This document shows, piece by piece, positions 1 through 64,000 of a stretch of 64,000 nucleotides of DNA. Positions within the stretch are counted from its first letter, which is position 1. Each line of letters opens with the position of its first letter. The position numbers and the translations under genes were made by a program. The DNA comes from Candidatus Poribacteria bacterium. Its GTDB lineage: Bacteria; Poribacteria; WGA-4E; WGA-3G. Below the pieces are notes generated by a model. The model saw only the letters and a program-made list of their open reading frames with translations, was not told where the DNA came from and did not search any database. The stretch lies in NCBI GenBank assembly GCA_965205015.1, contig OZ242029.1, positions 4,992,001 through 5,056,000 of the forward strand, read 5' to 3'.

Positions 1-5
1 CGTGC

Positions 6-503
6 GTGGACACAATAGTCGCGAGCAAAGATTTGGAAATAACCCCACAGGCTCTTATCATCATTGGATCAATTTTGGAGGTTGGTATCACCTTTATTAT
101 CGCCACAATCCTCGCGATGCTGTTTTGGAACAGAGCGAATAAACTCAAGCCCCTTGATAAGGACCCGAATTTCATTTTAATATCTATTGCGGTTATCATG
201 GTCCAACTGTTTGGTGAAGTCAGTTTTCTCGTACTCATCGGGGTAGGTGTTCAAACATTGGTTGCTTCTATTTTCGGATCAGGTGCCCCGAATTTCGTGT
301 ATATGCTCATAGACGACTTGGACGTAAATTTTGACTTTACTGTAGGTATAGTGCTGTTTTTGCTGGCTGTTCTCTGCAGCCCAGCCTTATTGATTGTCGC
401 TTACTTCGCAGCAGAAAAGATCGATGTCAATGCCAATATAGCAGAGAGCCTCAATAACATAGAGGCGAAGTTGGTGTCTGAGGAACCTACTTCAGATTCA
501 TAA
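6..503 (+). CDS. hypothetical membrane protein (probably 5'-truncated by the window edge)
   Basis: ORF with 3-4 hydrophobic segments; the GTG start at position 6 may be internal. Confidence 0.6.
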   Translation: MDTIVASKDLEITPQALIIIGSILEVGITFIIATILAMLFWNRANKLKPLDKDPNFILISIAVIMVQLFGEVSFLVLIGVGVQTLVASIFGSGAPNFVYMLIDDLDVNFDFTVGIVLFLLAVLCSPALLIVAYFAAEKIDVNANIAESLNNIEAKLVSEEPTSDS

Positions 504-536
504 TCAATAGCCCTCGTTAGATGGAGGTTTTGAACG

Positions 537-1205
537 ATGTGCACGTATGTATTTTCACAACTCTCGGAAGAAACGCTCAAAACACTCGTAACGTTGAACG
601 AAACGTACATTGCTCCAGAGAAATGGGAGAAAATGCAAATTCCCCTCACCGCAGAGGAGCACAGGCGGCTTGACGATATCAAATCAACGCTGTACCATCG
701 GCATCTGGTCGTTATGAACGAGACGACGCTCTGGGCGCGTGCGATTTATCCGATGTTGGTACTTGCAGAACAAGGACATATTCAAGCGTGGAGTAGCGTA
801 CCGCTGAAAGCCTCATACTTAACGTTTGAATTGGAAGGCGAAGCGGATGGTGCCCTTGCGCCTTCCCTCGGTGGACGTGTCCGCCCCCCTTATCTCATCG
901 TGAATGAAGCAAAACGCGGTATTCATGCTCCTGATCCACAATTTCAACTCTACGGCGAAATGCTTGCCGCCGCATGGCTCAATTGGGAAAAAGACGCTAA
1001 TCCTGAACAAGAAGTTTTCGGGTGTTATACCGTCAATGACAGCTGGGCATTCGTGCGCGGTGTCGTCAGCGAGATTGAGACCGACAAACCAACGTTCACA
1101 CTTGATTTTTCGCCGGTATACAACGGAATATGGGATGCAGAACAGATCATTCAACTCCTGAAGTTTATCGTTGCGAAGCATTTGGAGGAGATAAAAAATG
1201 GCTGA
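537..1205 (+). CDS. hypothetical protein, PD-(D/E)xK nuclease-like fold
   Basis: GGAGG RBS at ~522; GEADG...IVNEAKRG...PQFQLYGEMLAA pattern resembles restriction-endonuclease-like hypothetical families. Confidence 0.55.
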   Translation: MCTYVFSQLSEETLKTLVTLNETYIAPEKWEKMQIPLTAEEHRRLDDIKSTLYHRHLVVMNETTLWARAIYPMLVLAEQGHIQAWSSVPLKASYLTFELEGEADGALAPSLGGRVRPPYLIVNEAKRGIHAPDPQFQLYGEMLAAAWLNWEKDANPEQEVFGCYTVNDSWAFVRGVVSEIETDKPTFTLDFSPVYNGIWDAEQIIQLLKFIVAKHLEEIKNG

Positions 1206-3204
1206 ACAACATTACGAACTCGCCCATGTTTTTGCTAAGACTTCACAGCGTGTCAACGACGCACGCGGCGGCACGTCACGCGACCTCAACACCCCCTACA
1301 CTTTCCCCGGCTATACCAAAGCGGAATGGACCGAAAAAGCCGAAGCCTTACGTCAGCAGATTCGCGTGGCTAACGGTTTAATTCCAATACACGCACCGAC
1401 ACCGCTCAATGCCGAGATCTTTGGGAAAATTGAACGAGACGATTACACCATCGAAAAAGTCCACTTTGAACCGTTCCCCGGCTTCTTCACGACCGGAAAT
1501 TTGTACCGTCCATTAGGGAAACAGGGACCTTTTCCTGGGATTGTGAGTCCACACGGGCACTGGGGACGCGGGAGACTGGAGAATATCGAGCGGGGTTCAA
1601 TCCCCGGTCGTTGTATCAATTTCGCTAAGCAGGGTTACGTCATTTTTGCCTACGATATGCTCGGCTATAACGACAGTGGTAAACAGATAGAACACGGTTA
1701 CGGCGGCGCGTATGAAGAGCTGTGGGGACTCAGTGCGATGGGACTTCAGCTCCAGAACAGCATCCGTTCCATCGACTTTTTAGAGAGCCTGCCAGATGTG
1801 GATAATGAACGTATTGGGTGTACAGGCGCATCAGGCGGCGGCACACAGACCTTTATATTGACGGCAATTGATGAACGCATTAAGGTCTCGGCACCCGTCA
1901 ATATGATCTCAGCCACGATGCAAGGCGGCTGCATCTGTGAAAACGCCCCGAACCTGCGCTTAGATGTAAGCAATATTGAGATCGGCGCACTGATGGCCCC
2001 ACGTCCCCTCCTACTTGTGTCCGCGACAGGCGATTGGACAGTGAATACACCGACGGTTGAATACCCAGCCATCCGAAGCATCTATGCACACTTCGACGCA
2101 GAAGAGAGGGTACACCAAGTTCAGGTAGACGCAGAACATAACTATAATAAGGAAAGCCGCGAAGCGGTCTATGCCTGGTTTGCTAAATGGTTTTTGGGAG
2201 TAGAGGACACTTCGGCGTTTAAAGAGGTTGCATTTCAGGTTGAGCCAGATGAGGCCCTGCTGGTTTTCTCGGAACGCGATCTACCCCCGTACGCCCTGAA
2301 ACAGGACAAGTTTCTACCGGCTTGGATGAACAGATCCCAACAGGCGATCGAAAAAGTGAAGCCGACGAACGAAACAGAACTCCAAACATTTCGGGAAGAA
2401 ATGGGGAATGCGTTAGAACACGCTCTCGGATTAAACATCCCAAAAAGCACGGATGTAACGCTTGTTGAACCAGAGGACGCGTTTCCGACAACTTACCATG
2501 CGAATTTATCCGCGAGACACCTTGTCATCGGTAGAAAGGGTATGGGGGACGCCATCCCTTCCGTCCTATTTAGCTCAGAACCGCAAGTCGGACACGCTCC
2601 GGTAACGCTCATTGTTCATCCAGAGGGTAAGGCGAAGTTAATCAATCCAGAGACAGGCGAACCTTCTTCGCTGATCACGGATTTACTCGGTGCTAACCAG
2701 AAAGTATTGAGTATTGATGTTTTTGGGACGGGTGAGCATAGCGACTATGAGAGATCGGAAGATACCAACTACTTCACCACATATAACCGAACAACGGCAG
2801 CCCTACGCGTGCAAGATATTGTAACGGCACTGCACTGCTTCACAGACAGGGGCTATGTTTCAGAGGTGAACCTGATCGGGATAGGTGAAGCAGGATTGTG
2901 GAGTTTACTGGCAGCGGCATTTACGGACGTCAAAAACATCGTTGTGGATGCAGCACAATATGCGCTTGACAGTGACGCGGCGTTCTTGGAAACCTTACCG
3001 ATCCCGAGTATCCGTCGCGTAGGTGATCTTCGGACAGCCGGAACACTTGTCGCACCCCGACCGCTGACTATCCACAATACCGGTGATGTGTTTGATACAG
3101 GATGGATTGCTGAGGTCTACGGAAACATTGAGGCAAGCCAGTACTTACTTGTTGAAAAAGACAAGTTTTCCGATGAAGAGATCATTACACAGGTGATTGG
3201 GTAG
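1198..3204 (+). CDS. alpha/beta hydrolase, acetylxylan esterase-like, two hydrolase-fold domains
   Basis: Nucleophile elbow GCTGASGGG, PHGH motif, D/H candidates (GDWT, EHNY); second domain has a degenerate GIGEAG. Confidence 0.8.
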   Translation: MAEQHYELAHVFAKTSQRVNDARGGTSRDLNTPYTFPGYTKAEWTEKAEALRQQIRVANGLIPIHAPTPLNAEIFGKIERDDYTIEKVHFEPFPGFFTTGNLYRPLGKQGPFPGIVSPHGHWGRGRLENIERGSIPGRCINFAKQGYVIFAYDMLGYNDSGKQIEHGYGGAYEELWGLSAMGLQLQNSIRSIDFLESLPDVDNERIGCTGASGGGTQTFILTAIDERIKVSAPVNMISATMQGGCICENAPNLRLDVSNIEIGALMAPRPLLLVSATGDWTVNTPTVEYPAIRSIYAHFDAEERVHQVQVDAEHNYNKESREAVYAWFAKWFLGVEDTSAFKEVAFQVEPDEALLVFSERDLPPYALKQDKFLPAWMNRSQQAIEKVKPTNETELQTFREEMGNALEHALGLNIPKSTDVTLVEPEDAFPTTYHANLSARHLVIGRKGMGDAIPSVLFSSEPQVGHAPVTLIVHPEGKAKLINPETGEPSSLITDLLGANQKVLSIDVFGTGEHSDYERSEDTNYFTTYNRTTAALRVQDIVTALHCFTDRGYVSEVNLIGIGEAGLWSLLAAAFTDVKNIVVDAAQYALDSDAAFLETLPIPSIRRVGDLRTAGTLVAPRPLTIHNTGDVFDTGWIAEVYGNIEASQYLLVEKDKFSDEEIITQVIG

Positions 3205-3377
3205 AGAAAAATTGGGCGGACACAAGGTCCGCCCTTACATTTGTGCGTGCGGTTCACCGACATAAAAAAAAGAGCTCGGTAAGGTTGTTTGACGCTCGAT
3301 GCGGTTGGGGTGAAAGACCCTACCGAGTCTAAGGCAGTGAATTACCGAAACCACGCGACATCGGAAAGTGGACGCCT

Positions 3378-4751
3378 CTATGAGAGGTTGTATCCACGTT
3401 CGTTGTGTTGCGACAGATCGAGCCCTTGACGTTCCTCATCCTCTTCAACGCGTAAGCCGACCGTGGCATCCACAATTTTGAGAATAATAAACGAAAGCAC
3501 ACCACTCCAAACAATGGTAACAATGATACTGAGCAGTTGCGCCCACACCTGCGTTCCTATTGTCATACCGTCCGCTAATCCAACACCCCCTAAGCCATCG
3601 GCGACAAAAACGCCAGTCAACAAGGCACCGACAATTCCACCGATACCGTGAACACCGAATGCATCCAGGGAATCGTCATAACCGAGTTGTGTCTTCAGGC
3701 TGGTGGCACCCCAGAAACAGACAACACCGGAGACGATGCCGATAACAAGCGCGCCCATCGGTCCTACAGAGCCTGAGGCAGGGGTAATCGCGACCAATCC
3801 AGCCACTGCTCCTGTTACAATCCCCAAAGCACTCGGTTTGCCGTGTTTCGCCCATTCCACAAACATCCACGCAATAGCGGCGGTAGCAGTTGAAATCTGG
3901 GTAACGAGCATTGCCATGCCAGCGGCACCATCAGCAGCCACAGCACTACCCGCATTGAAGCCAAACCAACCCACCCAGAGCATCGAAGCCCCAACGACGG
4001 TGAGTGTCAAACTGTGTGGTGGCATCGGTGTTGTCTGGTAGCCGATCCGTTTGCCGACTAATATCGCAGCGACTAACGCTGCGATACCTGCGTTAATATG
4101 CACAACGGTTCCACCCGCGAAATCAAGCGCGCCGATAATATCGCCAAATAACGAACCATCCCCCGACCATGCCATGTGACAGAGCGGTGCGTAGACAATT
4201 ATCGACCACAGAACAGAGAAGATTAACATCGCCGAGAACTTCATCCGCTCCGCGAATGCGCCAGCGATGAGTGCGGGTGTAATAATCGCAAATGTCAACT
4301 GGAAGGTAATAAAAACGGTCTCGGGGATAGTCCCAGAAAGGGTGTCCACGCCGATACCCCGTAAAAACATGGTTCCGAGTCCACCGACAAAAGAGGTAAG
4401 CGTGACTTTCCCTGCCTCCATACCGGCGGTGTTAAAGGCAAGGCTGTAGCCACAGATAACCCAGATAATAGTAATCAACCCTGTCAATGCAAAACATTGC
4501 ATAAGCACAGAGAGGACATTTTGGACGCGCACGAGCCCGCCGTAGAAGAGCGCAAGCCCCGGAATCGTCATAAAGAGCACAAGGGCAGTTGACGTTAACA
4601 TCCAAGCAGTATCCCCTGAATCAGGGGCAGTTGCCTCTTGTGCCATCGCTAAACTTGGCAGACCACACAGCAATAAAATAACAATTAGCGTTCTAATTCG
4701 TGTATAACCAGATCGCTCCTTTGTAGATGGTGATGCACATCGTTGTTGCAT
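3378..4751 (-). CDS. amtB: ammonium transporter, AmtB/Mep type
   Basis: PGLALFYGG, DFAGGTVVH, GWFGFNAGS, DAFGVHG (both pore His present); start moved to ATG at 4751 behind a GGAGG RBS. Confidence 0.95.
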   Translation of the reverse strand: MQQRCASPSTKERSGYTRIRTLIVILLLCGLPSLAMAQEATAPDSGDTAWMLTSTALVLFMTIPGLALFYGGLVRVQNVLSVLMQCFALTGLITIIWVICGYSLAFNTAGMEAGKVTLTSFVGGLGTMFLRGIGVDTLSGTIPETVFITFQLTFAIITPALIAGAFAERMKFSAMLIFSVLWSIIVYAPLCHMAWSGDGSLFGDIIGALDFAGGTVVHINAGIAALVAAILVGKRIGYQTTPMPPHSLTLTVVGASMLWVGWFGFNAGSAVAADGAAGMAMLVTQISTATAAIAWMFVEWAKHGKPSALGIVTGAVAGLVAITPASGSVGPMGALVIGIVSGVVCFWGATSLKTQLGYDDSLDAFGVHGIGGIVGALLTGVFVADGLGGVGLADGMTIGTQVWAQLLSIIVTIVWSGVLSFIILKIVDATVGLRVEEDEERQGLDLSQHNERGYNLS

Positions 4752-4940
4752 CTGTATCCTCCATTCGATGAGTCTCGCAAGCCAAGGCTTGCTTTCAGTA
4801 CAAGCAGATGTCGCTTGTTTTTTTGTTGCTCTAAGGTAGACAACTTTGTCTACCGTTTCCATTTTTGTAGGGACAGGTAGTTGTGTCCCACTAACCGTTT
4901 CTTGAAAGAGAACCTCATTCGCAGAAGTTGTTGATTTAGC

Positions 4941-4969
4941 ATTTTATCAGAATATCATAATAGTATCAA
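4941..4969 (-). promoter_or_regulatory. putative sigma70 promoter for amtB
   Basis: TTGATA-N17-TAAAAT with extended -10 TG on the minus strand. Confidence 0.55.
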
Positions 4970-5002
4970 ATTTTTAATTTTACCTTGCGGTTAAATGGTA
5001 GA

Positions 5003-5073
5003 TAAAAAAAGTGGAACGTCCACAGAACGTGAAGTAACTCAGGGATATAAGTGAAACTTCGTGTGGACGTTCC
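5003..5073 (-). terminator. putative intrinsic terminator / long hairpin between the two amt genes
   Basis: 12-bp inverted repeat GGAACGTCCACA (5013-5024) / TGTGGACGTTCC (5062-5073), followed by a T7 tract on the minus strand. Confidence 0.5.
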
Positions 5074-5127
5074 TATTCGGTTTTCAGTCTCCGTCTTATT
5101 TGGAGCGAAGACTATATCGCAATATAT

Positions 5128-6465
5128 TTAACGCATCGAGGAAACATTAAAGTCAGGATAAGCACTTGCGCCGTGTTCTTCGTAGTCCAGTCCTGTTTGT
5201 TCTTCCTCTTCACTCACCCGTAAACCTGTAACAGCCTTAATTCCGTAGAACAGAATAAAGCCAGTAACGAGGCACCATGCGAGAACGGCAACGACACCGA
5301 CGATTTGTGCCCAGAGGAGTGTAAATCCTCCACCGAAGAAAAGGCCACTTGAGCTGTCGAAAAATCCGAGGAGAATTGTACCTAAGGCACCACACGTTCC
5401 ATGTACGGAGATGGCACCGACCGGGTCATCAATGCGGAGTTTCTCAAACAACAGAACACTCAGAACAACAACAATACCACCGAGCGCGCCAATAATCGCG
5501 GCGGATACTGGATTCACAGACGCACAACCGGCAGTAATTGCTACCAATCCAGCGAGTGCACCGTTGAGCGACATACCAGCATCGGGTTTGCCAAGAAAAA
5601 TCCACGCGGTAATCATAGCAGTAATTGCACCTGCGGCAGCAGCGAGGTTCGTGGTTACGGCAATACCGGAAATTTCAGCGGCATCGGCACCCATTTGACT
5701 CCCGGGATTAAATCCGAACCAACCGAGCCATAAGATAAAGACCCCGAGTGCAGCGAGCGGGAGATTGTGCCCAGCAATCGGTCGTGGATTTCCATCGCTA
5801 TCGTATTTACCGGCACGGGGACCTAAGACAACAGCACCCGTCAGTGCGAGCCAACCACCGGTTGAGTGAACGACTGTAGATCCTGCGAAATCTGACATAC
5901 CAAAGTCTGATAGCCAACCCCCACCCCAAATCCAGTGTCCAACAACAGGGTAGATGATACCGGTGATGAAGACGCTGTAAATCAGGTAGCTTTTGAACTG
6001 TGTCCGTTCCGCCATTGCACCGGAAACGATAGTTGCGGCGGTTGCGGCGAACACCAATTGGAAGAGCCATGCGGCGTGTGTCGGGACAGAACTCCACTCT
6101 AACGAGGTAAAGGCACTCGAATCAGCGGGAACGAACCATCCGCTTGTTCCCATGAAGGCGTTACCAACACCGAACATAATGGCGAAACCGATTGCCCAAT
6201 AAGCAATTGAACCCATTGAGAAGTCCAGCAAGTTTTTCATTAGAATGTTAACAGCGTTCTTGGCACGGGTGAAGCCAGACTCCACCATAGCGAACCCTGC
6301 CTGCATAAAGAAAACCAGAAATGCAGCGACGAGCACCCACAATGTGTCTGCCATATACTTTGCGTCAGAAACCTTCTCACCTTCAATGGATCCGTTTAAG
6401 GCGAAAACGTTCAGGCTCAGCAAACATGTGAGTACCAAAACTGTTATGATAATCTTACTTTTCAT
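5128..6465 (-). CDS. amt: ammonium transporter, Amt1-like subfamily
   Basis: FFMQAGFAMVESG, IVSGAMAER, DFAGSTVVH, GWFGFNPGS, AISVHG; signal-like N-terminus; AAGGAG RBS. Confidence 0.95.
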   Translation of the reverse strand: MKSKIIITVLVLTCLLSLNVFALNGSIEGEKVSDAKYMADTLWVLVAAFLVFFMQAGFAMVESGFTRAKNAVNILMKNLLDFSMGSIAYWAIGFAIMFGVGNAFMGTSGWFVPADSSAFTSLEWSSVPTHAAWLFQLVFAATAATIVSGAMAERTQFKSYLIYSVFITGIIYPVVGHWIWGGGWLSDFGMSDFAGSTVVHSTGGWLALTGAVVLGPRAGKYDSDGNPRPIAGHNLPLAALGVFILWLGWFGFNPGSQMGADAAEISGIAVTTNLAAAAGAITAMITAWIFLGKPDAGMSLNGALAGLVAITAGCASVNPVSAAIIGALGGIVVVLSVLLFEKLRIDDPVGAISVHGTCGALGTILLGFFDSSSGLFFGGGFTLLWAQIVGVVAVLAWCLVTGFILFYGIKAVTGLRVSEEEEQTGLDYEEHGASAYPDFNVSSMR

Positions 6466-6487
6466 GCGAAATATCTCCTTGTAGAAC

Positions 6488-6580
6488 GGCAGTCAGTTAT
6501 CAGTTGTCAGCAGTCAGTGAAGAGAGACTGATATATCAAACGCCTCTTGTTACGCATAACTCATAACCAACAACTGATAG
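6488..6580. repeat. heptamer (CAGTTRT-like) short tandem repeats in inverted arrangement
   Basis: cagtcagttatcagttgtcagcagtcag ... ataactcataaccaacaactgatag; related arrays at 7572-7725, 10043-10100 and ~58517-58615. Confidence 0.6.
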
Positions 6581-6589
6581 TTTCCATCT

Positions 6590-7312
6590 TTACCAAGAAC
6601 GGACGAAAGTCATTCTGCCGGTGATCCCTGTTTCATCATCGCCTTTCTGGGTTTCAAATCCCACAAAGACGCCGAGGGTGTTATTTTCGCCATAGCCGAC
6701 ATTGGCACGGAGACCGGGGGCTAAACTACTGAGTCCGCCTTCGGTTAAATCAAGCGTCACCTCTACTTGGGGACCAACAGAGAGCGTGTCATTTAGCGAC
6801 AGCAGCACAAAATTGCGGAGGTAGAACGAATCGCCTGCTTCTTCATCAAACATAGAATTGAAGAACCCCTGTATCCATGACTCAAAGTAGATGGAACCCG
6901 CGGTGAGATAGGTAAACAACTGCGGTGCAATTAAGGAAGAAGGACCATTCGGGGCAGCGTAATCGAACCCAATACCGACCATTGGAAGGAAACTGAGGGA
7001 CAGGGAATCGCTGTCAACGACCGGAATGCCGATTCCGACGTCTAACTCACCGAATGTGTCAACGACGTAAATATCGGTGTCCAGAGAGAGATCGCCGAGG
7101 AAGCTTGGGGAATGACTGGCACCCACCCAGATCTGTGTTCCTAAACTATCTGTATCTGTCCGAAACCATCCGGAAACACCAGAAGTCTCTTCTTCTGCTG
7201 CCATCTCTTCACCCGCTTCATGCGCATCTGCATAAACCATTGAAATACTACCAACTGCAAAAATACAAACCATTACTAACAAACGAACCAACCAAAACGC
7301 ATGCGTTTTCAT
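6590..7312 (-). CDS. putative outer-membrane beta-barrel protein (paralog A)
   Basis: Signal peptide ending VYA-DAH, alternating amphipathic strands, C-terminal aromatic (MTFVRSW); AAGGAG RBS; similar to 9282-10022. Confidence 0.65.
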   Translation of the reverse strand: MKTHAFWLVRLLVMVCIFAVGSISMVYADAHEAGEEMAAEEETSGVSGWFRTDTDSLGTQIWVGASHSPSFLGDLSLDTDIYVVDTFGELDVGIGIPVVDSDSLSLSFLPMVGIGFDYAAPNGPSSLIAPQLFTYLTAGSIYFESWIQGFFNSMFDEEAGDSFYLRNFVLLSLNDTLSVGPQVEVTLDLTEGGLSSLAPGLRANVGYGENNTLGVFVGFETQKGDDETGITGRMTFVRSW

Positions 7313-7430
7313 CAAAAACTCCTTTATACGCGTTTTGAAACGCGCCTACAAGATTACACTTTAAATTTGAGCAACGCACTCTCACGGTGCGATCATGTCA
7401 GTCTGCGGTTTTCATAGAGAAAGAGCCCGC

Positions 7431-7459
7431 TTGACTTCAGCATAAATTTGTGATATAGT
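7431..7459 (+). promoter_or_regulatory. putative sigma70 promoter facing the GT-C gene
   Basis: TTGACT-N17-TATAGT with extended TG. Confidence 0.5.
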
Positions 7460-7551
7460 GATTTTGCCTGTCTTTTTCGATAAAAGGGGACAGGCGTTTA
7501 TCGTAAAGACGAGGTAACCGCGCCCCTACGGTTGCACCTATTTCCGTTTAA

Positions 7552-7568
7552 AGCAAAAGGCGTGCCAA
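7552..7568 (-). promoter_or_regulatory. sigma54 (-24/-12) promoter
   Basis: Minus strand reads TTGGCACGCCTTTTGCT, matching consensus TGGCACG-N4-TTGC, upstream of the barrel-amt genes. Confidence 0.85.
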
Positions 7569-7733
7569 TTAATAGTTATCGGTCGTCAGTGCATTCGCTT
7601 CGCTCATTTTCAGTTGTCAGTAATCTAAACACCACAAGCATTTAACCGATAATAGATAATGAATAACTCTTGCTGTTAGGTAAACTTTTAAAACTGATAA
7701 CCGACAACTGATAACTGACAACTCTTAAAAAAA

Positions 7734-7773
7734 TGCTGAAATTTTCAACAAAACATTGCCCAAAAAAGATGCA
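7734..7773. promoter_or_regulatory. tandem putative NtrC-type enhancer sites
   Basis: TGCTGAAATTTTCAACA (7734-7750) and TGCCCAAAAAAGATGCA (7757-7773); TGC-N11-(G/A)CA, ~170-205 bp upstream of the -24 box. Confidence 0.45.
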
Positions 7774-9139
7774 AATCGTGCTTTTGAGCGGTGTTGTACT
7801 GTTCGGAACAGCACTCCGATTTTGGAACTTAGGGCAGTGGAGTTTCTGGATTGATGAGGTTTTCACCGTTCGAGACGCCCAACACCTTTCAGTCGAAAGT
7901 TGGCGAGTGATCCCAAACCCGCTTCCGTATCTTGCGGTGAAGTTATCAACCTCAATTGCTGGCAGTCGTGAGTGGGGGGCGCGTTTAATTTCGTGCCTGG
8001 TCGGCATCGCCTCCATTCCGATGGCTTTTGGGTTAGGCCGAACCCTCTTCAATTGGCGGATCGGACTCCTGAGTAGCGCATTTGTGGCATGCTCCAGTTG
8101 GCATCTGTTTTGGGCACAAAATGCGCGTTATCCAGTCTTTACCTTTTTCTTTGGTGTCCTGACAGCGTGGTTTTTTTACACATCCCTTGAACGCGATTCA
8201 ACACTTTTAACCATAGGTGCGCTCGTTTCCTGTTTCTGTTTAATCCTTTCGCACACCCTCGCCGTTGTGATCGTTCCGGCATTCGCTGCGTATGCCGTGA
8301 TGTGTCTATTAGAAAAATCTGACAGAAAGCGGTGGCTGAATCTTCTCATCTTCTTTATCCCCTTCGCGCTGCCGGTGCTTGCATTAGCACTTCCACAAGC
8401 TCGAGGTTACCTGTTCTCCGGATGGGGCCGCAACGTATGGCAGCGGAGTCCACTCTATATCGTGCTAACACTCGTCCAAGGCGTGAGTATTCCAGTCGCT
8501 GTTACCGCTTTTTTCGCTCCCATCGCGACGCGATTCAACAAAGCCACGCTCTTCTTACTCTGTTATGCGGGGGTACCGCTGATCCTTTTTCTGATCGCAT
8601 CGCAGCTCCAAAACGTCGCCGGTTATTACCTATTTTGGACGATACCTGCCTACTTTATTCTGGCAGGCGTTGCGTGTGAACGGGTTTGGCAAGTAATAGA
8701 AGGTAGGTCTGGAAGAATACTCGGTATGCTCGTGCCGTGCGTACTGCTGGTGACGCTCCTGTCGCAGGACTATCTCTATTTCAAAATCGAAAATGGTGGG
8801 AGACCGAAATGGCGGGAGGCGTTTGAAGTCGTACAAGTAGAGAAGAAACCTACCGATAAAGTGGTACTCTCAGAACCTGAGATGGGTAGGTATTATCTGC
8901 CAGAATTGACCCCGATCTACATCGGGGGGTTATTAGAGGATTCGGAAGCGTTTGAAAGGGAGTGGGAAACTTCGGGAAGAGAACGGTTATGGTTTCTTGT
9001 AGATGTGGCGAGTTTTAATGTCTTCGATGGAAATGAAAACGTCCGCAATTGGATTCGTCAACGCGGACATATCGTAAAAACACTGCCTGCCTTTTCACGG
9101 GCGAAAGACAGGACAATTCATGTGTATCTGTTGGAATAG
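7769..9139 (+). CDS. GT-C fold membrane glycosyltransferase (PMT/ArnT-like, family 39/83)
   Basis: LRFWNLGQWSFWIDE, P.PY, EWGARL, AQNARY motifs; many TM helices; start uncertain (7733 or 7769). Confidence 0.8.
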   Translation: MQIVLLSGVVLFGTALRFWNLGQWSFWIDEVFTVRDAQHLSVESWRVIPNPLPYLAVKLSTSIAGSREWGARLISCLVGIASIPMAFGLGRTLFNWRIGLLSSAFVACSSWHLFWAQNARYPVFTFFFGVLTAWFFYTSLERDSTLLTIGALVSCFCLILSHTLAVVIVPAFAAYAVMCLLEKSDRKRWLNLLIFFIPFALPVLALALPQARGYLFSGWGRNVWQRSPLYIVLTLVQGVSIPVAVTAFFAPIATRFNKATLFLLCYAGVPLILFLIASQLQNVAGYYLFWTIPAYFILAGVACERVWQVIEGRSGRILGMLVPCVLLVTLLSQDYLYFKIENGGRPKWREAFEVVQVEKKPTDKVVLSEPEMGRYYLPELTPIYIGGLLEDSEAFEREWETSGRERLWFLVDVASFNVFDGNENVRNWIRQRGHIVKTLPAFSRAKDRTIHVYLLE

Positions 9140-9281
9140 CATAACCGAAGTCTGAATCGCGGATTACACAGATGACACGAATTTTAAAAGGCGCGTTTCC
9201 TATCTGCTTGAAACGCGCCCCTATACATAGGGAGAACGATCTCTCGACCGCGATGCTTTAGCATCTGAAGGAAAAAGGGTG

Positions 9282-10022
9282 CTACCATCTACGGGTAAAA
9301 TTCATTCTACCGGTAAGTCCTGTTTGACCTTCGTCCTTTTTGGTTTCATACCCAACATATATGCCGAGTGTATTATTCTCGCCATAACCGATGTTCACAC
9401 GTCCGCCGAAATTGAGAGCCCACAATCCACCCCCCTCACCGAGACCGAGCACGGATTCAAACTGTGGACCCACCGCGACAGTTTCGTTTAAAGCGTATGT
9501 AAGGTACGTCCGGTTGTAGACTTCATCAAGGGTTTCGCTATCAAATATGGTTTTGATTGTGCTGATTGTCCAATGGAAGCCGAAGATTTTACCGGCGGGT
9601 AGGATCACAAAGATTTGTGGGTATAAGGCATAGGGGCCATCTGGACTGACATAATTGAACCCGACACCGAGCATCGGTGTTAGCAGCAGTGCCATGCTGT
9701 CATTCGCGATAACAGGGAATGAAACGCCCATATCAAACTCGCCCAAATGATCGTTCACATAGATATTAGAATCAAATGAAATACCACCGCTGAGCGGATG
9801 ACTTGCACCAACCAAAAAATAGGTGCCTAAACTATCAACATCAATTTGGAACCAGCCTGTTATCTTCGGTTTTTCTTCTGCTTTTTCACCTTCCATTTCA
9901 TGACCATCGGCGAAGGCAGTAGAGAAGTTGGTAATAGATATTATACAAATTAGTACCCCGATAGCAATTAACCGAAAGCCATTATTGATAGCCCGTGCAA
10001 GGCAGATGAAATGATTGTTCAT
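9282..10022 (-). CDS. putative outer-membrane beta-barrel protein (paralog B)
   Basis: Signal peptide AFA-DGH; shares GWF..D.DSLGT, VGASH, VGPQ.E, GYGENNTLG and TGRM.F.R.W with 6590-7312. Confidence 0.65.
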   Translation of the reverse strand: MNNHFICLARAINNGFRLIAIGVLICIISITNFSTAFADGHEMEGEKAEEKPKITGWFQIDVDSLGTYFLVGASHPLSGGISFDSNIYVNDHLGEFDMGVSFPVIANDSMALLLTPMLGVGFNYVSPDGPYALYPQIFVILPAGKIFGFHWTISTIKTIFDSETLDEVYNRTYLTYALNETVAVGPQFESVLGLGEGGGLWALNFGGRVNIGYGENNTLGIYVGYETKKDEGQTGLTGRMNFTRRW

Positions 10023-10106
10023 GAAAATCTCCTTTTTAAGGGGTGTCGGTTGTTAGTTAAGAGGTAAACTGTTAAACGAAAGTTCGCTTTAACCGACGCC
10101 TATTTT

Positions 10107-10796
10107 TTATTCAGCTTGCCCGACCTGTTCCATAAGCCGTTCCAGCTTACTCGGATCTTTGACCCCTTTTGATGCTTCGACGCCGGAACAGAGGTCGATG
10201 CCGTGAGGTCGGATTGTTTCAATAGCGGCTTTGACGTTCTCTGGACGAATCCCACCTGCAAAGAAGACTGGCAGCGGACTTTCTGTAATGAGTTCAGCAG
10301 CGACATTCCAATCACAGGTTTTTCCCGTGCCACCGTATCTCGGTTTCTCAAGACTCACATCAACGCTATCAAAGAGTAGAAAATCCGCACCGGCATCCCG
10401 GTATGCCTGCATCTCTGTGCGTACAGCCGGTATATCTACATTTTCAGGACTTCCGGCTGGCAAATAGACAGACTTCCAGAATTCACAGGTGCCTGTGCGC
10501 TTGAGTTCCTCAACCTGCTGTGGTGCCTCCTGTCCGAGGAGTTGAACGGCAAACGGCTGAACTTGTGAAATGATTTCTTGGATGTCGGATGTTGAGCGGT
10601 TATAGAGTAGAATTACGGTAGGAATCGGACTTCCGCTGGCAATTTCGGCGGCTTGCGTCGCGGAGCGGGTCCGTTCAGAGACGGCAACATCCACCAACAC
10701 GCCGATGTAATCCGCACCAGCATCGGCGGCAAGTCGAGCATCATGGATAGAAGTGATGCCGCAGATTTTAACACTGCAGCGGGATTCTTTGGACAT
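10107..10796 (-). CDS. trpF: phosphoribosylanthranilate isomerase
   Basis: VKICGIT, GADYIG, LFDS...GGTGKTCDW, FAGGIRPENV, GIDLCSGVE. Confidence 0.9.
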   Translation of the reverse strand: MSKESRCSVKICGITSIHDARLAADAGADYIGVLVDVAVSERTRSATQAAEIASGSPIPTVILLYNRSTSDIQEIISQVQPFAVQLLGQEAPQQVEELKRTGTCEFWKSVYLPAGSPENVDIPAVRTEMQAYRDAGADFLLFDSVDVSLEKPRYGGTGKTCDWNVAAELITESPLPVFFAGGIRPENVKAAIETIRPHGIDLCSGVEASKGVKDPSKLERLMEQVGQAE

Positions 10797-10862
10797 CTTT
10801 TAATTATACCTTTTAGTGAGATAGAGTCGGGATTACAAATCCCGCCTACGGAAGCGTCGCTT

Positions 10863-11222
10863 TTACTCTTCAAAAACGGTTTGGCGATCGGCATCTGAAT
10901 AACAGATAATCATCGTTACGGGTTGCCAACCGGTGTTGACGGCATTGTGTTTGACATTGCGCGGAATACGCAGCATCATCCCCGGCCTGAGCGGAATAAT
11001 CTCATCTCCCAATTTGTGATCGCATTCACCGGAGAGCACATAGATAAGTTCCTCACAATTTGGATGGTAGTGGGTCGGATTGCCTTCCCCCGCATTAATA
11101 TAGACGACCCCGAATGTCATCTCAGCTTCAGGATCAATTTGATCGTTACAGAGCCACTTAATGGCGCCCCACGGAAATTCAAGTGCTCCAGCATCGTTAC
11201 TGTTGGTTAAAGTTATCTCCAT
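10863..11222 (-). CDS. cupin domain protein
   Basis: HYHPNCEELIYVLSG and PRNVKH cupin motifs. Confidence 0.85.
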   Translation of the reverse strand: MEITLTNSNDAGALEFPWGAIKWLCNDQIDPEAEMTFGVVYINAGEGNPTHYHPNCEELIYVLSGECDHKLGDEIIPLRPGMMLRIPRNVKHNAVNTGWQPVTMIICYSDADRQTVFEE

Positions 11223-11280
11223 AGCGGTTTCCTTCCTATCTTTTGAGTAAAGCTCACAATTAAGTTTACACTCTCTAATG

Positions 11281-11306
11281 TGGCGAGGTTAGGAAACCTC
11301 GCCAGC
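11281..11306. repeat. REP-like hairpin GGCGAGGTT-loop-AACCTCGCCAGC
   Basis: Copies at 12197-12223, 34322-34370 (with insert) and split at 32315/32453. Confidence 0.75.
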
Positions 11307-11317
11307 GAGGGTTTCAA

Positions 11318-12154
11318 TTATACATTGAAACACGCTAAACATTGCGCTGCATAAGCCTTCAACGCTATTATCGGTTTTTCATGCAGGTAACCGACGGGGG
11401 CACATATAGCCCGCACAGTGTCGATTTGCATATCAAGTGCCTGATGGGTATGTCCGAAGAGCGCATGTGTGACAAGCGGCTCCTGCAAGCACTGCGCCCC
11501 AAGGTGTTTGCTGCCCATGAAAGCCCGGAAAAAATCCCACGGTAACTCACCCCGGTATCGGATACACTCCCGAAACGGGACATGGTGCGTGACGACAATA
11601 ATACGTGATACATCCTTCCGAATAGAGGCAATCTGCGCCCCAAGAGATGCTTCAAAGCGTCGGGCGACCGCTGGATCGGTATCATTCCATTTGGCATACC
11701 GCTTATCGTTCCAGACGGCTCCCATCAACTCTTTTTCGGCGTATTGATCGTCGGAAAAATCGTAACCCTCTGGAGCGAAACTATAATCGTACCAGCCGAT
11801 AGTCCCACAGAAACCGACTTTCTCCCTGATAAAGGGTTCGTCCATCAAGGGATGAAATCCGCAGGCATGACAGAGTTCCGAAATAATTCCGCACTTCTGT
11901 TCACTCGTAACGTCAGTCGTCTCAATAGCCCAAATGTCGTGGTTACCGGGGACGAACAATTTCTCACACCTCAGATCCGCAAGGTGAAAGGCATTCAGCG
12001 TTTCGGAGAGTTGAACCAAATGCCGTGCGAGATCTCCGGCAAGCACTAAAACATCAAGTTCTGCTGCCCGAACAGCCGCAATAAGATGTGGAACCAGTGC
12101 TTTGTTCCAAGGCGTAACGTCCGTGTGTAAGTCTGAAATGAGACCAATCTTCAT
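11318..12154 (-). CDS. calcineurin-like metallophosphoesterase
   Basis: SDLH, AGDL, PGNHD, THH, FGHTH motifs. Confidence 0.9.
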   Translation of the reverse strand: MKIGLISDLHTDVTPWNKALVPHLIAAVRAAELDVLVLAGDLARHLVQLSETLNAFHLADLRCEKLFVPGNHDIWAIETTDVTSEQKCGIISELCHACGFHPLMDEPFIREKVGFCGTIGWYDYSFAPEGYDFSDDQYAEKELMGAVWNDKRYAKWNDTDPAVARRFEASLGAQIASIRKDVSRIIVVTHHVPFRECIRYRGELPWDFFRAFMGSKHLGAQCLQEPLVTHALFGHTHQALDMQIDTVRAICAPVGYLHEKPIIALKAYAAQCLACFNV

Positions 12155-12162
12155 TAGCAGTT

Positions 12163-12282
12163 TTTATAGTAAAGTCCACAATTACGTGAACACAAGGGCG
12201 AGGTTAGAAACCTCGCCAGCGGGACCTGGGAGGGTGCTGCGATTTCCTAAAATGCCAACTTATTTTTCGGCTTTACTATAAA
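12163..12282. repeat. MITE-like shell (TTTATAGTAAAG / CTTTACTATAAA) enclosing a REP hairpin
   Basis: 12-bp inverted termini; right-arm relatives at ~18159-18181 and ~45068-45090. Confidence 0.55.
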
Positions 12283-12283
12283 A

Positions 12284-13732
12284 TTACATCGATTCCTCTT
12301 CCAGACTTCTGAATATCTCATCCAGAAAGATACGCACCCCACTCTCATCGTCCTGTTGGTACTGTTGAAGTTGGCGTTCCAACGCTCGGATAGAAGGGGC
12401 GTCACCGATTTTGGCAACTGCGTCGACGAGGGTGAGTTGAATCGCGGATTCAGTGCTATTTTCCAAGGCATTAATCAATCGATCTCTCGCCTTAGATCCA
12501 CCAATGCTCCCGAGTGCGGAAGCAGCGATATCCTTCGTGCTGGTGTCTCCGTTTTCAAACGCAGTAATAAGCGTATCAACAGCGGGTTCACCAATCTGAC
12601 TGAGTGCTAATCCAGCTTGGAAGCGGATGCCCGGAATTTCCACAGCATTTTCAAGAACCGCGATGAGGGCATCAATGGCAGAAACCGGTTTGAGAATTCC
12701 GAGTATAGAAAGACAAGCGCGTCGAATTTCTTGCTCGGGTTCCACTTCAATTTGGATGTATTCTTGCGCGAGTTCAGCGAGTTGCCCTTCGTTAATTTTT
12801 TGATAAAGTGCTTCGGACCTGTGTCTGAATTGCGTCCCGAAGGGTGCCTTAAGGGTGGCAGTATTCTCGGTTCTATCCACAGTGAGTAACCCCAGGATCG
12901 CAGCAGATTCTAATTGTTGTGCCTGAAGACTATCGGCTGGCAGTTGGTTGACGTCCGCGCTTTGAAACTCCTGAAAAAGGTCGTTAAGGACGCTCAATTC
13001 AACGAGGTGTTGAAGACTATTAATTGCCTCTTTCCGGAGCGAGAACTCGGTGCTATTTTTGAAGAGGTCCACGAGTGGTTCAATCGCCCGGACATCGCCT
13101 AAATCGCCGAGTGCGTCCACAGCGGCAATCTTCACACCTATGAGCTCAGTTGTTCGGAAAGTAAATTGCCTTTTAGCAAATTTGTCGAGTGTCTTCTTGT
13201 AATCATCAAGGCTATAAATTTTGCGTTCATCGACAATTTTCTCAACGATGTCCCCTACCTGAATATCGGTATTTGCCGCCGGGGTACCGGGTAAAACTTC
13301 CTTGACCCGCACAGTTCCACTGCCTTCAACGCTGAGTCCGACCTTATCCCCCTGTCTGCGGAGCGCGATCCGCAGGGGGGGTTTATCTTTTAGATAAAGA
13401 ATGAAGTTATTATCCTCATCGAGTGCCTCCTTCATTGCCCCGTTAAAGTCGCCGACCTCTCGAACAGGATATTCTGCGATGACATACGAGATGAGTTCAC
13501 CCGTCTCCAGTTGCGCTCTATCAGCGGGCCCGTTGGGGGTCGTATTCAAAACAACGACACCACTGGTTGACCAGCGGTCCTTCAGGTCGCTGTCTAACTG
13601 CTGCACCTGCATTTTCAGGTGTTCATCGTAATGCTGATTATCACACCCGAGTCCGAGCATCAGTACAAAGAGGAGTGGCACGATAAACACCGAGGGGTGA
13701 GGTTTGTTAAACCGTGTTATTTTTATTCGCAT
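12284..13732 (-). CDS. lipoprotein with two PDZ-like domains and HEAT repeats
   Basis: Lipobox LGLGC; PNGPADRAQLETGELI and PGTPAANTDIQVGDIV PDZ motifs; ALG.IG HEAT repeats. Confidence 0.75.
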   Translation of the reverse strand: MRIKITRFNKPHPSVFIVPLLFVLMLGLGCDNQHYDEHLKMQVQQLDSDLKDRWSTSGVVVLNTTPNGPADRAQLETGELISYVIAEYPVREVGDFNGAMKEALDEDNNFILYLKDKPPLRIALRRQGDKVGLSVEGSGTVRVKEVLPGTPAANTDIQVGDIVEKIVDERKIYSLDDYKKTLDKFAKRQFTFRTTELIGVKIAAVDALGDLGDVRAIEPLVDLFKNSTEFSLRKEAINSLQHLVELSVLNDLFQEFQSADVNQLPADSLQAQQLESAAILGLLTVDRTENTATLKAPFGTQFRHRSEALYQKINEGQLAELAQEYIQIEVEPEQEIRRACLSILGILKPVSAIDALIAVLENAVEIPGIRFQAGLALSQIGEPAVDTLITAFENGDTSTKDIAASALGSIGGSKARDRLINALENSTESAIQLTLVDAVAKIGDAPSIRALERQLQQYQQDDESGVRIFLDEIFRSLEEESM

Positions 13733-13781
13733 TTTTTAATTCTTCCTTAGCGGTTAAATGACGCGGGTAAGGGCTCACAAT

Positions 13782-14666
13782 TCAGTTAAGAGGGATGACG
13801 ACATCCCGGCTGCTCTGTTCTTTTAGAGCGTCTAAGAGCGGTTCGACAACTTTTTCGTCACCGAGGACTGCCAATGCCCGAATCGCATCAACACGCAGCG
13901 AGGACCCCTTATTCTGCACAATTTTGACTAATTCCGGCACAGCGCCCCCCCCAATTCTGCCGAGTGCTTCCACAGCAAGTTGGCGCACTTCAGGTTCCTC
14001 CCGATCGCGTTTCCATTTGGCAGACCCGGACTCAATTAAGGCGGCGAGTGCTGGAATTGCTTGTTCACTTCCAACCTCTCCGAGCGCCTTGACGGCATTC
14101 AAGCGAGTTTCCATTCTTCGATGATCCAAAAGTTTTACCAAAATAGGCACAATCGTCCCTGGATCCTCCTTCCCGAGATGTCCAAGTATCCAATGCGCAT
14201 TATGTCTATCGCGATTGTCGCTCGACTTAATCGCCTTTTGGAGTTGGCTGAGGAGTCGATTCCGGTCGCCTTGCTTATAGACCCGCTTCAGCGCATCAAG
14301 CGCAGCATTTTGGACATCCAAGTCATCATCACGGAGTGTCTCAAAAACGAGTCTTTCGAGGTACTTCCGCTGTTCGGCTTTATATGCGAGGAACATCTGC
14401 TCACCTCGCGCAGGGATCGACGCTTCCTGCCAATCAGTGGTATTCGGCTCGTAAAATTCTTGCGAGTTGTAGTATCCAAGCAGATAGTGTGCCTCAGCGC
14501 TATCAATCTGTTGCTGGAGCGCAAGTTTAAATTCTCGGACGGCGCGTTCCTCTTTGCGTCGTTTATCCGATTTAATCAGTTCTTTACCCTTCGCGAGGTT
14601 CTCGTTCTGAGTACCGCACCCAATTACAAAGAGTGTCAGCACAAGGGCAAGCCAGATTTTCTTCAT
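13782..14666 (-). CDS. HEAT-repeat lipoprotein
   Basis: Lipobox FVIGC; repeats RLNAVKALGEVG, RQLAVEALGRIG, RVDAIRALAVLG; TPR-like AEAHYLLG. Confidence 0.8.
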   Translation of the reverse strand: MKKIWLALVLTLFVIGCGTQNENLAKGKELIKSDKRRKEERAVREFKLALQQQIDSAEAHYLLGYYNSQEFYEPNTTDWQEASIPARGEQMFLAYKAEQRKYLERLVFETLRDDDLDVQNAALDALKRVYKQGDRNRLLSQLQKAIKSSDNRDRHNAHWILGHLGKEDPGTIVPILVKLLDHRRMETRLNAVKALGEVGSEQAIPALAALIESGSAKWKRDREEPEVRQLAVEALGRIGGGAVPELVKIVQNKGSSLRVDAIRALAVLGDEKVVEPLLDALKEQSSRDVVIPLN

Positions 14667-14697
14667 AATTCATTTCTCCTATGCCACTGTCGGTCGA

Positions 14698-15243
14698 TTA
14701 GGCATCAAGAAGTTCCTGTTGTTCGCCGCCGGTTTCAGCAACTTGGTCCTCGGCTTCGCTTGTCTCTTCTTGTTCTTCGACTTCCTCTTGTTCTTCTGCA
14801 TCAAGTGCCTTCTGCAGGATAACAAGCGGCTTTTCAACGAAACCCCAATCCTTATATCTCTGGATGACATTCGTTTCCGTGGGCGTCAGCTCAATTTCAA
14901 GGGTTTTCGCGCCATTTTCTGCGGCGGCAGCCTCGGCAGCTTTCATGAGATGGTCGGCTATCCCCAACTGCCGAAAGGGTCCAGAAACAGCGAGATTCCC
15001 GACGTGAGCGACCTCAGCATCGCTGGAATTCTTGCTGACGGTAATCTGTCCGATCGGGTATCCACTCGACTCCGCAACGAGTCGATGGGTTCGACCCTCT
15101 GATTCTAAATCGGCTTGCAGCTCCTGCGTCACCTGTGTTTTGGTTTTTTCAGGAAAACAAAATGTGTGTAAATGTGCCGCATCACCTTCTTCCGCTGGGC
15201 GTACTTTGATTGCCCCAGCCACGTCAAAATCTTGATTTGCCAT
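14698..15243 (-). CDS. GNAT family N-acetyltransferase with acidic tail
   Basis: LAVSGPFRQLGIADHLM acetyl-CoA motif A; YKDWGF. Confidence 0.8.
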   Translation of the reverse strand: MANQDFDVAGAIKVRPAEEGDAAHLHTFCFPEKTKTQVTQELQADLESEGRTHRLVAESSGYPIGQITVSKNSSDAEVAHVGNLAVSGPFRQLGIADHLMKAAEAAAAENGAKTLEIELTPTETNVIQRYKDWGFVEKPLVILQKALDAEEQEEVEEQEETSEAEDQVAETGGEQQELLDA

Positions 15244-15463
15244 GTTATTCTCCTTTAATCTTTATCAAGATGCCGGTATTTTCGCGCACAGCACGGCAGT
15301 ACCTTTCAATAGCCAGCATCTATACCTATTATTTTGTCTCATTGTAATACAATTTGTTGCAGATTACAATTACTTTTCTCAGGACTCACGCACAGTGAAC
15401 AGAGAAAGGCTGTATTTAATTCGGGCGAGGGGACAAAGGAGTACCCGTTGAAAGCGAAACATC

Positions 15464-17920
15464 CTAAGAAGAAATTGGTGTTTCATCTTCTTCTTCAAAC
15501 TCATCAAAATCGTCAAGATCAATAAGCAGGGGCTGGTCGACAACTTCAACTTTTGTTTCCTCAAGGGTCTCCTGCCCAATTCGCAATTGTCGTTCCGCGT
15601 CCACAACATCTCTGTTAATTTTGCCAATACACCGGTTGAGTTTCTCAACGAGGACAGTGTGGCCATGCATCGCACGGCGGATTTGGCGGAGCTGGTCGAT
15701 GACGAGTCGAAAGGTTCTGACGAAGTCGCCAGCATCTAAATCGGCATATTTTTCAAGTTGGTCAAAGGCACAGCCTTGACTCCAAGCGAGCATAGCAGTG
15801 CAGAGCCGGAGTTCTAACAGGGGTGTGATTTCAGTTACCTTATGCTTAGCCTCTAAACGCTGTATGAACGAAATTTCAGAACTGACTGTATAAAGTGCCT
15901 CTAACACACGTTCGTCTTTGAGGGGCTTAAAGTATCCATCTTTACGAGGCTCCGTGATAATCGCTACCATGAGACAGTTAATTTCGTCTTCCGTCAACTG
16001 CTCAAAAAGTCCGCTAAATAGCAATTGGGTTAATTGGAGTTCATATCCGTAGATAGAAGCAGCGGTGCTTCCACGTGGCAGAACGGATTGGTCTTCAATG
16101 TATCCGAGTTCTTCAAGCACCTTCAGACGGGCGGCTATCTGCCGCTGTGGCTGGTTCTTCATAGATTTCGTCTTCTTTTTGATTTTCTGAAGCTGCGCAT
16201 CTGCCTGGCGAATTGCCGTATATCTTCCACCACACGTGTTCAAGTGCGGACATCCGGTACAAAGACTCTTCTCGGAATTCGTTTGAATACGTTTAATTTC
16301 TTTGCGAATGGTGTCCAGCCGCTTCAAGCGCTCCTTTTTCCGCCTTTTTCCTCGCTTCTGCGATCTGATTTGCGCCATCTCTCCATACAAACGCTGAATC
16401 TGGTGTCCACGACTTCGCTTCTGGCGAAGATGTTTCCGAATTTGCTGACTTCCATCAATACCCTCGTGAATACACTCGGGTTCAGGGAGCGTCTGAAGTT
16501 TTTTCGTTTTACTATTAATCTGCCTGCTGCGCTCAGCGACCCACACGCGGTTTTGATGATTACTCAGACTCATTGTGTAAACATCGTAAATGTCATCCCC
16601 ATATTTCTCGTAAAGGTTAAGAATGCTGGAATAGGAAAGATTGAATTGACTCTCTATGGGTTCAATCTTATTAGAAACAACCCCTTGAATTTCATCGACA
16701 TCGGCGTATGTAGGTATAATTTGCGCATAGACATAACCGATGGTATCTATACCGCGTCTGCCTGCGCGCCCTGACATCTGATGATATTCCCGCGCCTTGA
16801 GGTGTCGAAATCCGAACCCATCAAATTTTTCGAGGCTGTCAAAAACCACTGAGCAGGCTGGCATATTAATGCCAACGGCGAACGTTTCTGTGGTAAAAAG
16901 GAATTGGATCAATCCGGAGGTAAATAACCTTTCAACGATCTCTTTCAGCGTCGGTAGCATACCGGCGTGATGATAGGCGATGCCACAACTCACTAATTTA
17001 CGGAACTCTGCAATCTTGTTTTCCTCGGCGATGTCGAATTGGAGGCAGAGTTCATCAAATTGCTTTAAAATCTGTGCCGTCTGTTCTTCATTCAGCAGCT
17101 GTAACTGCGATCCGAACGCCAATGATTTTGCGTTTTCTTCACACCTCCTCCGACTAAAACAGAAATAGAGGCACGGAAATTGCTTCTCTTGACGGAGATG
17201 CGGAATCAGACGTGTCTCCACGAAGCCTGCGGGAAATGCCGGAAGGTTTCTATTTTCCAATACCCCAGAATTTCGTACCCCGATATCGTGCTGAGATATT
17301 TTTCGCAGGCGGGAGATGTGTGAGGTATCCCCAATGCCGTAATCTTTAAAATAGAGGTAATGTTTTAAAGGAACCGGACGCTTTAATTCCTCGACTATCT
17401 CAATGTCGATATCCCGCACGCTTTGCATCCACTCTGTGAAAGGATTAATGTTCGGGATTGTGGCACTCAGACAGACGAATTTAATATGTTGCGGGGCGAA
17501 AATGATACTCTCTTCCCAGACTGTTCCGCGCTCAATATCATTAATATAATGGATTTCGTCAAAGATGACGTAAGAAACGTCTTGTAACCGTTCAATATCG
17601 TCAAAGATGGTATTCCGAAAAATCTCGGTCGTCATCAACAGCACTTGCGCATACGGATTTAGGACCACATCGCCTGTAACAATGCCGATTTTTTCCCCAT
17701 ATTCGGCGTAAAAATCCCGATATTTTTGATTACTGAGGGCTTTGATCGGTGCGGTGTAGATAACGCGACGGTTCTCCTTAAGACATTTTTCAACGGCGTA
17801 CTCAGCAATAACAGTTTTACCCGCCCCTGTTGGGGCAGTGACAATCACTGAAGTATCCCGATTAATCGCCGCGATCGCTTCCTCTTGAAACCGATCCAGT
17901 TGTAACCCTTTGTAAAGCAT
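15464..17920 (-). CDS. Ski2-like DEAD/DEAH-box RNA helicase (HelY-like)
   Basis: APTGAGKT, PIKALSNQK, DEIH, LSAT, TETFAVGIN, QMSGRAGRRG, C-terminal DSHCT-like GDFVR. Confidence 0.92.
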   Translation of the reverse strand: MLYKGLQLDRFQEEAIAAINRDTSVIVTAPTGAGKTVIAEYAVEKCLKENRRVIYTAPIKALSNQKYRDFYAEYGEKIGIVTGDVVLNPYAQVLLMTTEIFRNTIFDDIERLQDVSYVIFDEIHYINDIERGTVWEESIIFAPQHIKFVCLSATIPNINPFTEWMQSVRDIDIEIVEELKRPVPLKHYLYFKDYGIGDTSHISRLRKISQHDIGVRNSGVLENRNLPAFPAGFVETRLIPHLRQEKQFPCLYFCFSRRRCEENAKSLAFGSQLQLLNEEQTAQILKQFDELCLQFDIAEENKIAEFRKLVSCGIAYHHAGMLPTLKEIVERLFTSGLIQFLFTTETFAVGINMPACSVVFDSLEKFDGFGFRHLKAREYHQMSGRAGRRGIDTIGYVYAQIIPTYADVDEIQGVVSNKIEPIESQFNLSYSSILNLYEKYGDDIYDVYTMSLSNHQNRVWVAERSRQINSKTKKLQTLPEPECIHEGIDGSQQIRKHLRQKRSRGHQIQRLYGEMAQIRSQKRGKRRKKERLKRLDTIRKEIKRIQTNSEKSLCTGCPHLNTCGGRYTAIRQADAQLQKIKKKTKSMKNQPQRQIAARLKVLEELGYIEDQSVLPRGSTAASIYGYELQLTQLLFSGLFEQLTEDEINCLMVAIITEPRKDGYFKPLKDERVLEALYTVSSEISFIQRLEAKHKVTEITPLLELRLCTAMLAWSQGCAFDQLEKYADLDAGDFVRTFRLVIDQLRQIRRAMHGHTVLVEKLNRCIGKINRDVVDAERQLRIGQETLEETKVEVVDQPLLIDLDDFDEFEEEDETPISS

Positions 17921-18100
17921 CCAACCCTCCCTTGCATTTCAAACCACCTCCGCACAATGGACAAGCAGTGTGAGGTGTAATGTTAAGAACAATTGTAATA
18001 GATACGTTATTTTTTGTCAAGCGAAATTTTCTCAAACCCAAGGCTATTTAGTTTTAAGGTTCTTGTGCAATTTATCGGAAAAGCCGGGAATCGGAGCATT

Positions 18101-18147
18101 AGGGGCAGGTACAAGACCTAAGGAAACACCGAAGCAAAAACCCCTAC
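18101..18147 (-). repeat. GTAG-type REP hairpin interrupted by the 20-nt module
   Basis: GGGGCAGGTACAAGACCT[AAGGAAACACCGAAGCAAAAA]CCCCTAC; uninterrupted form at 45035-45059. Confidence 0.7.
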
Positions 18148-18207
18148 AAGAGGTCTATTTATTTTTCGGGTTTACCATAAATGACCCTGCGTTTCTGTCG
18201 TTTCTCC

Positions 18208-18236
18208 TTGACATCCTCCACTTTTCATGTTACTAT
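18208..18236 (+). promoter_or_regulatory. putative sigma70 promoter
   Basis: TTGACA-N17-TACTAT. Confidence 0.6.
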
Positions 18237-18290
18237 AGGTATTAAGAGCGTTTAAACTGGGTTCCATATCAACGTTAGAGGTGAAAACTT

Positions 18291-18791
18291 ATGCAAAACG
18301 CTAAAGGGAGACGAAACCAAGGGTCGTCTATCTATGGCAAGCAGATCTTGGCGATTCTGATAAGTGTCGCGCTTTGTGGTGTTATCGCATGGGCACAAAA
18401 GCGTAATGATGAAAATAAGAAGGGCATCACCTTAGTAGATCTCGGCGTAACAGCGGCACAGAAAGCCCAACTTGAAGAATTGTGGGACCTGAAACGTCAA
18501 AAAGACATTCAGTCAATCAATGACTTGAAAACCTTAAATCGACTCGCCAAGGATTCGCTTGTAGAAGATATAGAAATTCAGAAAACCTTAGACGAATTCC
18601 GAGCGAAACGGCAGCAGATGCAAGGACAGATTGAAGAGATTGAGGAAGAATTGGTTCAGACATTACCGACTCAAGCGCAACTCCATTTAACACTGATGGG
18701 TGTGTTGGATAACGGTATCCCGCGCCGAACGAAGAAGCCACAAACCAACAAGACCCCAAACGCAGCACCTAAACCACCGTCAGAACAGTAG
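18291..18791 (+). CDS. secreted helical protein, Spy/CpxP-like
   Basis: Signal/TM segment; LGVTAAQKAQL and LPTQAQL resemble LTxxQ motifs. Confidence 0.5.
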   Translation: MQNAKGRRNQGSSIYGKQILAILISVALCGVIAWAQKRNDENKKGITLVDLGVTAAQKAQLEELWDLKRQKDIQSINDLKTLNRLAKDSLVEDIEIQKTLDEFRAKRQQMQGQIEEIEEELVQTLPTQAQLHLTLMGVLDNGIPRRTKKPQTNKTPNAAPKPPSEQ

Positions 18792-18805
18792 GTGCAATAA
18801 AAAAG

Positions 18806-18878
<73 letters not shown>

Positions 18879-18918
18879 ACACAAAGATTGTTTTAATTAT
18901 ATCACATATTCTCAGGGA

Positions 18919-19785
18919 ATGCAAGAAAAATTTACCTTCTTCGGAAAAATGACTCAAAAACCGCAAACAGATCCATTTTTTTCCTTCGCGAATCTTGATA
19001 GTAACGAAGTTGAACTCGCAACAGGTGCCCTGCTCATCGCGCAAAGCGAGTATCGCGAACTCAATATTGAGAATTACCTCTACCAACTTGACGAGATGGC
19101 GGCTGCGGTCCGGGAACGGATCCAAGCGGCAACGCTACCTGAGCAGCACATCACCGAATTGAATCGATATCTCTTTGAGGAAAAAGGCTTCACAGGAAAT
19201 ATCGATAATTATTACGCGCTCGGTAACAACTTCCTCAACTTTGTCCTTGATAAAAAGACAGGGATTCCAATCACGTTAGGTGTTGTCTACATCGAAGTTG
19301 GTAGACGCGCTGGGTTACCACTCGTCGGTGTAAATTTTCCAGGGCATTTCCTTGTCAGATACCAACGCGAACATTTAGACATCCTGCTTGATGTATTTGA
19401 AAACGGATCCTTTATGTGCGAAGACGCACTTCGGGCAAAACTCCAAGAAACCCACGGTGACTCGGTACCGCTGGAATCGAGTATGTTGACTGAAGCCACA
19501 GATAAAGAGATCCTTGCCCGCATTTTGCGGAATCTGACGCGCGCCTACACGCTCCTTGAAAACTACGATAAAGCCCTTACAGCCGCTGAACGCATTACGT
19601 GGTTGTTACCAAACACCGCCCCGGACTACCGCCTGCTCGGTTACCTACACTACAAAAATCATGCGTACAGCAAAGGTATCGCCGCCTTCGAGACATATCT
19701 CCGCCTCGCAGACGCTCCGCCCGATGCCACGGCAGTCGAGCGAAACATACAGCACCTCCAAAAGCTACTCTCGCGTCTGAATTAA
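18919..19785 (+). CDS. SirB1/YchA family transglutaminase-like protein with TPR
   Basis: GFTGN..NYY, KTGIPITL, GVNFPGHFL, ILARILRNL, C-terminal TPR. Confidence 0.85.
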   Translation: MQEKFTFFGKMTQKPQTDPFFSFANLDSNEVELATGALLIAQSEYRELNIENYLYQLDEMAAAVRERIQAATLPEQHITELNRYLFEEKGFTGNIDNYYALGNNFLNFVLDKKTGIPITLGVVYIEVGRRAGLPLVGVNFPGHFLVRYQREHLDILLDVFENGSFMCEDALRAKLQETHGDSVPLESSMLTEATDKEILARILRNLTRAYTLLENYDKALTAAERITWLLPNTAPDYRLLGYLHYKNHAYSKGIAAFETYLRLADAPPDATAVERNIQHLQKLLSRLN

Positions 19786-20008
19786 GATTAACGCAACATC
19801 CCCACGCTTACCCAAGCAAAAGACATGACATTTTCTCGCGGACGTGATATACTGAGTTTGAACGTCCTGTTAGCGGATGCACACGTGCAGCGGATTTCCG
19901 TTTTCACGTTCGTGCCGGTCCGCATAAGGGTTAATGGCAAATATTACATCTGAATTTCAGCGGTTTCTGGAAAAATCTCAGCCCAAATTAACAATGGAGG
20001 AGATAAAC

Positions 20009-20791
20009 ATGAATTATCTGGAACGCTATTGCACTTGGGTATGTACTGTCCTGATCCTGCTCAATCTATCATTGACAGCGTTGGGACAGGCAGAAAAGGC
20101 GGAAACTCTTGTTGGACACTGGACATTTGAGAAAGGGGTCGAACAGGAAGATCTTACGGGTAACTTTGCTGATATTAAGCTCATGGGTGCTACAATCGAG
20201 GACGGTCAATTGAATGTGGATATTGGCAAGTGGGCAATCGCCAGTGGATATAATGGACCGGATATCGGAGAAAAGACGTTGGTGTCGTGGGCAATCATGG
20301 ATAATCTTGATGTCCAGAAAGGCTCAATACTCACCATCGACCGTCTCTCCGATCCGACATTCGACGCGATCGTCTTTGGGGAACGTCAGCCTCATCGTTG
20401 GATGGCAGGTAGCGGTTGGTTTCACCGCACCCAAGACCCGAAACCTGGGTTCGAGGAAAAGAAAACGGGAGAGCTGATTATGATGGCGATCTCGTACGAA
20501 GATGACGGTGGCACGGCGCGGGTACAGATATACCGGAACGGAGACAAAATTGGCGACTATACATTCGGTCAATTCGTGACCTTTGAGAACAACGATGCCG
20601 AGGCAATCTGGGGGAAGCGCCACGGAGGTTTGGGTGGAGGTCCGGGAGATCTCGACGCGCATATTGAGGATTCACGCATCTACGCTTCCGCTCTCAGTGA
20701 GGCAGAGATCAAAAACTTGCTGCCTGATACGCTTGATGTGGAAGCGCACGGTAAAATCGCGACGACCTGGGCAAGACTGAAAACAGAGTAA
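20009..20791 (+). CDS. secreted LamG-like jellyroll protein
   Basis: GGAGGAG RBS; signal peptide; LVGHWTFE...IEDSRIYASALSEAEI; C-terminal KIATTWARLK. Confidence 0.75.
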   Translation: MNYLERYCTWVCTVLILLNLSLTALGQAEKAETLVGHWTFEKGVEQEDLTGNFADIKLMGATIEDGQLNVDIGKWAIASGYNGPDIGEKTLVSWAIMDNLDVQKGSILTIDRLSDPTFDAIVFGERQPHRWMAGSGWFHRTQDPKPGFEEKKTGELIMMAISYEDDGGTARVQIYRNGDKIGDYTFGQFVTFENNDAEAIWGKRHGGLGGGPGDLDAHIEDSRIYASALSEAEIKNLLPDTLDVEAHGKIATTWARLKTE

Positions 20792-20816
20792 CATTTGAAC
20801 ATGAGTTGTATGAGAT

Positions 20817-20847
20817 GTCCCGGAGGGTTTTGAAACCCTTCGGGACT
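20817..20847. repeat. intergenic hairpin, possible terminator
   Basis: GTCCCGGAGGGTTT / AAACCCTTCGGGAC inverted repeat. Confidence 0.5.
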
Positions 20848-20906
20848 TCCACAAGAGAAAACTAATATTGTTTTTATACCTGTAAAGAAAAATCGAAACG
20901 CAAAGC

Positions 20907-21596
20907 ATGAAAATTTTAGGTATTGACACCTCAACCCCTATCGGAAGCATCGCCTTAATAGATGGCGATAATTTAGTCGCGGAGCATACGCTCAATATTG
21001 TCCAAGCGCACTCCTCCAGACTCATGCCTGCAATTGATAGTGTCTTGAAATGGGGCAACATCACAGTAGATGCTCTGGGCGGATGCGCTGTCGGCATCGG
21101 ACCCGGATCGTTCACCGGTATCCGCATCGGTGTCGCGACGATCAAATCCGTCTGTTATGCCCTTGATAAACCGATTGTTGCCGTCTCGACCCTGGAGGCG
21201 ATTGCGTATAATCTCCGATCGACAAACGGTGTCATCTGCCCACTTCTCGATGCCCGACGGAGTGAAATTTATGGCACTGCCTTCCACGGTGGTACCGAAT
21301 GGCAACGCCTCAGCGAAGACCTCTGTTTACCTATTGATGCGTTCCTGGATCGACTTGGTGAAGTGACGGCACAACGGCGTGTGCCTACTACTTTTAATTT
21401 TGTTGGAGATGGACTCCTGACATACGGGAAGGCTGTCCGAGAAAGACTCGGTGAGCGCGCACACTTCGCCGATCCCATTTTCAACGTTCCACGGGGAGCA
21501 ACGATTGCACACCTTGGGGCACAACGGCTGCAGCACGGAGAGCGCGATAGTTATTGGACCTTAGTGCCGAACTACGTTAGAGTTGGATTATATTAA
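20907..21596 (+). CDS. tsaB: tRNA t6A biosynthesis protein TsaB
   Basis: ILGIDTST, HSSRL, GPGSFTGIRIG, DARRSEIY, LVPNYVR. Confidence 0.93.
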   Translation: MKILGIDTSTPIGSIALIDGDNLVAEHTLNIVQAHSSRLMPAIDSVLKWGNITVDALGGCAVGIGPGSFTGIRIGVATIKSVCYALDKPIVAVSTLEAIAYNLRSTNGVICPLLDARRSEIYGTAFHGGTEWQRLSEDLCLPIDAFLDRLGEVTAQRRVPTTFNFVGDGLLTYGKAVRERLGERAHFADPIFNVPRGATIAHLGAQRLQHGERDSYWTLVPNYVRVGLY

Positions 21597-21655
21597 CGCA
21601 AGTTGCCATCTATATAAAATTCCTGACAACCGGAAGGGGGAAGTGCCGCAGTTAG

Positions 21656-23086
21656 ATGAATCGCATCTTTAAAAACACGTCCTCCCTTTTTAGTGCACAC
21701 CTTATCGGCCGCCTCGGCTCACTCGTAATAACGATCTGGCTCATGCCGCGTTATTTTACTGAAAGTGAACTCGGCGGCTATTTTGTTGCGATCGCCCTCA
21801 CGAACCTTATCGCGATTCTCACGGAATTAGGACTCCAAAATCCACTTATCCGAGAGATGACGTTGCATCTGCAACAGACCCGTCACTATCTCGGTAACGC
21901 CCTCATCGTTCGCTGCATCCTCTCAATTATCGCATACGGCATCATGATTATCAGCGGTATCTATCTCTACCCCCCGATAATCGTAAAGATGATAGTGTTC
22001 CTTGGATTGGCAGAGATCGCAAATTCCTTAGCGCAATTGTATCGCTGCGTCTTTCGCGCACACGAGGAGATGAAATACGAGGCACTAACGGTAATAGCGG
22101 AGCGTGGGGCGTTTCTTGTCATCGGCGGTGGCGCGATTTTACGCGGCTATGGACTCATTCCCGTCTGTCAAGTGATGCTCGCGGCAAGCTGTATTAACCT
22201 GATTTTGAGCGTTGGACTCACCCGATTCCGCTTCACCGAACTCCGTTTCCGACCGAGTCAGGAGATCGTGAAAGTGTTGATGCAGCAGGCACTTCCGTTT
22301 GCGATTGGGAATCTTTTCAATCTGCTCTATTTTCGCGTTGATGCAATTATGCTGTCGAAATTAAGCGCAGAAGGGGTGGATGCAAACACATGGTACGGTT
22401 TGGCGTATACGATCGTTAACGCTTTTACGATTCTGCCGGGCGCGTTTATGATGGGGGCGATGTTTCCTGTCCTCTCCCGTGCGTGGGAACGCGAAAAAGG
22501 GAGATTTCCCGGGGCATACGCGTTCGGTATGCGGTGGATGGTGCTGAGCGGATTTCCGTTGGCGGTTGGACTTTCGACCCTATCTCCCGAAATTACGACG
22601 GTGTTGTTTCCGACCTACGCACCGAATGAAGTAGAAAAGGTGTCAAACGCGCTCCAATGGCTGAGTTGGGCGGGTGGACTCATCTTCATAACGACAGCGG
22701 TGCAGGCGGTGCTCCGGGCAACAGACAAACGCAGCGCTTTCTCCGTTCTCATGGGAACAACGGCACTCCTGAACATCTGTCTGAATCTATACTTAATCCC
22801 GCGTTTCAGTCATACTGGTGCGGCAATAGCGATGGTTATCAGTGAGGGATACCTACTTATCTTTGGAATCGGTTACATTTCAAGAAACATTGTCAAACTC
22901 CGAGCAACCCCTTTTATATTCCGCACGCTTTTGAAAGCAACTTTCCTTTCCGGTGTGATGGGTATCGGTTTAGTGGTGTTGAAGGGTTCTTTCTCCATTT
23001 GGGTGCTGATTCCGGTGGCAGTGCTGTTTTATGGTGGCGGGATGGCTCTTCTGGGCGAATTCCGAGAGAGACTTAGATTTGATTAG
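21656..23086 (+). CDS. Wzx-like polysaccharide flippase (MOP superfamily)
   Basis: RIFKNT start, ~12-14 TM helices, YFRVDAIML, LNLYLIPRF..TGAAIA. Confidence 0.85.
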   Translation: MNRIFKNTSSLFSAHLIGRLGSLVITIWLMPRYFTESELGGYFVAIALTNLIAILTELGLQNPLIREMTLHLQQTRHYLGNALIVRCILSIIAYGIMIISGIYLYPPIIVKMIVFLGLAEIANSLAQLYRCVFRAHEEMKYEALTVIAERGAFLVIGGGAILRGYGLIPVCQVMLAASCINLILSVGLTRFRFTELRFRPSQEIVKVLMQQALPFAIGNLFNLLYFRVDAIMLSKLSAEGVDANTWYGLAYTIVNAFTILPGAFMMGAMFPVLSRAWEREKGRFPGAYAFGMRWMVLSGFPLAVGLSTLSPEITTVLFPTYAPNEVEKVSNALQWLSWAGGLIFITTAVQAVLRATDKRSAFSVLMGTTALLNICLNLYLIPRFSHTGAAIAMVISEGYLLIFGIGYISRNIVKLRATPFIFRTLLKATFLSGVMGIGLVVLKGSFSIWVLIPVAVLFYGGGMALLGEFRERLRFD

Positions 23087-23217
23087 CAGTCCCTATTTCA
23101 CTATCATCACCCGTTGTGTTGCGGTGAAATCTCCCGCGACGAATTGTAAAAAGTAGATGCCACTCGAAACGGGTTCGCCTGCTTCATTCCGCCCATCCCA
23201 ATAGACGGCTTGCTCGC

Positions 23218-23286
23218 GTGTTCTGATATGCGGAGCAAGTCTCCATTTTCTATACCAGACCAACCTTTTTCCTGAAAGGGCACCAT
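23218..23286 (-). pseudogene. possible remnant of a DUF5615/VapC45-like PIN toxin gene
   Basis: Short stretch QEKGWSGIENGDLLRISE resembles the GWxGxxNGxLL motif; no intact flanking ORF. Confidence 0.35.
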
Positions 23287-23299
23287 GAAGAGATACCCA

Positions 23300-24571
23300 T
23301 TAAGGATACAACTCCTGCAGCACCTCAAAATAATTAGGGAACGTTTTGCTGACACAGTCTGGATCGTTAATCCGAATCCCGTTTGCCTTTAAGCCGACGA
23401 GCGCAAACGCCATTGCCATGCGGTGGTCTTCGTAGGTATCAATCGCTGCAGGGGTAACAGATGAAGGCGAAATTTCGAGTCCGTCTCGGTTTTCAACGAC
23501 AGGCACGCCTAATTTTCGGAGTTCCGTCACCATTGCATGGATTCGGTCGGTTTCTTGCCAGCGCGTGTGTTCAATGTTTCGGATGGTTACTCTGCTATCG
23601 GCAAAGGGAGCAATCGCCGCGAGGGTTAGAGCAGTATCCGAAACCGCCCGCATATCCACATCGATCCCTTTCAATTGACGCGGACCCGTAACGGTAATGC
23701 CACCGTCAGAAACAGTGACCTGACACCCCATCTGTTCTAAAATACGTACGAACTGAACATCGCCTTGCCTGGAATCCAAAGACAGATATTGGACAGTGAC
23801 ACGTCCTCCTGTGATCGCGGCAGCAGCAAAGAAGTAGGAGGCGTTGGAAGCGTCGGGTTCAATATTATAGATACGCGGCTGATACCGTTGCCCACCTTCA
23901 ATCCGAAAATACTTATAGCCAGCACTGACGACCTGCACACCAAACGCCTCCATCACTGCAAGTGTGATGTCAATATAGGGCATTTCGCGATCGCCGATAA
24001 CCTCAATCTCTACGTCATTTTTAGCATAGGGTGCGATGAGTAGTAACGCCGTCAAGAACTGACTGCTCTTACTGACATCAAGTTGGGTCTTCCCACCCGC
24101 TAACCCGTCTGCTTCAACAATGACAGGAAGATGTCCATTGTCAAATTGCGAGCGTGCGGAAACGCCAATTTGTGTTAGGGCATCCAGTAAATCGGAGATA
24201 GGGCGGCCGTGTCGCATCGGTGCATCGCCATCAATGACGAACTTTCCACGCCCTAATGACACGTAGGCGGTCAGCGAACGTGAAGTGGTTCCTGAGTTCC
24301 CGATATAAAGTTCAGCACTCGAAACCGGAATATCGCCACCGTTTCCATGCACATTAAACGTCGTTCGCTTCTCATCAGCGTCAATCTCGACCCCGAGCTT
24401 CCGCAGCGCCGTGCACATATAGCGCGTATCATCGCTGAAGAGGGCACCGGTTATGGTTGAAGCCCCGCGTGCCAACGCGGCAACTAATAATGCCCGATTG
24501 GTATAACTTTTAGAACCGGGAACCGTTATGGTGGCATCAACGGGTTTGCGAATCGGCTGTATTTCCATCAT
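23300..24571 (-). CDS. aroA: 3-phosphoshikimate 1-carboxyvinyltransferase
   Basis: PGSKSYTNR, GNSGT, SSQFLTALL, EPDASNASY, ETDRI, DHRMAM, KTFP. Confidence 0.96.
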   Translation of the reverse strand: MMEIQPIRKPVDATITVPGSKSYTNRALLVAALARGASTITGALFSDDTRYMCTALRKLGVEIDADEKRTTFNVHGNGGDIPVSSAELYIGNSGTTSRSLTAYVSLGRGKFVIDGDAPMRHGRPISDLLDALTQIGVSARSQFDNGHLPVIVEADGLAGGKTQLDVSKSSQFLTALLLIAPYAKNDVEIEVIGDREMPYIDITLAVMEAFGVQVVSAGYKYFRIEGGQRYQPRIYNIEPDASNASYFFAAAAITGGRVTVQYLSLDSRQGDVQFVRILEQMGCQVTVSDGGITVTGPRQLKGIDVDMRAVSDTALTLAAIAPFADSRVTIRNIEHTRWQETDRIHAMVTELRKLGVPVVENRDGLEISPSSVTPAAIDTYEDHRMAMAFALVGLKANGIRINDPDCVSKTFPNYFEVLQELYP

Positions 24572-25467
24572 TTAGCAATCCCTGCGTCCGATAATAATTG
24601 TCGGAGTTCGTCCTTCGCAGCTTCGCTAACGGGCAGCAAGGGTCCCGTTGTATGGGCATTACAGACTCCCAAAATCTCCAGACACGCCTTCATGCCGCTC
24701 ACACCCTGTCCATAGGTATACATTTTGCCGAGCCGAAGTAACAATTTCTGTAACCGGTGGACTTCATCGATGTCGCGTGCCTTTGCGGCATTATAGAGCG
24801 CGACAGATTCTTTCGGAGCGACGTTTGAAATCGAGACGACACCCCCATCGGCACCAAACAGTACCGCAGCCCCGAGCGCAGTATGCGAACCGAGCATGAC
24901 AGAGAAATCCGTCCGATCCCCGAGTAAAGCCAAGAGATTGAGGCAGTTCGTCCAATCGCCCGAACTGTCCTTAATGCCAACAATATTCTCACACGTCTCC
25001 GCGAGCTGGGCAACGATATAGGGTTTAATCGCTGTCTTGACGGTTGAAGGGATGTTGTAAATGAAAACAGGGAGTTCCGTGCTTGCAGCAACATCATAAT
25101 AGAATTCAATCAGATCTGCATCGTCGGTAGAGGGGTAGTAGTAACCGGGTGTTGCAGCGACCGCATCAACGCCGAACTGTTCAGCAATTTTGATGTTTTG
25201 GATAACGCGCTGGGTGCTTGTGTCCATCACACCACAGATCATCGGCACCCGACCGCCGATCGCTTTGACAGCGATGTCCATCGCCCGTTCGCGCTCCGTA
25301 TTCGTCAACGTGGTAAATTCACCAGAAGTCCCCAATAGATAGATGCCGTGGATACCGTTGTCAATCAAACGATTGAGTTGATTAATAAACCCGAGTTCAT
25401 CAACGCGCTCTTTTTCATCAAGTGGCGTTATCGTGGGTGAAAAAATGCCTTCAAATCGGATATTCAT
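24568..25467 (-). CDS. DHDPS/NAL family class I aldolase (probably not DapA)
   Basis: GTSGE, YNIP, GIKDSS Schiff-base Lys; lacks the DapA YNVPxRT Arg. Confidence 0.8.
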   Translation of the reverse strand: MNIRFEGIFSPTITPLDEKERVDELGFINQLNRLIDNGIHGIYLLGTSGEFTTLTNTERERAMDIAVKAIGGRVPMICGVMDTSTQRVIQNIKIAEQFGVDAVAATPGYYYPSTDDADLIEFYYDVAASTELPVFIYNIPSTVKTAIKPYIVAQLAETCENIVGIKDSSGDWTNCLNLLALLGDRTDFSVMLGSHTALGAAVLFGADGGVVSISNVAPKESVALYNAAKARDIDEVHRLQKLLLRLGKMYTYGQGVSGMKACLEILGVCNAHTTGPLLPVSEAAKDELRQLLSDAGIAK

Positions 25468-25794
25468 GAATGCCTCCTATAGAGCGTAATTGCCGTCTTT
25501 CTCACGCATATGGCTTGCCAAGAATATAGTATCGAATTATGAATTTCAGTGTAGCAGATTCCGATTTAGTTGTCAAGATGATCCGAAAAACGACTCGGGC
25601 TATTTAGTCCTCGGATTTTTAGGGAGTTCGGTTGGAAAATCGCGACGACAAGAATAGTTTCTGTTTGCAAATTATGCCGAAAACGTGCTATGATACTGTC
25701 AAACCCAATCAGGTGACATACCCCGCAGCAACGGCATATCGCAAATGTTAAATAAGTAGAAGGTAGACCCGGCAGCGTCCTAAAAGGAATCACA

Positions 25795-27618
25795 ATGAAC
25801 ATCCGCGCCCAACTGACATTCAGGTACATCGGCATTGTGCTTTTAGTATTGCTCGCCATGTATTTCTATCTTGCTACGATGCTGAAAGACTCCATGAGCA
25901 ATCACATCACCAGCGAATTGGAAGTTCAGGCAGCATTAACCCGGGAATTCCTCATCGAAGAACTCCCTCCCCAGGATAACTTTACTTACGACCTCATAGA
26001 CCCGCTCGTCGATAGACTCGGAAAGGCGAATAACGCCCGTGTGACCTTCATCGACTTAGATGGTGTCGTTTGGGGTGACACAGAACGGGATGGACAGGCA
26101 CTCCGTGCAATGGACAACCACCTCACGCGTCCAGAGATCCAGGATGCCATCAAGAAGGGGAACGGGATTCGAGACCGCTATAGCAATACAACCCAGACAG
26201 GATTTCGTTATTTTGCTTTGCCAATACACCGCCCTGTAGGCACAGAAATCTCACCAGATGGAGAAGGCACTTTGATTGGTATCTGCCGCGTCGCGCTTCC
26301 GATGGCGGCCGTCAATACAGCGATTGATAATCTCCGGGGGATGGTTCTCATTGCGAGTGTGGCGGGATTAATTCTCGCAATCGTATTTAGTATCTTTAGC
26401 ACCGGTGTCATCACAAAACCGATTGAGAAATTAACTCAGGTGACACAATCGCTCGCTGCAGGCAACATAACCTCGCGCGTCCCTGTCGATTCCGGCAACG
26501 AACTCGGCCAACTTTCGCAGAACTTTAACCTCATGGCAGACAGGATACAGGAACAGATTGACGAGATATCCGAAGAACACCGGCGTTCGGCAACCATTTT
26601 GACAAACATGGGCGAAGGGGTCCTACTCGTGAACGGTGCGTCTGAAATTACCTACGCCAACCCAACAGCTATCTCTATGCTGGCGCTCCCCGATGTTTAT
26701 ATCGGCAAAGCCCTCATCGAAATCAATCGGATTCCAGAACTACAAGCACTCCTGAAAAAGGCAGAACAAACAGAAACCATCGCCTTCGCAGAAATCCAGC
26801 TGGGGAACCTGAGAGAGCCGGAGGCAGAGGTCACGGTTGTTCCGGTTTCCGCAGGTCAAGAATACGTCATCGTTATCCATGATGTCACAAAGGAACGGCA
26901 ATTAGAGCGGATTCGCGCTGACTTCGTGGCGAATGTCTCACACGAACTCCGAACGCCGCTCACAACGATCCGCGGTTACGCTGAAACCTTACTCAGTGAG
27001 AATTCCGTTCGGACAAAGACAGGCGAACAGTTTATCGTGAAAATTCTCAATCACTCCGCCCGACTGACAAGATTAGTCTCGGACCTGTTAGAACTCTCGC
27101 GGCTCGAGTTGGGTGAGGTAGAATTAAAATGCTCGCTCTGTCATCTCAATACTTTCTACGAACCAATTTTAGACGTGTTTGAACCCTTATTAGAGGAATC
27201 AGGATTGGTCTTAAAATGGGAGATTTCTGAAAAGTTCCCGGCGGTTAACATAGATCAACAACTTTTCATGCAGGTTTTTGTGAATTTGATTGACAACGCC
27301 ATCAAATACACGCCGGATGGCGGTACAATTACGGTTTCGGCAGAGATCTGCTCGAGTGAAATCATTGAAGATGCCGATACGACAGCGAAAGAAGTTATTG
27401 TGCATGTAAAAGATACGGGGATCGGCATCCCGATGGAATCTCAACTTCGCGTGTTTGAGCGGTTCTATCGTGTCGATGAAGGACGTGCCAGAGAGATGGG
27501 CGGCACCGGATTAGGTCTGGCGATTGCCAAACATATTGTCCTCAGTCACAACGGAAAAATATGGTTGGAAAGCACCCTTGGACAAGGTAGCATCTTTCAT
27601 GTCGCCCTGCCTCTATAA
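25795..27618 (+). CDS. sensor histidine kinase, PhoR-like (TM-HAMP-PAS-HisKA-HATPase)
   Basis: MDNHLTRPEI, DFVANVSHELRTPLT, NLIDNAIKY, DTGIGI, FERFYRVD, GGTGLGL. Confidence 0.9.
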   Translation: MNIRAQLTFRYIGIVLLVLLAMYFYLATMLKDSMSNHITSELEVQAALTREFLIEELPPQDNFTYDLIDPLVDRLGKANNARVTFIDLDGVVWGDTERDGQALRAMDNHLTRPEIQDAIKKGNGIRDRYSNTTQTGFRYFALPIHRPVGTEISPDGEGTLIGICRVALPMAAVNTAIDNLRGMVLIASVAGLILAIVFSIFSTGVITKPIEKLTQVTQSLAAGNITSRVPVDSGNELGQLSQNFNLMADRIQEQIDEISEEHRRSATILTNMGEGVLLVNGASEITYANPTAISMLALPDVYIGKALIEINRIPELQALLKKAEQTETIAFAEIQLGNLREPEAEVTVVPVSAGQEYVIVIHDVTKERQLERIRADFVANVSHELRTPLTTIRGYAETLLSENSVRTKTGEQFIVKILNHSARLTRLVSDLLELSRLELGEVELKCSLCHLNTFYEPILDVFEPLLEESGLVLKWEISEKFPAVNIDQQLFMQVFVNLIDNAIKYTPDGGTITVSAEICSSEIIEDADTTAKEVIVHVKDTGIGIPMESQLRVFERFYRVDEGRAREMGGTGLGLAIAKHIVLSHNGKIWLESTLGQGSIFHVALPL

Positions 27619-27641
27619 AGAGGTTCTGTTAACCAATACGG

Positions 27642-28319
27642 CTAAATTTTCCATGTCTCCTGCGTGTAAGCCATCTCCCAAAAAAGGTACTCATAACGAC
27701 TACTCAGCAAGAAGTCGTTTTTCATCCGTTCTTTGGCAGAGGTGTTATACGCCGCGGTGAGATCGTTGAGCAGACGCCGCAGTGACACACCCAACGATAG
27801 GAATTCAGGAGACGCGTACATCTCAATCCACTCCTGGTAGAGCGGTTCCGGTGATCCCCCTTGTTCAGCAAGTGTCGTGCCGATCTCGGCGTAACCCCAC
27901 TGACACGGTAGAACACTGGCAACGATATTTGCTAAAGTCCCGACTTGAGCGACATCAAGCAGATGCCGGGTATACGCATGTGTCGTAGGTGCCATGGGTG
28001 CGGTCTCCATCTCAGCGGCGGAGATACCAAATTTCGCACAATACCCTCGATGCAAATCCATCTCGGTGTTCAGTGTCTCGTTGAGCAGTGTCGCAAACAT
28101 CGCCATTGTGGTTTCATCATGTGCCTTGATAACACCGTGCGCAAATACACGGCTGTAGTCCAACAGGAAGAGGTAATCCTGAATGAGGTAAAACTTAAAT
28201 TTTTCTGTGGGGAGACTTCCATCAGCAAGCCCCCGAACGAATGGATGCTTGAGGTCGGCTTCCCAAATCGGTGCAGCAACGCGTCTAAGTTCGTCGGTAA
28301 ATCGTCCATTTTGTGTCAT
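27642..28319 (-). CDS. tenA: thiaminase II / TenA
   Basis: HPFV, YLIQDY, LPCQWGYAEIG (catalytic Cys), Y..WI..Y, EYLFWEMAY. Confidence 0.92.
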   Translation of the reverse strand: MTQNGRFTDELRRVAAPIWEADLKHPFVRGLADGSLPTEKFKFYLIQDYLFLLDYSRVFAHGVIKAHDETTMAMFATLLNETLNTEMDLHRGYCAKFGISAAEMETAPMAPTTHAYTRHLLDVAQVGTLANIVASVLPCQWGYAEIGTTLAEQGGSPEPLYQEWIEMYASPEFLSLGVSLRRLLNDLTAAYNTSAKERMKNDFLLSSRYEYLFWEMAYTQETWKI

Positions 28320-28394
28320 AATGTTGTTGAAACTCCTTAAAATATGCCATAATCTTTACTGTGTATCATCCCCTGACGAGCAAAGGATATCAAA

Positions 28395-29282
28395 ATGTTT
28401 GAAAAACTCGGAATCGTAACCAATATCTGGTCTGAAGAAATAGAAAACGGAGCGCGCTTCGATGAACTTATGGTAGAATTTGGCGCGAACGGATTTAAGG
28501 ATATGGAGGTCCGCGAAGGCGATTACCTGCGCACCTCCGAATTCGGGGAACTTATTGAACATCTCGAAGCCGCGATGCCTGAGTACACCGACACAGCATA
28601 CAAAACTATCTGTGACGCCGTATGGACAAAACACTCTCACGAAGCGAAGCATCCCACACTCTTTGCGGAGATTGCAGCGTTCGTTCAAAAAGCGTCTGGA
28701 CTCACCTTGAGTTATGCCATGTCCCATCCTTGGCTTTCATCGCCAAAAGACAGTGAAGCTGACACACAAGAGATTATTAGGGCGAAGAAGTTGGCATACT
28801 TACTCTGTCCAGCGCGCCCGCGGCTCCGACTCGTCGATCTCGACACGGAAGGGGACATTGACGCATCCGCAGCGATCGCCAATTTAAAGCATTATAATGC
28901 GCTTTTACCCGATTTTCCGATGATTTTTGCCGTGGAGAACGCCCGACAAACCGCTACATTGACCTTGAAGTTAGCCGTCGCGGGCGGTGCCAAACTGACT
29001 TACGACGAAACAAACACATACCGAGCAGACGGAACAACGGTGAACCCTCCTGACGAATTCTGGAGTGCTGTTAAAATGACGGATCTCACCTCGGTCCATT
29101 TCAAACAGAAAACGGAAGACGGTGTGCTCTCAGAAGTATGTGACGGCTTCGTCGACTTCCGGGCAATTGCTGAACGCTTGAAAACGCAAGACTATACCGG
29201 CGATCTGCTCCTTGAAAACACGCCGACTGCGCATTCTCTGCAAGATGCCCTACGGAGCCGAGAGTATCTGCTCAATTGCTAA
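28395..29282 (+). CDS. xylose-isomerase-like TIM barrel protein
   Basis: AVEN, TYD..N, VHFKQ, DGFVDF, LLLE metal-ligand pattern. Confidence 0.6.
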   Translation: MFEKLGIVTNIWSEEIENGARFDELMVEFGANGFKDMEVREGDYLRTSEFGELIEHLEAAMPEYTDTAYKTICDAVWTKHSHEAKHPTLFAEIAAFVQKASGLTLSYAMSHPWLSSPKDSEADTQEIIRAKKLAYLLCPARPRLRLVDLDTEGDIDASAAIANLKHYNALLPDFPMIFAVENARQTATLTLKLAVAGGAKLTYDETNTYRADGTTVNPPDEFWSAVKMTDLTSVHFKQKTEDGVLSEVCDGFVDFRAIAERLKTQDYTGDLLLENTPTAHSLQDALRSREYLLNC

Positions 29283-29300
29283 GTAAGACAGGTATTTTGC

Positions 29301-30110
29301 CTACATCCCCTTAAGTTTACCCCACGTGGTAGCAAGCTTGGCTTTCGGAGAAACTGGCAATATTGTAGCCAGTCCCTGTTCCCGAATCATCTCTGTCTCT
29401 TCAAAGGTAAGGGCAATACCGTTAAAAAGGGCGGCGTGCGTAATCGAAACCGCAAAAAAGCCACCGGGGAGTTTATTACACTCTAACAGACACCCCATGA
29501 GCAGCGGATACGCCTCTTGTGTCAAGTCATTTCCCTTGATAACCTTCACAGCAACTTCCTCGCCGTCCCTGTAGATAAAGGAGTCGGCATCGCGTGTGAC
29601 GACTGCAGCGACAAACTGCCACGTGTTAACCTCCATCGTTCCTGCGGGACTGATAATACTTCCGTTATCTGAGCCGTTTGCTGAGGTCTCCAAGCGGATC
29701 GCGCCAGGACCCGTGTCACCGATATCGAGAATCCAGCCGCCATTCCAGCACCACGCGCCTTTGGAGATGATACCTTTTCCATCGCCAGGTAAAGCCGGAT
29801 TCAACCATGCCACTAAGGTAAAATCGTTCTCTCCAACGTTGACGGTATCACTGTGCGGAATCTCAAGATAGTCGTCCTTACCATCAAATTTGAGGGCTGG
29901 ACCGAGATCACTATCTACCCATTCTGGGTCCCCTTCGATTGTTCCATCATTGCCGTTCCCCGAGTGATCTTTTACCGTGTTGCCTTTCCCTTCATCAAAA
30001 AGCCACGCGCCTGCCAAAGTGCCTAAATCTATTTCAGCATAACCCATCGTCCCTGAGGCAAGTAGCATCCCTACAAGAATCACGTATAGCCAATTCACAT
30101 TAACTTTCAT
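29301..30110 (-). CDS. secreted LamG-like jellyroll protein
   Basis: Signal peptide; GAWLFDEGKG, ALKFDGKDDY, FTLVAW, WQFVA; C-terminal KLATTWGKLK; ATGA overlap with upstream stop. Confidence 0.85.
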   Translation of the reverse strand: MKVNVNWLYVILVGMLLASGTMGYAEIDLGTLAGAWLFDEGKGNTVKDHSGNGNDGTIEGDPEWVDSDLGPALKFDGKDDYLEIPHSDTVNVGENDFTLVAWLNPALPGDGKGIISKGAWCWNGGWILDIGDTGPGAIRLETSANGSDNGSIISPAGTMEVNTWQFVAAVVTRDADSFIYRDGEEVAVKVIKGNDLTQEAYPLLMGCLLECNKLPGGFFAVSITHAALFNGIALTFEETEMIREQGLATILPVSPKAKLATTWGKLKGM

Positions 30111-32215
30111 TTTTCCTCTCCTTTTGAAAGCCGTGTAATCGTAAACCCGTTCCACACCCAACGTTTCTTTCGAGTATAAATCACTTGGGTTAGACGCTCA
30201 TTCGTGATCGTAACAGTGTATCGCCTTTCCGCAAATTCATCTGCTGAAGTGAGACGTAGTTTCTGGAATTTCTTTTCGCCGTTCGCAATGAGGTTAATAT
30301 CCACCGGTGCAATAACCCCTGCGTAGAAATAGCACGTAATTTCGTAAGTCCCATTCGGGAGCGTGAGCCTGAAAACACCATCCTCTTCACCCCAGAGGCT
30401 ATCTTGATACAGAAGAAGATTCGGTTCACCGACTGCTAAAACATCGCGTAGGTCCCGCGCAGCCTTCGGGGCTTCGGTGTGCCAATATTTGAGTTCAAAA
30501 CCACCGCCGCCGGTTTTAAATTCATCCTGAACAGATTTCGATATCCAACCGTACCGCCCATCTGTGTAATCCGTGTCCGTGTATATAGGAATCCGCCCCA
30601 GGGCAGTCTCTCCATCGCGCGGTTGCATGTCGAAGGTCATCTCAGTCGTATCCTCCCATAATTGCGAGTCCGGTGCGACGCGCTTGCGCCGATACAGCCG
30701 ATTAAAGTTGGTTGCATGGATCACCTCATAATCTTGGGTAAGATCTTCAACGTTATCATACTCTGTGCGCCAGACGAGCACATAGTCCGGTGGCACTTTC
30801 TTGTTTTTGTAGCGGAGCGGGAAGTGATCTGTGTTCGGTTCATAGTTCTGAAGATAGGCAACATCGTTCTCCAACGCCAGATACCCCTCTATATGCTCAA
30901 ACGGGAGAATGTATTTGAAATCCCATTTCGCCGAATCGGGCGTACCCCCCCACGAACTCGGACGACTCGCAAGGACCGTGTGCGGTTCTATCATCTCTGC
31001 CGATGAAAGTGCCTCTTGGGCATCTCTGTCCAGCAGATAGTAAGTTTGAACGTGATAACCGAGATGCCATAACGCTAAAACAATCAGGATACCGCTGAAG
31101 GCATAGTCAACGAATCGATGAAGACTGAAACTGAAGAATGGCAGTAGGGCGAGTAGAATGTAGATATGTATCCGATCACTGATCCACATACCCCCAGAAC
31201 GCAAACTCCACGGGGATTTGAAATAGAGGAACGTTAATATCAGCGCAATCAGCAAAAAAACGTCTGTTCGAGCGAGAATTGCGGCAGCACCTCTGGAACT
31301 TCCGTTTTCCGATGTCGACGCGGCACGGTGGGCATAAATTTTACCGATCCTGTCGATGACAGTCAGCAGAAAAGCGATTCCAAGCACAGCAAGGAGAAGG
31401 TTGCCTATCAGAACATGGTCATCCCGAAAGGAGACAATGGAACCGATGGAGAGAAAGTACTTTATTAATCCTTCAAAACTTCTATGGAAACCCCCTCCCT
31501 CTCGTTTCACCAGATAGTAGGACAGTAGGATTACATAGGCGGGGAGCATGGAACCCAAAAAGAGTAAGATAGATTTTAATTGTGCGACTAACCGCACACG
31601 CGGAGATTCTAACACCTCATAAACATAACGGAAAACACCGAGAACCGTTAGAGATACTGTCAGCAGCGCGTAGGATTGAAAGTGCGTGAGATAGACGACC
31701 GTGAGCCACACGTAAACCGTGACAAACGCCCTTGGACTGAGTTTATTCTCACATCGCCACCAACAACCGATCGCGAAAAAAAAGAGTGAGACACTTAAGG
31801 CGAAGTTATAGAATCCCATGTGCAGCAAATAGTTATAGGCAAAAATGAAACCGACGAGGCAGAAAAGTGTCTTGCTTTTTTGAATACCGTTGAGGAGATA
31901 GAGGAGAGAAAGGGGGAGAAGTCCTATGCAGAGACTAAAGAATATCTTTTCGCAGACAAGCGGGGGAAAGATATACATGAGCGCTGCCATGAAGGCATGG
32001 GACGTCCAATTCGGAAAAAGCGTCGGGTTGCGTTCGTGAACTTCCCGGAGTATATAGTTTTCGTGATTGTGATATACCTTTAAAATGTGTGCGTTGTGGA
32101 CATGCGCGGGTCCGTCTTGGGTCCCGGTATACTTGAACAGCCAAGTCGGCAAAACATGTATCACCAAAAGTACAATCACGATACTGTGCTGGATAGAGAA
32201 TCGACGCACTTTCAT
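30107..32215 (-). CDS. polytopic membrane protein (GT-C-like) with C-terminal beta-sandwich domain
   Basis: QDGPAH, PNW, MGFYNF, ~11 TM helices; C-terminal LPNGTYEITCYF carbohydrate-binding-like fold. Confidence 0.55.
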   Translation of the reverse strand: MKVRRFSIQHSIVIVLLVIHVLPTWLFKYTGTQDGPAHVHNAHILKVYHNHENYILREVHERNPTLFPNWTSHAFMAALMYIFPPLVCEKIFFSLCIGLLPLSLLYLLNGIQKSKTLFCLVGFIFAYNYLLHMGFYNFALSVSLFFFAIGCWWRCENKLSPRAFVTVYVWLTVVYLTHFQSYALLTVSLTVLGVFRYVYEVLESPRVRLVAQLKSILLFLGSMLPAYVILLSYYLVKREGGGFHRSFEGLIKYFLSIGSIVSFRDDHVLIGNLLLAVLGIAFLLTVIDRIGKIYAHRAASTSENGSSRGAAAILARTDVFLLIALILTFLYFKSPWSLRSGGMWISDRIHIYILLALLPFFSFSLHRFVDYAFSGILIVLALWHLGYHVQTYYLLDRDAQEALSSAEMIEPHTVLASRPSSWGGTPDSAKWDFKYILPFEHIEGYLALENDVAYLQNYEPNTDHFPLRYKNKKVPPDYVLVWRTEYDNVEDLTQDYEVIHATNFNRLYRRKRVAPDSQLWEDTTEMTFDMQPRDGETALGRIPIYTDTDYTDGRYGWISKSVQDEFKTGGGGFELKYWHTEAPKAARDLRDVLAVGEPNLLLYQDSLWGEEDGVFRLTLPNGTYEITCYFYAGVIAPVDINLIANGEKKFQKLRLTSADEFAERRYTVTITNERLTQVIYTRKKRWVWNGFTITRLSKGEEK

Positions 32216-32305
32216 AGTTGCCTCGCTCTTGAACAACCGTCTTTCGCACGAATAGAATCGGATGTTGCTATTCTACAAGAACTTTGCCGCAAGGTCAACA
32301 AAAAC

Positions 32306-32535
32306 TGTGGATAAGGCGAGGTTAGATGAAGATTAATTTTTTAATTCGGTAATATGCGGGCAGGCACAAGCCCTGGGGAAACACCCAAGCAAAAACCCCC
32401 TACAATGTCTTTTTTGGGATAGGATTACCGAAATATTTATTTAAATTTCATTCAACCGCGCCAACGGGGAATGTAAGCATCGGGAATCGGAGTTCCCTCC
32501 TACAGAAAAGCTAAATGCTCTATGTGGATAAAGCA
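32306..32535. repeat. nested composite of intergenic repeats
   Basis: GGCGAGGTT...AACCGCGCC shell, TTCGGTAAT/ATTACCGAA inner inverted repeat, GTAG REP with 20-nt insert, second REP at 32480-32503, TGTGGATAA on both sides. Confidence 0.7.
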
Positions 32536-33381
32536 CTAAAAAGGTGAGTCTTGGGCTTGTGTATTTTCTGCTTGCGCGTCACTCGAAGCTGCAGTCTCTT
32601 GATTCGCGGATTCCTCAGATTCAGGGACTTCGCTCTCCTGTGCAGCCGTTGTTAATTGCTTTACACGCTCGCAGAGTTCATCTAACAACTGTGGTGAGGT
32701 TTCCGCCGCTTTCAGTTCCGCAGAAAGCTGCGTCCACTGCATCTCGGTCATATCGTTCCGAGATTCCACACCATATTTACGTTTGATGTAATTCCAGAGA
32801 TCCGCCTTATCGACACCTTTTCCTTCAAGAGGTCCCGCCAGATTGTTCGCGATAGCAAAAGCCGCTTTTTGGGCGTTAGCGATATTTCCAGCGCCCTGCT
32901 GTAACCGCGGTTGTTGCGCCGTATTACCACTCCCCGCTTTTCGGTTCAGGTAGAAATTCAGGACCTCGCGGATGACCGGCACGGGGATCAACTGTTTAAT
33001 TGCGTTACGCTGCGCTTTATGAATCGCTTTGGTGAAGGCGAACGGATCGGCGCGTCCGCCAGCCATCTTCAGTTGCTCATAAGCACCGTAACGAGAGGAA
33101 CCGGTGATTGTATCGACGGCTTTCGCAGTCGCAATCCAAGAATGCTCGCGCTCCTCATAATCAATTTCTTCGATCTGGATACCGCCCCGGCGATTTGCGG
33201 CTTCGTTAATACCGGCTAAAGTCAACCCTTCAACAGTACGTCCGCCCTGTTTGAAGGAGTAGACATAATCCTGAATCGTCTGTCCAGTCATCAACTCAAT
33301 GATGGCCTGGTCATCCACCTGATCGACAACTTCATATTCTGCGGTAACTGGTACCATTTCGTTCTTTTTTTCTTCAGCCAT
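32536..33381 (-). CDS. putative Rad52/Sak-like single-strand annealing protein
   Basis: KQGGRTVEGL..AGINEAAN, three beta strands, AFTKAIHKAQRNA helix; helical C-domain; acidic tail ending DSPF; GGAGG RBS. Confidence 0.5.
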   Translation of the reverse strand: MAEEKKNEMVPVTAEYEVVDQVDDQAIIELMTGQTIQDYVYSFKQGGRTVEGLTLAGINEAANRRGGIQIEEIDYEEREHSWIATAKAVDTITGSSRYGAYEQLKMAGGRADPFAFTKAIHKAQRNAIKQLIPVPVIREVLNFYLNRKAGSGNTAQQPRLQQGAGNIANAQKAAFAIANNLAGPLEGKGVDKADLWNYIKRKYGVESRNDMTEMQWTQLSAELKAAETSPQLLDELCERVKQLTTAAQESEVPESEESANQETAASSDAQAENTQAQDSPF

Positions 33382-33453
33382 GATATCCTCCGATTTCTAA
33401 ATATATAATTAGTATAACATATCTTTAGATATATATCAAAAAAAAATGCTATT

Positions 33454-34266
33454 TCATTCATCGTCGGCAATGCCCGTCGTAATTTCGATCTGTACTCCAT
33501 CTGTTACAATGCTTTCAACGTAGAGCGTGAATGTATACATCTGATGGTTCTCGTATTTTTGAAGTTTGGAAGGAAAGAGACCTTCCCCTGCAACATCATC
33601 TATAATCCAAAATGTCACATTTCTATTGTTTGTGTCAAGTGTCATCGCGCCTGAATAATTTTTTACCCATTCCGGGTCTACATCATCTCCAATGCCCAGC
33701 AGTTCATTTAGTCTTTTAAGTGAAACCGTCTCATTTTGAAGACGCACTGTTTTTCCGACATACCTCTGACCCCCAGCGACAATCTGCTCAAGCGTCGTGT
33801 CGAGCACCTCAATATCCGCTTTCGCGGTGTGTTCAGGGACATCAGCCCAGATAGTGAAGAAACGCTCGCCATCTGCGGCTGTGTCTCCGGAAATGTCTTT
33901 TATTAGAAGTGTAAAAGTGTAAGTGGTATGCCCCCGAATATGTCGTAGACCACTCTCCATGTAATTTAAATAATAGTGGCGCACAAACTGCGGGTCAGAG
34001 TCGGTGATGAAAAAACGGACTGTCTTGTGATGCGTAAACAATTCTAACCTTGGTGGGTCCCCATCAGCACTCGGATAAATTCTGCCAGCAGCGGTAATCG
34101 TAACCTTCCGTCCCTTGTACTTTGAGTTGATGCCATTTACTTCAACATCGTTGATAATATCGGTGAGGGTGCCAAGTTTGACGCTGGGGGATATCCGATG
34201 AAATTTTGCACATCCTCCAAAGATAGTAATGGCAAAACATGCACATAAAGATGTAAAAAGTTTCAT
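33454..34266 (-). CDS. hypothetical lipoprotein with two repeated OB-fold-like domains
   Basis: Lipobox FGGC; KYKGRKVTI...YTFTLLIKDI repeated as RYVGKTVRL...YTFTLYVESI. Confidence 0.55.
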   Translation of the reverse strand: MKLFTSLCACFAITIFGGCAKFHRISPSVKLGTLTDIINDVEVNGINSKYKGRKVTITAAGRIYPSADGDPPRLELFTHHKTVRFFITDSDPQFVRHYYLNYMESGLRHIRGHTTYTFTLLIKDISGDTAADGERFFTIWADVPEHTAKADIEVLDTTLEQIVAGGQRYVGKTVRLQNETVSLKRLNELLGIGDDVDPEWVKNYSGAMTLDTNNRNVTFWIIDDVAGEGLFPSKLQKYENHQMYTFTLYVESIVTDGVQIEITTGIADDE

Positions 34267-34279
34267 GTTTTTTTAATTG

Positions 34280-34387
34280 GGACTTACGCAATTTTCCATG
34301 AAATGCTCCATATTGCGCCAGTGGCGAGGTTAGGAGGGAAACACCCAAGCAAAAACACCTCGCCAGCGGGACGGGCTGCGTAAGTCC
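34280..34387. repeat. MITE-like shell GGACTTACGCA/TGCGTAAGTCC enclosing a REP with the 20-nt insert
   Basis: Perfect 11-bp inverted termini at 34280-34290 and 34377-34387. Confidence 0.65.
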
Positions 34388-34618
34388 TGTTAATTATACC
34401 TTGCGGGAGAATAACGTGAGTTTGAATGTTTGACGCACCTTCTTTATATCCGCCTGCGTGTTTTTGCAAACGCTAAAATCCAATGCGAAGAAAGTATTTC
34501 TGCGTATTGTTGCAGGCTACGTGTCTGGTAGAAAGTTGTAAAGTGTTCCAAAATCTGTGAAGTTGGGCAAGAAAGTCAGTAAAGTATTTTGGTTTAAGAA
34601 TTATAACGACTTCCATTT

Positions 34619-35980
34619 GTCACTTACCCCCATTTTTTTTCGAGAGTAGATTGTAGTTGATGTAGTCAGGTTTTTCTGTGAGAAAGTCAGTCAGTGAGTG
34701 GGTCCGAAAAGTGGATCCCCTCTGGCACCTATCTCGGTGAAAAAGGAGATAAGAAAGTGTTGGTTCCATAAGTCGGTGAGCACGCGTTTGATAATAGTAA
34801 TAACAGAAAAAGTTTTTCTGTTATTACTATTATATGCCCTCTGCCAATGCGTAGAGGCGACCTTCTCGTAACTGATAAACAGCAATCCATAAGCGAGGCA
34901 GGCACATAACCAAAGGACCTCCAGACGCGCTTGTGTCGGTTTTTTCAAGACGAGTTTACCAAATCCGAAGCACGACTTTATATCTCGAAACCCGTGTTCA
35001 ATCTGCATGCGGCGTTTGTAGCAGTGATGTATCTGATGTCCACTGAGGCGATTGGAGATAAGATACATCGGGTCTTTGAAGGTCTCATCTCTGAGGATAT
35101 AGAGTTGAAGCGGTATCTGCTCCTGCGCCTGATAAAGGATATGCCGATACCAGCCCGCTTCGAGGTCATCAAGTTTCTTCAGACTCCCATCATGCCGGAT
35201 ACCGACATTTCTCGCAACACGCATCACGAACGGGATATCCCGTGCCTTGAGAAACTTGATGACGTATCGCGCACGCCCAAAACCACGGTCAAACACCAGA
35301 ACAGGTCGTTGTTGATGCCGCGACACCACCCCTAAAGCCTCTTGATAAACATGGACACAGAAGTATTGGATAATCTCATTATGACTCTTATAGATACCCT
35401 CGTGAAGCTGGTGATCGCTATAGATGAACCAAAAGACAGGGATCGCACGATGCCGAAACGGGATCGAAACAACAAGGGCTTTCCACCCGGCAATCAGAGA
35501 CGTCTCATCAACGAGCAAATACAGATGAGCACCCGCATCCTTGAAAAACCAACCCACAACCGACACGAACCACGCTTCTTTGAGCGCATCAATCGGCAGT
35601 GGGGTGTCAAGGAAACGCAGAAACCTTTTCTGTTTCGACTTCTCCCGCTTGACGACGAGCGACAAACGCGACGCAACTTCATTGATCCGAAACGTCGGGG
35701 CAACACTGATCGCTATCAAGACCAATACCAGATTCCGAAAAACCGGTTTTTTCATACCAACAGACTTGAAGATTTCTCCAAAACGTGTTATCATCGTTTC
35801 TGGATTTACCCGTTTTGGGTATCTCTTTTTCATAAAATACCTCCTTACATGTTTTGTAAAATGCGTTTACAAACAGTTGCTGTAAGGAGGTATTTTATCA
35901 TAAACCCACTGAGTTTCTCACACTTTTTACAACTAAAACCTTTCACCACAAACCTTCAGAAAAAAATGGGGGTAAGTGAC
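34619..35980 (-). mobile_element. IS4-superfamily insertion sequence, intact
   Basis: 21-bp perfect TIR GTCACTTACCCCCATTTTTTT; 9-bp TSD CTTCCATTT at 34610-34618 and 35981-35989. Confidence 0.92.
34691..35833 (-). CDS. DDE transposase (IS4-like)
   Basis: LLVDET, VFDRGF, YKRRMQIEHGFRDIKS (Y-x2-R-x3-E-x6-K signature). Confidence 0.92.
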   Translation of the reverse strand: MKKRYPKRVNPETMITRFGEIFKSVGMKKPVFRNLVLVLIAISVAPTFRINEVASRLSLVVKREKSKQKRFLRFLDTPLPIDALKEAWFVSVVGWFFKDAGAHLYLLVDETSLIAGWKALVVSIPFRHRAIPVFWFIYSDHQLHEGIYKSHNEIIQYFCVHVYQEALGVVSRHQQRPVLVFDRGFGRARYVIKFLKARDIPFVMRVARNVGIRHDGSLKKLDDLEAGWYRHILYQAQEQIPLQLYILRDETFKDPMYLISNRLSGHQIHHCYKRRMQIEHGFRDIKSCFGFGKLVLKKPTQARLEVLWLCACLAYGLLFISYEKVASTHWQRAYNSNNRKTFSVITIIKRVLTDLWNQHFLISFFTEIGARGDPLFGPTH

Positions 35981-36048
35981 CTTCCATTTAACATGTCAAA
36001 TTATATGGGAAACCCATCCAATTCGCTGAAAAACGCCACTCGATAAAC

Positions 36049-36077
36049 TTGACCACCAATCCGAATTCTGCTATAAT
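36049..36077 (+). promoter_or_regulatory. sigma70 promoter
   Basis: TTGACC-N17-TATAAT with extended TG. Confidence 0.7.
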
Positions 36078-36110
36078 AATCGTAAACCGAGCATCGGAGA
36101 TTGACGAACA

Positions 36111-37733
36111 GTGACAACCCCTCTTCTCCACATGCAAGCCATTACCAAAGATTTTCCCGGCGTGCGCGCCTTAGATGACGTCTCTTTTGAAGTACATCCG
36201 GGTGAAATCCATGCCCTGTGTGGAGAAAACGGGGCGGGCAAATCAACGTTGATTAAGATACTCGGCGGTGTCTATCCGTACGGAACTTACGAAGGACACC
36301 TGAACATCAATGGAAACGCGCAGCAATTCTATAGCGTGCGGGATGCAGAACGTGCTGGAATCGCCGTCATCCATCAGGAACTGGCACTTATTCCAGAAAT
36401 GACGGTCGCTGAGAACATCTACCTCGGCAAAGAACCGTGCCACTTCGGCACTATTAACAGGCATCGTCTCTACCACGAAGCAGGCGAACTCCTTTCGCAG
36501 TTTGGATTGACGATTCCACTGCATAAATCCGTCCATGAACTCGGGATCGGACAACAACAACTCGTAGAAATCGCGAAGGCTTTAGGACGTAGCTTGCAAG
36601 CCAACAGCGAAGCGTCAAGGAGTGCCTTGTTACTCGTGCTGGACGAACCGACAGCCGCTCTGACCGAAAGCGAAGTAGACATCCTTCGGCAGATTCTGAC
36701 CCAACTCCGGGAAAAGGGGGTCGCCTGTATCTACATCACCCATAAACTCAAGGAGATTTTTCAGATTGCTGACCGAGTAACGGTACTACGAGACGGTAAA
36801 GCAGTTGCAACGCACTCCATTAAATCATCTGAATGTACCGAAGAAGTACTCATTTCACAGATGGTCGGACGCGAACTAACCGCCCTGTTTCCAAAACGGC
36901 GAACGCCCTCTACTGATGAAAATGGGGCACGTCAAGAAGATGTAGCACTCCGAGTAGAAAACTTAAACACCTATCCATTGGAACCTCCTCAGCTGAAAGA
37001 TATCAGTTTCGAGGTACGACGCGGGGAAATCCTCGGAATCGCAGGTTTGATGGGCGCGGGAAGGACAGAATTGATCAGTACCATTTTCGGTGCGTATGAG
37101 GGTAGGCAGAGTGGCGAAATCGTTATAGACGGTACCACCGTTCAGATTCACGCGCCACTCGAGGCAATACAGCACGGAATGGCACTCGTTAGCGAAGATC
37201 GGAAACGCTACGGTCTTCTTTTAGACGTGGATGTCGTTCGCAACATGACGCTTGCGAGTCTCAATGTGTCGTCAGGCATCACATCACACGGAATCATTAA
37301 CGAAAACACGGCACTCGAAAAAAGCGAGCATTACGTGGATTCCCTCCAGATTAAGACGACTTCACTTGAAGCTCCTGTGAACCACCTCAGCGGCGGCAAC
37401 CAACAGAAAGTCGTTCTCGCGAAATGGTTGATGACACATCCGAAGGTGTTATTTCTTGATGAACCGACACGCGGGATTGATGTCGGTGCGAAGGCAGAAA
37501 TTCACACGCTGATGGCAGAACTTGCGCAAGCGGGTGTCGCAATTGTGTTTGTCTCCTCTGAACTCCCAGAAATCCTTGGCATGAGCGATCGGGTCATAGT
37601 GCTACATGAAGGCAAAATCACGGGTGAATTTATCAACGATAACCTGACACAAGCGGACATTTTGCGATGTGCCGCTGGTAATTATGAGCTCCAAGCAAAA
37701 ACACCCGCCTCACCGAACCGCAAGGTAAATTAA
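36111..37733 (+). CDS. monosaccharide ABC transporter ATP-binding protein (CUT2, XylG-like)
   Basis: GENGAGKST, LDEPT, LSGGNQQK, DEPTRGIDVGAK, SSELPE; two ATPase domains. Confidence 0.92.
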   Translation: MTTPLLHMQAITKDFPGVRALDDVSFEVHPGEIHALCGENGAGKSTLIKILGGVYPYGTYEGHLNINGNAQQFYSVRDAERAGIAVIHQELALIPEMTVAENIYLGKEPCHFGTINRHRLYHEAGELLSQFGLTIPLHKSVHELGIGQQQLVEIAKALGRSLQANSEASRSALLLVLDEPTAALTESEVDILRQILTQLREKGVACIYITHKLKEIFQIADRVTVLRDGKAVATHSIKSSECTEEVLISQMVGRELTALFPKRRTPSTDENGARQEDVALRVENLNTYPLEPPQLKDISFEVRRGEILGIAGLMGAGRTELISTIFGAYEGRQSGEIVIDGTTVQIHAPLEAIQHGMALVSEDRKRYGLLLDVDVVRNMTLASLNVSSGITSHGIINENTALEKSEHYVDSLQIKTTSLEAPVNHLSGGNQQKVVLAKWLMTHPKVLFLDEPTRGIDVGAKAEIHTLMAELAQAGVAIVFVSSELPEILGMSDRVIVLHEGKITGEFINDNLTQADILRCAAGNYELQAKTPASPNRKVN

Positions 37734-37737
37734 AAAA

Positions 37738-38238
37738 GTGGAAAACAGAAACGAAACGTTTAAAACAGAAAGCCCAGAGGAAACCCAGGCATTCGGAGAA
37801 AAATTGGGCAAAACGCTCAAGCAGGGAGATGTCATTGCCCTCGTCGGCGACCTCGGCACGGGTAAAACCTGTTTGACACAAGGCATTGCGCGCGGTGTCG
37901 GTATCGCGTCGGATGCAGTCGTCAACAGTCCTTCCTATATCCTGATTAACGAGTACAATGGGGCAATACCGATCTACCATATCGATCTGTACCGCCTCGA
38001 AAATAGTGAGGAGATCGCCGAACTCGGACTCAGTGAATATATGGAAGGCGATGGAATTTGCATTATTGAGTGGGCAGAACGGATGACAGACGCATTGCCC
38101 GATACCTGTATCAAGATACACATAACATTAGCAGCAAGCACCTCACACAGCAATGACGAAACTCACATGTCAATGTTCCAAAGTCCTGAAGATGAAAACA
38201 TCCGACACATCGAAATTCAATATCCTATATCTCGATAG
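37738..38238 (+). CDS. tsaE: tRNA t6A ATPase TsaE
   Basis: GDLGTGKT, SPSYILINEY, HIDLYRL, IEWAE. Confidence 0.93.
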   Translation: MENRNETFKTESPEETQAFGEKLGKTLKQGDVIALVGDLGTGKTCLTQGIARGVGIASDAVVNSPSYILINEYNGAIPIYHIDLYRLENSEEIAELGLSEYMEGDGICIIEWAERMTDALPDTCIKIHITLAASTSHSNDETHMSMFQSPEDENIRHIEIQYPISR

Positions 38239-39367
38239 CGGTTCGGGCATCGGCGGTGGGCAACGGAGTCTCCTACTCCTGCTACACCTATTAGACAAGG
38301 ATCGTTTTACACCTTTCGTGGGATGCCTCGGTGATAGTCCTTTCGCCGCGGCGGTAGGAAAGACAGAGGCAAACGTCGTCCCCTTGGCTCTACCCGCCGC
38401 GCACAACAAAACCGATAAGGTCCGACGATTTACGTTCCGCGATCTGCTTGAAGATTTCCGGCAGCTTGGGGTTATCCTCCAACTTCATCGGATGGTAAAA
38501 CGGTATGCGATCGACCTCATTCATGCGAACTCGCTTTCGGTGGCACTGCTCGGCGGTATCGTTGCCAGGCTAAACCGTATCCCCATCCTGATGCACAAAC
38601 GCTACGCGACTTCCTACGGCATTCTGGATCGGATTTGCGAAAGATTTTTGCACCGCGTGATTCTCGTTTCGGAGGCAACCCGCTGGAATTTTGCGCCTAC
38701 AGCAAAACAGACGTTAATCTATAATGGCGTCGATTTAGACGCTTTTCAAGCGTCCGCAGAAGAGGTGGAAACCCTCCGATCAGAACTCCTTCCCGATGCA
38801 TCTGATGCCTCAATCGTCACGGGAGTCGTGACTCGGATTACACCAGAGAAAGGTATCCATTTTTTAGTGAGAGCAATAGCAGACCTCAAAGGAAAAATAG
38901 ACAGCAAACTGCTGATCGTTGGCGGTCCTTACTTCCAAAAAGATATTGACTATATGGAGGAACTTAAACAAGAGGTTACAGATTTAGGCGTTGAAGACTC
39001 TGTCATCTTCACTGGATTTGTGTCGGATACACGGGTGGTTACAAGCCTCCTTGATATCGTATTGGTGCCCTCTATTATTCCAGAGGCATGCCCGCGCACC
39101 ATTATTGAAGCAATGGCGGTCGGCAAACCGGTCATTGCCACACCACTCGGTGGAAGCAAGGAACTCGTCACCCCCGAAACAGGGGTCTTAGTGCCACCTG
39201 AAGACGCCTCGGCGATTGCGGATGCTATCGCAACACTCGCAACCCATCGAGAACGATTGAAAGCAATGGGTGAAGCCTCCCGCAACCGTGCTGAGCAGTT
39301 ATTCAGCAGCGAAAAGAACACAGCATTGACGGAGGCTGTCTACACTGAATTGTTAGCCGTACGATAA
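38192..39367 (+). CDS. glycosyltransferase family 4
   Basis: GGGQRS, IYNGVD, KGIHFL, FTGF, EACPRTIIEAMAVGKPVI. Confidence 0.9.
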   Translation: MKTSDTSKFNILYLDSGSGIGGGQRSLLLLLHLLDKDRFTPFVGCLGDSPFAAAVGKTEANVVPLALPAAHNKTDKVRRFTFRDLLEDFRQLGVILQLHRMVKRYAIDLIHANSLSVALLGGIVARLNRIPILMHKRYATSYGILDRICERFLHRVILVSEATRWNFAPTAKQTLIYNGVDLDAFQASAEEVETLRSELLPDASDASIVTGVVTRITPEKGIHFLVRAIADLKGKIDSKLLIVGGPYFQKDIDYMEELKQEVTDLGVEDSVIFTGFVSDTRVVTSLLDIVLVPSIIPEACPRTIIEAMAVGKPVIATPLGGSKELVTPETGVLVPPEDASAIADAIATLATHRERLKAMGEASRNRAEQLFSSEKNTALTEAVYTELLAVR

Positions 39368-39479
39368 GAGGTCTTCGCATTCCCAGTAGGAGCAATCTCC
39401 GAATAGCGACATCTCCTGTATAACACACAGATCAACAGAATTGCATGTTTCTACTATACCGACATAGGAGTTATCCATC

Positions 39480-40496
39480 ATGAGAGGAAAAACGATTAGT
39501 CCGGGGCAAGGTGCCCAAGCGAGTCAAGGTCAGGTGAGACAAGTATCTCAACTGTTCGGTGAGGGCATCGGTGGCACCCCGGAATGGGTTGAAATCCACC
39601 GCACCAACGATGAATGGGAAGTGAAGCTCATCCAAGCCACTTTGAGCGCGCAACAGATCCGGTGCCGTCCCATCGAATTAAGAGAGGAACGCCAAACCGC
39701 TCTCCTCGTAGCCCCGGAACACGAAGTGGAAGCCATGGAACTCATAAGCCGTATTGACGCAATCGTTACGGATAACGAAATGGCGACGCAAGCCGAAGAA
39801 ACAGCGGAAGCACTCAAACAACGCGATATGACTGTCCCTCAGAAAGATACGCATCAACACGCGGATCCCGGTGATTCAGCAGAACTCGTCTTCGCCGAAC
39901 GTGAAGGTATCGGCAGTGTCGTCTATATGGCAGGACAGGGATACGAACTCCGTGTCGGTCCAGAACCCTACGTCATCGTTCCAGAGCGCGATTGGGAGGA
40001 GTTCACAGACTTTAGTGCGCAACGCCAAGAGTTCGTGATCCTCCTCCGCCACGAATACCCCGATCTCTTCGAGTGGATTCAAGACGGGAAACTCCTCGCA
40101 GAATTCATCCGTCTCATCGAGATGACGTACCAAGAAGGCGCGCCGCCGCTCCCGCATCGAGCCAGTGCCGCAACTGACGCTGACGAGCTCGATGCGACGC
40201 CTTACCATCCGCTTGCCCAATTGAGTCTCACTGTCGCCGTGATTTCGCTCATTGCCGTGCTTTTTCAGATTCCGTGGCAGATCAACCTTGTGTTGGCGGT
40301 CGTCGCTGTGGCATCAGCAGTCGTCGCGAAATACCAGATCGATGTTAGCGACGGGGCATCCACAGGTGTTCCCATGGCGCTGAGTGCGATTGTGCTTGCG
40401 TGTCTTGTTGTCGTTTTTGCGTGGTGGCTGAGCCAGCGTCCGGAGCCGGTAGCACCAGAGAGACCCGCCACTCGTGAGACGATTGAGGATCGGTAG
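39480..40496 (+). CDS. membrane protein with DUF2007-like N-domain and DUF4190-like TM region
   Basis: WVEIH..DEWEVKLI..L...LLVAPE pattern; three C-terminal TM helices. Confidence 0.55.
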   Translation: MRGKTISPGQGAQASQGQVRQVSQLFGEGIGGTPEWVEIHRTNDEWEVKLIQATLSAQQIRCRPIELREERQTALLVAPEHEVEAMELISRIDAIVTDNEMATQAEETAEALKQRDMTVPQKDTHQHADPGDSAELVFAEREGIGSVVYMAGQGYELRVGPEPYVIVPERDWEEFTDFSAQRQEFVILLRHEYPDLFEWIQDGKLLAEFIRLIEMTYQEGAPPLPHRASAATDADELDATPYHPLAQLSLTVAVISLIAVLFQIPWQINLVLAVVAVASAVVAKYQIDVSDGASTGVPMALSAIVLACLVVVFAWWLSQRPEPVAPERPATRETIEDR

Positions 40497-40524
40497 CTTA
40501 CGTTTGATACCGAAAAAACAGAAG

Positions 40525-40553
40525 TTGACACTTCATGGGATATATGGTAGGGT
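40525..40553 (+). promoter_or_regulatory. putative hicAB promoter (duplicated at 43155-43183)
   Basis: TTGACA-N17-TAGGGT with extended TG, near-identical in both copies. Confidence 0.6.
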
Positions 40554-40583
40554 TAAGGGTCAAAGTGCCGCCACGGTTAGAGC

Positions 40584-40850
40584 ATGAATACACGCTTAAA
40601 CAAAAAGCACCAAAGGACATTAGAGGCTATTTTTAGCACACAAACGCCAGCAACGTTGCAATGGCGGCGGATTGAAGCCCTTTTCAAAGCACTGGGTGCT
40701 ACAAAAAAGGAGAGACGAGGCTCGGGTGTGACATTTAGGTTGAATGGAGAAACTGTCGGTTTTCACCTCCCTCACCCTCGCAAAGAGGCACATCGATATC
40801 ACATTCGTGATGCCCGAGATTTTTTGAAACGAGTAGGAATAACATTATGA
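40584..40850 (+). CDS. hicA: HicA family toxin
   Basis: KHQRTLEAIF, WRRIEALF..LGA, GSGV, FHLPHP; ATGA overlap with hicB. Confidence 0.88.
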   Translation: MNTRLNKKHQRTLEAIFSTQTPATLQWRRIEALFKALGATKKERRGSGVTFRLNGETVGFHLPHPRKEAHRYHIRDARDFLKRVGITL

Positions 40851-41098
40851 AGACAATAACATATAAAGGATACACTGCGGAAATTATCTATAGTGACGAG
40901 GATGATTGCTTTGTTGGTCATATCATCAATATTGATGCCATTGTTGGTTTTCATGGCGATACTGACGAAGAATTGCGCGACGCTTTTGAAAACATGGTAG
41001 AACTTTACATCGAAACCCTTGAGGCACCAGAAAACGCGCCGCAAAAGCATGATGCTGGTGGTTTTTGGGCACGCCTACGTGAAGTTTTCCATCTGTAG
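40847..41098 (+). CDS. hicB: short HicB family antitoxin
   Basis: YKGYTAEIIYSDED..FVG...FHGDTDEELRDAFE..VELY. Confidence 0.85.
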   Translation: MKTITYKGYTAEIIYSDEDDCFVGHIINIDAIVGFHGDTDEELRDAFENMVELYIETLEAPENAPQKHDAGGFWARLREVFHL

Positions 41099-41167
41099 AA
41101 ATACCACCTTCGCTATTTACACTTGAGCGGGTTAGTTCTGGTTCACGCAAGGGAATTCTACCTATAC

Positions 41168-43126
41168 ATGGAAGGCGACCATGTGAAAAAAAGACGACAT
41201 CACTCCCACATCGGAACTGAAACGACCTCGCTCCTTCCGCCGCTCACCATCGGCGTGGCTCTGATCCTTCTCAACGCGTATTGGATCGCCTTCGTCAGTG
41301 GTATCCATCACTCCCTGAATCCTGCTTATGCCTCCCTGTTTATCGCCCCAATCGTCAACCTCTTTTTTCTCCTGTTAATCAATACACTGCTGAAACGGAT
41401 CCGTCCACAACTCGCTTTGAGCCGCGCCCAACTCCTCTTGGTCTATCAGATGTTGGTCATGCTATGTGTCGTCTCCGGACACAACCCGATGGACTTCATT
41501 CTTGGAATCCTCGCGCATCCGTTCTGGTTCGCTACCTTTGAAAACGAATACGCAACACTTTTCCATCGGTATATCCCGACTTGGTTCACGGTTCAAGATA
41601 AAGGCGCGCTCACCGGTTTTTTTGAAGGGAACTCGACCTTATACACACCGAGACACCTACTCGCATGGATCGGTCCTGTGCTGCTTTGGTCGTTTGTCAC
41701 ATTCGTTCTCTTTTTCATCTTGATGTGCTTCAACAGCATCCAGCGTTTGCAATGGAGCGAACGGGAACGACTCAGTTATCCGATCGCACAACTCCCGATA
41801 GAGATGACGACCCCCCGCTTTTTTTCGAGAAGATTATTGTGGCTTGGGTTTAGTATCTGTGCCGTGATAGAACTCCTCAACGGACTCCACTTTCTCTATC
41901 CGTTTGTGCCGGGTGTGCCGCTTAAAATACCCGATTTTGGGGCGAAAATCTTTACGGCGAAACCTTGGAACGCGATTGGATGGTTACCGCTCTTCTTTTA
42001 TCCTTGGGTCATCGCATTGACGTTCTTTGTGCCGCTCGAACTCTCATTTTCAGTGTGGTTTTTCTTTCTATTTACAAAATTTCAGTTGATTGTCGGGAGC
42101 ATCGGCGGCTGGAAATCGCTGCAAGGGTTTCCGTATTACAATCAACAGGGAATCGGGGCATGGTTGACCCTTGGAATTCTCATCTTATGGACGAGCCGCA
42201 AGCATCTCAAGGCAGTATTTACGACGGCTTTGAAGCCTCTTGGAAACAGGGCGACCCCCGCCAGTAATGAACCGTTTCACTATCGCACGGCACTGCTCGG
42301 CATCTTGGTAGGTACTGCGATCCTCGTTATCATTTTTCAACAGGCTGGTATGTCCGTTGGAATTCTCCTCGCCTTCCTATGCCTCTATTTCCTCATGTCT
42401 ATCGCGATAACATACGCGCGGGCGGCGGTCGGTGTGCCGTATCATGAAGTCATTTGGACGCATCCGCCGCTGATGATCGTCTCGGTTTTAGGCACACGAC
42501 GGACGGGTGCGGCGAATTTGACGCTTTTCTCTTTCTTATATCCGTATGTTCGCGACAACGTCTCGCACCCAATGCCGAGTCAGTTAGAAGGGTTCAAAAT
42601 CGCCGAACGCGCCCCGGTTTCCCAGAGAAAGATGGCGATCGCTATGATAGTCGCCCTATTGGTTGCCATCCCTGTCTCTTTCTGGGCGTATTTGCACCTC
42701 ATCTATCAACACGGCGCAGTGCGAACTGAGGGGTATATTATTGGCATCGGTATTGAAACCTTTGAACGTATGCTACTCCCATGGTTACAACAGTCACACG
42801 CGACAGATAGCACGGGATTGAGTTTCACTGCGTTCGCCTCGCTGTTTACGTTGGGATTAATGTTTCTGAGAAGACAGTTTATCTGGTTCCCTTTCCACCC
42901 AACGGGTTATGCACTCGGTTTATCTGCGGGGATGGTTTGGGTCTGGAGCGCGATCTGTGTGGGTTGGATCATCAAGGCGGTTCTCCTCAAATTCGGGGGG
43001 TTACGCATCTACCGGAAGGCGGCTCCATTCTTTGTCGGCGTGGTTCTGGGTGACTTTCTGATCGGAACGTTTTGGAGTTTAGTGGGTGGGATTTTTGGGA
43101 TACCCGTCTATCGGGTTTGGTATTAA
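41168..43126 (+). CDS. DUF6785/DUF6784-type polytopic membrane protein (putative transporter)
   Basis: QW..RERLSYPIAQLP, FFVPLELSFSVWFF, WFPFHPTGY, KFGG...YRKA.PFFVG..LGD; start uncertain (41168/41183). Confidence 0.7.
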   Translation: MEGDHVKKRRHHSHIGTETTSLLPPLTIGVALILLNAYWIAFVSGIHHSLNPAYASLFIAPIVNLFFLLLINTLLKRIRPQLALSRAQLLLVYQMLVMLCVVSGHNPMDFILGILAHPFWFATFENEYATLFHRYIPTWFTVQDKGALTGFFEGNSTLYTPRHLLAWIGPVLLWSFVTFVLFFILMCFNSIQRLQWSERERLSYPIAQLPIEMTTPRFFSRRLLWLGFSICAVIELLNGLHFLYPFVPGVPLKIPDFGAKIFTAKPWNAIGWLPLFFYPWVIALTFFVPLELSFSVWFFFLFTKFQLIVGSIGGWKSLQGFPYYNQQGIGAWLTLGILILWTSRKHLKAVFTTALKPLGNRATPASNEPFHYRTALLGILVGTAILVIIFQQAGMSVGILLAFLCLYFLMSIAITYARAAVGVPYHEVIWTHPPLMIVSVLGTRRTGAANLTLFSFLYPYVRDNVSHPMPSQLEGFKIAERAPVSQRKMAIAMIVALLVAIPVSFWAYLHLIYQHGAVRTEGYIIGIGIETFERMLLPWLQQSHATDSTGLSFTAFASLFTLGLMFLRRQFIWFPFHPTGYALGLSAGMVWVWSAICVGWIIKAVLLKFGGLRIYRKAAPFFVGVVLGDFLIGTFWSLVGGIFGIPVYRVWY

Positions 43127-43246
43127 GGACTGCGGGTGGACCAGATTTTTTAAGTTGACACTCCAACCGGTATATGATAGGGTTAAGGCAAAGTGGTATC
43201 AAATTAAGCGTGCCCGTAATTTTCTGGAAAAGATAAAAGTAATACC

Positions 43247-43498
43247 ATGAAGACAATGACATACCGAGGGTATACAGTGGAAATTATCTACAGTGAAGAA
43301 GATGAATGCTTTGTCGGGGATGTTATCAATATTGATGATATCATTTGTTTCCACGGTGATACCGATGAAGAATTACGCGTTGCTTTTGAAGGCGTGGTAG
43401 ATCTCTATCTGGAGGCACTGGAGGAACCAGAGAACCCGCCACAAAAACACTTTGCGTGGCGGTTTCTATCGCGTCTACGGCAAGCCTTCCACTTGTAA
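43247..43498 (+). CDS. hicB: solo HicB family antitoxin paralog
   Basis: Same length as and highly similar to 40847-41098; no hicA upstream. Confidence 0.85.
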   Translation: MKTMTYRGYTVEIIYSEEDECFVGDVINIDDIICFHGDTDEELRVAFEGVVDLYLEALEEPENPPQKHFAWRFLSRLRQAFHL

Positions 43499-43558
43499 AA
43501 GCAGAAGGTTACTCGGCTCAGTACACGAACAAAACCATGAGAATAAGGAATTTTACCG

Positions 43559-44248
43559 GTGAAGACATGTATCATTGTTTTTGCTAAGAATCCGGTGCCG
43601 AACCAAGTCAAGACGCGGCTCGTCCCACCCCTCTCACCGGAACAAGCGGCGACAGTGTATACGGCGTTTCTCACAGATGGGTGTGACACACTCGCCAAAC
43701 TTCCCGAGGTGGACCGCATCATCGCCTATACACCGGCAGGAGCACAATCCGATTTACAAGGGCTTATCAGAGACGATGCCATTTACATCCCACAAATGGG
43801 GGCTGACCTCGGGGAACGGCTCGCCTCGGCAACACAGTGGGCAATTGAACAGGGATATACAAAAATTTTACTCGTCGGGTCCGACAGTCCGACACTACCG
43901 ATTGCTTATGTCACAAAAGCATTCACACTGCTCGACTCGCGTGACGTCACCATCGGACCGAGTACAGACGGTGGCTATTATCTCATCGGCTTTTCGGCAA
44001 CGAACATAGCGACGACCGTCCCGTTTATTTTTCAGGAAATCGCATGGAGCACGGCAGATGTCTTTCAGCAAACAGTGGCACGTATCCGCTCGCTAAAGGG
44101 AACCTTAGGACTCTTACCACCGTGGTATGATATAGATACGGCTGCAGATTTGGCGTTCTTGCACGCTCACATCTCGGCGATGCGACTCGCGGGCGAAACA
44201 GTAGCAGCCGTCAGAACAGAATCACTATTGACAGAACTATTTTCGTAA
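43559..44248 (+). CDS. DUF2064/TIGR04282 family transferase (CofC-like fold)
   Basis: FAKNP...VKTRL, Q.G.DLGERL, GSDSP, GPSTDGGYYLIG, DIDT..DL. Confidence 0.85.
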   Translation: MKTCIIVFAKNPVPNQVKTRLVPPLSPEQAATVYTAFLTDGCDTLAKLPEVDRIIAYTPAGAQSDLQGLIRDDAIYIPQMGADLGERLASATQWAIEQGYTKILLVGSDSPTLPIAYVTKAFTLLDSRDVTIGPSTDGGYYLIGFSATNIATTVPFIFQEIAWSTADVFQQTVARIRSLKGTLGLLPPWYDIDTAADLAFLHAHISAMRLAGETVAAVRTESLLTELFS

Positions 44249-44272
44249 ACAGTAAGGAAAGGAGACTTAATT

Positions 44273-45004
44273 ATGGGACAATTAGATGGAAAATTTGCGA
44301 TTGTAACGGGTGGAAACCGAGGCATCGGAAGAGGGATTGCGAGAGGGCTTGCTGCTGAGGGCGCGACGCTCACAATCGCCGCAAGGGATGCCGACCTCCT
44401 TGAAGAAACCGCCAACGAATTCCGCGCAAACGGCACAAAAGTGTTGACTGTCCCGACCGATGTAACGGACGAGGCACAGATCAAAGCACTCTTTGAAAAG
44501 TCGATGGACGCGTACGGGCGTTTGGATATCCTCGTCAATAACGCAGGGGCATTCAATGGGGGTCCCATCGGTGAACTCGCAACGGAAGATTGGGATTGGG
44601 TTATTAATGTGAATCTCCGTGCGCCGTTTATCTGTTCACGCGAGGCATTCGCAATTATGAAAGCACAAGGTGAAGGGGGACGTATCATCAACGTCGGGAG
44701 TATCTCTGCGCATCGCGTCCGTCCCCGAACAGCCCCTTACAGTGCGAGCAAATTCGGTATCTGGGGCTTGACCCAGGTAACAGCTCTTGAAGGTAGACCG
44801 TTCGGTATCACAGCGAGTTGTTTGCAACCGGGGAACACTTACGTAGAACGGCACCAAAACCGCCCACAAGCCCCTATGGAACCGATGATGGACGTTGACG
44901 ATCTCGCGCAAGCCGCCGTTCTCATGGCGACGCTTCCGCCGAATATCAATATGCTGGAAGCAACCGTCCTACCGATCGGTCAACTCTATGTCGGGCGTGG
45001 ATAA
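44273..45004 (+). CDS. short-chain dehydrogenase/reductase
   Basis: TGGNRGIG, NNAG, YSASK. Confidence 0.92.
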   Translation: MGQLDGKFAIVTGGNRGIGRGIARGLAAEGATLTIAARDADLLEETANEFRANGTKVLTVPTDVTDEAQIKALFEKSMDAYGRLDILVNNAGAFNGGPIGELATEDWDWVINVNLRAPFICSREAFAIMKAQGEGGRIINVGSISAHRVRPRTAPYSASKFGIWGLTQVTALEGRPFGITASCLQPGNTYVERHQNRPQAPMEPMMDVDDLAQAAVLMATLPPNINMLEATVLPIGQLYVGRG

Positions 45005-45034
45005 CTTTTTAATTTTACCTTGCGGCGCATTGGC

Positions 45035-45059
45035 GGGCAGGTACAAGACCTGCCCCTAC
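45035..45059 (-). repeat. GTAG-type REP hairpin, uninterrupted
   Basis: Minus strand GTAG-GGGCAGGT-CTTGT-ACCTGCCC. Confidence 0.75.
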
Positions 45060-45212
45060 AAGATGCCTATTTATTCCTCTGGTTTACTATTTGTCGTGTA
45101 TATCTCGAATTTGAAGAAACACCCAAGCAAAACACCCTGCGCCGTTGTTGCAGGCTGCGTTTTTGGTTAAGAATCGCGAGCACAACTCGCTCTTACAGGA
45201 AAATCTTCACCG

Positions 45213-46445
45213 ATGGAGACAATTATGCAAGTGAATCGGACCCAATTCATGGAACAAGGGTATCTCGTTCTCCGAGAGGTGATCCCACCGGAAGAACTGG
45301 ACGCGCTTCGGGAAAGTTATGAATTAATGGTATCGCGTCAGCGAGATATCTGGGCGCGAGAACGCGGACCGAACGAACCACCGGGCGGTGTTTGGGAGTC
45401 TTCACCACAACCTCGCTTACACCTTGGACGGGGTCCACTCGCAGGGCTTGTCGATGAAAAAACGGCGAGTGCTGTCGAAATTTGGGCACACGAAAACACG
45501 CAAGGTGTCAGCAGTGAACTGCTCGGTGAGGCGGATGCCGGGGTTACTGAGATGATGCTCATGTGCAGTCCCGTCAAAGACTGTGGACCCGCCGCGTGGC
45601 ATCGCGACCATCACCCGATTGATACCGCCCCATTGCAAGGCTATATCGACGATATCGTAGAGACGGGACCGCGCTACGTTCAGTGGAATCTCTCACTCTA
45701 CGACGATAACGTGCTGTGGGTGCTACCGGGGAGTCATCTGCGGGTGAACACCGAAGCGGAAAACGAGCTGCTGCTGGCAGATCCAAAAGTACCATTACCG
45801 GGTGCCGTTCAAACACATCTCAATGCGGGGGATGGTGTCGTTTACATTTTGCCGATCTTACACTGGGGAAGCAACTACAGTCGGAAGATGCGCCGCACGA
45901 TTCACGGTGGATTTGCAAATCATACGCACTATCAAGCGTTCGACTACATAGATTACCTCTCACCGGAAATCCGAGAGATGTTTGATCGGTGGAATGAACG
46001 TAGTCATCAAATGCGGGACTGGACCGAAAGCGCGCTCCGAGCGGCTATAGAAAAGGATGCCACTGCCTACCACGCAGCACTGGAAAACCTCCACCCAAGT
46101 AGAGGCGAAAAGGGGAAGATGTTATCAACCGTCTTTTTGTGCAAAGCCGCCTGTTTCGTGGCACTCGAACACGGCTATGAACTCCCAGAAATCCCGGATG
46201 ACCTTCGGAATCGAGGTAAGGGTTTCCATGCCATTACCCTCAATTGGGGACCGCCCTTCGCCGAACGATTCACGAAAGCGGAAGCCGCTACGCTCTGGGA
46301 GCGCTTTAAGCCACTCGACGCATTACTTAAAACTGACGAAGAGTTGTATCTACCGGGTTTCCAATCCGGTCCGATGCATTACTATTTCAATGAAATGCCC
46401 GCCAATTTCGGTGTCGCAGATTTCATTAAAACGTGGGACCTATAG
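45213..46445 (+). CDS. phytanoyl-CoA dioxygenase (PhyH) family Fe/2OG oxygenase
   Basis: F.EQGYLV, WHRD, LPGSH, AGDGV....ILHWG. Confidence 0.8.
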   Translation: METIMQVNRTQFMEQGYLVLREVIPPEELDALRESYELMVSRQRDIWARERGPNEPPGGVWESSPQPRLHLGRGPLAGLVDEKTASAVEIWAHENTQGVSSELLGEADAGVTEMMLMCSPVKDCGPAAWHRDHHPIDTAPLQGYIDDIVETGPRYVQWNLSLYDDNVLWVLPGSHLRVNTEAENELLLADPKVPLPGAVQTHLNAGDGVVYILPILHWGSNYSRKMRRTIHGGFANHTHYQAFDYIDYLSPEIREMFDRWNERSHQMRDWTESALRAAIEKDATAYHAALENLHPSRGEKGKMLSTVFLCKAACFVALEHGYELPEIPDDLRNRGKGFHAITLNWGPPFAERFTKAEAATLWERFKPLDALLKTDEELYLPGFQSGPMHYYFNEMPANFGVADFIKTWDL

Positions 46446-47234
46446 CGGTAAACCGAGCATCCCGCTGAGATAGAAATACGCTTCCTCGGTATAACGCGGC
46501 AGATTCTCTGGATCTTCAACTTCCAACTCCAACGTCAGATCGCCTTGGTAGCCGACCTCTTGGAGCGTTTCGATAATCTGCTTGAGTTTGAGTTCACCGC
46601 GTCCGATACCGACAGATACAGTCCCGAGATGGTCCTTGAGATGTACCGCATAGATACGAGAACCGAATTGACGGATCGCCGCGAGCGTATCAACACCCGA
46701 CGAGTGGAAATGTCCTGTATCTATGCAGACCCCGACCCGTTCGTCAGGAATAGCGTCTAAAAGCGTTTGGAAATCCTCGGGTTGTTCAAGCACATTTCCG
46801 TGGTGTGGTTCAAGCGTCAACTTGATTTGACTCTCCGCGGGCATACGCTGCAACACTTCGCTCACGCAGGAGGCAACCCTGTCCAAGGCACCGGGTTCCG
46901 TTCTCGGTTGTGCACCACTTGTCGTCAGATGTGTTGCCCCGAGTCCTTCAGCGATTTCAACACATCTTGCGATGGCACCTGCGCGTGTGTCAACATCGGC
47001 AGTGTCTTGTCCACCCCATCCGGGCGGATAGAGTCCTGCACACTTCATGCCGGAGGCATCGACCTTCGCCTTCATATCGTTTATGTCAAGGGTATGCGCA
47101 GCGTCAACACTCCAAATAAGCGGTCCATGAATCTCCATCAATCGGTAGCCGATTTGCGGTGCGTATTCCAAAGTCGCGGCGACTTCATCTTCGGCGTAGC
47201 CGCGGTAACAGATAGAAGCACAGATAATGTCCAT
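46440..47234 (-). CDS. sugar phosphate isomerase/epimerase (TIM barrel)
   Basis: LEPH, DTGH, VHLKD, G.G, LELE. Confidence 0.85.
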   Translation of the reverse strand: MDIICASICYRGYAEDEVAATLEYAPQIGYRLMEIHGPLIWSVDAAHTLDINDMKAKVDASGMKCAGLYPPGWGGQDTADVDTRAGAIARCVEIAEGLGATHLTTSGAQPRTEPGALDRVASCVSEVLQRMPAESQIKLTLEPHHGNVLEQPEDFQTLLDAIPDERVGVCIDTGHFHSSGVDTLAAIRQFGSRIYAVHLKDHLGTVSVGIGRGELKLKQIIETLQEVGYQGDLTLELEVEDPENLPRYTEEAYFYLSGMLGLPL

Positions 47235-47297
47235 AAAAATGTCCTTTATTTCAAGTTATCTCAGAAAACTATAAGACCATATATGCAATCTTCCAAA

Positions 47298-47564
47298 CTA
47301 TTGTATCAACCGCATGTATTCGTCGTGTACCCCGATCCAAAACCAGAAGAAAACTCCCTCTTTTTCATAAGCGAGCGTGCGATATTTAGGACCGACTCTT
47401 GCCGACCAATAGGTACGGACCCTCTTTAAGGTTACAGACGGATGCATCGGATTTTGTTTTAGCAGTTCAAAACTCTTGTCGGCAAGCTGCTGAACATGGC
47501 GAGGGAGATCTTGGTAGTGCTTCCGAAAATGCTGAGTTTTTACGTGCTTTATATATCTTCGCAT
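47298..47564 (-). CDS. RelE/ParE-like toxin
   Basis: F...Y..LP..VQ..A.K...LLKQNP.HPS...K.V..YWSARVG..YR.LA...WFWIG.HDEY. Confidence 0.75.
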   Translation of the reverse strand: MRRYIKHVKTQHFRKHYQDLPRHVQQLADKSFELLKQNPMHPSVTLKRVRTYWSARVGPKYRTLAYEKEGVFFWFWIGVHDEYMRLIQ

Positions 47565-47860
47565 TTGCCTGCCTGAAAATCGGCAAGTGCCTCCTCGGCG
47601 AATCGATCAAGTTTTCCAGCCTTCACGTCTTCCTCAAACTGTTTATCCCATACTTTCGCCTCCGCTTCATATACTTCTAAAAGATCACGGAGCTCAACTT
47701 CCAGGGTTTTCAATAATTCTTTTTTTGTCTTTTTTTTGCAATTCACCTCCGGTAGTTCCTGTATCCACCCAATCCATCCATCTCCGTTTCTTTCAATATG
47801 GGCTGTATAGGTTTCGCTACATCTCTGTTCTTGGAGATTGACAGTATGAACCTGTGCCAT
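47549..47860 (-). CDS. antitoxin with HicB-like N-domain and acidic helical C-domain
   Basis: YTAHIER..DGWIGWIQELPEVN..T..ELL fused to WDKQFEEDVKAGKLDRFAEEALADF; overlaps the toxin start. Confidence 0.7.
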   Translation of the reverse strand: MAQVHTVNLQEQRCSETYTAHIERNGDGWIGWIQELPEVNCKKKTKKELLKTLEVELRDLLEVYEAEAKVWDKQFEEDVKAGKLDRFAEEALADFQAGKCEDI

Positions 47861-48001
47861 GGCATGCTCCCTTCGTGTAAAAGTTAGTATACCTTATTGT
47901 ATCCTCTAAAAGGCCTAATTGTCAAGCTATCCTCTTGAAAAATTGAATAGATAGGGTATAATAAACAAAATTAATCAGCAAATCAAGGAGTACACTGAAA
48001 A

Positions 48002-48412
48002 GTGATTCAGCACATTGAAATAACCTTACCCGAATATCCGCGCGGTTTCCATCTCGTCACAGATGAAATTATGAAATCGCTCGGTGAATTGCCGAAAGCA
48101 GGTATCCTGCACCTGTTCATCAAGCACACTTCTGCGGGATTGACTATTAACGAAAACGACGACCCGACGGTCCGTGAAGATTTCGCCAACAGCTTTGATC
48201 GTCTCGTCAAGGAACGCGAACCCTTCTACAAACACACCATAGAAGGCGATGACGACATGCCTGCGCATATCAAAGCGTCGCTCGTCGGTTTTACCGTCTC
48301 CGTCCCGATTACGAACCATCAGCTCAATTTAGGCGTCTGGCAAGGCATATACCTGTGCGAATTCCGAAATCGTGGCGGCAGCCGGAATCTAACGGCAACA
48401 CTCTATTCCTAA
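48002..48412 (+). CDS. yjbQ: YjbQ/UPF0047 family protein
   Basis: HTSAGLTINEN.DP.V, H..EG.DDMPAHIKASL, LG.WQGIYLCEFR. Confidence 0.9.
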   Translation: MIQHIEITLPEYPRGFHLVTDEIMKSLGELPKAGILHLFIKHTSAGLTINENDDPTVREDFANSFDRLVKEREPFYKHTIEGDDDMPAHIKASLVGFTVSVPITNHQLNLGVWQGIYLCEFRNRGGSRNLTATLYS

Positions 48413-48431
48413 CGATACCTCTGTAAGATTC

Positions 48432-49190
48432 CTACAACGCGTTATAGAGTTCTATATGTCTTTGTAGGACCGCCTCGGAATCCGGTGGATTGATGACCTC
48501 AATAGAGACGAACCCGTCGTATCCATCTTCTGCCAGAAGTGTAAGCGAATCTTTCTCCGTGTCCGGTAAGGGTCCACTGTCGCCGAAGTTGACATGCGCA
48601 TGCCGCACCTTGCCGCGTAGATGCACGTAAGCGACATTGACGGGTTCCCCGTGTCGAACATGATGCGCCGCGTGCCAATTCGCGAAGGTGTTCTGTGCTT
48701 CCGCTCGATATAGCGTCTCCGTTACGTAACTCGCGATGAGATTGCCGTGTGTCTCCAAACACAGAGCCACTCCCGCGTCGCCAGCCAAGCCGTCGCAAGC
48801 CCGAATGCCCTCCGCTTCCCAATCCAAAGTTTGGGACACCTCAACAGGGGTTTCTGGTACCCGATCCCCGAAAATCCGAATATTCTTGGCACCCATCGTT
48901 TCGGACAAGTCTATATACCGTTTGAGCAACTCCACCTGTTCGGCGCGTTTTTGGGCGTCCGGGTCTATGAATCGTACCCCAGTCGCGATACAGGAGAGTT
49001 CAACACCACTATCGGCAAATCGGTGGCGCGCCTCCTGAAGCTGCTGGGGGGTCGAATCTAACTCCACGCCGTGCCCGTGATCCCACTCCACACGGAGTTC
49101 TAAGTGTTCGTAATTGTAGTGTTTCGCTTTGTCAATGAGTTCCGCCAGTGTTAACGGCGGACACACAGACGACATAAAACCAAATTTCAT
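48432..49190 (-). CDS. sugar phosphate isomerase/epimerase (TIM barrel)
   Basis: IRIFG, LETHG, HAH, GYDGFVSIE. Confidence 0.8.
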   Translation of the reverse strand: MKFGFMSSVCPPLTLAELIDKAKHYNYEHLELRVEWDHGHGVELDSTPQQLQEARHRFADSGVELSCIATGVRFIDPDAQKRAEQVELLKRYIDLSETMGAKNIRIFGDRVPETPVEVSQTLDWEAEGIRACDGLAGDAGVALCLETHGNLIASYVTETLYRAEAQNTFANWHAAHHVRHGEPVNVAYVHLRGKVRHAHVNFGDSGPLPDTEKDSLTLLAEDGYDGFVSIEVINPPDSEAVLQRHIELYNAL

Positions 49191-49213
49191 ATAAAGCCTC
49201 CAATTTTGTTAGA

Positions 49214-52200
49214 TTAACCTCGAATGTCAATAGATGAACTGCCGTTTCCCCGTTTTCTAACATTGATTTTGACGGGCAAACGCCTCGTTAACTCCTGAAT
49301 GTGGCTGATGAGAAAGATGCTGCGTCCCTGCATACGGAGTCCTTCCAGTGCGGCGATAGCAACGTCAAGTGTCTCGGTATCGAGGGTGCCGAATCCTTCG
49401 TCAAGAAACAGCGAATTGAGTTGCGCTCGTCCGCGACTCAGATCCGCAAGTGCGAGTGCCAACGCGAGACTCGTCAGGAACGATTCCCCACCGGAGAGGG
49501 TTTCAACAGGACGTTCTTCATTGGCATTCCATCGGTCGATAACAGTCAAATCACCGATTCCCTCAACTTTAAGCTGGTACCGCTCAGAGGTGAGGTATTT
49601 TAACTGATCGTTTGCTAAATTGCCCATCTGCCTAAACATAATCTCCAAAGCAAAATCGCGTAAGTCATTAGCAGGGATTATCTCCCGTAGCCTTTTCCAA
49701 CGCGTCAATTCCACTTCGGCTGCAGCGATTTCACTACCGAGAGCCTCCCGTTTTTCAAGTGCATCTTTTAAGTTGTCAATTCTCTGCTGTTGCGCGCCAA
49801 CTTCCTGCTGTGCTGCTTGAAGTTGCTCTCCAATTTCTGCGGCTTGAACTTCAATTCGTCCTAATGCTTCTGGATCGAACGGCGTTTCCTCAAATCGGGT
49901 TCGCAACGTGGCAATTTCGATCTCAAGTTGTTGCTTTTCATCTTCGTAAGCATCAATTTGATCAGTGAGTTCCTGCAGCTGCGAATCATCTCGAAAAGCG
50001 TTGTCGTGTGCTTCTGGTGAATCAAATCCTGCCTCACTTAATTTTTGAAAGTAAGCATCGCGCGCGGTTTTAAGTTTTTCGGAGGCTTCTTTATACTGAT
50101 TCTCACAATGCACATGCGTCGTCTGCTTTTGGGTAAGCAGCGTTTGACTCTCTTGCAATTGTTGAGTAGCCTCATCGCGCTCAGTGTTTTTCAACTGGAG
50201 CCGCTTTTCCAATTCATCAATAGCAGCGTTAATCGCATCCTCCGTTTCCAAGCCACCGGTTTTGGCACGAACGACATTCAAAAACGCCGCGCCTTCGCGG
50301 CGGTATTCGTCTATCTCGGCTTGCAAATTATCACGGTCTTGCCGTAAATTCTCAAGACTATTCTGGTCTGCCTCAATTTTAGCGTCAAGCAGTTTAAGAT
50401 CGGTTTGTGTCGTATCCAGTTTGTCCTTGTGCGTCTCAACTTTCTCAATCTTCTCGCTAAACTGCTGCACAGCCTCCTTCGGCACAACGCCATGAAAAAT
50501 CCTCGGTAGTAACTCCCAAAAACGATTCTCAGTAGACGCAATGTCCACTCTCAAAGTCTCAACATCACTACTCACATTTCGCAATTGCGCCTCCGCTTCA
50601 TCCAAAGATTGATTCTCGCTTTTAATGTTGCTTTCACAGTTTTCGAGTCGTTGTGTCGCCATTTGGCAAGCGTGCTGTGCCTGTGTATGTGCTTGGTCAG
50701 CTTCCACAATATCCGCAATAGCAATGTCCGCCTCCGCGATCTGCTCGGCTATCCACTCGGCTGAAATATCAGTATCCGGATAGAACTCCTGCCATTCAGT
50801 GAGAAGTTTCGCTGCCTCCGCTCGCAGCGTCTCTATTTCTGCTGCGCATGTTTCAATTTGATCGACAGTGTTGCGTTCATTCTGTTCGGTTTGAATATGC
50901 TTCGTTTGCAGAGCCTGCAGCTGCTCTTGTGCGGCTTGTGCCTCAGTTTTCGCGTTTTTTAAGGCACTTTCAGCGGCTTGTATCAGTTCCTCACCTTCAG
51001 GTTCCATAATATCAGCGAATGGATGTTCCGTCGCGCCACACACCAAGCAAGGTTCTCCCGTGTGCAGATGCTGTCGAAATTCATTGATCGGATTTGCCCA
51101 CATCACCGATTTTAGTTCACCTTCACAGCGTTGGACAACTTCGACTGCCAACTGACATACCTCTGTGCGTCGGTCTAATTCGGTTTTAAGCTGTTCAAGT
51201 TCTGTGTCCACCGCTGCTTTTGCTGTGTTTAGTTCGCGCAAACGATTTTCGGAATCTGCCAAGTCATCTATCGTCGTGTCATATTTCTGCACAATAGGCT
51301 GTGCTTTGGCAGCCTGCTGTTTTCGGGATGTCCATTCCTCTCGAGTACTGGTTGCCAGCAGTTCGTTCAATTCAGCCGAGGCTTCTTTTAACGTAACCTC
51401 TGCCTCTGCCTTTTCCGCGAGTCCTTTTTCGTGAGCCTTAGACAGTTCTTCGATGTCACATCTTAACGACGATACTTTCTTTTCATGCTGTGCTTTGTTC
51501 ATCGAGGCGGTTTCCAACTGATCTGTTTGCGAATCGAGTTGTGCCAGAAAACCGGTTGCCCGCGTAAGACGTTGTTGTCGGTCTAATGGAAGCGGGTTTT
51601 CATCTAAAAAGGTGTGTGCCTCGTTAATCTGTTTCTGCAAATCGGTTTGTTCAGTCTTTTTGCTGGCTAACCCGTCTGAAAGTATCTTAATCTGATTATC
51701 CAAGTCTGTCAATTTTGGAGTTCGGTTAGCCGCCTCTTCCAATTGATCCAAGGCACGTCTTACATCCAATTTAGCAGCATTGTAAATCGCCGTTTTTTCT
51801 GTGTGTTCCGTTGATGCTGCCTGATACACCTCTTCTTTTTCGTCAAAATCGGCTTTGTCGGCTTTCACCTGTTTTTCCGCATCCGTTTTCCCGGTTGTTG
51901 CTGTATCAAGTGCCTCCTCTGCCTCTTCGCGCTCCGATTTTGCGGTATCATACTCCCGTTTTTCAGAGCGTAAATCCTTAGCACGTTGTGCATGCTCCAA
52001 TTCTACTTGGAGGGCATCAACCTCCGGTTGCAGATTCAGGAGTTCTACTTGACGCTTTTCTGAAGATTGGAGTTTTTCGGAGTCCTCTTTGCGTTTCGTT
52101 TCCCGATCTTTCTCCTGCTGAATTTGCTGACTTTGCCCCCCTAACGCCTCGGCTTCCACCTGTAAATTGTCAAATTCTGTCTCGGCTTCCGTGAGTTGCT

Positions 52201-52858
52201 CGTGAGAGGCTTCTGGGATTTTGTTCAATTTGTCCAGGACATCGGCATTCGCTGCCTCCACCTCGTTAATTTTATCATTTAATGTTTGTCTGAGTAAATC
52301 GTAGATATGGATACCCGCGGTCGCTTCCAATATTGTGCGTCTATCTTCCTTACTCGCTTTCAAAAACGCCGCAAATTCCCCTTGCGCCAGCATAACAGAA
52401 CGTTTGAAGGCATCAAAATCAAGCCCCAAAATTGCCATAACTTCTTCGCTTACCGTGTTTTGGCTCATACCGAGAGATTTACCGCGGCTTGACAGTTTAT
52501 CACTGATTAATTTTCCATCCTCCGCATAAAGTAACTGCCCTTTTGGAGAACCTCCTTGTTTAACAGACCAAGTGGCGATATAACGGGTATTATTTGCAAT
52601 AAAATGGACTTCAGCGAACCCTTCTTTTTCGCCATGACTGATAAGGTGCTTCGGATTTTGGCTGCCTTGTCCGGTCAAACGCGGTGTTTTCCCGTAGAGA
52701 GCGACACAAATAGCGTCCAACAGTGTCGTCTTCCCCGCGCCTGTCGGACCGGTAATCGCCACGAGCGAAGCATCATCTAACGGTGGGTTTTCAAAATCAA
52801 CTTCAACCTGCTCCCGAAAACTATTCAGATTCTTAAGTTTTAATTTACATATTTTCAT
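49214..52858 (-). CDS. sbcC: SMC-like ATPase SbcC
   Basis: GPTGAGKT, LAQGEF, long coiled coil with CLVC zinc hook, LSGGE, FLDEGFGTLD. Confidence 0.95.
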   Translation of the reverse strand: MKICKLKLKNLNSFREQVEVDFENPPLDDASLVAITGPTGAGKTTLLDAICVALYGKTPRLTGQGSQNPKHLISHGEKEGFAEVHFIANNTRYIATWSVKQGGSPKGQLLYAEDGKLISDKLSSRGKSLGMSQNTVSEEVMAILGLDFDAFKRSVMLAQGEFAAFLKASKEDRRTILEATAGIHIYDLLRQTLNDKINEVEAANADVLDKLNKIPEASHEQLTEAETEFDNLQVEAEALGGQSQQIQQEKDRETKRKEDSEKLQSSEKRQVELLNLQPEVDALQVELEHAQRAKDLRSEKREYDTAKSEREEAEEALDTATTGKTDAEKQVKADKADFDEKEEVYQAASTEHTEKTAIYNAAKLDVRRALDQLEEAANRTPKLTDLDNQIKILSDGLASKKTEQTDLQKQINEAHTFLDENPLPLDRQQRLTRATGFLAQLDSQTDQLETASMNKAQHEKKVSSLRCDIEELSKAHEKGLAEKAEAEVTLKEASAELNELLATSTREEWTSRKQQAAKAQPIVQKYDTTIDDLADSENRLRELNTAKAAVDTELEQLKTELDRRTEVCQLAVEVVQRCEGELKSVMWANPINEFRQHLHTGEPCLVCGATEHPFADIMEPEGEELIQAAESALKNAKTEAQAAQEQLQALQTKHIQTEQNERNTVDQIETCAAEIETLRAEAAKLLTEWQEFYPDTDISAEWIAEQIAEADIAIADIVEADQAHTQAQHACQMATQRLENCESNIKSENQSLDEAEAQLRNVSSDVETLRVDIASTENRFWELLPRIFHGVVPKEAVQQFSEKIEKVETHKDKLDTTQTDLKLLDAKIEADQNSLENLRQDRDNLQAEIDEYRREGAAFLNVVRAKTGGLETEDAINAAIDELEKRLQLKNTERDEATQQLQESQTLLTQKQTTHVHCENQYKEASEKLKTARDAYFQKLSEAGFDSPEAHDNAFRDDSQLQELTDQIDAYEDEKQQLEIEIATLRTRFEETPFDPEALGRIEVQAAEIGEQLQAAQQEVGAQQQRIDNLKDALEKREALGSEIAAAEVELTRWKRLREIIPANDLRDFALEIMFRQMGNLANDQLKYLTSERYQLKVEGIGDLTVIDRWNANEERPVETLSGGESFLTSLALALALADLSRGRAQLNSLFLDEGFGTLDTETLDVAIAALEGLRMQGRSIFLISHIQELTRRLPVKINVRKRGNGSSSIDIRG

Positions 52859-54027
52859 TGCGTCTCCTCAACCATCTGGAGCAATTCGCTGAATGTTTGC
52901 GTCAAGGTTGCATCCGGTGATTCACCCTCGAATTTTGCCTTGTAAAATTGTTCAAAGATTTTTTCGGGACGTTCCATTTCCTCAAGAGGGATCGGAGGTC
53001 CCTGCTTTACTTCCGGCACTTCAATCTCAACGCTCAGCACCTCGCCGCCACGTTCGCTGAAGGCTTGACGAATTTTATCACCGATACCAACGGTTGGTTG
53101 ATTTAATTTCAGTTTCACTTGGATGTATTTGCCATCCCATGTCCCTGTTCCTGCTTCCCAAAGGATGGAATTCGCATCACCTTCAACAGTACACAGTGCC
53201 TTGAAAACAGGAATCTCAATCCCTTCATCTCGCACCAGCGATCCATCATCAAGCAATTCCAACAGATAAATTTGCTTGGAATAGTTTGCCTCGTTGAACC
53301 GCAGGGGGATTGGTGAACCTGAATACCGGATGGGGTAATCGGTGCCTTTAATAGTTTGCGGCCTGTGGAGATGCCCAAGCGCAACATAATTCACACCGTC
53401 TGGAAAATCAGTGGCGCGTATAGCGGTTGCTCCGCCAATCTGAATATTTCGCTCAGAATGGGTCTCTTGTCCACCGTGAACGAAGAGATGTCCCATCAAA
53501 ATTTTAGGGAGTTCCGCCGGCATGGTGCCGACACAATCGGCATAGAATGATTTGAGGCGCTCTCGATACCGTTCGCTCTTTTCTATCTCTGTCTCATAAG
53601 AGAGATATGGGAGCTCTGTCTCGGAAAGGTAGGGGACAGCTGCAACTGTAACCTGTGGATCGTCGGGCGGAAAGGAGAACACACACGCATGTGCTTCAGC
53701 TGCGAGTCCAACGACGTGGATCCTCCCCATCTTAAGAAATTCTCGCGGCGCTTCTAAGTGTCGCGCTGAATCGTGATTGCCAGCAGTAATTACCGTGTAG
53801 ACATCGGTTTCATTGAAGAGGCGGTAGAGAAACCGATAATAGAGGTTCGTTGCTTCTGCTGAGGGGAGGGACGTATCAAAAATATCGCCGGAAACGAGGA
53901 GGAGATCGACCTTACGTTCCTGAATTGTTTCAAGGAGCCAATCCAAGAATTGTGCGTGTTCATCAAGTCGGGAGCGTTCGTGGAGCCGTTGTCCGATGTG
54001 CCAATCGGCGGTGTGTATGATTTTCAT
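52855..54027 (-). CDS. sbcD: exonuclease SbcD
   Basis: HTADWHIG, SGDIFD, GNHDS, ALGHLH, YSGSP; ATGA overlap with sbcC. Confidence 0.95.
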   Translation of the reverse strand: MKIIHTADWHIGQRLHERSRLDEHAQFLDWLLETIQERKVDLLLVSGDIFDTSLPSAEATNLYYRFLYRLFNETDVYTVITAGNHDSARHLEAPREFLKMGRIHVVGLAAEAHACVFSFPPDDPQVTVAAVPYLSETELPYLSYETEIEKSERYRERLKSFYADCVGTMPAELPKILMGHLFVHGGQETHSERNIQIGGATAIRATDFPDGVNYVALGHLHRPQTIKGTDYPIRYSGSPIPLRFNEANYSKQIYLLELLDDGSLVRDEGIEIPVFKALCTVEGDANSILWEAGTGTWDGKYIQVKLKLNQPTVGIGDKIRQAFSERGGEVLSVEIEVPEVKQGPPIPLEEMERPEKIFEQFYKAKFEGESPDATLTQTFSELLQMVEETQ

Positions 54028-54078
54028 AGAGGTTCGTGAGCCGTGCTAAAACGTCTGTTAAAGATAAAGAGTACAGGT

Positions 54079-54107
54079 ATCATACCAAATTTCGGATATA
54101 TTTTCAA
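54079..54107 (-). promoter_or_regulatory. putative sigma70 promoter of sbcDC
   Basis: TTGAAA-N17-TATGAT with extended TG on the minus strand. Confidence 0.55.
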
Positions 54108-54133
54108 ACAGAATTCATTAATAAACCTTTTCT

Positions 54134-55473
54134 CAGGGTCATTCAATTTTAAGATTCCTCATTTTATGAGGTTAACTGCGAGTATAGGTTTTGCTGCGAG
54201 ATATTGGAGAGCATCAGTGATTTTTGTATGTCCGGTGAATCGTAAAACAGAAAGTGCCGTGTTTCGCATGGCTGCCATGACTTGAGGGATCACGCCGGTT
54301 CGGACGCATGAGGCATCCTCTCGAAAGACGGTATCTCGGACCCAATGAAGTTTATTCTCAATCGTCCAATGCTCACGTCGGAGTTTGAGCAAATCCGCTG
54401 CCGAGGCACGTTGAGGGGTCAGACTCGTGATGCCATACTGCACGTGGCACTTGACCTTTTTGGTGTTTTTCTGTTCCTGGTGTGTGATGTATTGATAAAC
54501 TTGCTGTAGCCCTGGCCAGTCGGAATCCTCTCTCAAGAGGGTGCTTGCGGTGAGGGTGCGAGTGGTAATCCTACCTTTTGCGTCTTCTATGTCTGTATAC
54601 GTCTGAAGTGTTGCCTCGTTTTCTACGTGAAGGTTTTCAAACCGGCGATGCTCGACTTCAGGGGGGTCAGTTTCATCAAAGGGTTCAAAGAGGTCTCGAA
54701 TATCTTCATATAACTGCTTCTGATTCGCTTTGACGGGGAGGCAATAATCTGCGTGATTTTCAAGAATCTGTTGACAGAACTTACGTTGGCTGAGAAGGGC
54801 ATCGGTGGTAATAACCAGACCTGCGACATCAAAGGCTTTCAGGAGTTCGATGGAAAGTGGGATTTCATTGGTCTTTTCACCCACCGCAGTTTCTGCCACA
54901 GGGATGCCTACCTCATGAAAGACGGCTGCGAGGAGATGTGTCCTGCGGGCATCTTCGCTATGACTGTTGCCTAAGGTTTTGCCATCTATGGCAAGTCCCT
55001 TCAAGCCAGACGTGGAAATGGGCAAACTGGCTAAAGTCTGTGTTGTCCACTGCGTGAGCGTCTTTTCTACAGCCGTGATGTCCAGACGTTGATAAAGATA
55101 ATGAAACGTCGATGCTGCCGGGGTTTGTTTGGCTCTGAACCCCAAGGCGTTTGGCAGGTCTGGGTGGAGGCGTGCCCATTTGGCAATCTGTGTATAGCTG
55201 CGTTGTCCACACAAGAGTCCGACAACCGTGAGGGCGAGCATCGCGGCTAAGGGGTGGCGGCGTCCTTTTTTCTTGCGTGGATCTGGCACTTTTGCTAACA
55301 TATCAAGTAAGTGGCAAGAGGAACGTCTTGTCATGATTCACCTCAAAAACGTGGTAATTTTTAGGGTGAAGTATAGCAGAAGTCGCGTGAAAAGTCACGC
55401 GACTTCTGCTTATCTGAAAATATTAACACCTGTGAAAAATATGACACCAAAAACCTACAATTGAATGGCCCTG
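54134..55473 (-). mobile_element. ISAs1 family insertion sequence, intact
   Basis: TIR CAGGG(T/C)CATTCAATT (14/15 match); 10-bp TSD AACCTTTTCT at 54124-54133 and 55474-55483. Confidence 0.95.
54159..55334 (-). CDS. ISAs1 family transposase
   Basis: VPDPR...GRRHPL, AIDGKTL, KTNEI, TTDAL, VKANQ, HWTIENKLHWVRDTVFRED. Confidence 0.95.
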   Translation of the reverse strand: MTRRSSCHLLDMLAKVPDPRKKKGRRHPLAAMLALTVVGLLCGQRSYTQIAKWARLHPDLPNALGFRAKQTPAASTFHYLYQRLDITAVEKTLTQWTTQTLASLPISTSGLKGLAIDGKTLGNSHSEDARRTHLLAAVFHEVGIPVAETAVGEKTNEIPLSIELLKAFDVAGLVITTDALLSQRKFCQQILENHADYCLPVKANQKQLYEDIRDLFEPFDETDPPEVEHRRFENLHVENEATLQTYTDIEDAKGRITTRTLTASTLLREDSDWPGLQQVYQYITHQEQKNTKKVKCHVQYGITSLTPQRASAADLLKLRREHWTIENKLHWVRDTVFREDASCVRTGVIPQVMAAMRNTALSVLRFTGHTKITDALQYLAAKPILAVNLIK

Positions 55474-55492
55474 AACCTTTTCTACATTCTAC

Positions 55493-55521
55493 TTGACAAT
55501 AAACAAGGACTTCGCTAAAAT
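55493..55521 (+). promoter_or_regulatory. sigma70 promoter
   Basis: TTGACA-N17-TAAAAT. Confidence 0.65.
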
Positions 55522-55618
55522 TAGAGGAAACCTTTCAGCAACTTTCAAAAACTGGTGAGGGCGGTTTTCACGCGCTTACGCACGTCAGGAACAGCCGCGC
55601 ACGGATACGGAGGAAACC

Positions 55619-56503
55619 ATGGGTACCCTAAACGATTTTCAACGCAAGCAAAGAAAATACATGCCTATCTTTCCAAAAGCACCCGGAAAACCGACCATTT
55701 ACATCGAAGGCTACCCTTGTGAGGACGATGAGCCTATGGCGGCAACAGGATTTCACGGTGAACAGATTGGAATCTTTTCTGAACAACTCTTGCGATATTT
55801 TGCGATCAATCCACACATCTACATTGGTGTTGACAACTTTATCTATTACCGGGAAAGCGACATCACAAAATTCGTTGCTCCCGATGTTTACGTTGTTTTT
55901 GGCGTTGCTAAATATCCACAGCGGCGAAGTTTTTATACCTGGGCAGAAGGTGCCGTTCCTACGGCGGTCTTTGAATTTCTGTCCGATGCGCCAGCAGATC
56001 AGGATCGCCACGAAAAAGTCCGCCTCTATCTGAGGGATATGGGGGTTCAAGAGTATTTTATTCATCAACCCGATATGGAGCGTCCTATAGAATTCCGCGG
56101 GTGGCGGCGAACTGCCACAAGCGACATCCTTGAGATTGAATCTGATGCACAGGGGGGCTTGTTCAGCGAAGCGTTAAATCTCTATTTTCGGTGGGAGGAT
56201 CAACTTGAGACCCATGTCAGACTTTTGCGTCCGTATCTTCCAGATAGCACGCCGATTACGACTTCTATGGAGGAGCATCACCTTCGGTTGGAAGAGACCC
56301 AACGGAGAGAGGCAGCAGAAATGCGCGAAACTGCAGAAGCACAACGGCGACAGGAAGCCGAGATACACGCCGCTGTAGAAGCACAACGGCGACAGGAAGC
56401 TGAGACACACGCCGCTGTAGAAGCACAACGGCGACAGGAAGTAGAAGCCGAGTTAGAACGTCTCCGTGCCCAACTCGCTAACTCACAAGAAAGCGACACT
56501 TAA
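55619..56503 (+). CDS. Uma2 family (DUF820) endonuclease-like protein with coiled-coil tail
   Basis: YPCEDDEPMA, APDVYVVFGV, VFEFLS, GVQEYF; C-terminal EAQRRQEAE repeats. Confidence 0.85.
   Translation: MGTLNDFQRKQRKYMPIFPKAPGKPTIYIEGYPCEDDEPMAATGFHGEQIGIFSEQLLRYFAINPHIYIGVDNFIYYRESDITKFVAPDVYVVFGVAKYPQRRSFYTWAEGAVPTAVFEFLSDAPADQDRHEKVRLYLRDMGVQEYFIHQPDMERPIEFRGWRRTATSDILEIESDAQGGLFSEALNLYFRWEDQLETHVRLLRPYLPDSTPITTSMEEHHLRLEETQRREAAEMRETAEAQRRQEAEIHAAVEAQRRQEAETHAAVEAQRRQEVEAELERLRAQLANSQESDT
56335..56441 (+). repeat. 42-bp coding tandem repeat, ~2.5 copies
   Basis: AGAAGCACAACGGCGACAGGAAG recurring at 56335, 56377 and 56419. Confidence 0.85.
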
Positions 56504-56550
56504 CGGGTTCTTCCCCCACGTACCAATTACGTGCCGAAAGCGACGGCTCA

Positions 56551-56901
56551 ATGAAATACGAACACGCCATCGCCTTCTTCCAAAGTCTTTTAGCATCCAT
56601 CCGTCCCACTGAGACGCAACTGTTTACCAACTATCCGAACCCATTCAATCCAGAAACCTGGATACCGTATCAGTTAGCGAAGGCGAGCGATGTGCAGATT
56701 ACGATTTACGATGGGCGCGGGATAGTCGTTCGGCAGTTGGTGTTGGGGCATCAAACCTCAGGCGTTTACACGAGTCGGAGCCGTGCGGCGTATTGGGATG
56801 GTCGCAATACTTTAGGTGAGCGTGTCGCCAGTGACATCTATTTCTACCAACTCCAAGCAGCGGGGGTTTCATCCTTGAGAAAGATGTTAATCCTAAAATA
56901 A
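56551..56901 (+). pseudogene. isolated C-terminal sorting (T9SS-A/FlgD-Ig-like) domain, probable gene remnant
   Basis: PTETQLFTNYPNPFNPETWIPYQLA...AAYWDGRN..GERVAS.IYFYQL...RKMLILK with no signal peptide, passenger domain or clear RBS. Confidence 0.6.
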
Positions 56902-56936
56902 GGGTGTATACTGCTATTACATACGGAGCGAAAATC

Positions 56937-58457
56937 ATGAACACAACCATCCAAAAAACAGAAGCACTCATCCATTCCACACGCGTACTCGATGCGATGT
57001 ATGAGAGTGATCCTTACCGACCCCGTTACCATTTCACACCGCCGTTCGGTTGGATGAACGATATCAACGGTTCGATCTTTTGGAAGGGACGCTACCATAT
57101 CTTCTATCAACACAACCCTGAAGGTGGCTATTGGAAATGGATGCAATGGGGACACGCATCGAGCGTGGATCTGGTGCATTGGGTGCATCATCCCATCGCT
57201 TTAACGCCCGACCTCGATGGACCTGATCGAAACGGATGCTTTAGCGGTGGTGCCCTCGTGAGCCGAGAGGGAGTCCCGGCGTTCATCTATCATGGGGTCC
57301 CCGACGGAACGTGTATCGCAACGAGTGATGATGATTTACTCATCACGTGGGACAAACATCCAGCCAACCCGGTAATTCCAGTCCCCGCACCCGGCGAGAA
57401 AGGACACGGTGAATATATTGTATATGATCCATGTGCTTGGTTGGAAGGTGATACGTATTACGCCCTCATCGGAAACACGATCCCCGGACAGATTGGGGAC
57501 GGAACTGCCCTGTTTAAGTCGTCTGACCTCGTGGCATGGGAGTTTGTCCGCTCCTTTTATCAATCGCGGCGCGAATGGACAGATCCAGAGGAGGACTGTG
57601 CGGTCCCCGATTTTTATCCGTTAGGCGATAAGCACATGTTGCTGTTCTGTAGCCACTGGCAAGGCACACAGTATTACCTCGGCAGATTTGAAAATGAACG
57701 GTATTATGCTGAAAGTTACGGACGGATGAGTTGGGCGGGCGGACTGCTCGGTGGACCCCGCTCGCTGTCAGACGCGCAAGGACGCCGTATCTTTTTCGAT
57801 TGGATTCGCGAAATTCGCGGCGTTGAACAGGAACGTGCCGCGGGTTGGTCAGGGGTTATGACACTCCCACGAATTCTTTCTCTCGCAACCGATGGTAGTT
57901 TACAGATTGGACCCGTGCCGGAATTGGAGTGTCTACGGATGAACCCGAAAGCACGTAAAAATATCACGCTGAACGCGGATGCGTTGAACTTAGAAGAAAT
58001 CCAGGGGAACTGCCTTGAATTGGTTGTCGAAATTGATCCCGGCGATGCAACCGAAGTCGGCGTCCAGGTGCTCTGCTCACCCGATCAGGCTGAACACACC
58101 GGTGTTTTATATGTTCCAACGGAAAGAACGTTAAAAATTGACATCAGTCGTTCCACTCTAAACGAAGCCATCGTGTATCCACACTACCGAGACCCGGGTG
58201 GCACTGCGAGATTGCCGGAATCAGAGCAGTTTGTCGATGCACAGCGCGCACCGTTCACGCTGAAGGACAGAGAAACGCTCCAACTCCGCATCTATGTTGA
58301 TAAGTCCGTGGTTGAAGTGTTCGCGAATGGTAGGCAGTGTATTACACAGCGGGTCTATCCGACGCGAGCCGAGAGTACGGGGGTTCGATTGGTAAGCAGT
58401 GACGGACTGGCACACTTTCGATCCGTTCAAGCATGGGAGATGGCACCCGCATTTTGA
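56937..58457 (+). CDS. glycoside hydrolase family 32
   Basis: WMNDING, YHIFYQHNP, WGHASS.DLVHW, FSG, YDP, C-terminal DKSVVEVFANG. Confidence 0.88.
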   Translation: MNTTIQKTEALIHSTRVLDAMYESDPYRPRYHFTPPFGWMNDINGSIFWKGRYHIFYQHNPEGGYWKWMQWGHASSVDLVHWVHHPIALTPDLDGPDRNGCFSGGALVSREGVPAFIYHGVPDGTCIATSDDDLLITWDKHPANPVIPVPAPGEKGHGEYIVYDPCAWLEGDTYYALIGNTIPGQIGDGTALFKSSDLVAWEFVRSFYQSRREWTDPEEDCAVPDFYPLGDKHMLLFCSHWQGTQYYLGRFENERYYAESYGRMSWAGGLLGGPRSLSDAQGRRIFFDWIREIRGVEQERAAGWSGVMTLPRILSLATDGSLQIGPVPELECLRMNPKARKNITLNADALNLEEIQGNCLELVVEIDPGDATEVGVQVLCSPDQAEHTGVLYVPTERTLKIDISRSTLNEAIVYPHYRDPGGTARLPESEQFVDAQRAPFTLKDRETLQLRIYVDKSVVEVFANGRQCITQRVYPTRAESTGVRLVSSDGLAHFRSVQAWEMAPAF

Positions 58458-58644
58458 GAGAAAGTTGACTTTTGTATCAAAATAGCATATACTCTTCCTA
58501 ACGTTCAAGGATAAATTAGCGATCAGCAAAGAGGTGTTCTTAAGCGAGACACTCTTCTACTGACGGAGACCGAAAGGGTTTTTTCAAAAAATTCGCCCCG
58601 ACTGCTGATGGCTATTCTTGCGGATAGCCATAGAGGTAAACATC

Positions 58645-59451
58645 ATGGCTTATGAAATTCCGAAAACAGTCTTAGGTCGTACAGGTTTGACAGTGACTCG
58701 ACTCGGTACCGGTGGCGCGTATTGCGAATCCGCTGACGGCTACCGCAAAGCACTTGATGCCGGTGTCAATTATATGGATACGGCGCGCGCCTACAGAGAT
58801 GGCGAGGATGAAAAAGTCATTGGAGCCGCCATAAAAGGGCAGCGCGATCGGCTGATTCTTGCGACGAAAACTGATAAGCGCGACGCAAAAAGCGCACGGA
58901 CAGATCTCGAAACATCGTTACGGCTGCTTGGCGTTGATTATATTGATGTCTATCAACTCCATCATCTGAATACAAAAAATGAGCGCGACCAAGCCTTGGC
59001 ACCCGGCGGCGCATTGGAGATGGCGCAAAAGGCACGAGATGAAGGCCTCATCCGCTTCATCGGTGTCACTGGACACGATTGGGTCGAGATACAGCACGCC
59101 GTTGACACGGGATTTTTCGATACCGTCCTTTGTTGGTATAACTGTGCAATGAAGACCCCAGAGGATACGGTTTTCCCCGCTGCCGACAGACATAATACCG
59201 GCGTGGTCATTATGAATGCTTCGCGGAATGACAGACTTTTTGGGGACGCAGACGCACCAGCTCCAGAGCAATTCTACCGCTATGTGCTCAGTCATAAGAG
59301 TGTAAACCTCACGATTATGGGATTGAGAGACATTGAACGCTTCCATCGGGTTGCAAAGGCACTCTCCGAACAAGAGACCTTAGCATCGGAGGCGCGAATA
59401 GATATGGAAAAATACGGCGCACAACGGCTCGAAGAAGGCGCGCTCACTTAA
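58645..59451 (+). CDS. aldo/keto reductase
   Basis: LGRTGL.V, DTARAY, LATK, SLRLLGVDYIDVYQLH, GLIRFIGVTGH. Confidence 0.9.
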   Translation: MAYEIPKTVLGRTGLTVTRLGTGGAYCESADGYRKALDAGVNYMDTARAYRDGEDEKVIGAAIKGQRDRLILATKTDKRDAKSARTDLETSLRLLGVDYIDVYQLHHLNTKNERDQALAPGGALEMAQKARDEGLIRFIGVTGHDWVEIQHAVDTGFFDTVLCWYNCAMKTPEDTVFPAADRHNTGVVIMNASRNDRLFGDADAPAPEQFYRYVLSHKSVNLTIMGLRDIERFHRVAKALSEQETLASEARIDMEKYGAQRLEEGALT

Positions 59452-59507
59452 CACCAACACTGACATGCGTCAACGAGACAACTTGGTAACAACGGATAGG
59501 ATTTTTA

Positions 59508-60782
59508 ATGAATAAAAGCGCATCAGATCAGACAAACCCCGGTTCGGAAGAATCTTATCCGTCCGAAAAGCGCAATTTAGTTGTCTTTGCGCTAAACCAG
59601 ATTCTGATGCGGCTCGGTTGGATGTTCAAAGCCGAGTCTGTCGTCATTCCAGCGTTTATCGATATCTATACCTCGTCTGGAACCATCCGCGGATTGCTAC
59701 CCCTCATTCTGCGGATCGGACAGAGCCTCCCCCAGTTTCTCGTCGCACAACGCGTCGCACAGATGCCAAAAAAACAGGGGTTTTTCATTCTCACAGGATT
59801 CGGTTTTGCCATTCCGTGGTGTGTGTTGTCGCTGATATTGGGCTTAACGAGTTGGTCAGCAAACGTCATAGTTGCTATTTTTCTTCTGCTATGTACTGTG
59901 CACTGGCTCATGGTCGGTTGCAATCATCTGGCGAACGGGACCTTGCAAGGCAAGCTCATCAGCCCCGAAAAACGGGGCAGACTTCTCGCCTATTCCAACG
60001 TCATCGGTTGTTCACTTTCGATCGGACTTGCTGTGTACCTCATGCCGCGCTGGCTTTCTGAGAGCAACCCGCATTACGCCGTGATCTTCGGTGTAACGTC
60101 GGGTGCCTTCGGTATCGCCGCTTTCATCAGTTTTGGGTTTAAGGAACTCCCATCACAGCCAGAAGGCACGGCCCCTTTTTTCAAATTTCTCGGGGATGCA
60201 CTCCTCTTGCTGAGGTATGATAGGAATTTTCGTCGATTTGCGCTCGTTATTCTACTGTTCTACTCCATCTGGCCCCTTTTTCCACACTATGCGGTCTTCG
60301 GAAAGCGGACATTAGGGCTCGCCTCCTCCGGTTTTGTTACGTTAATAGTTGCGCAAAATGCCTCTAACGCCGTCGGTGCCGGTATCATGGGCAACATCGC
60401 CGACCGCTCAGGGAACCGATTCGTCCTGCGGCTTCTGATATTAATCAGTGCTTTTACGCCGTTACTGGCGGTCGTCATCAGTCGAATGCCTTCCGGGGCG
60501 CAGTTGTACTGGATTATCTTTGCGCTAATCGGATTCACACCCGTGTCTGCCCGGATCGTCACAAACTACACCCTTGAAATCGCACCACAGGAAAAACACC
60601 CGCAATATCTCGGCGTGATGAGTCTTTTTCAAGCGATCCCTCTGTTTGTTTCGCCGTTGATTGGCGCGTTAATCGAGGAATTCGCCTTTGAACCGGTTTT
60701 TATCACGTGTTCGGTACTTGTTTCACTTGGATTCTTGCTGACCTTCAAATTGGCTGAACCGCGGTTTAACCAAAGGACTTAA
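59508..60782 (+). CDS. MFS transporter
   Basis: ~12 TM helices; GNIADRSGNR motif A. Confidence 0.8.
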   Translation: MNKSASDQTNPGSEESYPSEKRNLVVFALNQILMRLGWMFKAESVVIPAFIDIYTSSGTIRGLLPLILRIGQSLPQFLVAQRVAQMPKKQGFFILTGFGFAIPWCVLSLILGLTSWSANVIVAIFLLLCTVHWLMVGCNHLANGTLQGKLISPEKRGRLLAYSNVIGCSLSIGLAVYLMPRWLSESNPHYAVIFGVTSGAFGIAAFISFGFKELPSQPEGTAPFFKFLGDALLLLRYDRNFRRFALVILLFYSIWPLFPHYAVFGKRTLGLASSGFVTLIVAQNASNAVGAGIMGNIADRSGNRFVLRLLILISAFTPLLAVVISRMPSGAQLYWIIFALIGFTPVSARIVTNYTLEIAPQEKHPQYLGVMSLFQAIPLFVSPLIGALIEEFAFEPVFITCSVLVSLGFLLTFKLAEPRFNQRT

Positions 60783-60806
60783 GAATCGGTATTCTATAGT
60801 TCTTCT

Positions 60807-60830
60807 GTAGGAGGGAACTCCGATTCCCGA
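60807..60830 (+). repeat. GTAG-type REP hairpin
   Basis: GTAGGAGGGAACTCCGATTCCCGA, exact reverse complement of 32480-32503. Confidence 0.8.
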
Positions 60831-60888
60831 CTCTTCGCTGTAGAAGTTTATACACAGTCAAATAAGTTGGCACAGAAGGAGCACCCCC

Positions 60889-62028
60889 ATGACGGCGAAA
60901 ATGTCGTGCCCATTTTGTGGGACACAGGTTGAATACGCTATCGAAAATTCGCCTGAGTGGTATCGCGATCCGTCGCTCCCCGTCTACCGAATCGATTGCC
61001 GTGATAAATGTAGACAGTATTGGCTTGAAGCGATCTCTGACCCCCACCCACACATCGATCCAACGATCCTTGCCTTCTTAGATTCCATCAATGATGAACA
61101 ACGAACGTTTATCTCTGAATCAACACGACACGCCTGTGACAACGGCATTTTGATAGTTTATAGCAGCAAGATTTTACAATACCTTACCACCGATTGGCAC
61201 TATGCAAAAGCGGCGGTTATGTTGTATGAATTCAATAACGTTTCATTCCGAATCAGTGGTGCTGGATTTGATGTTGCGAATATGTTGTTTTTCGTAGATA
61301 CTGCGGACGCACGATTCACACTGAGACTCTATCAGGCTGGAACGCCTATCCATAAAATTCGATCTGAAATCTATTGGTTACAAGTACTTTGGAACAAGGG
61401 ACGCGTCAAGACCCTCTCACCTGTGTCTGGACGGGACGGGGAGAGGGTTCAGTGTATCTCCCCAAACGATCTACCGCCGCGCTATGCGACTGTATACGAT
61501 TGGATTCCCGGTGAAACGCTTAATACACTTCCCGCATCAGAAAGAACGTCAGGACTGATTCGGCGGCTCGGTATCATGGTGGGTCGCATGCACGCTGTGT
61601 CGGAGACCTTAGCACTACCCCACTGGTTCACCCGTCCTCGATACGATATAGATTGGATTGCCTCAAAAATTGAAGGGGCACTTGGAAGTGATGCCATGGA
61701 CGCTTCGGTGGAGGAACTTACAAAACTTTCCACGCTCCGCTCGCGCTTCTCACGATTTGCCGCAGAACAGGGGGAAGGACGGGATGTTTTTGGACTCATC
61801 CATTCGGATCTGGAACCCCATAATATCATTATCTCCGACGGACAACTCTGCCCAATTGACGTGCGCGAGTTTGGGTTCGGTTACTATCTCTCCGATATTC
61901 TCACGCTTTCACGCCATCTCAATGAAGATGAAGGGGCAATTTTCTTTGAGGGTTATCAAGAAATCCGATCGCTCCCAACAGATTACCCTCAACAGTTGGC
62001 GCTATTTGAAGAGTTGCGCATGCTGTAA
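60889..62028 (+). CDS. APH/homoserine-kinase-II-like phosphotransferase with Cys-rich N-domain
   Basis: LIHSDLEPHNII and PIDVRE kinase motifs; CPFC...CRDKC at the N-terminus. Confidence 0.75.
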   Translation: MTAKMSCPFCGTQVEYAIENSPEWYRDPSLPVYRIDCRDKCRQYWLEAISDPHPHIDPTILAFLDSINDEQRTFISESTRHACDNGILIVYSSKILQYLTTDWHYAKAAVMLYEFNNVSFRISGAGFDVANMLFFVDTADARFTLRLYQAGTPIHKIRSEIYWLQVLWNKGRVKTLSPVSGRDGERVQCISPNDLPPRYATVYDWIPGETLNTLPASERTSGLIRRLGIMVGRMHAVSETLALPHWFTRPRYDIDWIASKIEGALGSDAMDASVEELTKLSTLRSRFSRFAAEQGEGRDVFGLIHSDLEPHNIIISDGQLCPIDVREFGFGYYLSDILTLSRHLNEDEGAIFFEGYQEIRSLPTDYPQQLALFEELRML

Positions 62029-62160
62029 CCCAACGACGGACGCATTAAAAAAATCGAAAACGCAATGCTTCGTCGGAATATGCTCCTTATGATTGACTCA
62101 CCTTTACGTCTGTGATAACATATCCGCACGGAAGATACGAAATTTCTAAGGAGTCTCCAC

Positions 62161-63552
62161 ATGGAACATCGCTATCTTTTCCTCGACCTACAGCACGTCA
62201 CCCGAATCGAAAGACTTTACCGGCGGATGCACCAACCGCAACGGCATCCCGATAACCCAGTCTTGCGCGGTGAAAATCCGTGGGAGAGCGTCGCATCCCT
62301 CTACGGCACAGTCCTCTACGACCCGCAGGACTCGCGCTTCAAAATGTGGTATCTCACAGGACCTTATGTGGATGGGATGGTGAAAATCCGCCAACGGAAC
62401 GCACTCGGTAATGTGACACTCCTCGCGTATGCCACCTCAATCGACGGCGTGCAGTGGGAGAAACCGATCCTAAACCAAGTCGATTTTGAAGGAAGCACTG
62501 CCAATAATCTTGTGGATGTCGGACGCACAAACTGCGAAGGCATGGCTGTCATCTACGACGAAGGCGAAACGGATCCTGCCCGTCGTTACAAAGGCTTTTA
62601 TTGGGAACACGGCGGGATCGACACCTTCATCCAGCACGAAGGACGCACGATCTGGGGACAGGGGGACGGAGACGGCATGTGGATGTCGTTTTCACCGGAT
62701 GGCGTTCACTGGACGAACTGCGAGACGAATCCCGTGATTCCGCTCGGTAGCGACACAACCCAATCCTTGGTGTGGGATCCCAGAATACAGAAATACGTCG
62801 TCTTTGGACGGTTCGGTGCAGGCGGACGCAAAACCGCTCGCGCCGAGAGTCCCGACGCGATCCACTTCAGCGCGCCGAAACGCGTGTTTGAATGCGACGC
62901 GATTGATGAGGAAGGTACACAAATCTACGGCATGCCCATCAATCTCTACGAGGGTATCTATCTCGGTATGATCTGGGTCTATCGTGAAGGCGTTGACGGC
63001 ACGATTGACACATCCCTCGCGATGAGCCGTGACGGTATCAACTGGCAACGCGTCTTGGATCGGCAAACGTTCCTATCGCTCGGACAAGCGGGCAGTTGGG
63101 AAGACGGGATGGTGAGAATCAGCCAGAATTTCGTCACACGCGGCGATCAGATCTATTTCTATTACGGAGGCGTGAACGGACCGCACACCGGCAGGAAATT
63201 CAAGCAGGTCGAACGGCAGCACACATCCATGCTCGGCTTGGCGACGTTGCGACGTGACGGGTTCGTCTCACTGGATGCAGGTGAAACCGAGGGATCCATG
63301 CTAACAAAACCGTTGACACTCAATAGTGGAGAATTACACCTCAACGTCGATGCGAGTCGAGGTTACGTCGTTGTTGCAATTACGGATGATATGGGCACCC
63401 CTTTAGAGAATTACACCGCTCACCAAATTGCTGGAAACCAATTAGATGCGGAGGTTAAATTCAGCCATTCGTTGGAGGTGCTCAAAGGGAGAGAGGTCCG
63501 ACTCCAGTTTCAAATCAGGAACGCAAGTCTATATTCCTATTGGTTCGCTTAG
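62161..63552 (+). CDS. putative five-bladed beta-propeller glycosidase-like protein
   Basis: NPVL, FKMWY, YATSIDGVQWEKP, S.DG..W repeats, LRRDGFVSL. Confidence 0.65.
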   Translation: MEHRYLFLDLQHVTRIERLYRRMHQPQRHPDNPVLRGENPWESVASLYGTVLYDPQDSRFKMWYLTGPYVDGMVKIRQRNALGNVTLLAYATSIDGVQWEKPILNQVDFEGSTANNLVDVGRTNCEGMAVIYDEGETDPARRYKGFYWEHGGIDTFIQHEGRTIWGQGDGDGMWMSFSPDGVHWTNCETNPVIPLGSDTTQSLVWDPRIQKYVVFGRFGAGGRKTARAESPDAIHFSAPKRVFECDAIDEEGTQIYGMPINLYEGIYLGMIWVYREGVDGTIDTSLAMSRDGINWQRVLDRQTFLSLGQAGSWEDGMVRISQNFVTRGDQIYFYYGGVNGPHTGRKFKQVERQHTSMLGLATLRRDGFVSLDAGETEGSMLTKPLTLNSGELHLNVDASRGYVVVAITDDMGTPLENYTAHQIAGNQLDAEVKFSHSLEVLKGREVRLQFQIRNASLYSYWFA

Positions 63553-63607
63553 AGAAGGATGTAATTTGTGGTAATCAGGAACATAAAATTTAATTTTGGA
63601 GGAAAAA

Positions 63608-64000
63608 ATGAAGCATATCTATCACAAAGAGGATGCCGAAGTCGTCCGAATTGAAGACGAGGCGCCCCGCACATTGTACACCCTCATTGAGCCGAATACC
63701 GTTGGCACGAAACACTTCTCTATGGGGTTGGAAGAAATTGATCCGCATAGTGAAATTCCGCTCCACTCGCACAGCGAATCCGAGGAAATTATTTTTGTCT
63801 ACGGTGGACAAGGGAAAGCATTTGTCGGTGATGAAGTTGCTGATCTGAAACCCGGTACAGTCATCTATCTCCCACCGAATGTTGAACACCGTTTTGTCAA
63901 CACAGGCGATGAACCGCTCTGGATTACATGGACACTCTCACCCCCGGGTTTCGAGAAACAAATCCGTAAGATTGCGGACGGTTCCGCAGGAATGGAAGTC
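63608..64000 (+). CDS. cupin domain protein (runs off the window end)
   Basis: GGAGG RBS; MKHIYHKE...PLHSHSESEEIIFVYGG...PPNVEHRF; not in the ORF track because it has no stop. Confidence 0.85.
   Translation, partial: MKHIYHKEDAEVVRIEDEAPRTLYTLIEPNTVGTKHFSMGLEEIDPHSEIPLHSHSESEEIIFVYGGQGKAFVGDEVADLKPGTVIYLPPNVEHRFVNTGDEPLWITWTLSPPGFEKQIRKIADGSAGMEV

Follow-up and report, generated by a model that had tools for sequence, protein, structure and literature searches.

The gene porA, located at positions 6590-7315 on the minus strand of the stretch of DNA analysed (the window, 64 kb in total), encodes a predicted secreted 12-stranded outer-membrane barrel. It is the first gene of an operon that lies behind a sigma-54 type promoter element and continues directly into genes for ammonium transporters, and the same order of porA followed directly by amt is found in all 80 of the Poribacteria loci compared. 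Given its place at the head of a sigma-54 operon that holds ammonium transporters, PorA is probably an outer-membrane entry for ammonium. We consider the chances to be slightly better than even for the model as a whole, in which an acid-lined barrel channel, encoded by a sigma-54 porA-amt1(-amt2) operon, serves for the entry of ammonium under nitrogen limitation.

In the usual picture of ammonium uptake Amt acts at the inner membrane, combined with unspecific diffusion through general porins, and we know of no organism in which a specific outer-membrane step has been characterized. The presence of an acid-rich barrel as the first gene of the only amt operon of this clade argues that the outer-membrane step can be both specific and regulated. 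If this is correct then PorA would be a counterpart to the TorF/Gcw_chp barrels of other phyla, to which it is unrelated, and a specific step for the uptake of ammonium at the outer membrane would have arisen repeatedly in bacteria. Poribacteria live in sponge tissue, where ammonium from the host is a main source of nitrogen, and the porA-amt operon therefore probably has a central role in the symbiosis. PorA is small, presumably monomeric and has a confident model, and should therefore be easily expressed and assayed. The family could also provide a name and a likely role for several hundred proteins of Poribacteria and Myxococcota that are annotated as 'hypothetical'.

The porA-amt operon and its promoter

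A sigma-54 type -24/-12 promoter element (TTGGCACGCCTTTTGCT), with an exact TGGCAC-N5-TTGC, lies at 7552..7568 on the minus strand. The sequence TGGCACGCCTTTTGC is matched exactly at 7553-7567 on that strand, ~240 nt upstream of the start of porA, and this is the sole site in the window that matches TGGCAC-N5-TTGC with zero mismatches. A loose pattern allowing one mismatch is not enriched in the window (3 found, with 4.0 expected), so that the support for the 7553-7567 site comes from its conservation and not from the count. The strict pattern is present upstream of porA in 75 of the 80 Poribacteria loci and the loose pattern in 79, at positions ranging from -133 to -466 relative to the porA start. 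The preliminary description placed porA as the first gene behind a near-perfect sigma-54 promoter and directly before amt; the element is exact, and both it and the gene order are conserved across Poribacteria. A related genome (G001) encodes RpoN (one match to PF04552, E 2.6e-58) and at least eight clear enhancer-binding proteins (eight matches to PF00158 at E<1e-60). A k-mer search upstream of the promoter element found no activator binding site. Conserved 9-mers in this region were considered for that role, and proved to belong to the beginning of the PMT_2 gene that diverges from porA (MLKFS...).

Transcription from this element would generate a long 5′ leader before porA (7316..7551, minus strand; read directly), the length of which varies among the orthologous loci. 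On searching Rfam over the leader no riboswitch or other family reached its gathering score. The spacer of 124 nt between porA and amt1 (6466..6589, minus strand) contains inverted heptad-like repeats, and on the minus strand it has nothing that resembles a terminator. A hairpin predicted within this spacer is no more stable than shuffled sequences (z -0.5). The two ammonium transporter genes that follow on the minus strand are amt1 (5128..6465; PF00909, E 1.2e-130) and amt2 (3378..4862; PF00909, E 9.4e-118), the true start of the latter probably lying downstream of 4862. There is a sigma-70-like site (4969-4941) in front of amt2, together with weak hairpins (5030-5011). The terminator-like hairpin after amt2 (3214..3234, both strands) is strong, with an 8-bp stem that includes seven GC pairs; it is bidirectional and closes the operon. 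The porA operon of the window contains no glnK. On the opposite strand, divergent from porA, is a gene for a PMT_2-type glycosyltransferase-like membrane protein (7733..9139, plus strand; PF13231, E 8.8e-12). Its synteny is kept in almost all of the 80 loci, and also in a locus (L117) that lacks porA.

The gene order and the placement of the terminator-like hairpin suggest that porA and amt would be transcribed together. Contigs from RNA libraries that are ~90% identical to the window cover both porA and amt1 (four runs, from one study). The porA-amt1 junction is bridged by two of these contigs of a relative (X4 record 24 and X3 record 15), and X3 record 22 continues past the promoter element, as far upstream as 7700; in some runs contig cover is absent over parts of the stretch. 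Because assembled contigs cannot show a single transcript, and carry-over of DNA is possible, these data give at most a hint of co-transcription of porA and amt1.

The first gene after porA is amt1 in 71 of the 80 loci. The other nine have no amt1, and in these porA abuts amt2. In the relative G001 there are just two PF00909 genes, both within the porA operon; such paralog counts were made in genomes of relatives.

The barrel family and its predicted fold

The porA reading frame encodes 241 amino acids from a TTG codon, and the database form of the protein (P0001) has 240 from the next ATG. A second gene, porB (9282-10022, minus strand), encodes a paralogous barrel of 246 amino acids, and the two proteins align with 45% identity over 239 residues (E 1e-70). 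They have in common the motifs GWF(R/Q).D.DSLGT, VGPQ.E and GYGENNTLG...TG(I/L)TGRM.F.R.W, and each has a hydrophobic, signal-like N-terminus and a C-terminal Trp. The reading frames and the alignment thus agree with the original view of these as paralogous secreted proteins of ~240 amino acids. In PorA a hydrophobic helix at residues 4-19 is followed by VYA|D, which we read as the cleavage site, and the C-terminus is GRMTFVRSW (family consensus GR.TF...(W/F)), a typical C-terminal signal of outer-membrane proteins. PorA therefore has both the signal peptide and the C-terminal aromatic beta-signal of outer-membrane barrels.

Neither PorA nor PorB has a match in Pfam at E<=1 or in NCBIfam at E<=10, in keeping with the earlier suggestion of a new family. 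A sequence-profile search of the PDB gave nothing meaningful, with a single match at E 1.1. The family is small (147 clusters), and is found mainly in Poribacteria and Myxococcota; a scan for related loci using a single protein returned Poribacteria only. All the named homologs are annotated as 'hypothetical protein', and no name for the family was found in the literature searched. Judged by their sequences, PorA and PorB constitute an unnamed family of small, putative outer-membrane barrels that lies outside the curated families.

The AlphaFold2 model of PorA has a mean pLDDT of 89.7 and a pTM of 0.79, with 12 strands (residues 47-240) following the signal-like helix. When the model was compared with 48,161 chains using VIA-align the top matches were 12-stranded porins, i.e. 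VhGalP (Z 18.2, rmsd 2.9, 177 aligned residues), KdgM (Z 17.4) and NanC (Z 16.6). The rmsd values for the three are 2.8-3.4 over 161-177 residues, with sequence identities of 8-10%. The result from Foldseek agrees with this, and all three approaches predict the outer-membrane beta-barrel that had been proposed. From the model we infer that PorA would be located in the outer membrane and have an open pore. Lower matches are the intimin beta-domain (Z 15.8), PcoB (Z 13.5), LpxR (Z 12.8) and OMPLA (Z 10.9).

Within the strands of PorA the charged residues comprise ~11 that are acidic and five that are basic, and this suggests that the modelled pore could be selective for cations. R52, D54, D56, D81, E90, D92, E145, R167, E185, R203 and R234 have a conservation of 1.00 among 81 PorA sequences, and the residues conserved throughout the family are alternating charged residues within strands. 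Strand parity was used to decide which residues face the lumen, and is ambiguous for strands 6-8. Numerous aromatic and glycine residues also appear to face inwards, and these might narrow or fill the lumen. At conserved strand positions the changes from PorA to PorB are R52Q, Q61Y, W63L, D81N, E145F and Q149I, and in each of the two clades the residue concerned is fixed to 0.94-1.00.

The best structural matches are monomeric porins that share with PorA the 12-stranded barrel and a mature length of ~210 residues, and like porA their genes lie in operons with the matching inner-membrane uptake system. The pores of KdgM and NanC are lined by basic residues, and serve for acidic sugars. By contrast the strands of PorA are acid-rich and its gene neighbours amt, not genes for pectin or sialic acid, so that neither the basic lining nor the acidic-sugar context is found. 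None of the 65 family members matches the KdgM profile at E<=0.1. PcoB is a copper-related 12-stranded barrel, and has the highest sequence identity to PorA in the list of matches (15%). Its pore is electronegative, resembling the acid-rich strands of PorA in this respect, but PorA lacks a Pfam match, and its gene does not lie in a context of copper resistance.

The TorF/Gcw_chp putative porins (PF09694, TIGR02001) are typically encoded by a small barrel gene that precedes glnK-amtB, with a sigma-54 promoter. The layout resembles that of porA, i.e. a barrel gene that adjoins amt behind a sigma-54 element, although the porA operon is without glnK. The earlier observation that there is no clear motif match between the two held when extended to the family, since none of the 65 members matches PF09694 at E<=0.1, and there is no NCBIfam match at E<=10. 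Neither Gcw_chp (PF09694) nor Porin_4 has a match in three Poribacteria genomes; control genomes did match, including Caulobacter as the positive control for PF09694.

There is a weak link, at the level of sequence, between the barrel family and DUF6733 (PF20507), an uncharacterized family mostly of Bacteroidota with a length similar to that of PorA and PorB. Seven of the 65 barrel family members match DUF6733 at E<=0.1 (best 8.5e-4), so the likeness is weak but recurrent. The scores of P0210 and P0199 are 17 and 11.7 bits, no member tested reaching the gathering cut-off of 27 bits, and PorA and PorB themselves have no match at E<=1. A cluster of DUF6733 proteins in the ESM Atlas has a score of 0.97, with 189 of 256 features shared with the barrel family. 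A sequence search started from P0210 to reach DUF6733 proteins recovered P0210 alone. A search with DUF6733 gave no match in ten Poribacteria genomes, nor in any control genome, and is thus uninformative.

Porins have been connected with nitrogen in other bacteria. In Kuenenia stuttgartiensis a BBP2-domain porin is induced with nitrogen limitation, and the authors suggest that this raises the influx of ammonium (PMC7438415). For Methylomonas sp. DH-1 the legend to a figure on the NtrC regulon includes a porin (PMC12799797). The barrel families differ from that of PorA, BBP2 being much larger, although the passage on Methylomonas does not state the family of its porin. Unlike porA, neither is described in those passages as sharing an operon with amt.

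porB and the extent of the association with Amt

The porB gene starts 85 nt downstream of trpF (10107..10796, minus strand; PF00697, E 3e-33), on the same strand. A second barrel gene is found within the flanking sequence fetched for 49 of the 80 loci, and in 38 of these 49 trpF has the same orientation and ends <600 nt before this second gene. A pattern search of the 64 kb window detected no sigma-54 element in front of porB. The adjacency to trpF and the lack of this element bear out the description of porB as a diverged copy downstream of trpF that is under different control.

In Poribacteria lineages that have only the porB type there is no amt within 6 kb of the barrel gene in any of 19 loci. 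Neither is there any remnant of a barrel in the amt loci of these genomes, where all tblastn matches to PorA and PorB have E>0.7. In genomes lacking porA the same kind of sigma-54 element directly precedes amt in five out of seven amt regions. The sigma-54 promoter is thus a property of the amt operon, and fronts amt where porA is missing. Because this operon persists in the porA-less lineages, PorA would be dispensable for ammonium uptake there.

Among 12 loci of metagenomic relatives, amt lies beside the barrel gene in two, L085 from a deep lineage labelled as Poribacteria and L086 from a Myxococcota-like organism. No amt was seen in the other ten, five of which have <1.3 kb of flanking sequence. 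We estimate that the two adjacencies are far above chance, given that a genome of 5 Mb has about two amt genes. There is no sigma-54-like element before the barrels in L081-L091, the sole loose match (in L086) lying inside amt. The link to Amt is therefore that of the porA clade and not of the whole barrel family. The original proposal of a family linked to Amt stands for this clade (80 of 80 loci), but not for porB, for the porB-type-only lineages, or for most of the metagenomic relatives.

Possible functions of PorA

In the model that we favour PorA would be a small monomeric barrel channel of 12 strands with an acid-rich lumen, probably cation-selective, and in one large Poribacteria clade its gene would head a sigma-54-dependent operon porA-amt1(-amt2). 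When nitrogen is limiting the sigma-54 promoter would be activated by an enhancer-binding protein, and the inner-membrane Amt transporters would be produced along with a route through the outer membrane for ammonium or a close analogue (e.g. methylammonium). We infer the nitrogen control, the selectivity for cations or ammonium and the passage of ammonium. PorB would be an older paralog under separate control, and probably serves as a housekeeping channel of this kind. In a more specific form the porA branch of an acid-lined 12-stranded barrel family would be a dedicated channel for ammonium or methylammonium working with Amt, and the family would have entered amt operons on more than one occasion (the porA clade, L085 and L086); this we put forward tentatively, as something well short of probable. 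Ammonium normally crosses general porins, and so there is no obvious need for a dedicated channel.

In an alternative that we think unlikely, PorA is a general small-solute porin without a preference for ammonium, which is co-transcribed with amt just to increase the permeability of the outer membrane in nitrogen starvation, or simply lies where a duplicate landed. Copies of the single type, and porB, sit in unrelated neighbourhoods, and the lineages without porA keep the sigma-54 amt operon. The barrel family might moreover be the everyday porin of the phylum, since no classical Porin_4 was found in the three Poribacteria genomes. However, the strand differences that are fixed in each clade suggest that PorA is specialized. 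In addition, porA has kept its place beside amt in every one of the 80 loci, including the nine in which amt1 is missing, and a barrel gene lies beside amt again in L085 and L086.

The acid-rich strands would suit any small cation, and the clear structural match to PcoB could be read in the same way. It is thus conceivable, if quite unlikely in our judgement, that the solute conducted by PorA is a different one, cationic or nitrogenous (e.g. a methylated amine, a polyamine, urea or a metal cation), with the substrate of Amt being related but not identical. The homolog in L091 sits after an MFS transporter, and that in L088 beside an AsnC/Lrp regulator. Against this, the two Amt proteins are the only transporters in the operon, as well as the only Amt proteins encoded in G001, and probing the 80 syntenic loci with the genes of the window revealed no genes for metals or for the catabolism of urea or amines. 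We regard it as improbable that PorA is a structural barrel or an outer-membrane enzyme (lipid A-modifying, or a phospholipase) with no channel. The 12-stranded barrels LpxR, OMPLA and the intimin beta-domain are enzymes or anchors, and the inward aromatic and glycine residues could mean that the lumen is filled; yet the three best structural matches are channels that score above the enzymes. An outward-facing His/Ser pair of the type present in OMPLA or PagL was not recognized. The residues that are conserved are the alternating charged ones inside the strands, and the context of the operon is one of transport.

The porA operon and its distribution

The window lies in a Candidatus Poribacteria genome. 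Taken on the minus strand, trpF (10107-10796) is followed by porB (9282-10022), and after a PMT_2-type membrane glycosyltransferase-like gene on the plus strand (7733-9139) comes a sigma-54 type element on the minus strand (7553-7567). A minus-strand leader of ~240 nt separates the element from porA (6590-7315), which is followed by the ammonium transporter genes amt1 (5128-6465) and amt2 (3378-4862), all three on the minus strand; the operon ends at a strong bidirectional hairpin (3214-3234). The interval between porA and amt1 contains no terminator-like site. In the gap between amt1 and amt2 there are weak hairpins and a sigma-70-like site, and amt2 may therefore be transcribed from its own promoter as well. 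The listed amt2 reading frame carries ~60 extra N-terminal residues ahead of a signal-like segment, and since its Pfam match begins only at residue 86, translation probably starts at an internal codon.

The best protein and locus matches to the window are all Poribacteria MAGs, with a porA protein 98% identical in the closest locus (L001). We compared 80 porA loci from species-representative genomes, all of them Poribacteria, with porA proteins 64-98% identical. An amt gene directly follows porA on the same strand in every one of the 80; amt1 takes this place in 71 loci and amt2 in the nine without amt1, with a median spacer of ~150 nt. In the 500 nt ahead of porA, the strict element TGGCAC-N5-TTGC is found at 75 of the 80 loci and a looser form at 79; in the single exception (L036) only ~400 nt of upstream sequence is present. 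Thus the position of porA as first gene after a sigma-54 element and before amt, proposed from the single sequence, is general in this clade. At 49 loci the flanking sequence covered also contains a second barrel gene (porB), in 38 of them just after trpF. The genome of a relative (G001) contains exactly two barrel copies and exactly two PF00909 genes, both of the latter in the porA operon. A single rpoN gene and eight or more clear sigma-54 activators are also encoded in this genome.

Contigs ~90% identical to this stretch are present in four metatranscriptome runs of a single study. Two of these (record 24 of run X4, 2317 nt, and record 15 of run X3, 2562 nt) bridge amt1, the spacer and porA, and one RNA contig extends upstream past the sigma-54 element. 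The contigs are compatible with expression and co-transcription of porA and amt1 in a related strain, and also with carry-over of DNA; a single transcript goes beyond what the contigs themselves contain.

The predicted barrel and its relatives

The proteins PorA and PorB had been described as paralogs, and they are 45% identical (E 1e-70), sharing all the motifs on which that description was based. Neither matches Pfam (E<=1) or NCBIfam (E<=10). When 1.84 billion representatives were searched exhaustively with HMMER, 147 clusters matched at E<=1e-3, 101 of them at 1e-10 or better and 25 at 1e-30 or better, which makes this a genuine family of small size. In most members the N-terminus is signal-like and the C-terminus has the pattern GR.TF..(W/F), and there is often a linker rich in Ala, Pro and Glu. 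In an alignment of 65 family sequences G181, G201 and R234 are invariant, and R52, D54, D56, G94, G114, P131, E145, W147, R167 and E185 are conserved in at least 90%. Among 120 outgroup matches listed, eight carry organism names (Kofleriaceae 2, Myxococcales 2, Poribacteria 2, Polyangiaceae 1 and 'Deltaproteobacteria' 1), and all eight are annotated as hypothetical proteins.

The 65-sequence alignment was used as input for AlphaFold2. The resulting model (mean pLDDT 89.7, pTM 0.79) begins with a signal helix, continues through an acidic, disordered segment (residues 21-36) and then forms 12 strands (residues 47-240), and its sole Foldseek matches are outer-membrane barrels. The prediction of a 12-stranded outer-membrane barrel is thus strong, as the preliminary description had anticipated for a membrane channel. 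On comparison with 48,161 representative chains using VIA-align, the top ranks are 12-stranded porins (VhGalP, Z 18.2; KdgM, 17.4; NanC, 16.6), followed by FapF, a COG4313 channel, the beta-domains of intimin and autotransporters, and PcoB; the sequence identity of PorA to these matches is 6-15%.

Strand faces were assigned by parity, and conservation was taken from 81 porA and 49 porB sequences. The strands of PorA carry 11 acidic residues (D54, D56, D79, D81, E90, D92, D101, D118, E145, E185 and D189) and five basic residues (R52, R167, R203, R234 and R239), most of them fixed among porA sequences. The pores of KdgM and NanC are lined by basic residues, whereas the acid-rich strands of PorA have the opposite polarity and, on the model, would favor cations. 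The parity is ambiguous in strands 6-8. Among the residues that appear to face inward, many are aromatic or glycine, and the lumen may be narrow or even filled. Fixed differences from PorA to PorB (R52Q, Q61Y, W63L, D81N, V85N, E145F, Q149I, F151T and L171T) would fit a difference in specificity.

No member among the 65 matches the TorF/Gcw_chp porins, in agreement with the lack of a clear motif match noted at the outset; a search of three Poribacteria genomes was also negative for this family, with Caulobacter giving a positive result. There was likewise no match to the KdgM profile in the 65 members, and Porin_4 was not found in the three genomes. Seven of the 65 match DUF6733 weakly, all under the cut-off (best E 8.5e-4), and in the ESM Atlas a DUF6733 cluster and two unnamed Acidobacteriota clusters are found at 0.97. 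A distant relation of the family to DUF6733 is likely, though not proven. Our literature search found no paper mentioning DUF6733, Gcw_chp, TIGR02001 or PF09694.

Barrel and amt genes in separate loci

A quick maximum-likelihood tree (LG+G4, SH-aLRT support only) was calculated for 100 rows, comprising every fourth porA, every third extracted porB, all single-type copies (porB-like barrels from lineages keeping one barrel type), all metagenomic copies and 32 representatives. All the main Poribacteria copies form one clade (support 98), in which porA (87) is separate from a group uniting porB with the single-type copies (100). Long branches are frequent among the outgroup rows, and trust is therefore limited to these marked nodes. 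With a distant Bacteroidota-like outgroup, this topology would make the duplication older than the split of the lineages, and the single-type lineages would have lost porA or never fixed it.

We screened a sample of 120 genomes of the phylum Poribacteria for the barrel family. It is present in 107 (two matches in 79, one in 27 and three in one); incompleteness may account for the 13 without a match. We compared 19 loci from 18 genomes in which the copies score like porB. None of these loci has an amt, trpF or PMT_2 gene within 6 kb of the barrel, and none has a sigma-54-like element beside it, the three pattern matches lying ~3-5 kb away. Seven regions from five of these genomes cover all of their nine amt genes. 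In five regions TGGCA(C/T)-N5-TTGC lies directly upstream of amt, and in all seven there is neither a barrel nor a barrel remnant. One locus (L117, G019:C1:1940000-1946200) is the counterpart of that in the window and consists, in this order, of trpF, the PMT_2 gene, a sigma-54 element, a leader of ~630 nt, an amt2-like gene and a P-II (glnK-like) gene. It lacks porA, amt1 and porB; conversely, the P-II gene is absent from the window operon. Since the element stands directly ahead of amt where there is no porA, the promoter belongs to the amt operon, to which porA has been added at the front. In two other genomes (L118 in G030, L119 in G016) an amt2-like gene has no sigma-54-like element; the gene ahead of it, on the same strand, encodes a secreted protein of 611-678 aa of unknown type.

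Twelve loci came from a scan of JGI metagenome contigs that used an outgroup alignment of 10 sequences; five of them have flanks shorter than ~1.3 kb. An amt gene is nearby in two, which we estimate to be well above chance given two amt genes per 5 Mb. In L085 (GC 0.45) an amt1-like gene (70% identity), a FlpD-like gene and the barrel lie in this order on one strand, and in the tree the barrel is on a deep branch, grouped with P0328, a family member labelled Candidatus Poribacteria. In L086 (GC 0.65) the barrel falls within a Myxococcota-like group, and an amt2-like gene (63% identity) is divergent from it, 267 nt apart. Because both amt genes have high identity to those of Poribacteria, the two cases may not be independent. 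In the other loci with usable flanks the neighbors are unrelated, namely another OMP-like gene, DJ-1 and a Ser/Thr kinase (L083); DCC1-like, HIT, RNase T, methyltransferase and MaoC genes within 8 kb on each side (L087); dihydroorotate dehydrogenase and an AsnC/Lrp regulator (L088); a BBP2 porin (L089); a P-domain protein and peroxiredoxin (L090); and an MFS transporter (L091).

A link to Amt for the family as a whole is thus only partly borne out, holding for the porA clade but not for the porB-like loci or most metagenomic relatives. The best reading of PorA is that of a predicted cation-type outer-membrane channel with 12 strands, whose gene was recruited to the first position of the sigma-54 amt operon within a single clade of Poribacteria. 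Nitrogen-controlled barrels adjoining amt have already been seen with other barrel families, and the porA operon is therefore no new category. No channel for ammonium in the outer membrane is known to have been characterized so far, which makes PorA worth a test at the bench. A search for porins in amt operons gave nothing more specific than two cases. A Kuenenia porin with a BBP2 domain is reported to be induced under ammonium limitation, and the authors suggest that it raises the influx of ammonium (PMC7438415); the NtrC regulon of Methylomonas sp. DH-1 is reported to include a porin (PMC12799797). Among the papers listed in our search, none connects Poribacteria with a porin linked to amt. 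We note that a gene for a BBP2-type porin, the type reported as induced under ammonium limitation in Kuenenia (PMC7438415), lies directly downstream of the barrel in metagenomic locus L089 (1170-2120, E 7e-35).

Repeats and conserved sequence around the promoter

A hairpin with a 13-bp stem lies inside the porA leader (7465-7496); it has a terminator-like score on the plus strand only, where no gene ends. A heptad tandem repeat (AACTGAC-like, 4.6 copies; 7692-7723) ends ~9 nt ahead of the ATG of the PMT_2 gene, and inverted copies of similar heptads are found in the porA-amt1 spacer (6466-6589). The hairpin predicted for this spacer is not more stable than those of shuffled sequences. The first codons of the PMT_2 gene (ATGCTGAAATTTTCA..., MLKFS; 7733-7760) are conserved in nucleotide sequence far beyond synonymous drift, in 75-77 of 85 loci. 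They include the near-palindrome TGAAAATTTCA, so that the start of the gene may double as a regulatory site; in another Poribacteria locus (L113) a similar string persists although no PMT_2 gene follows.
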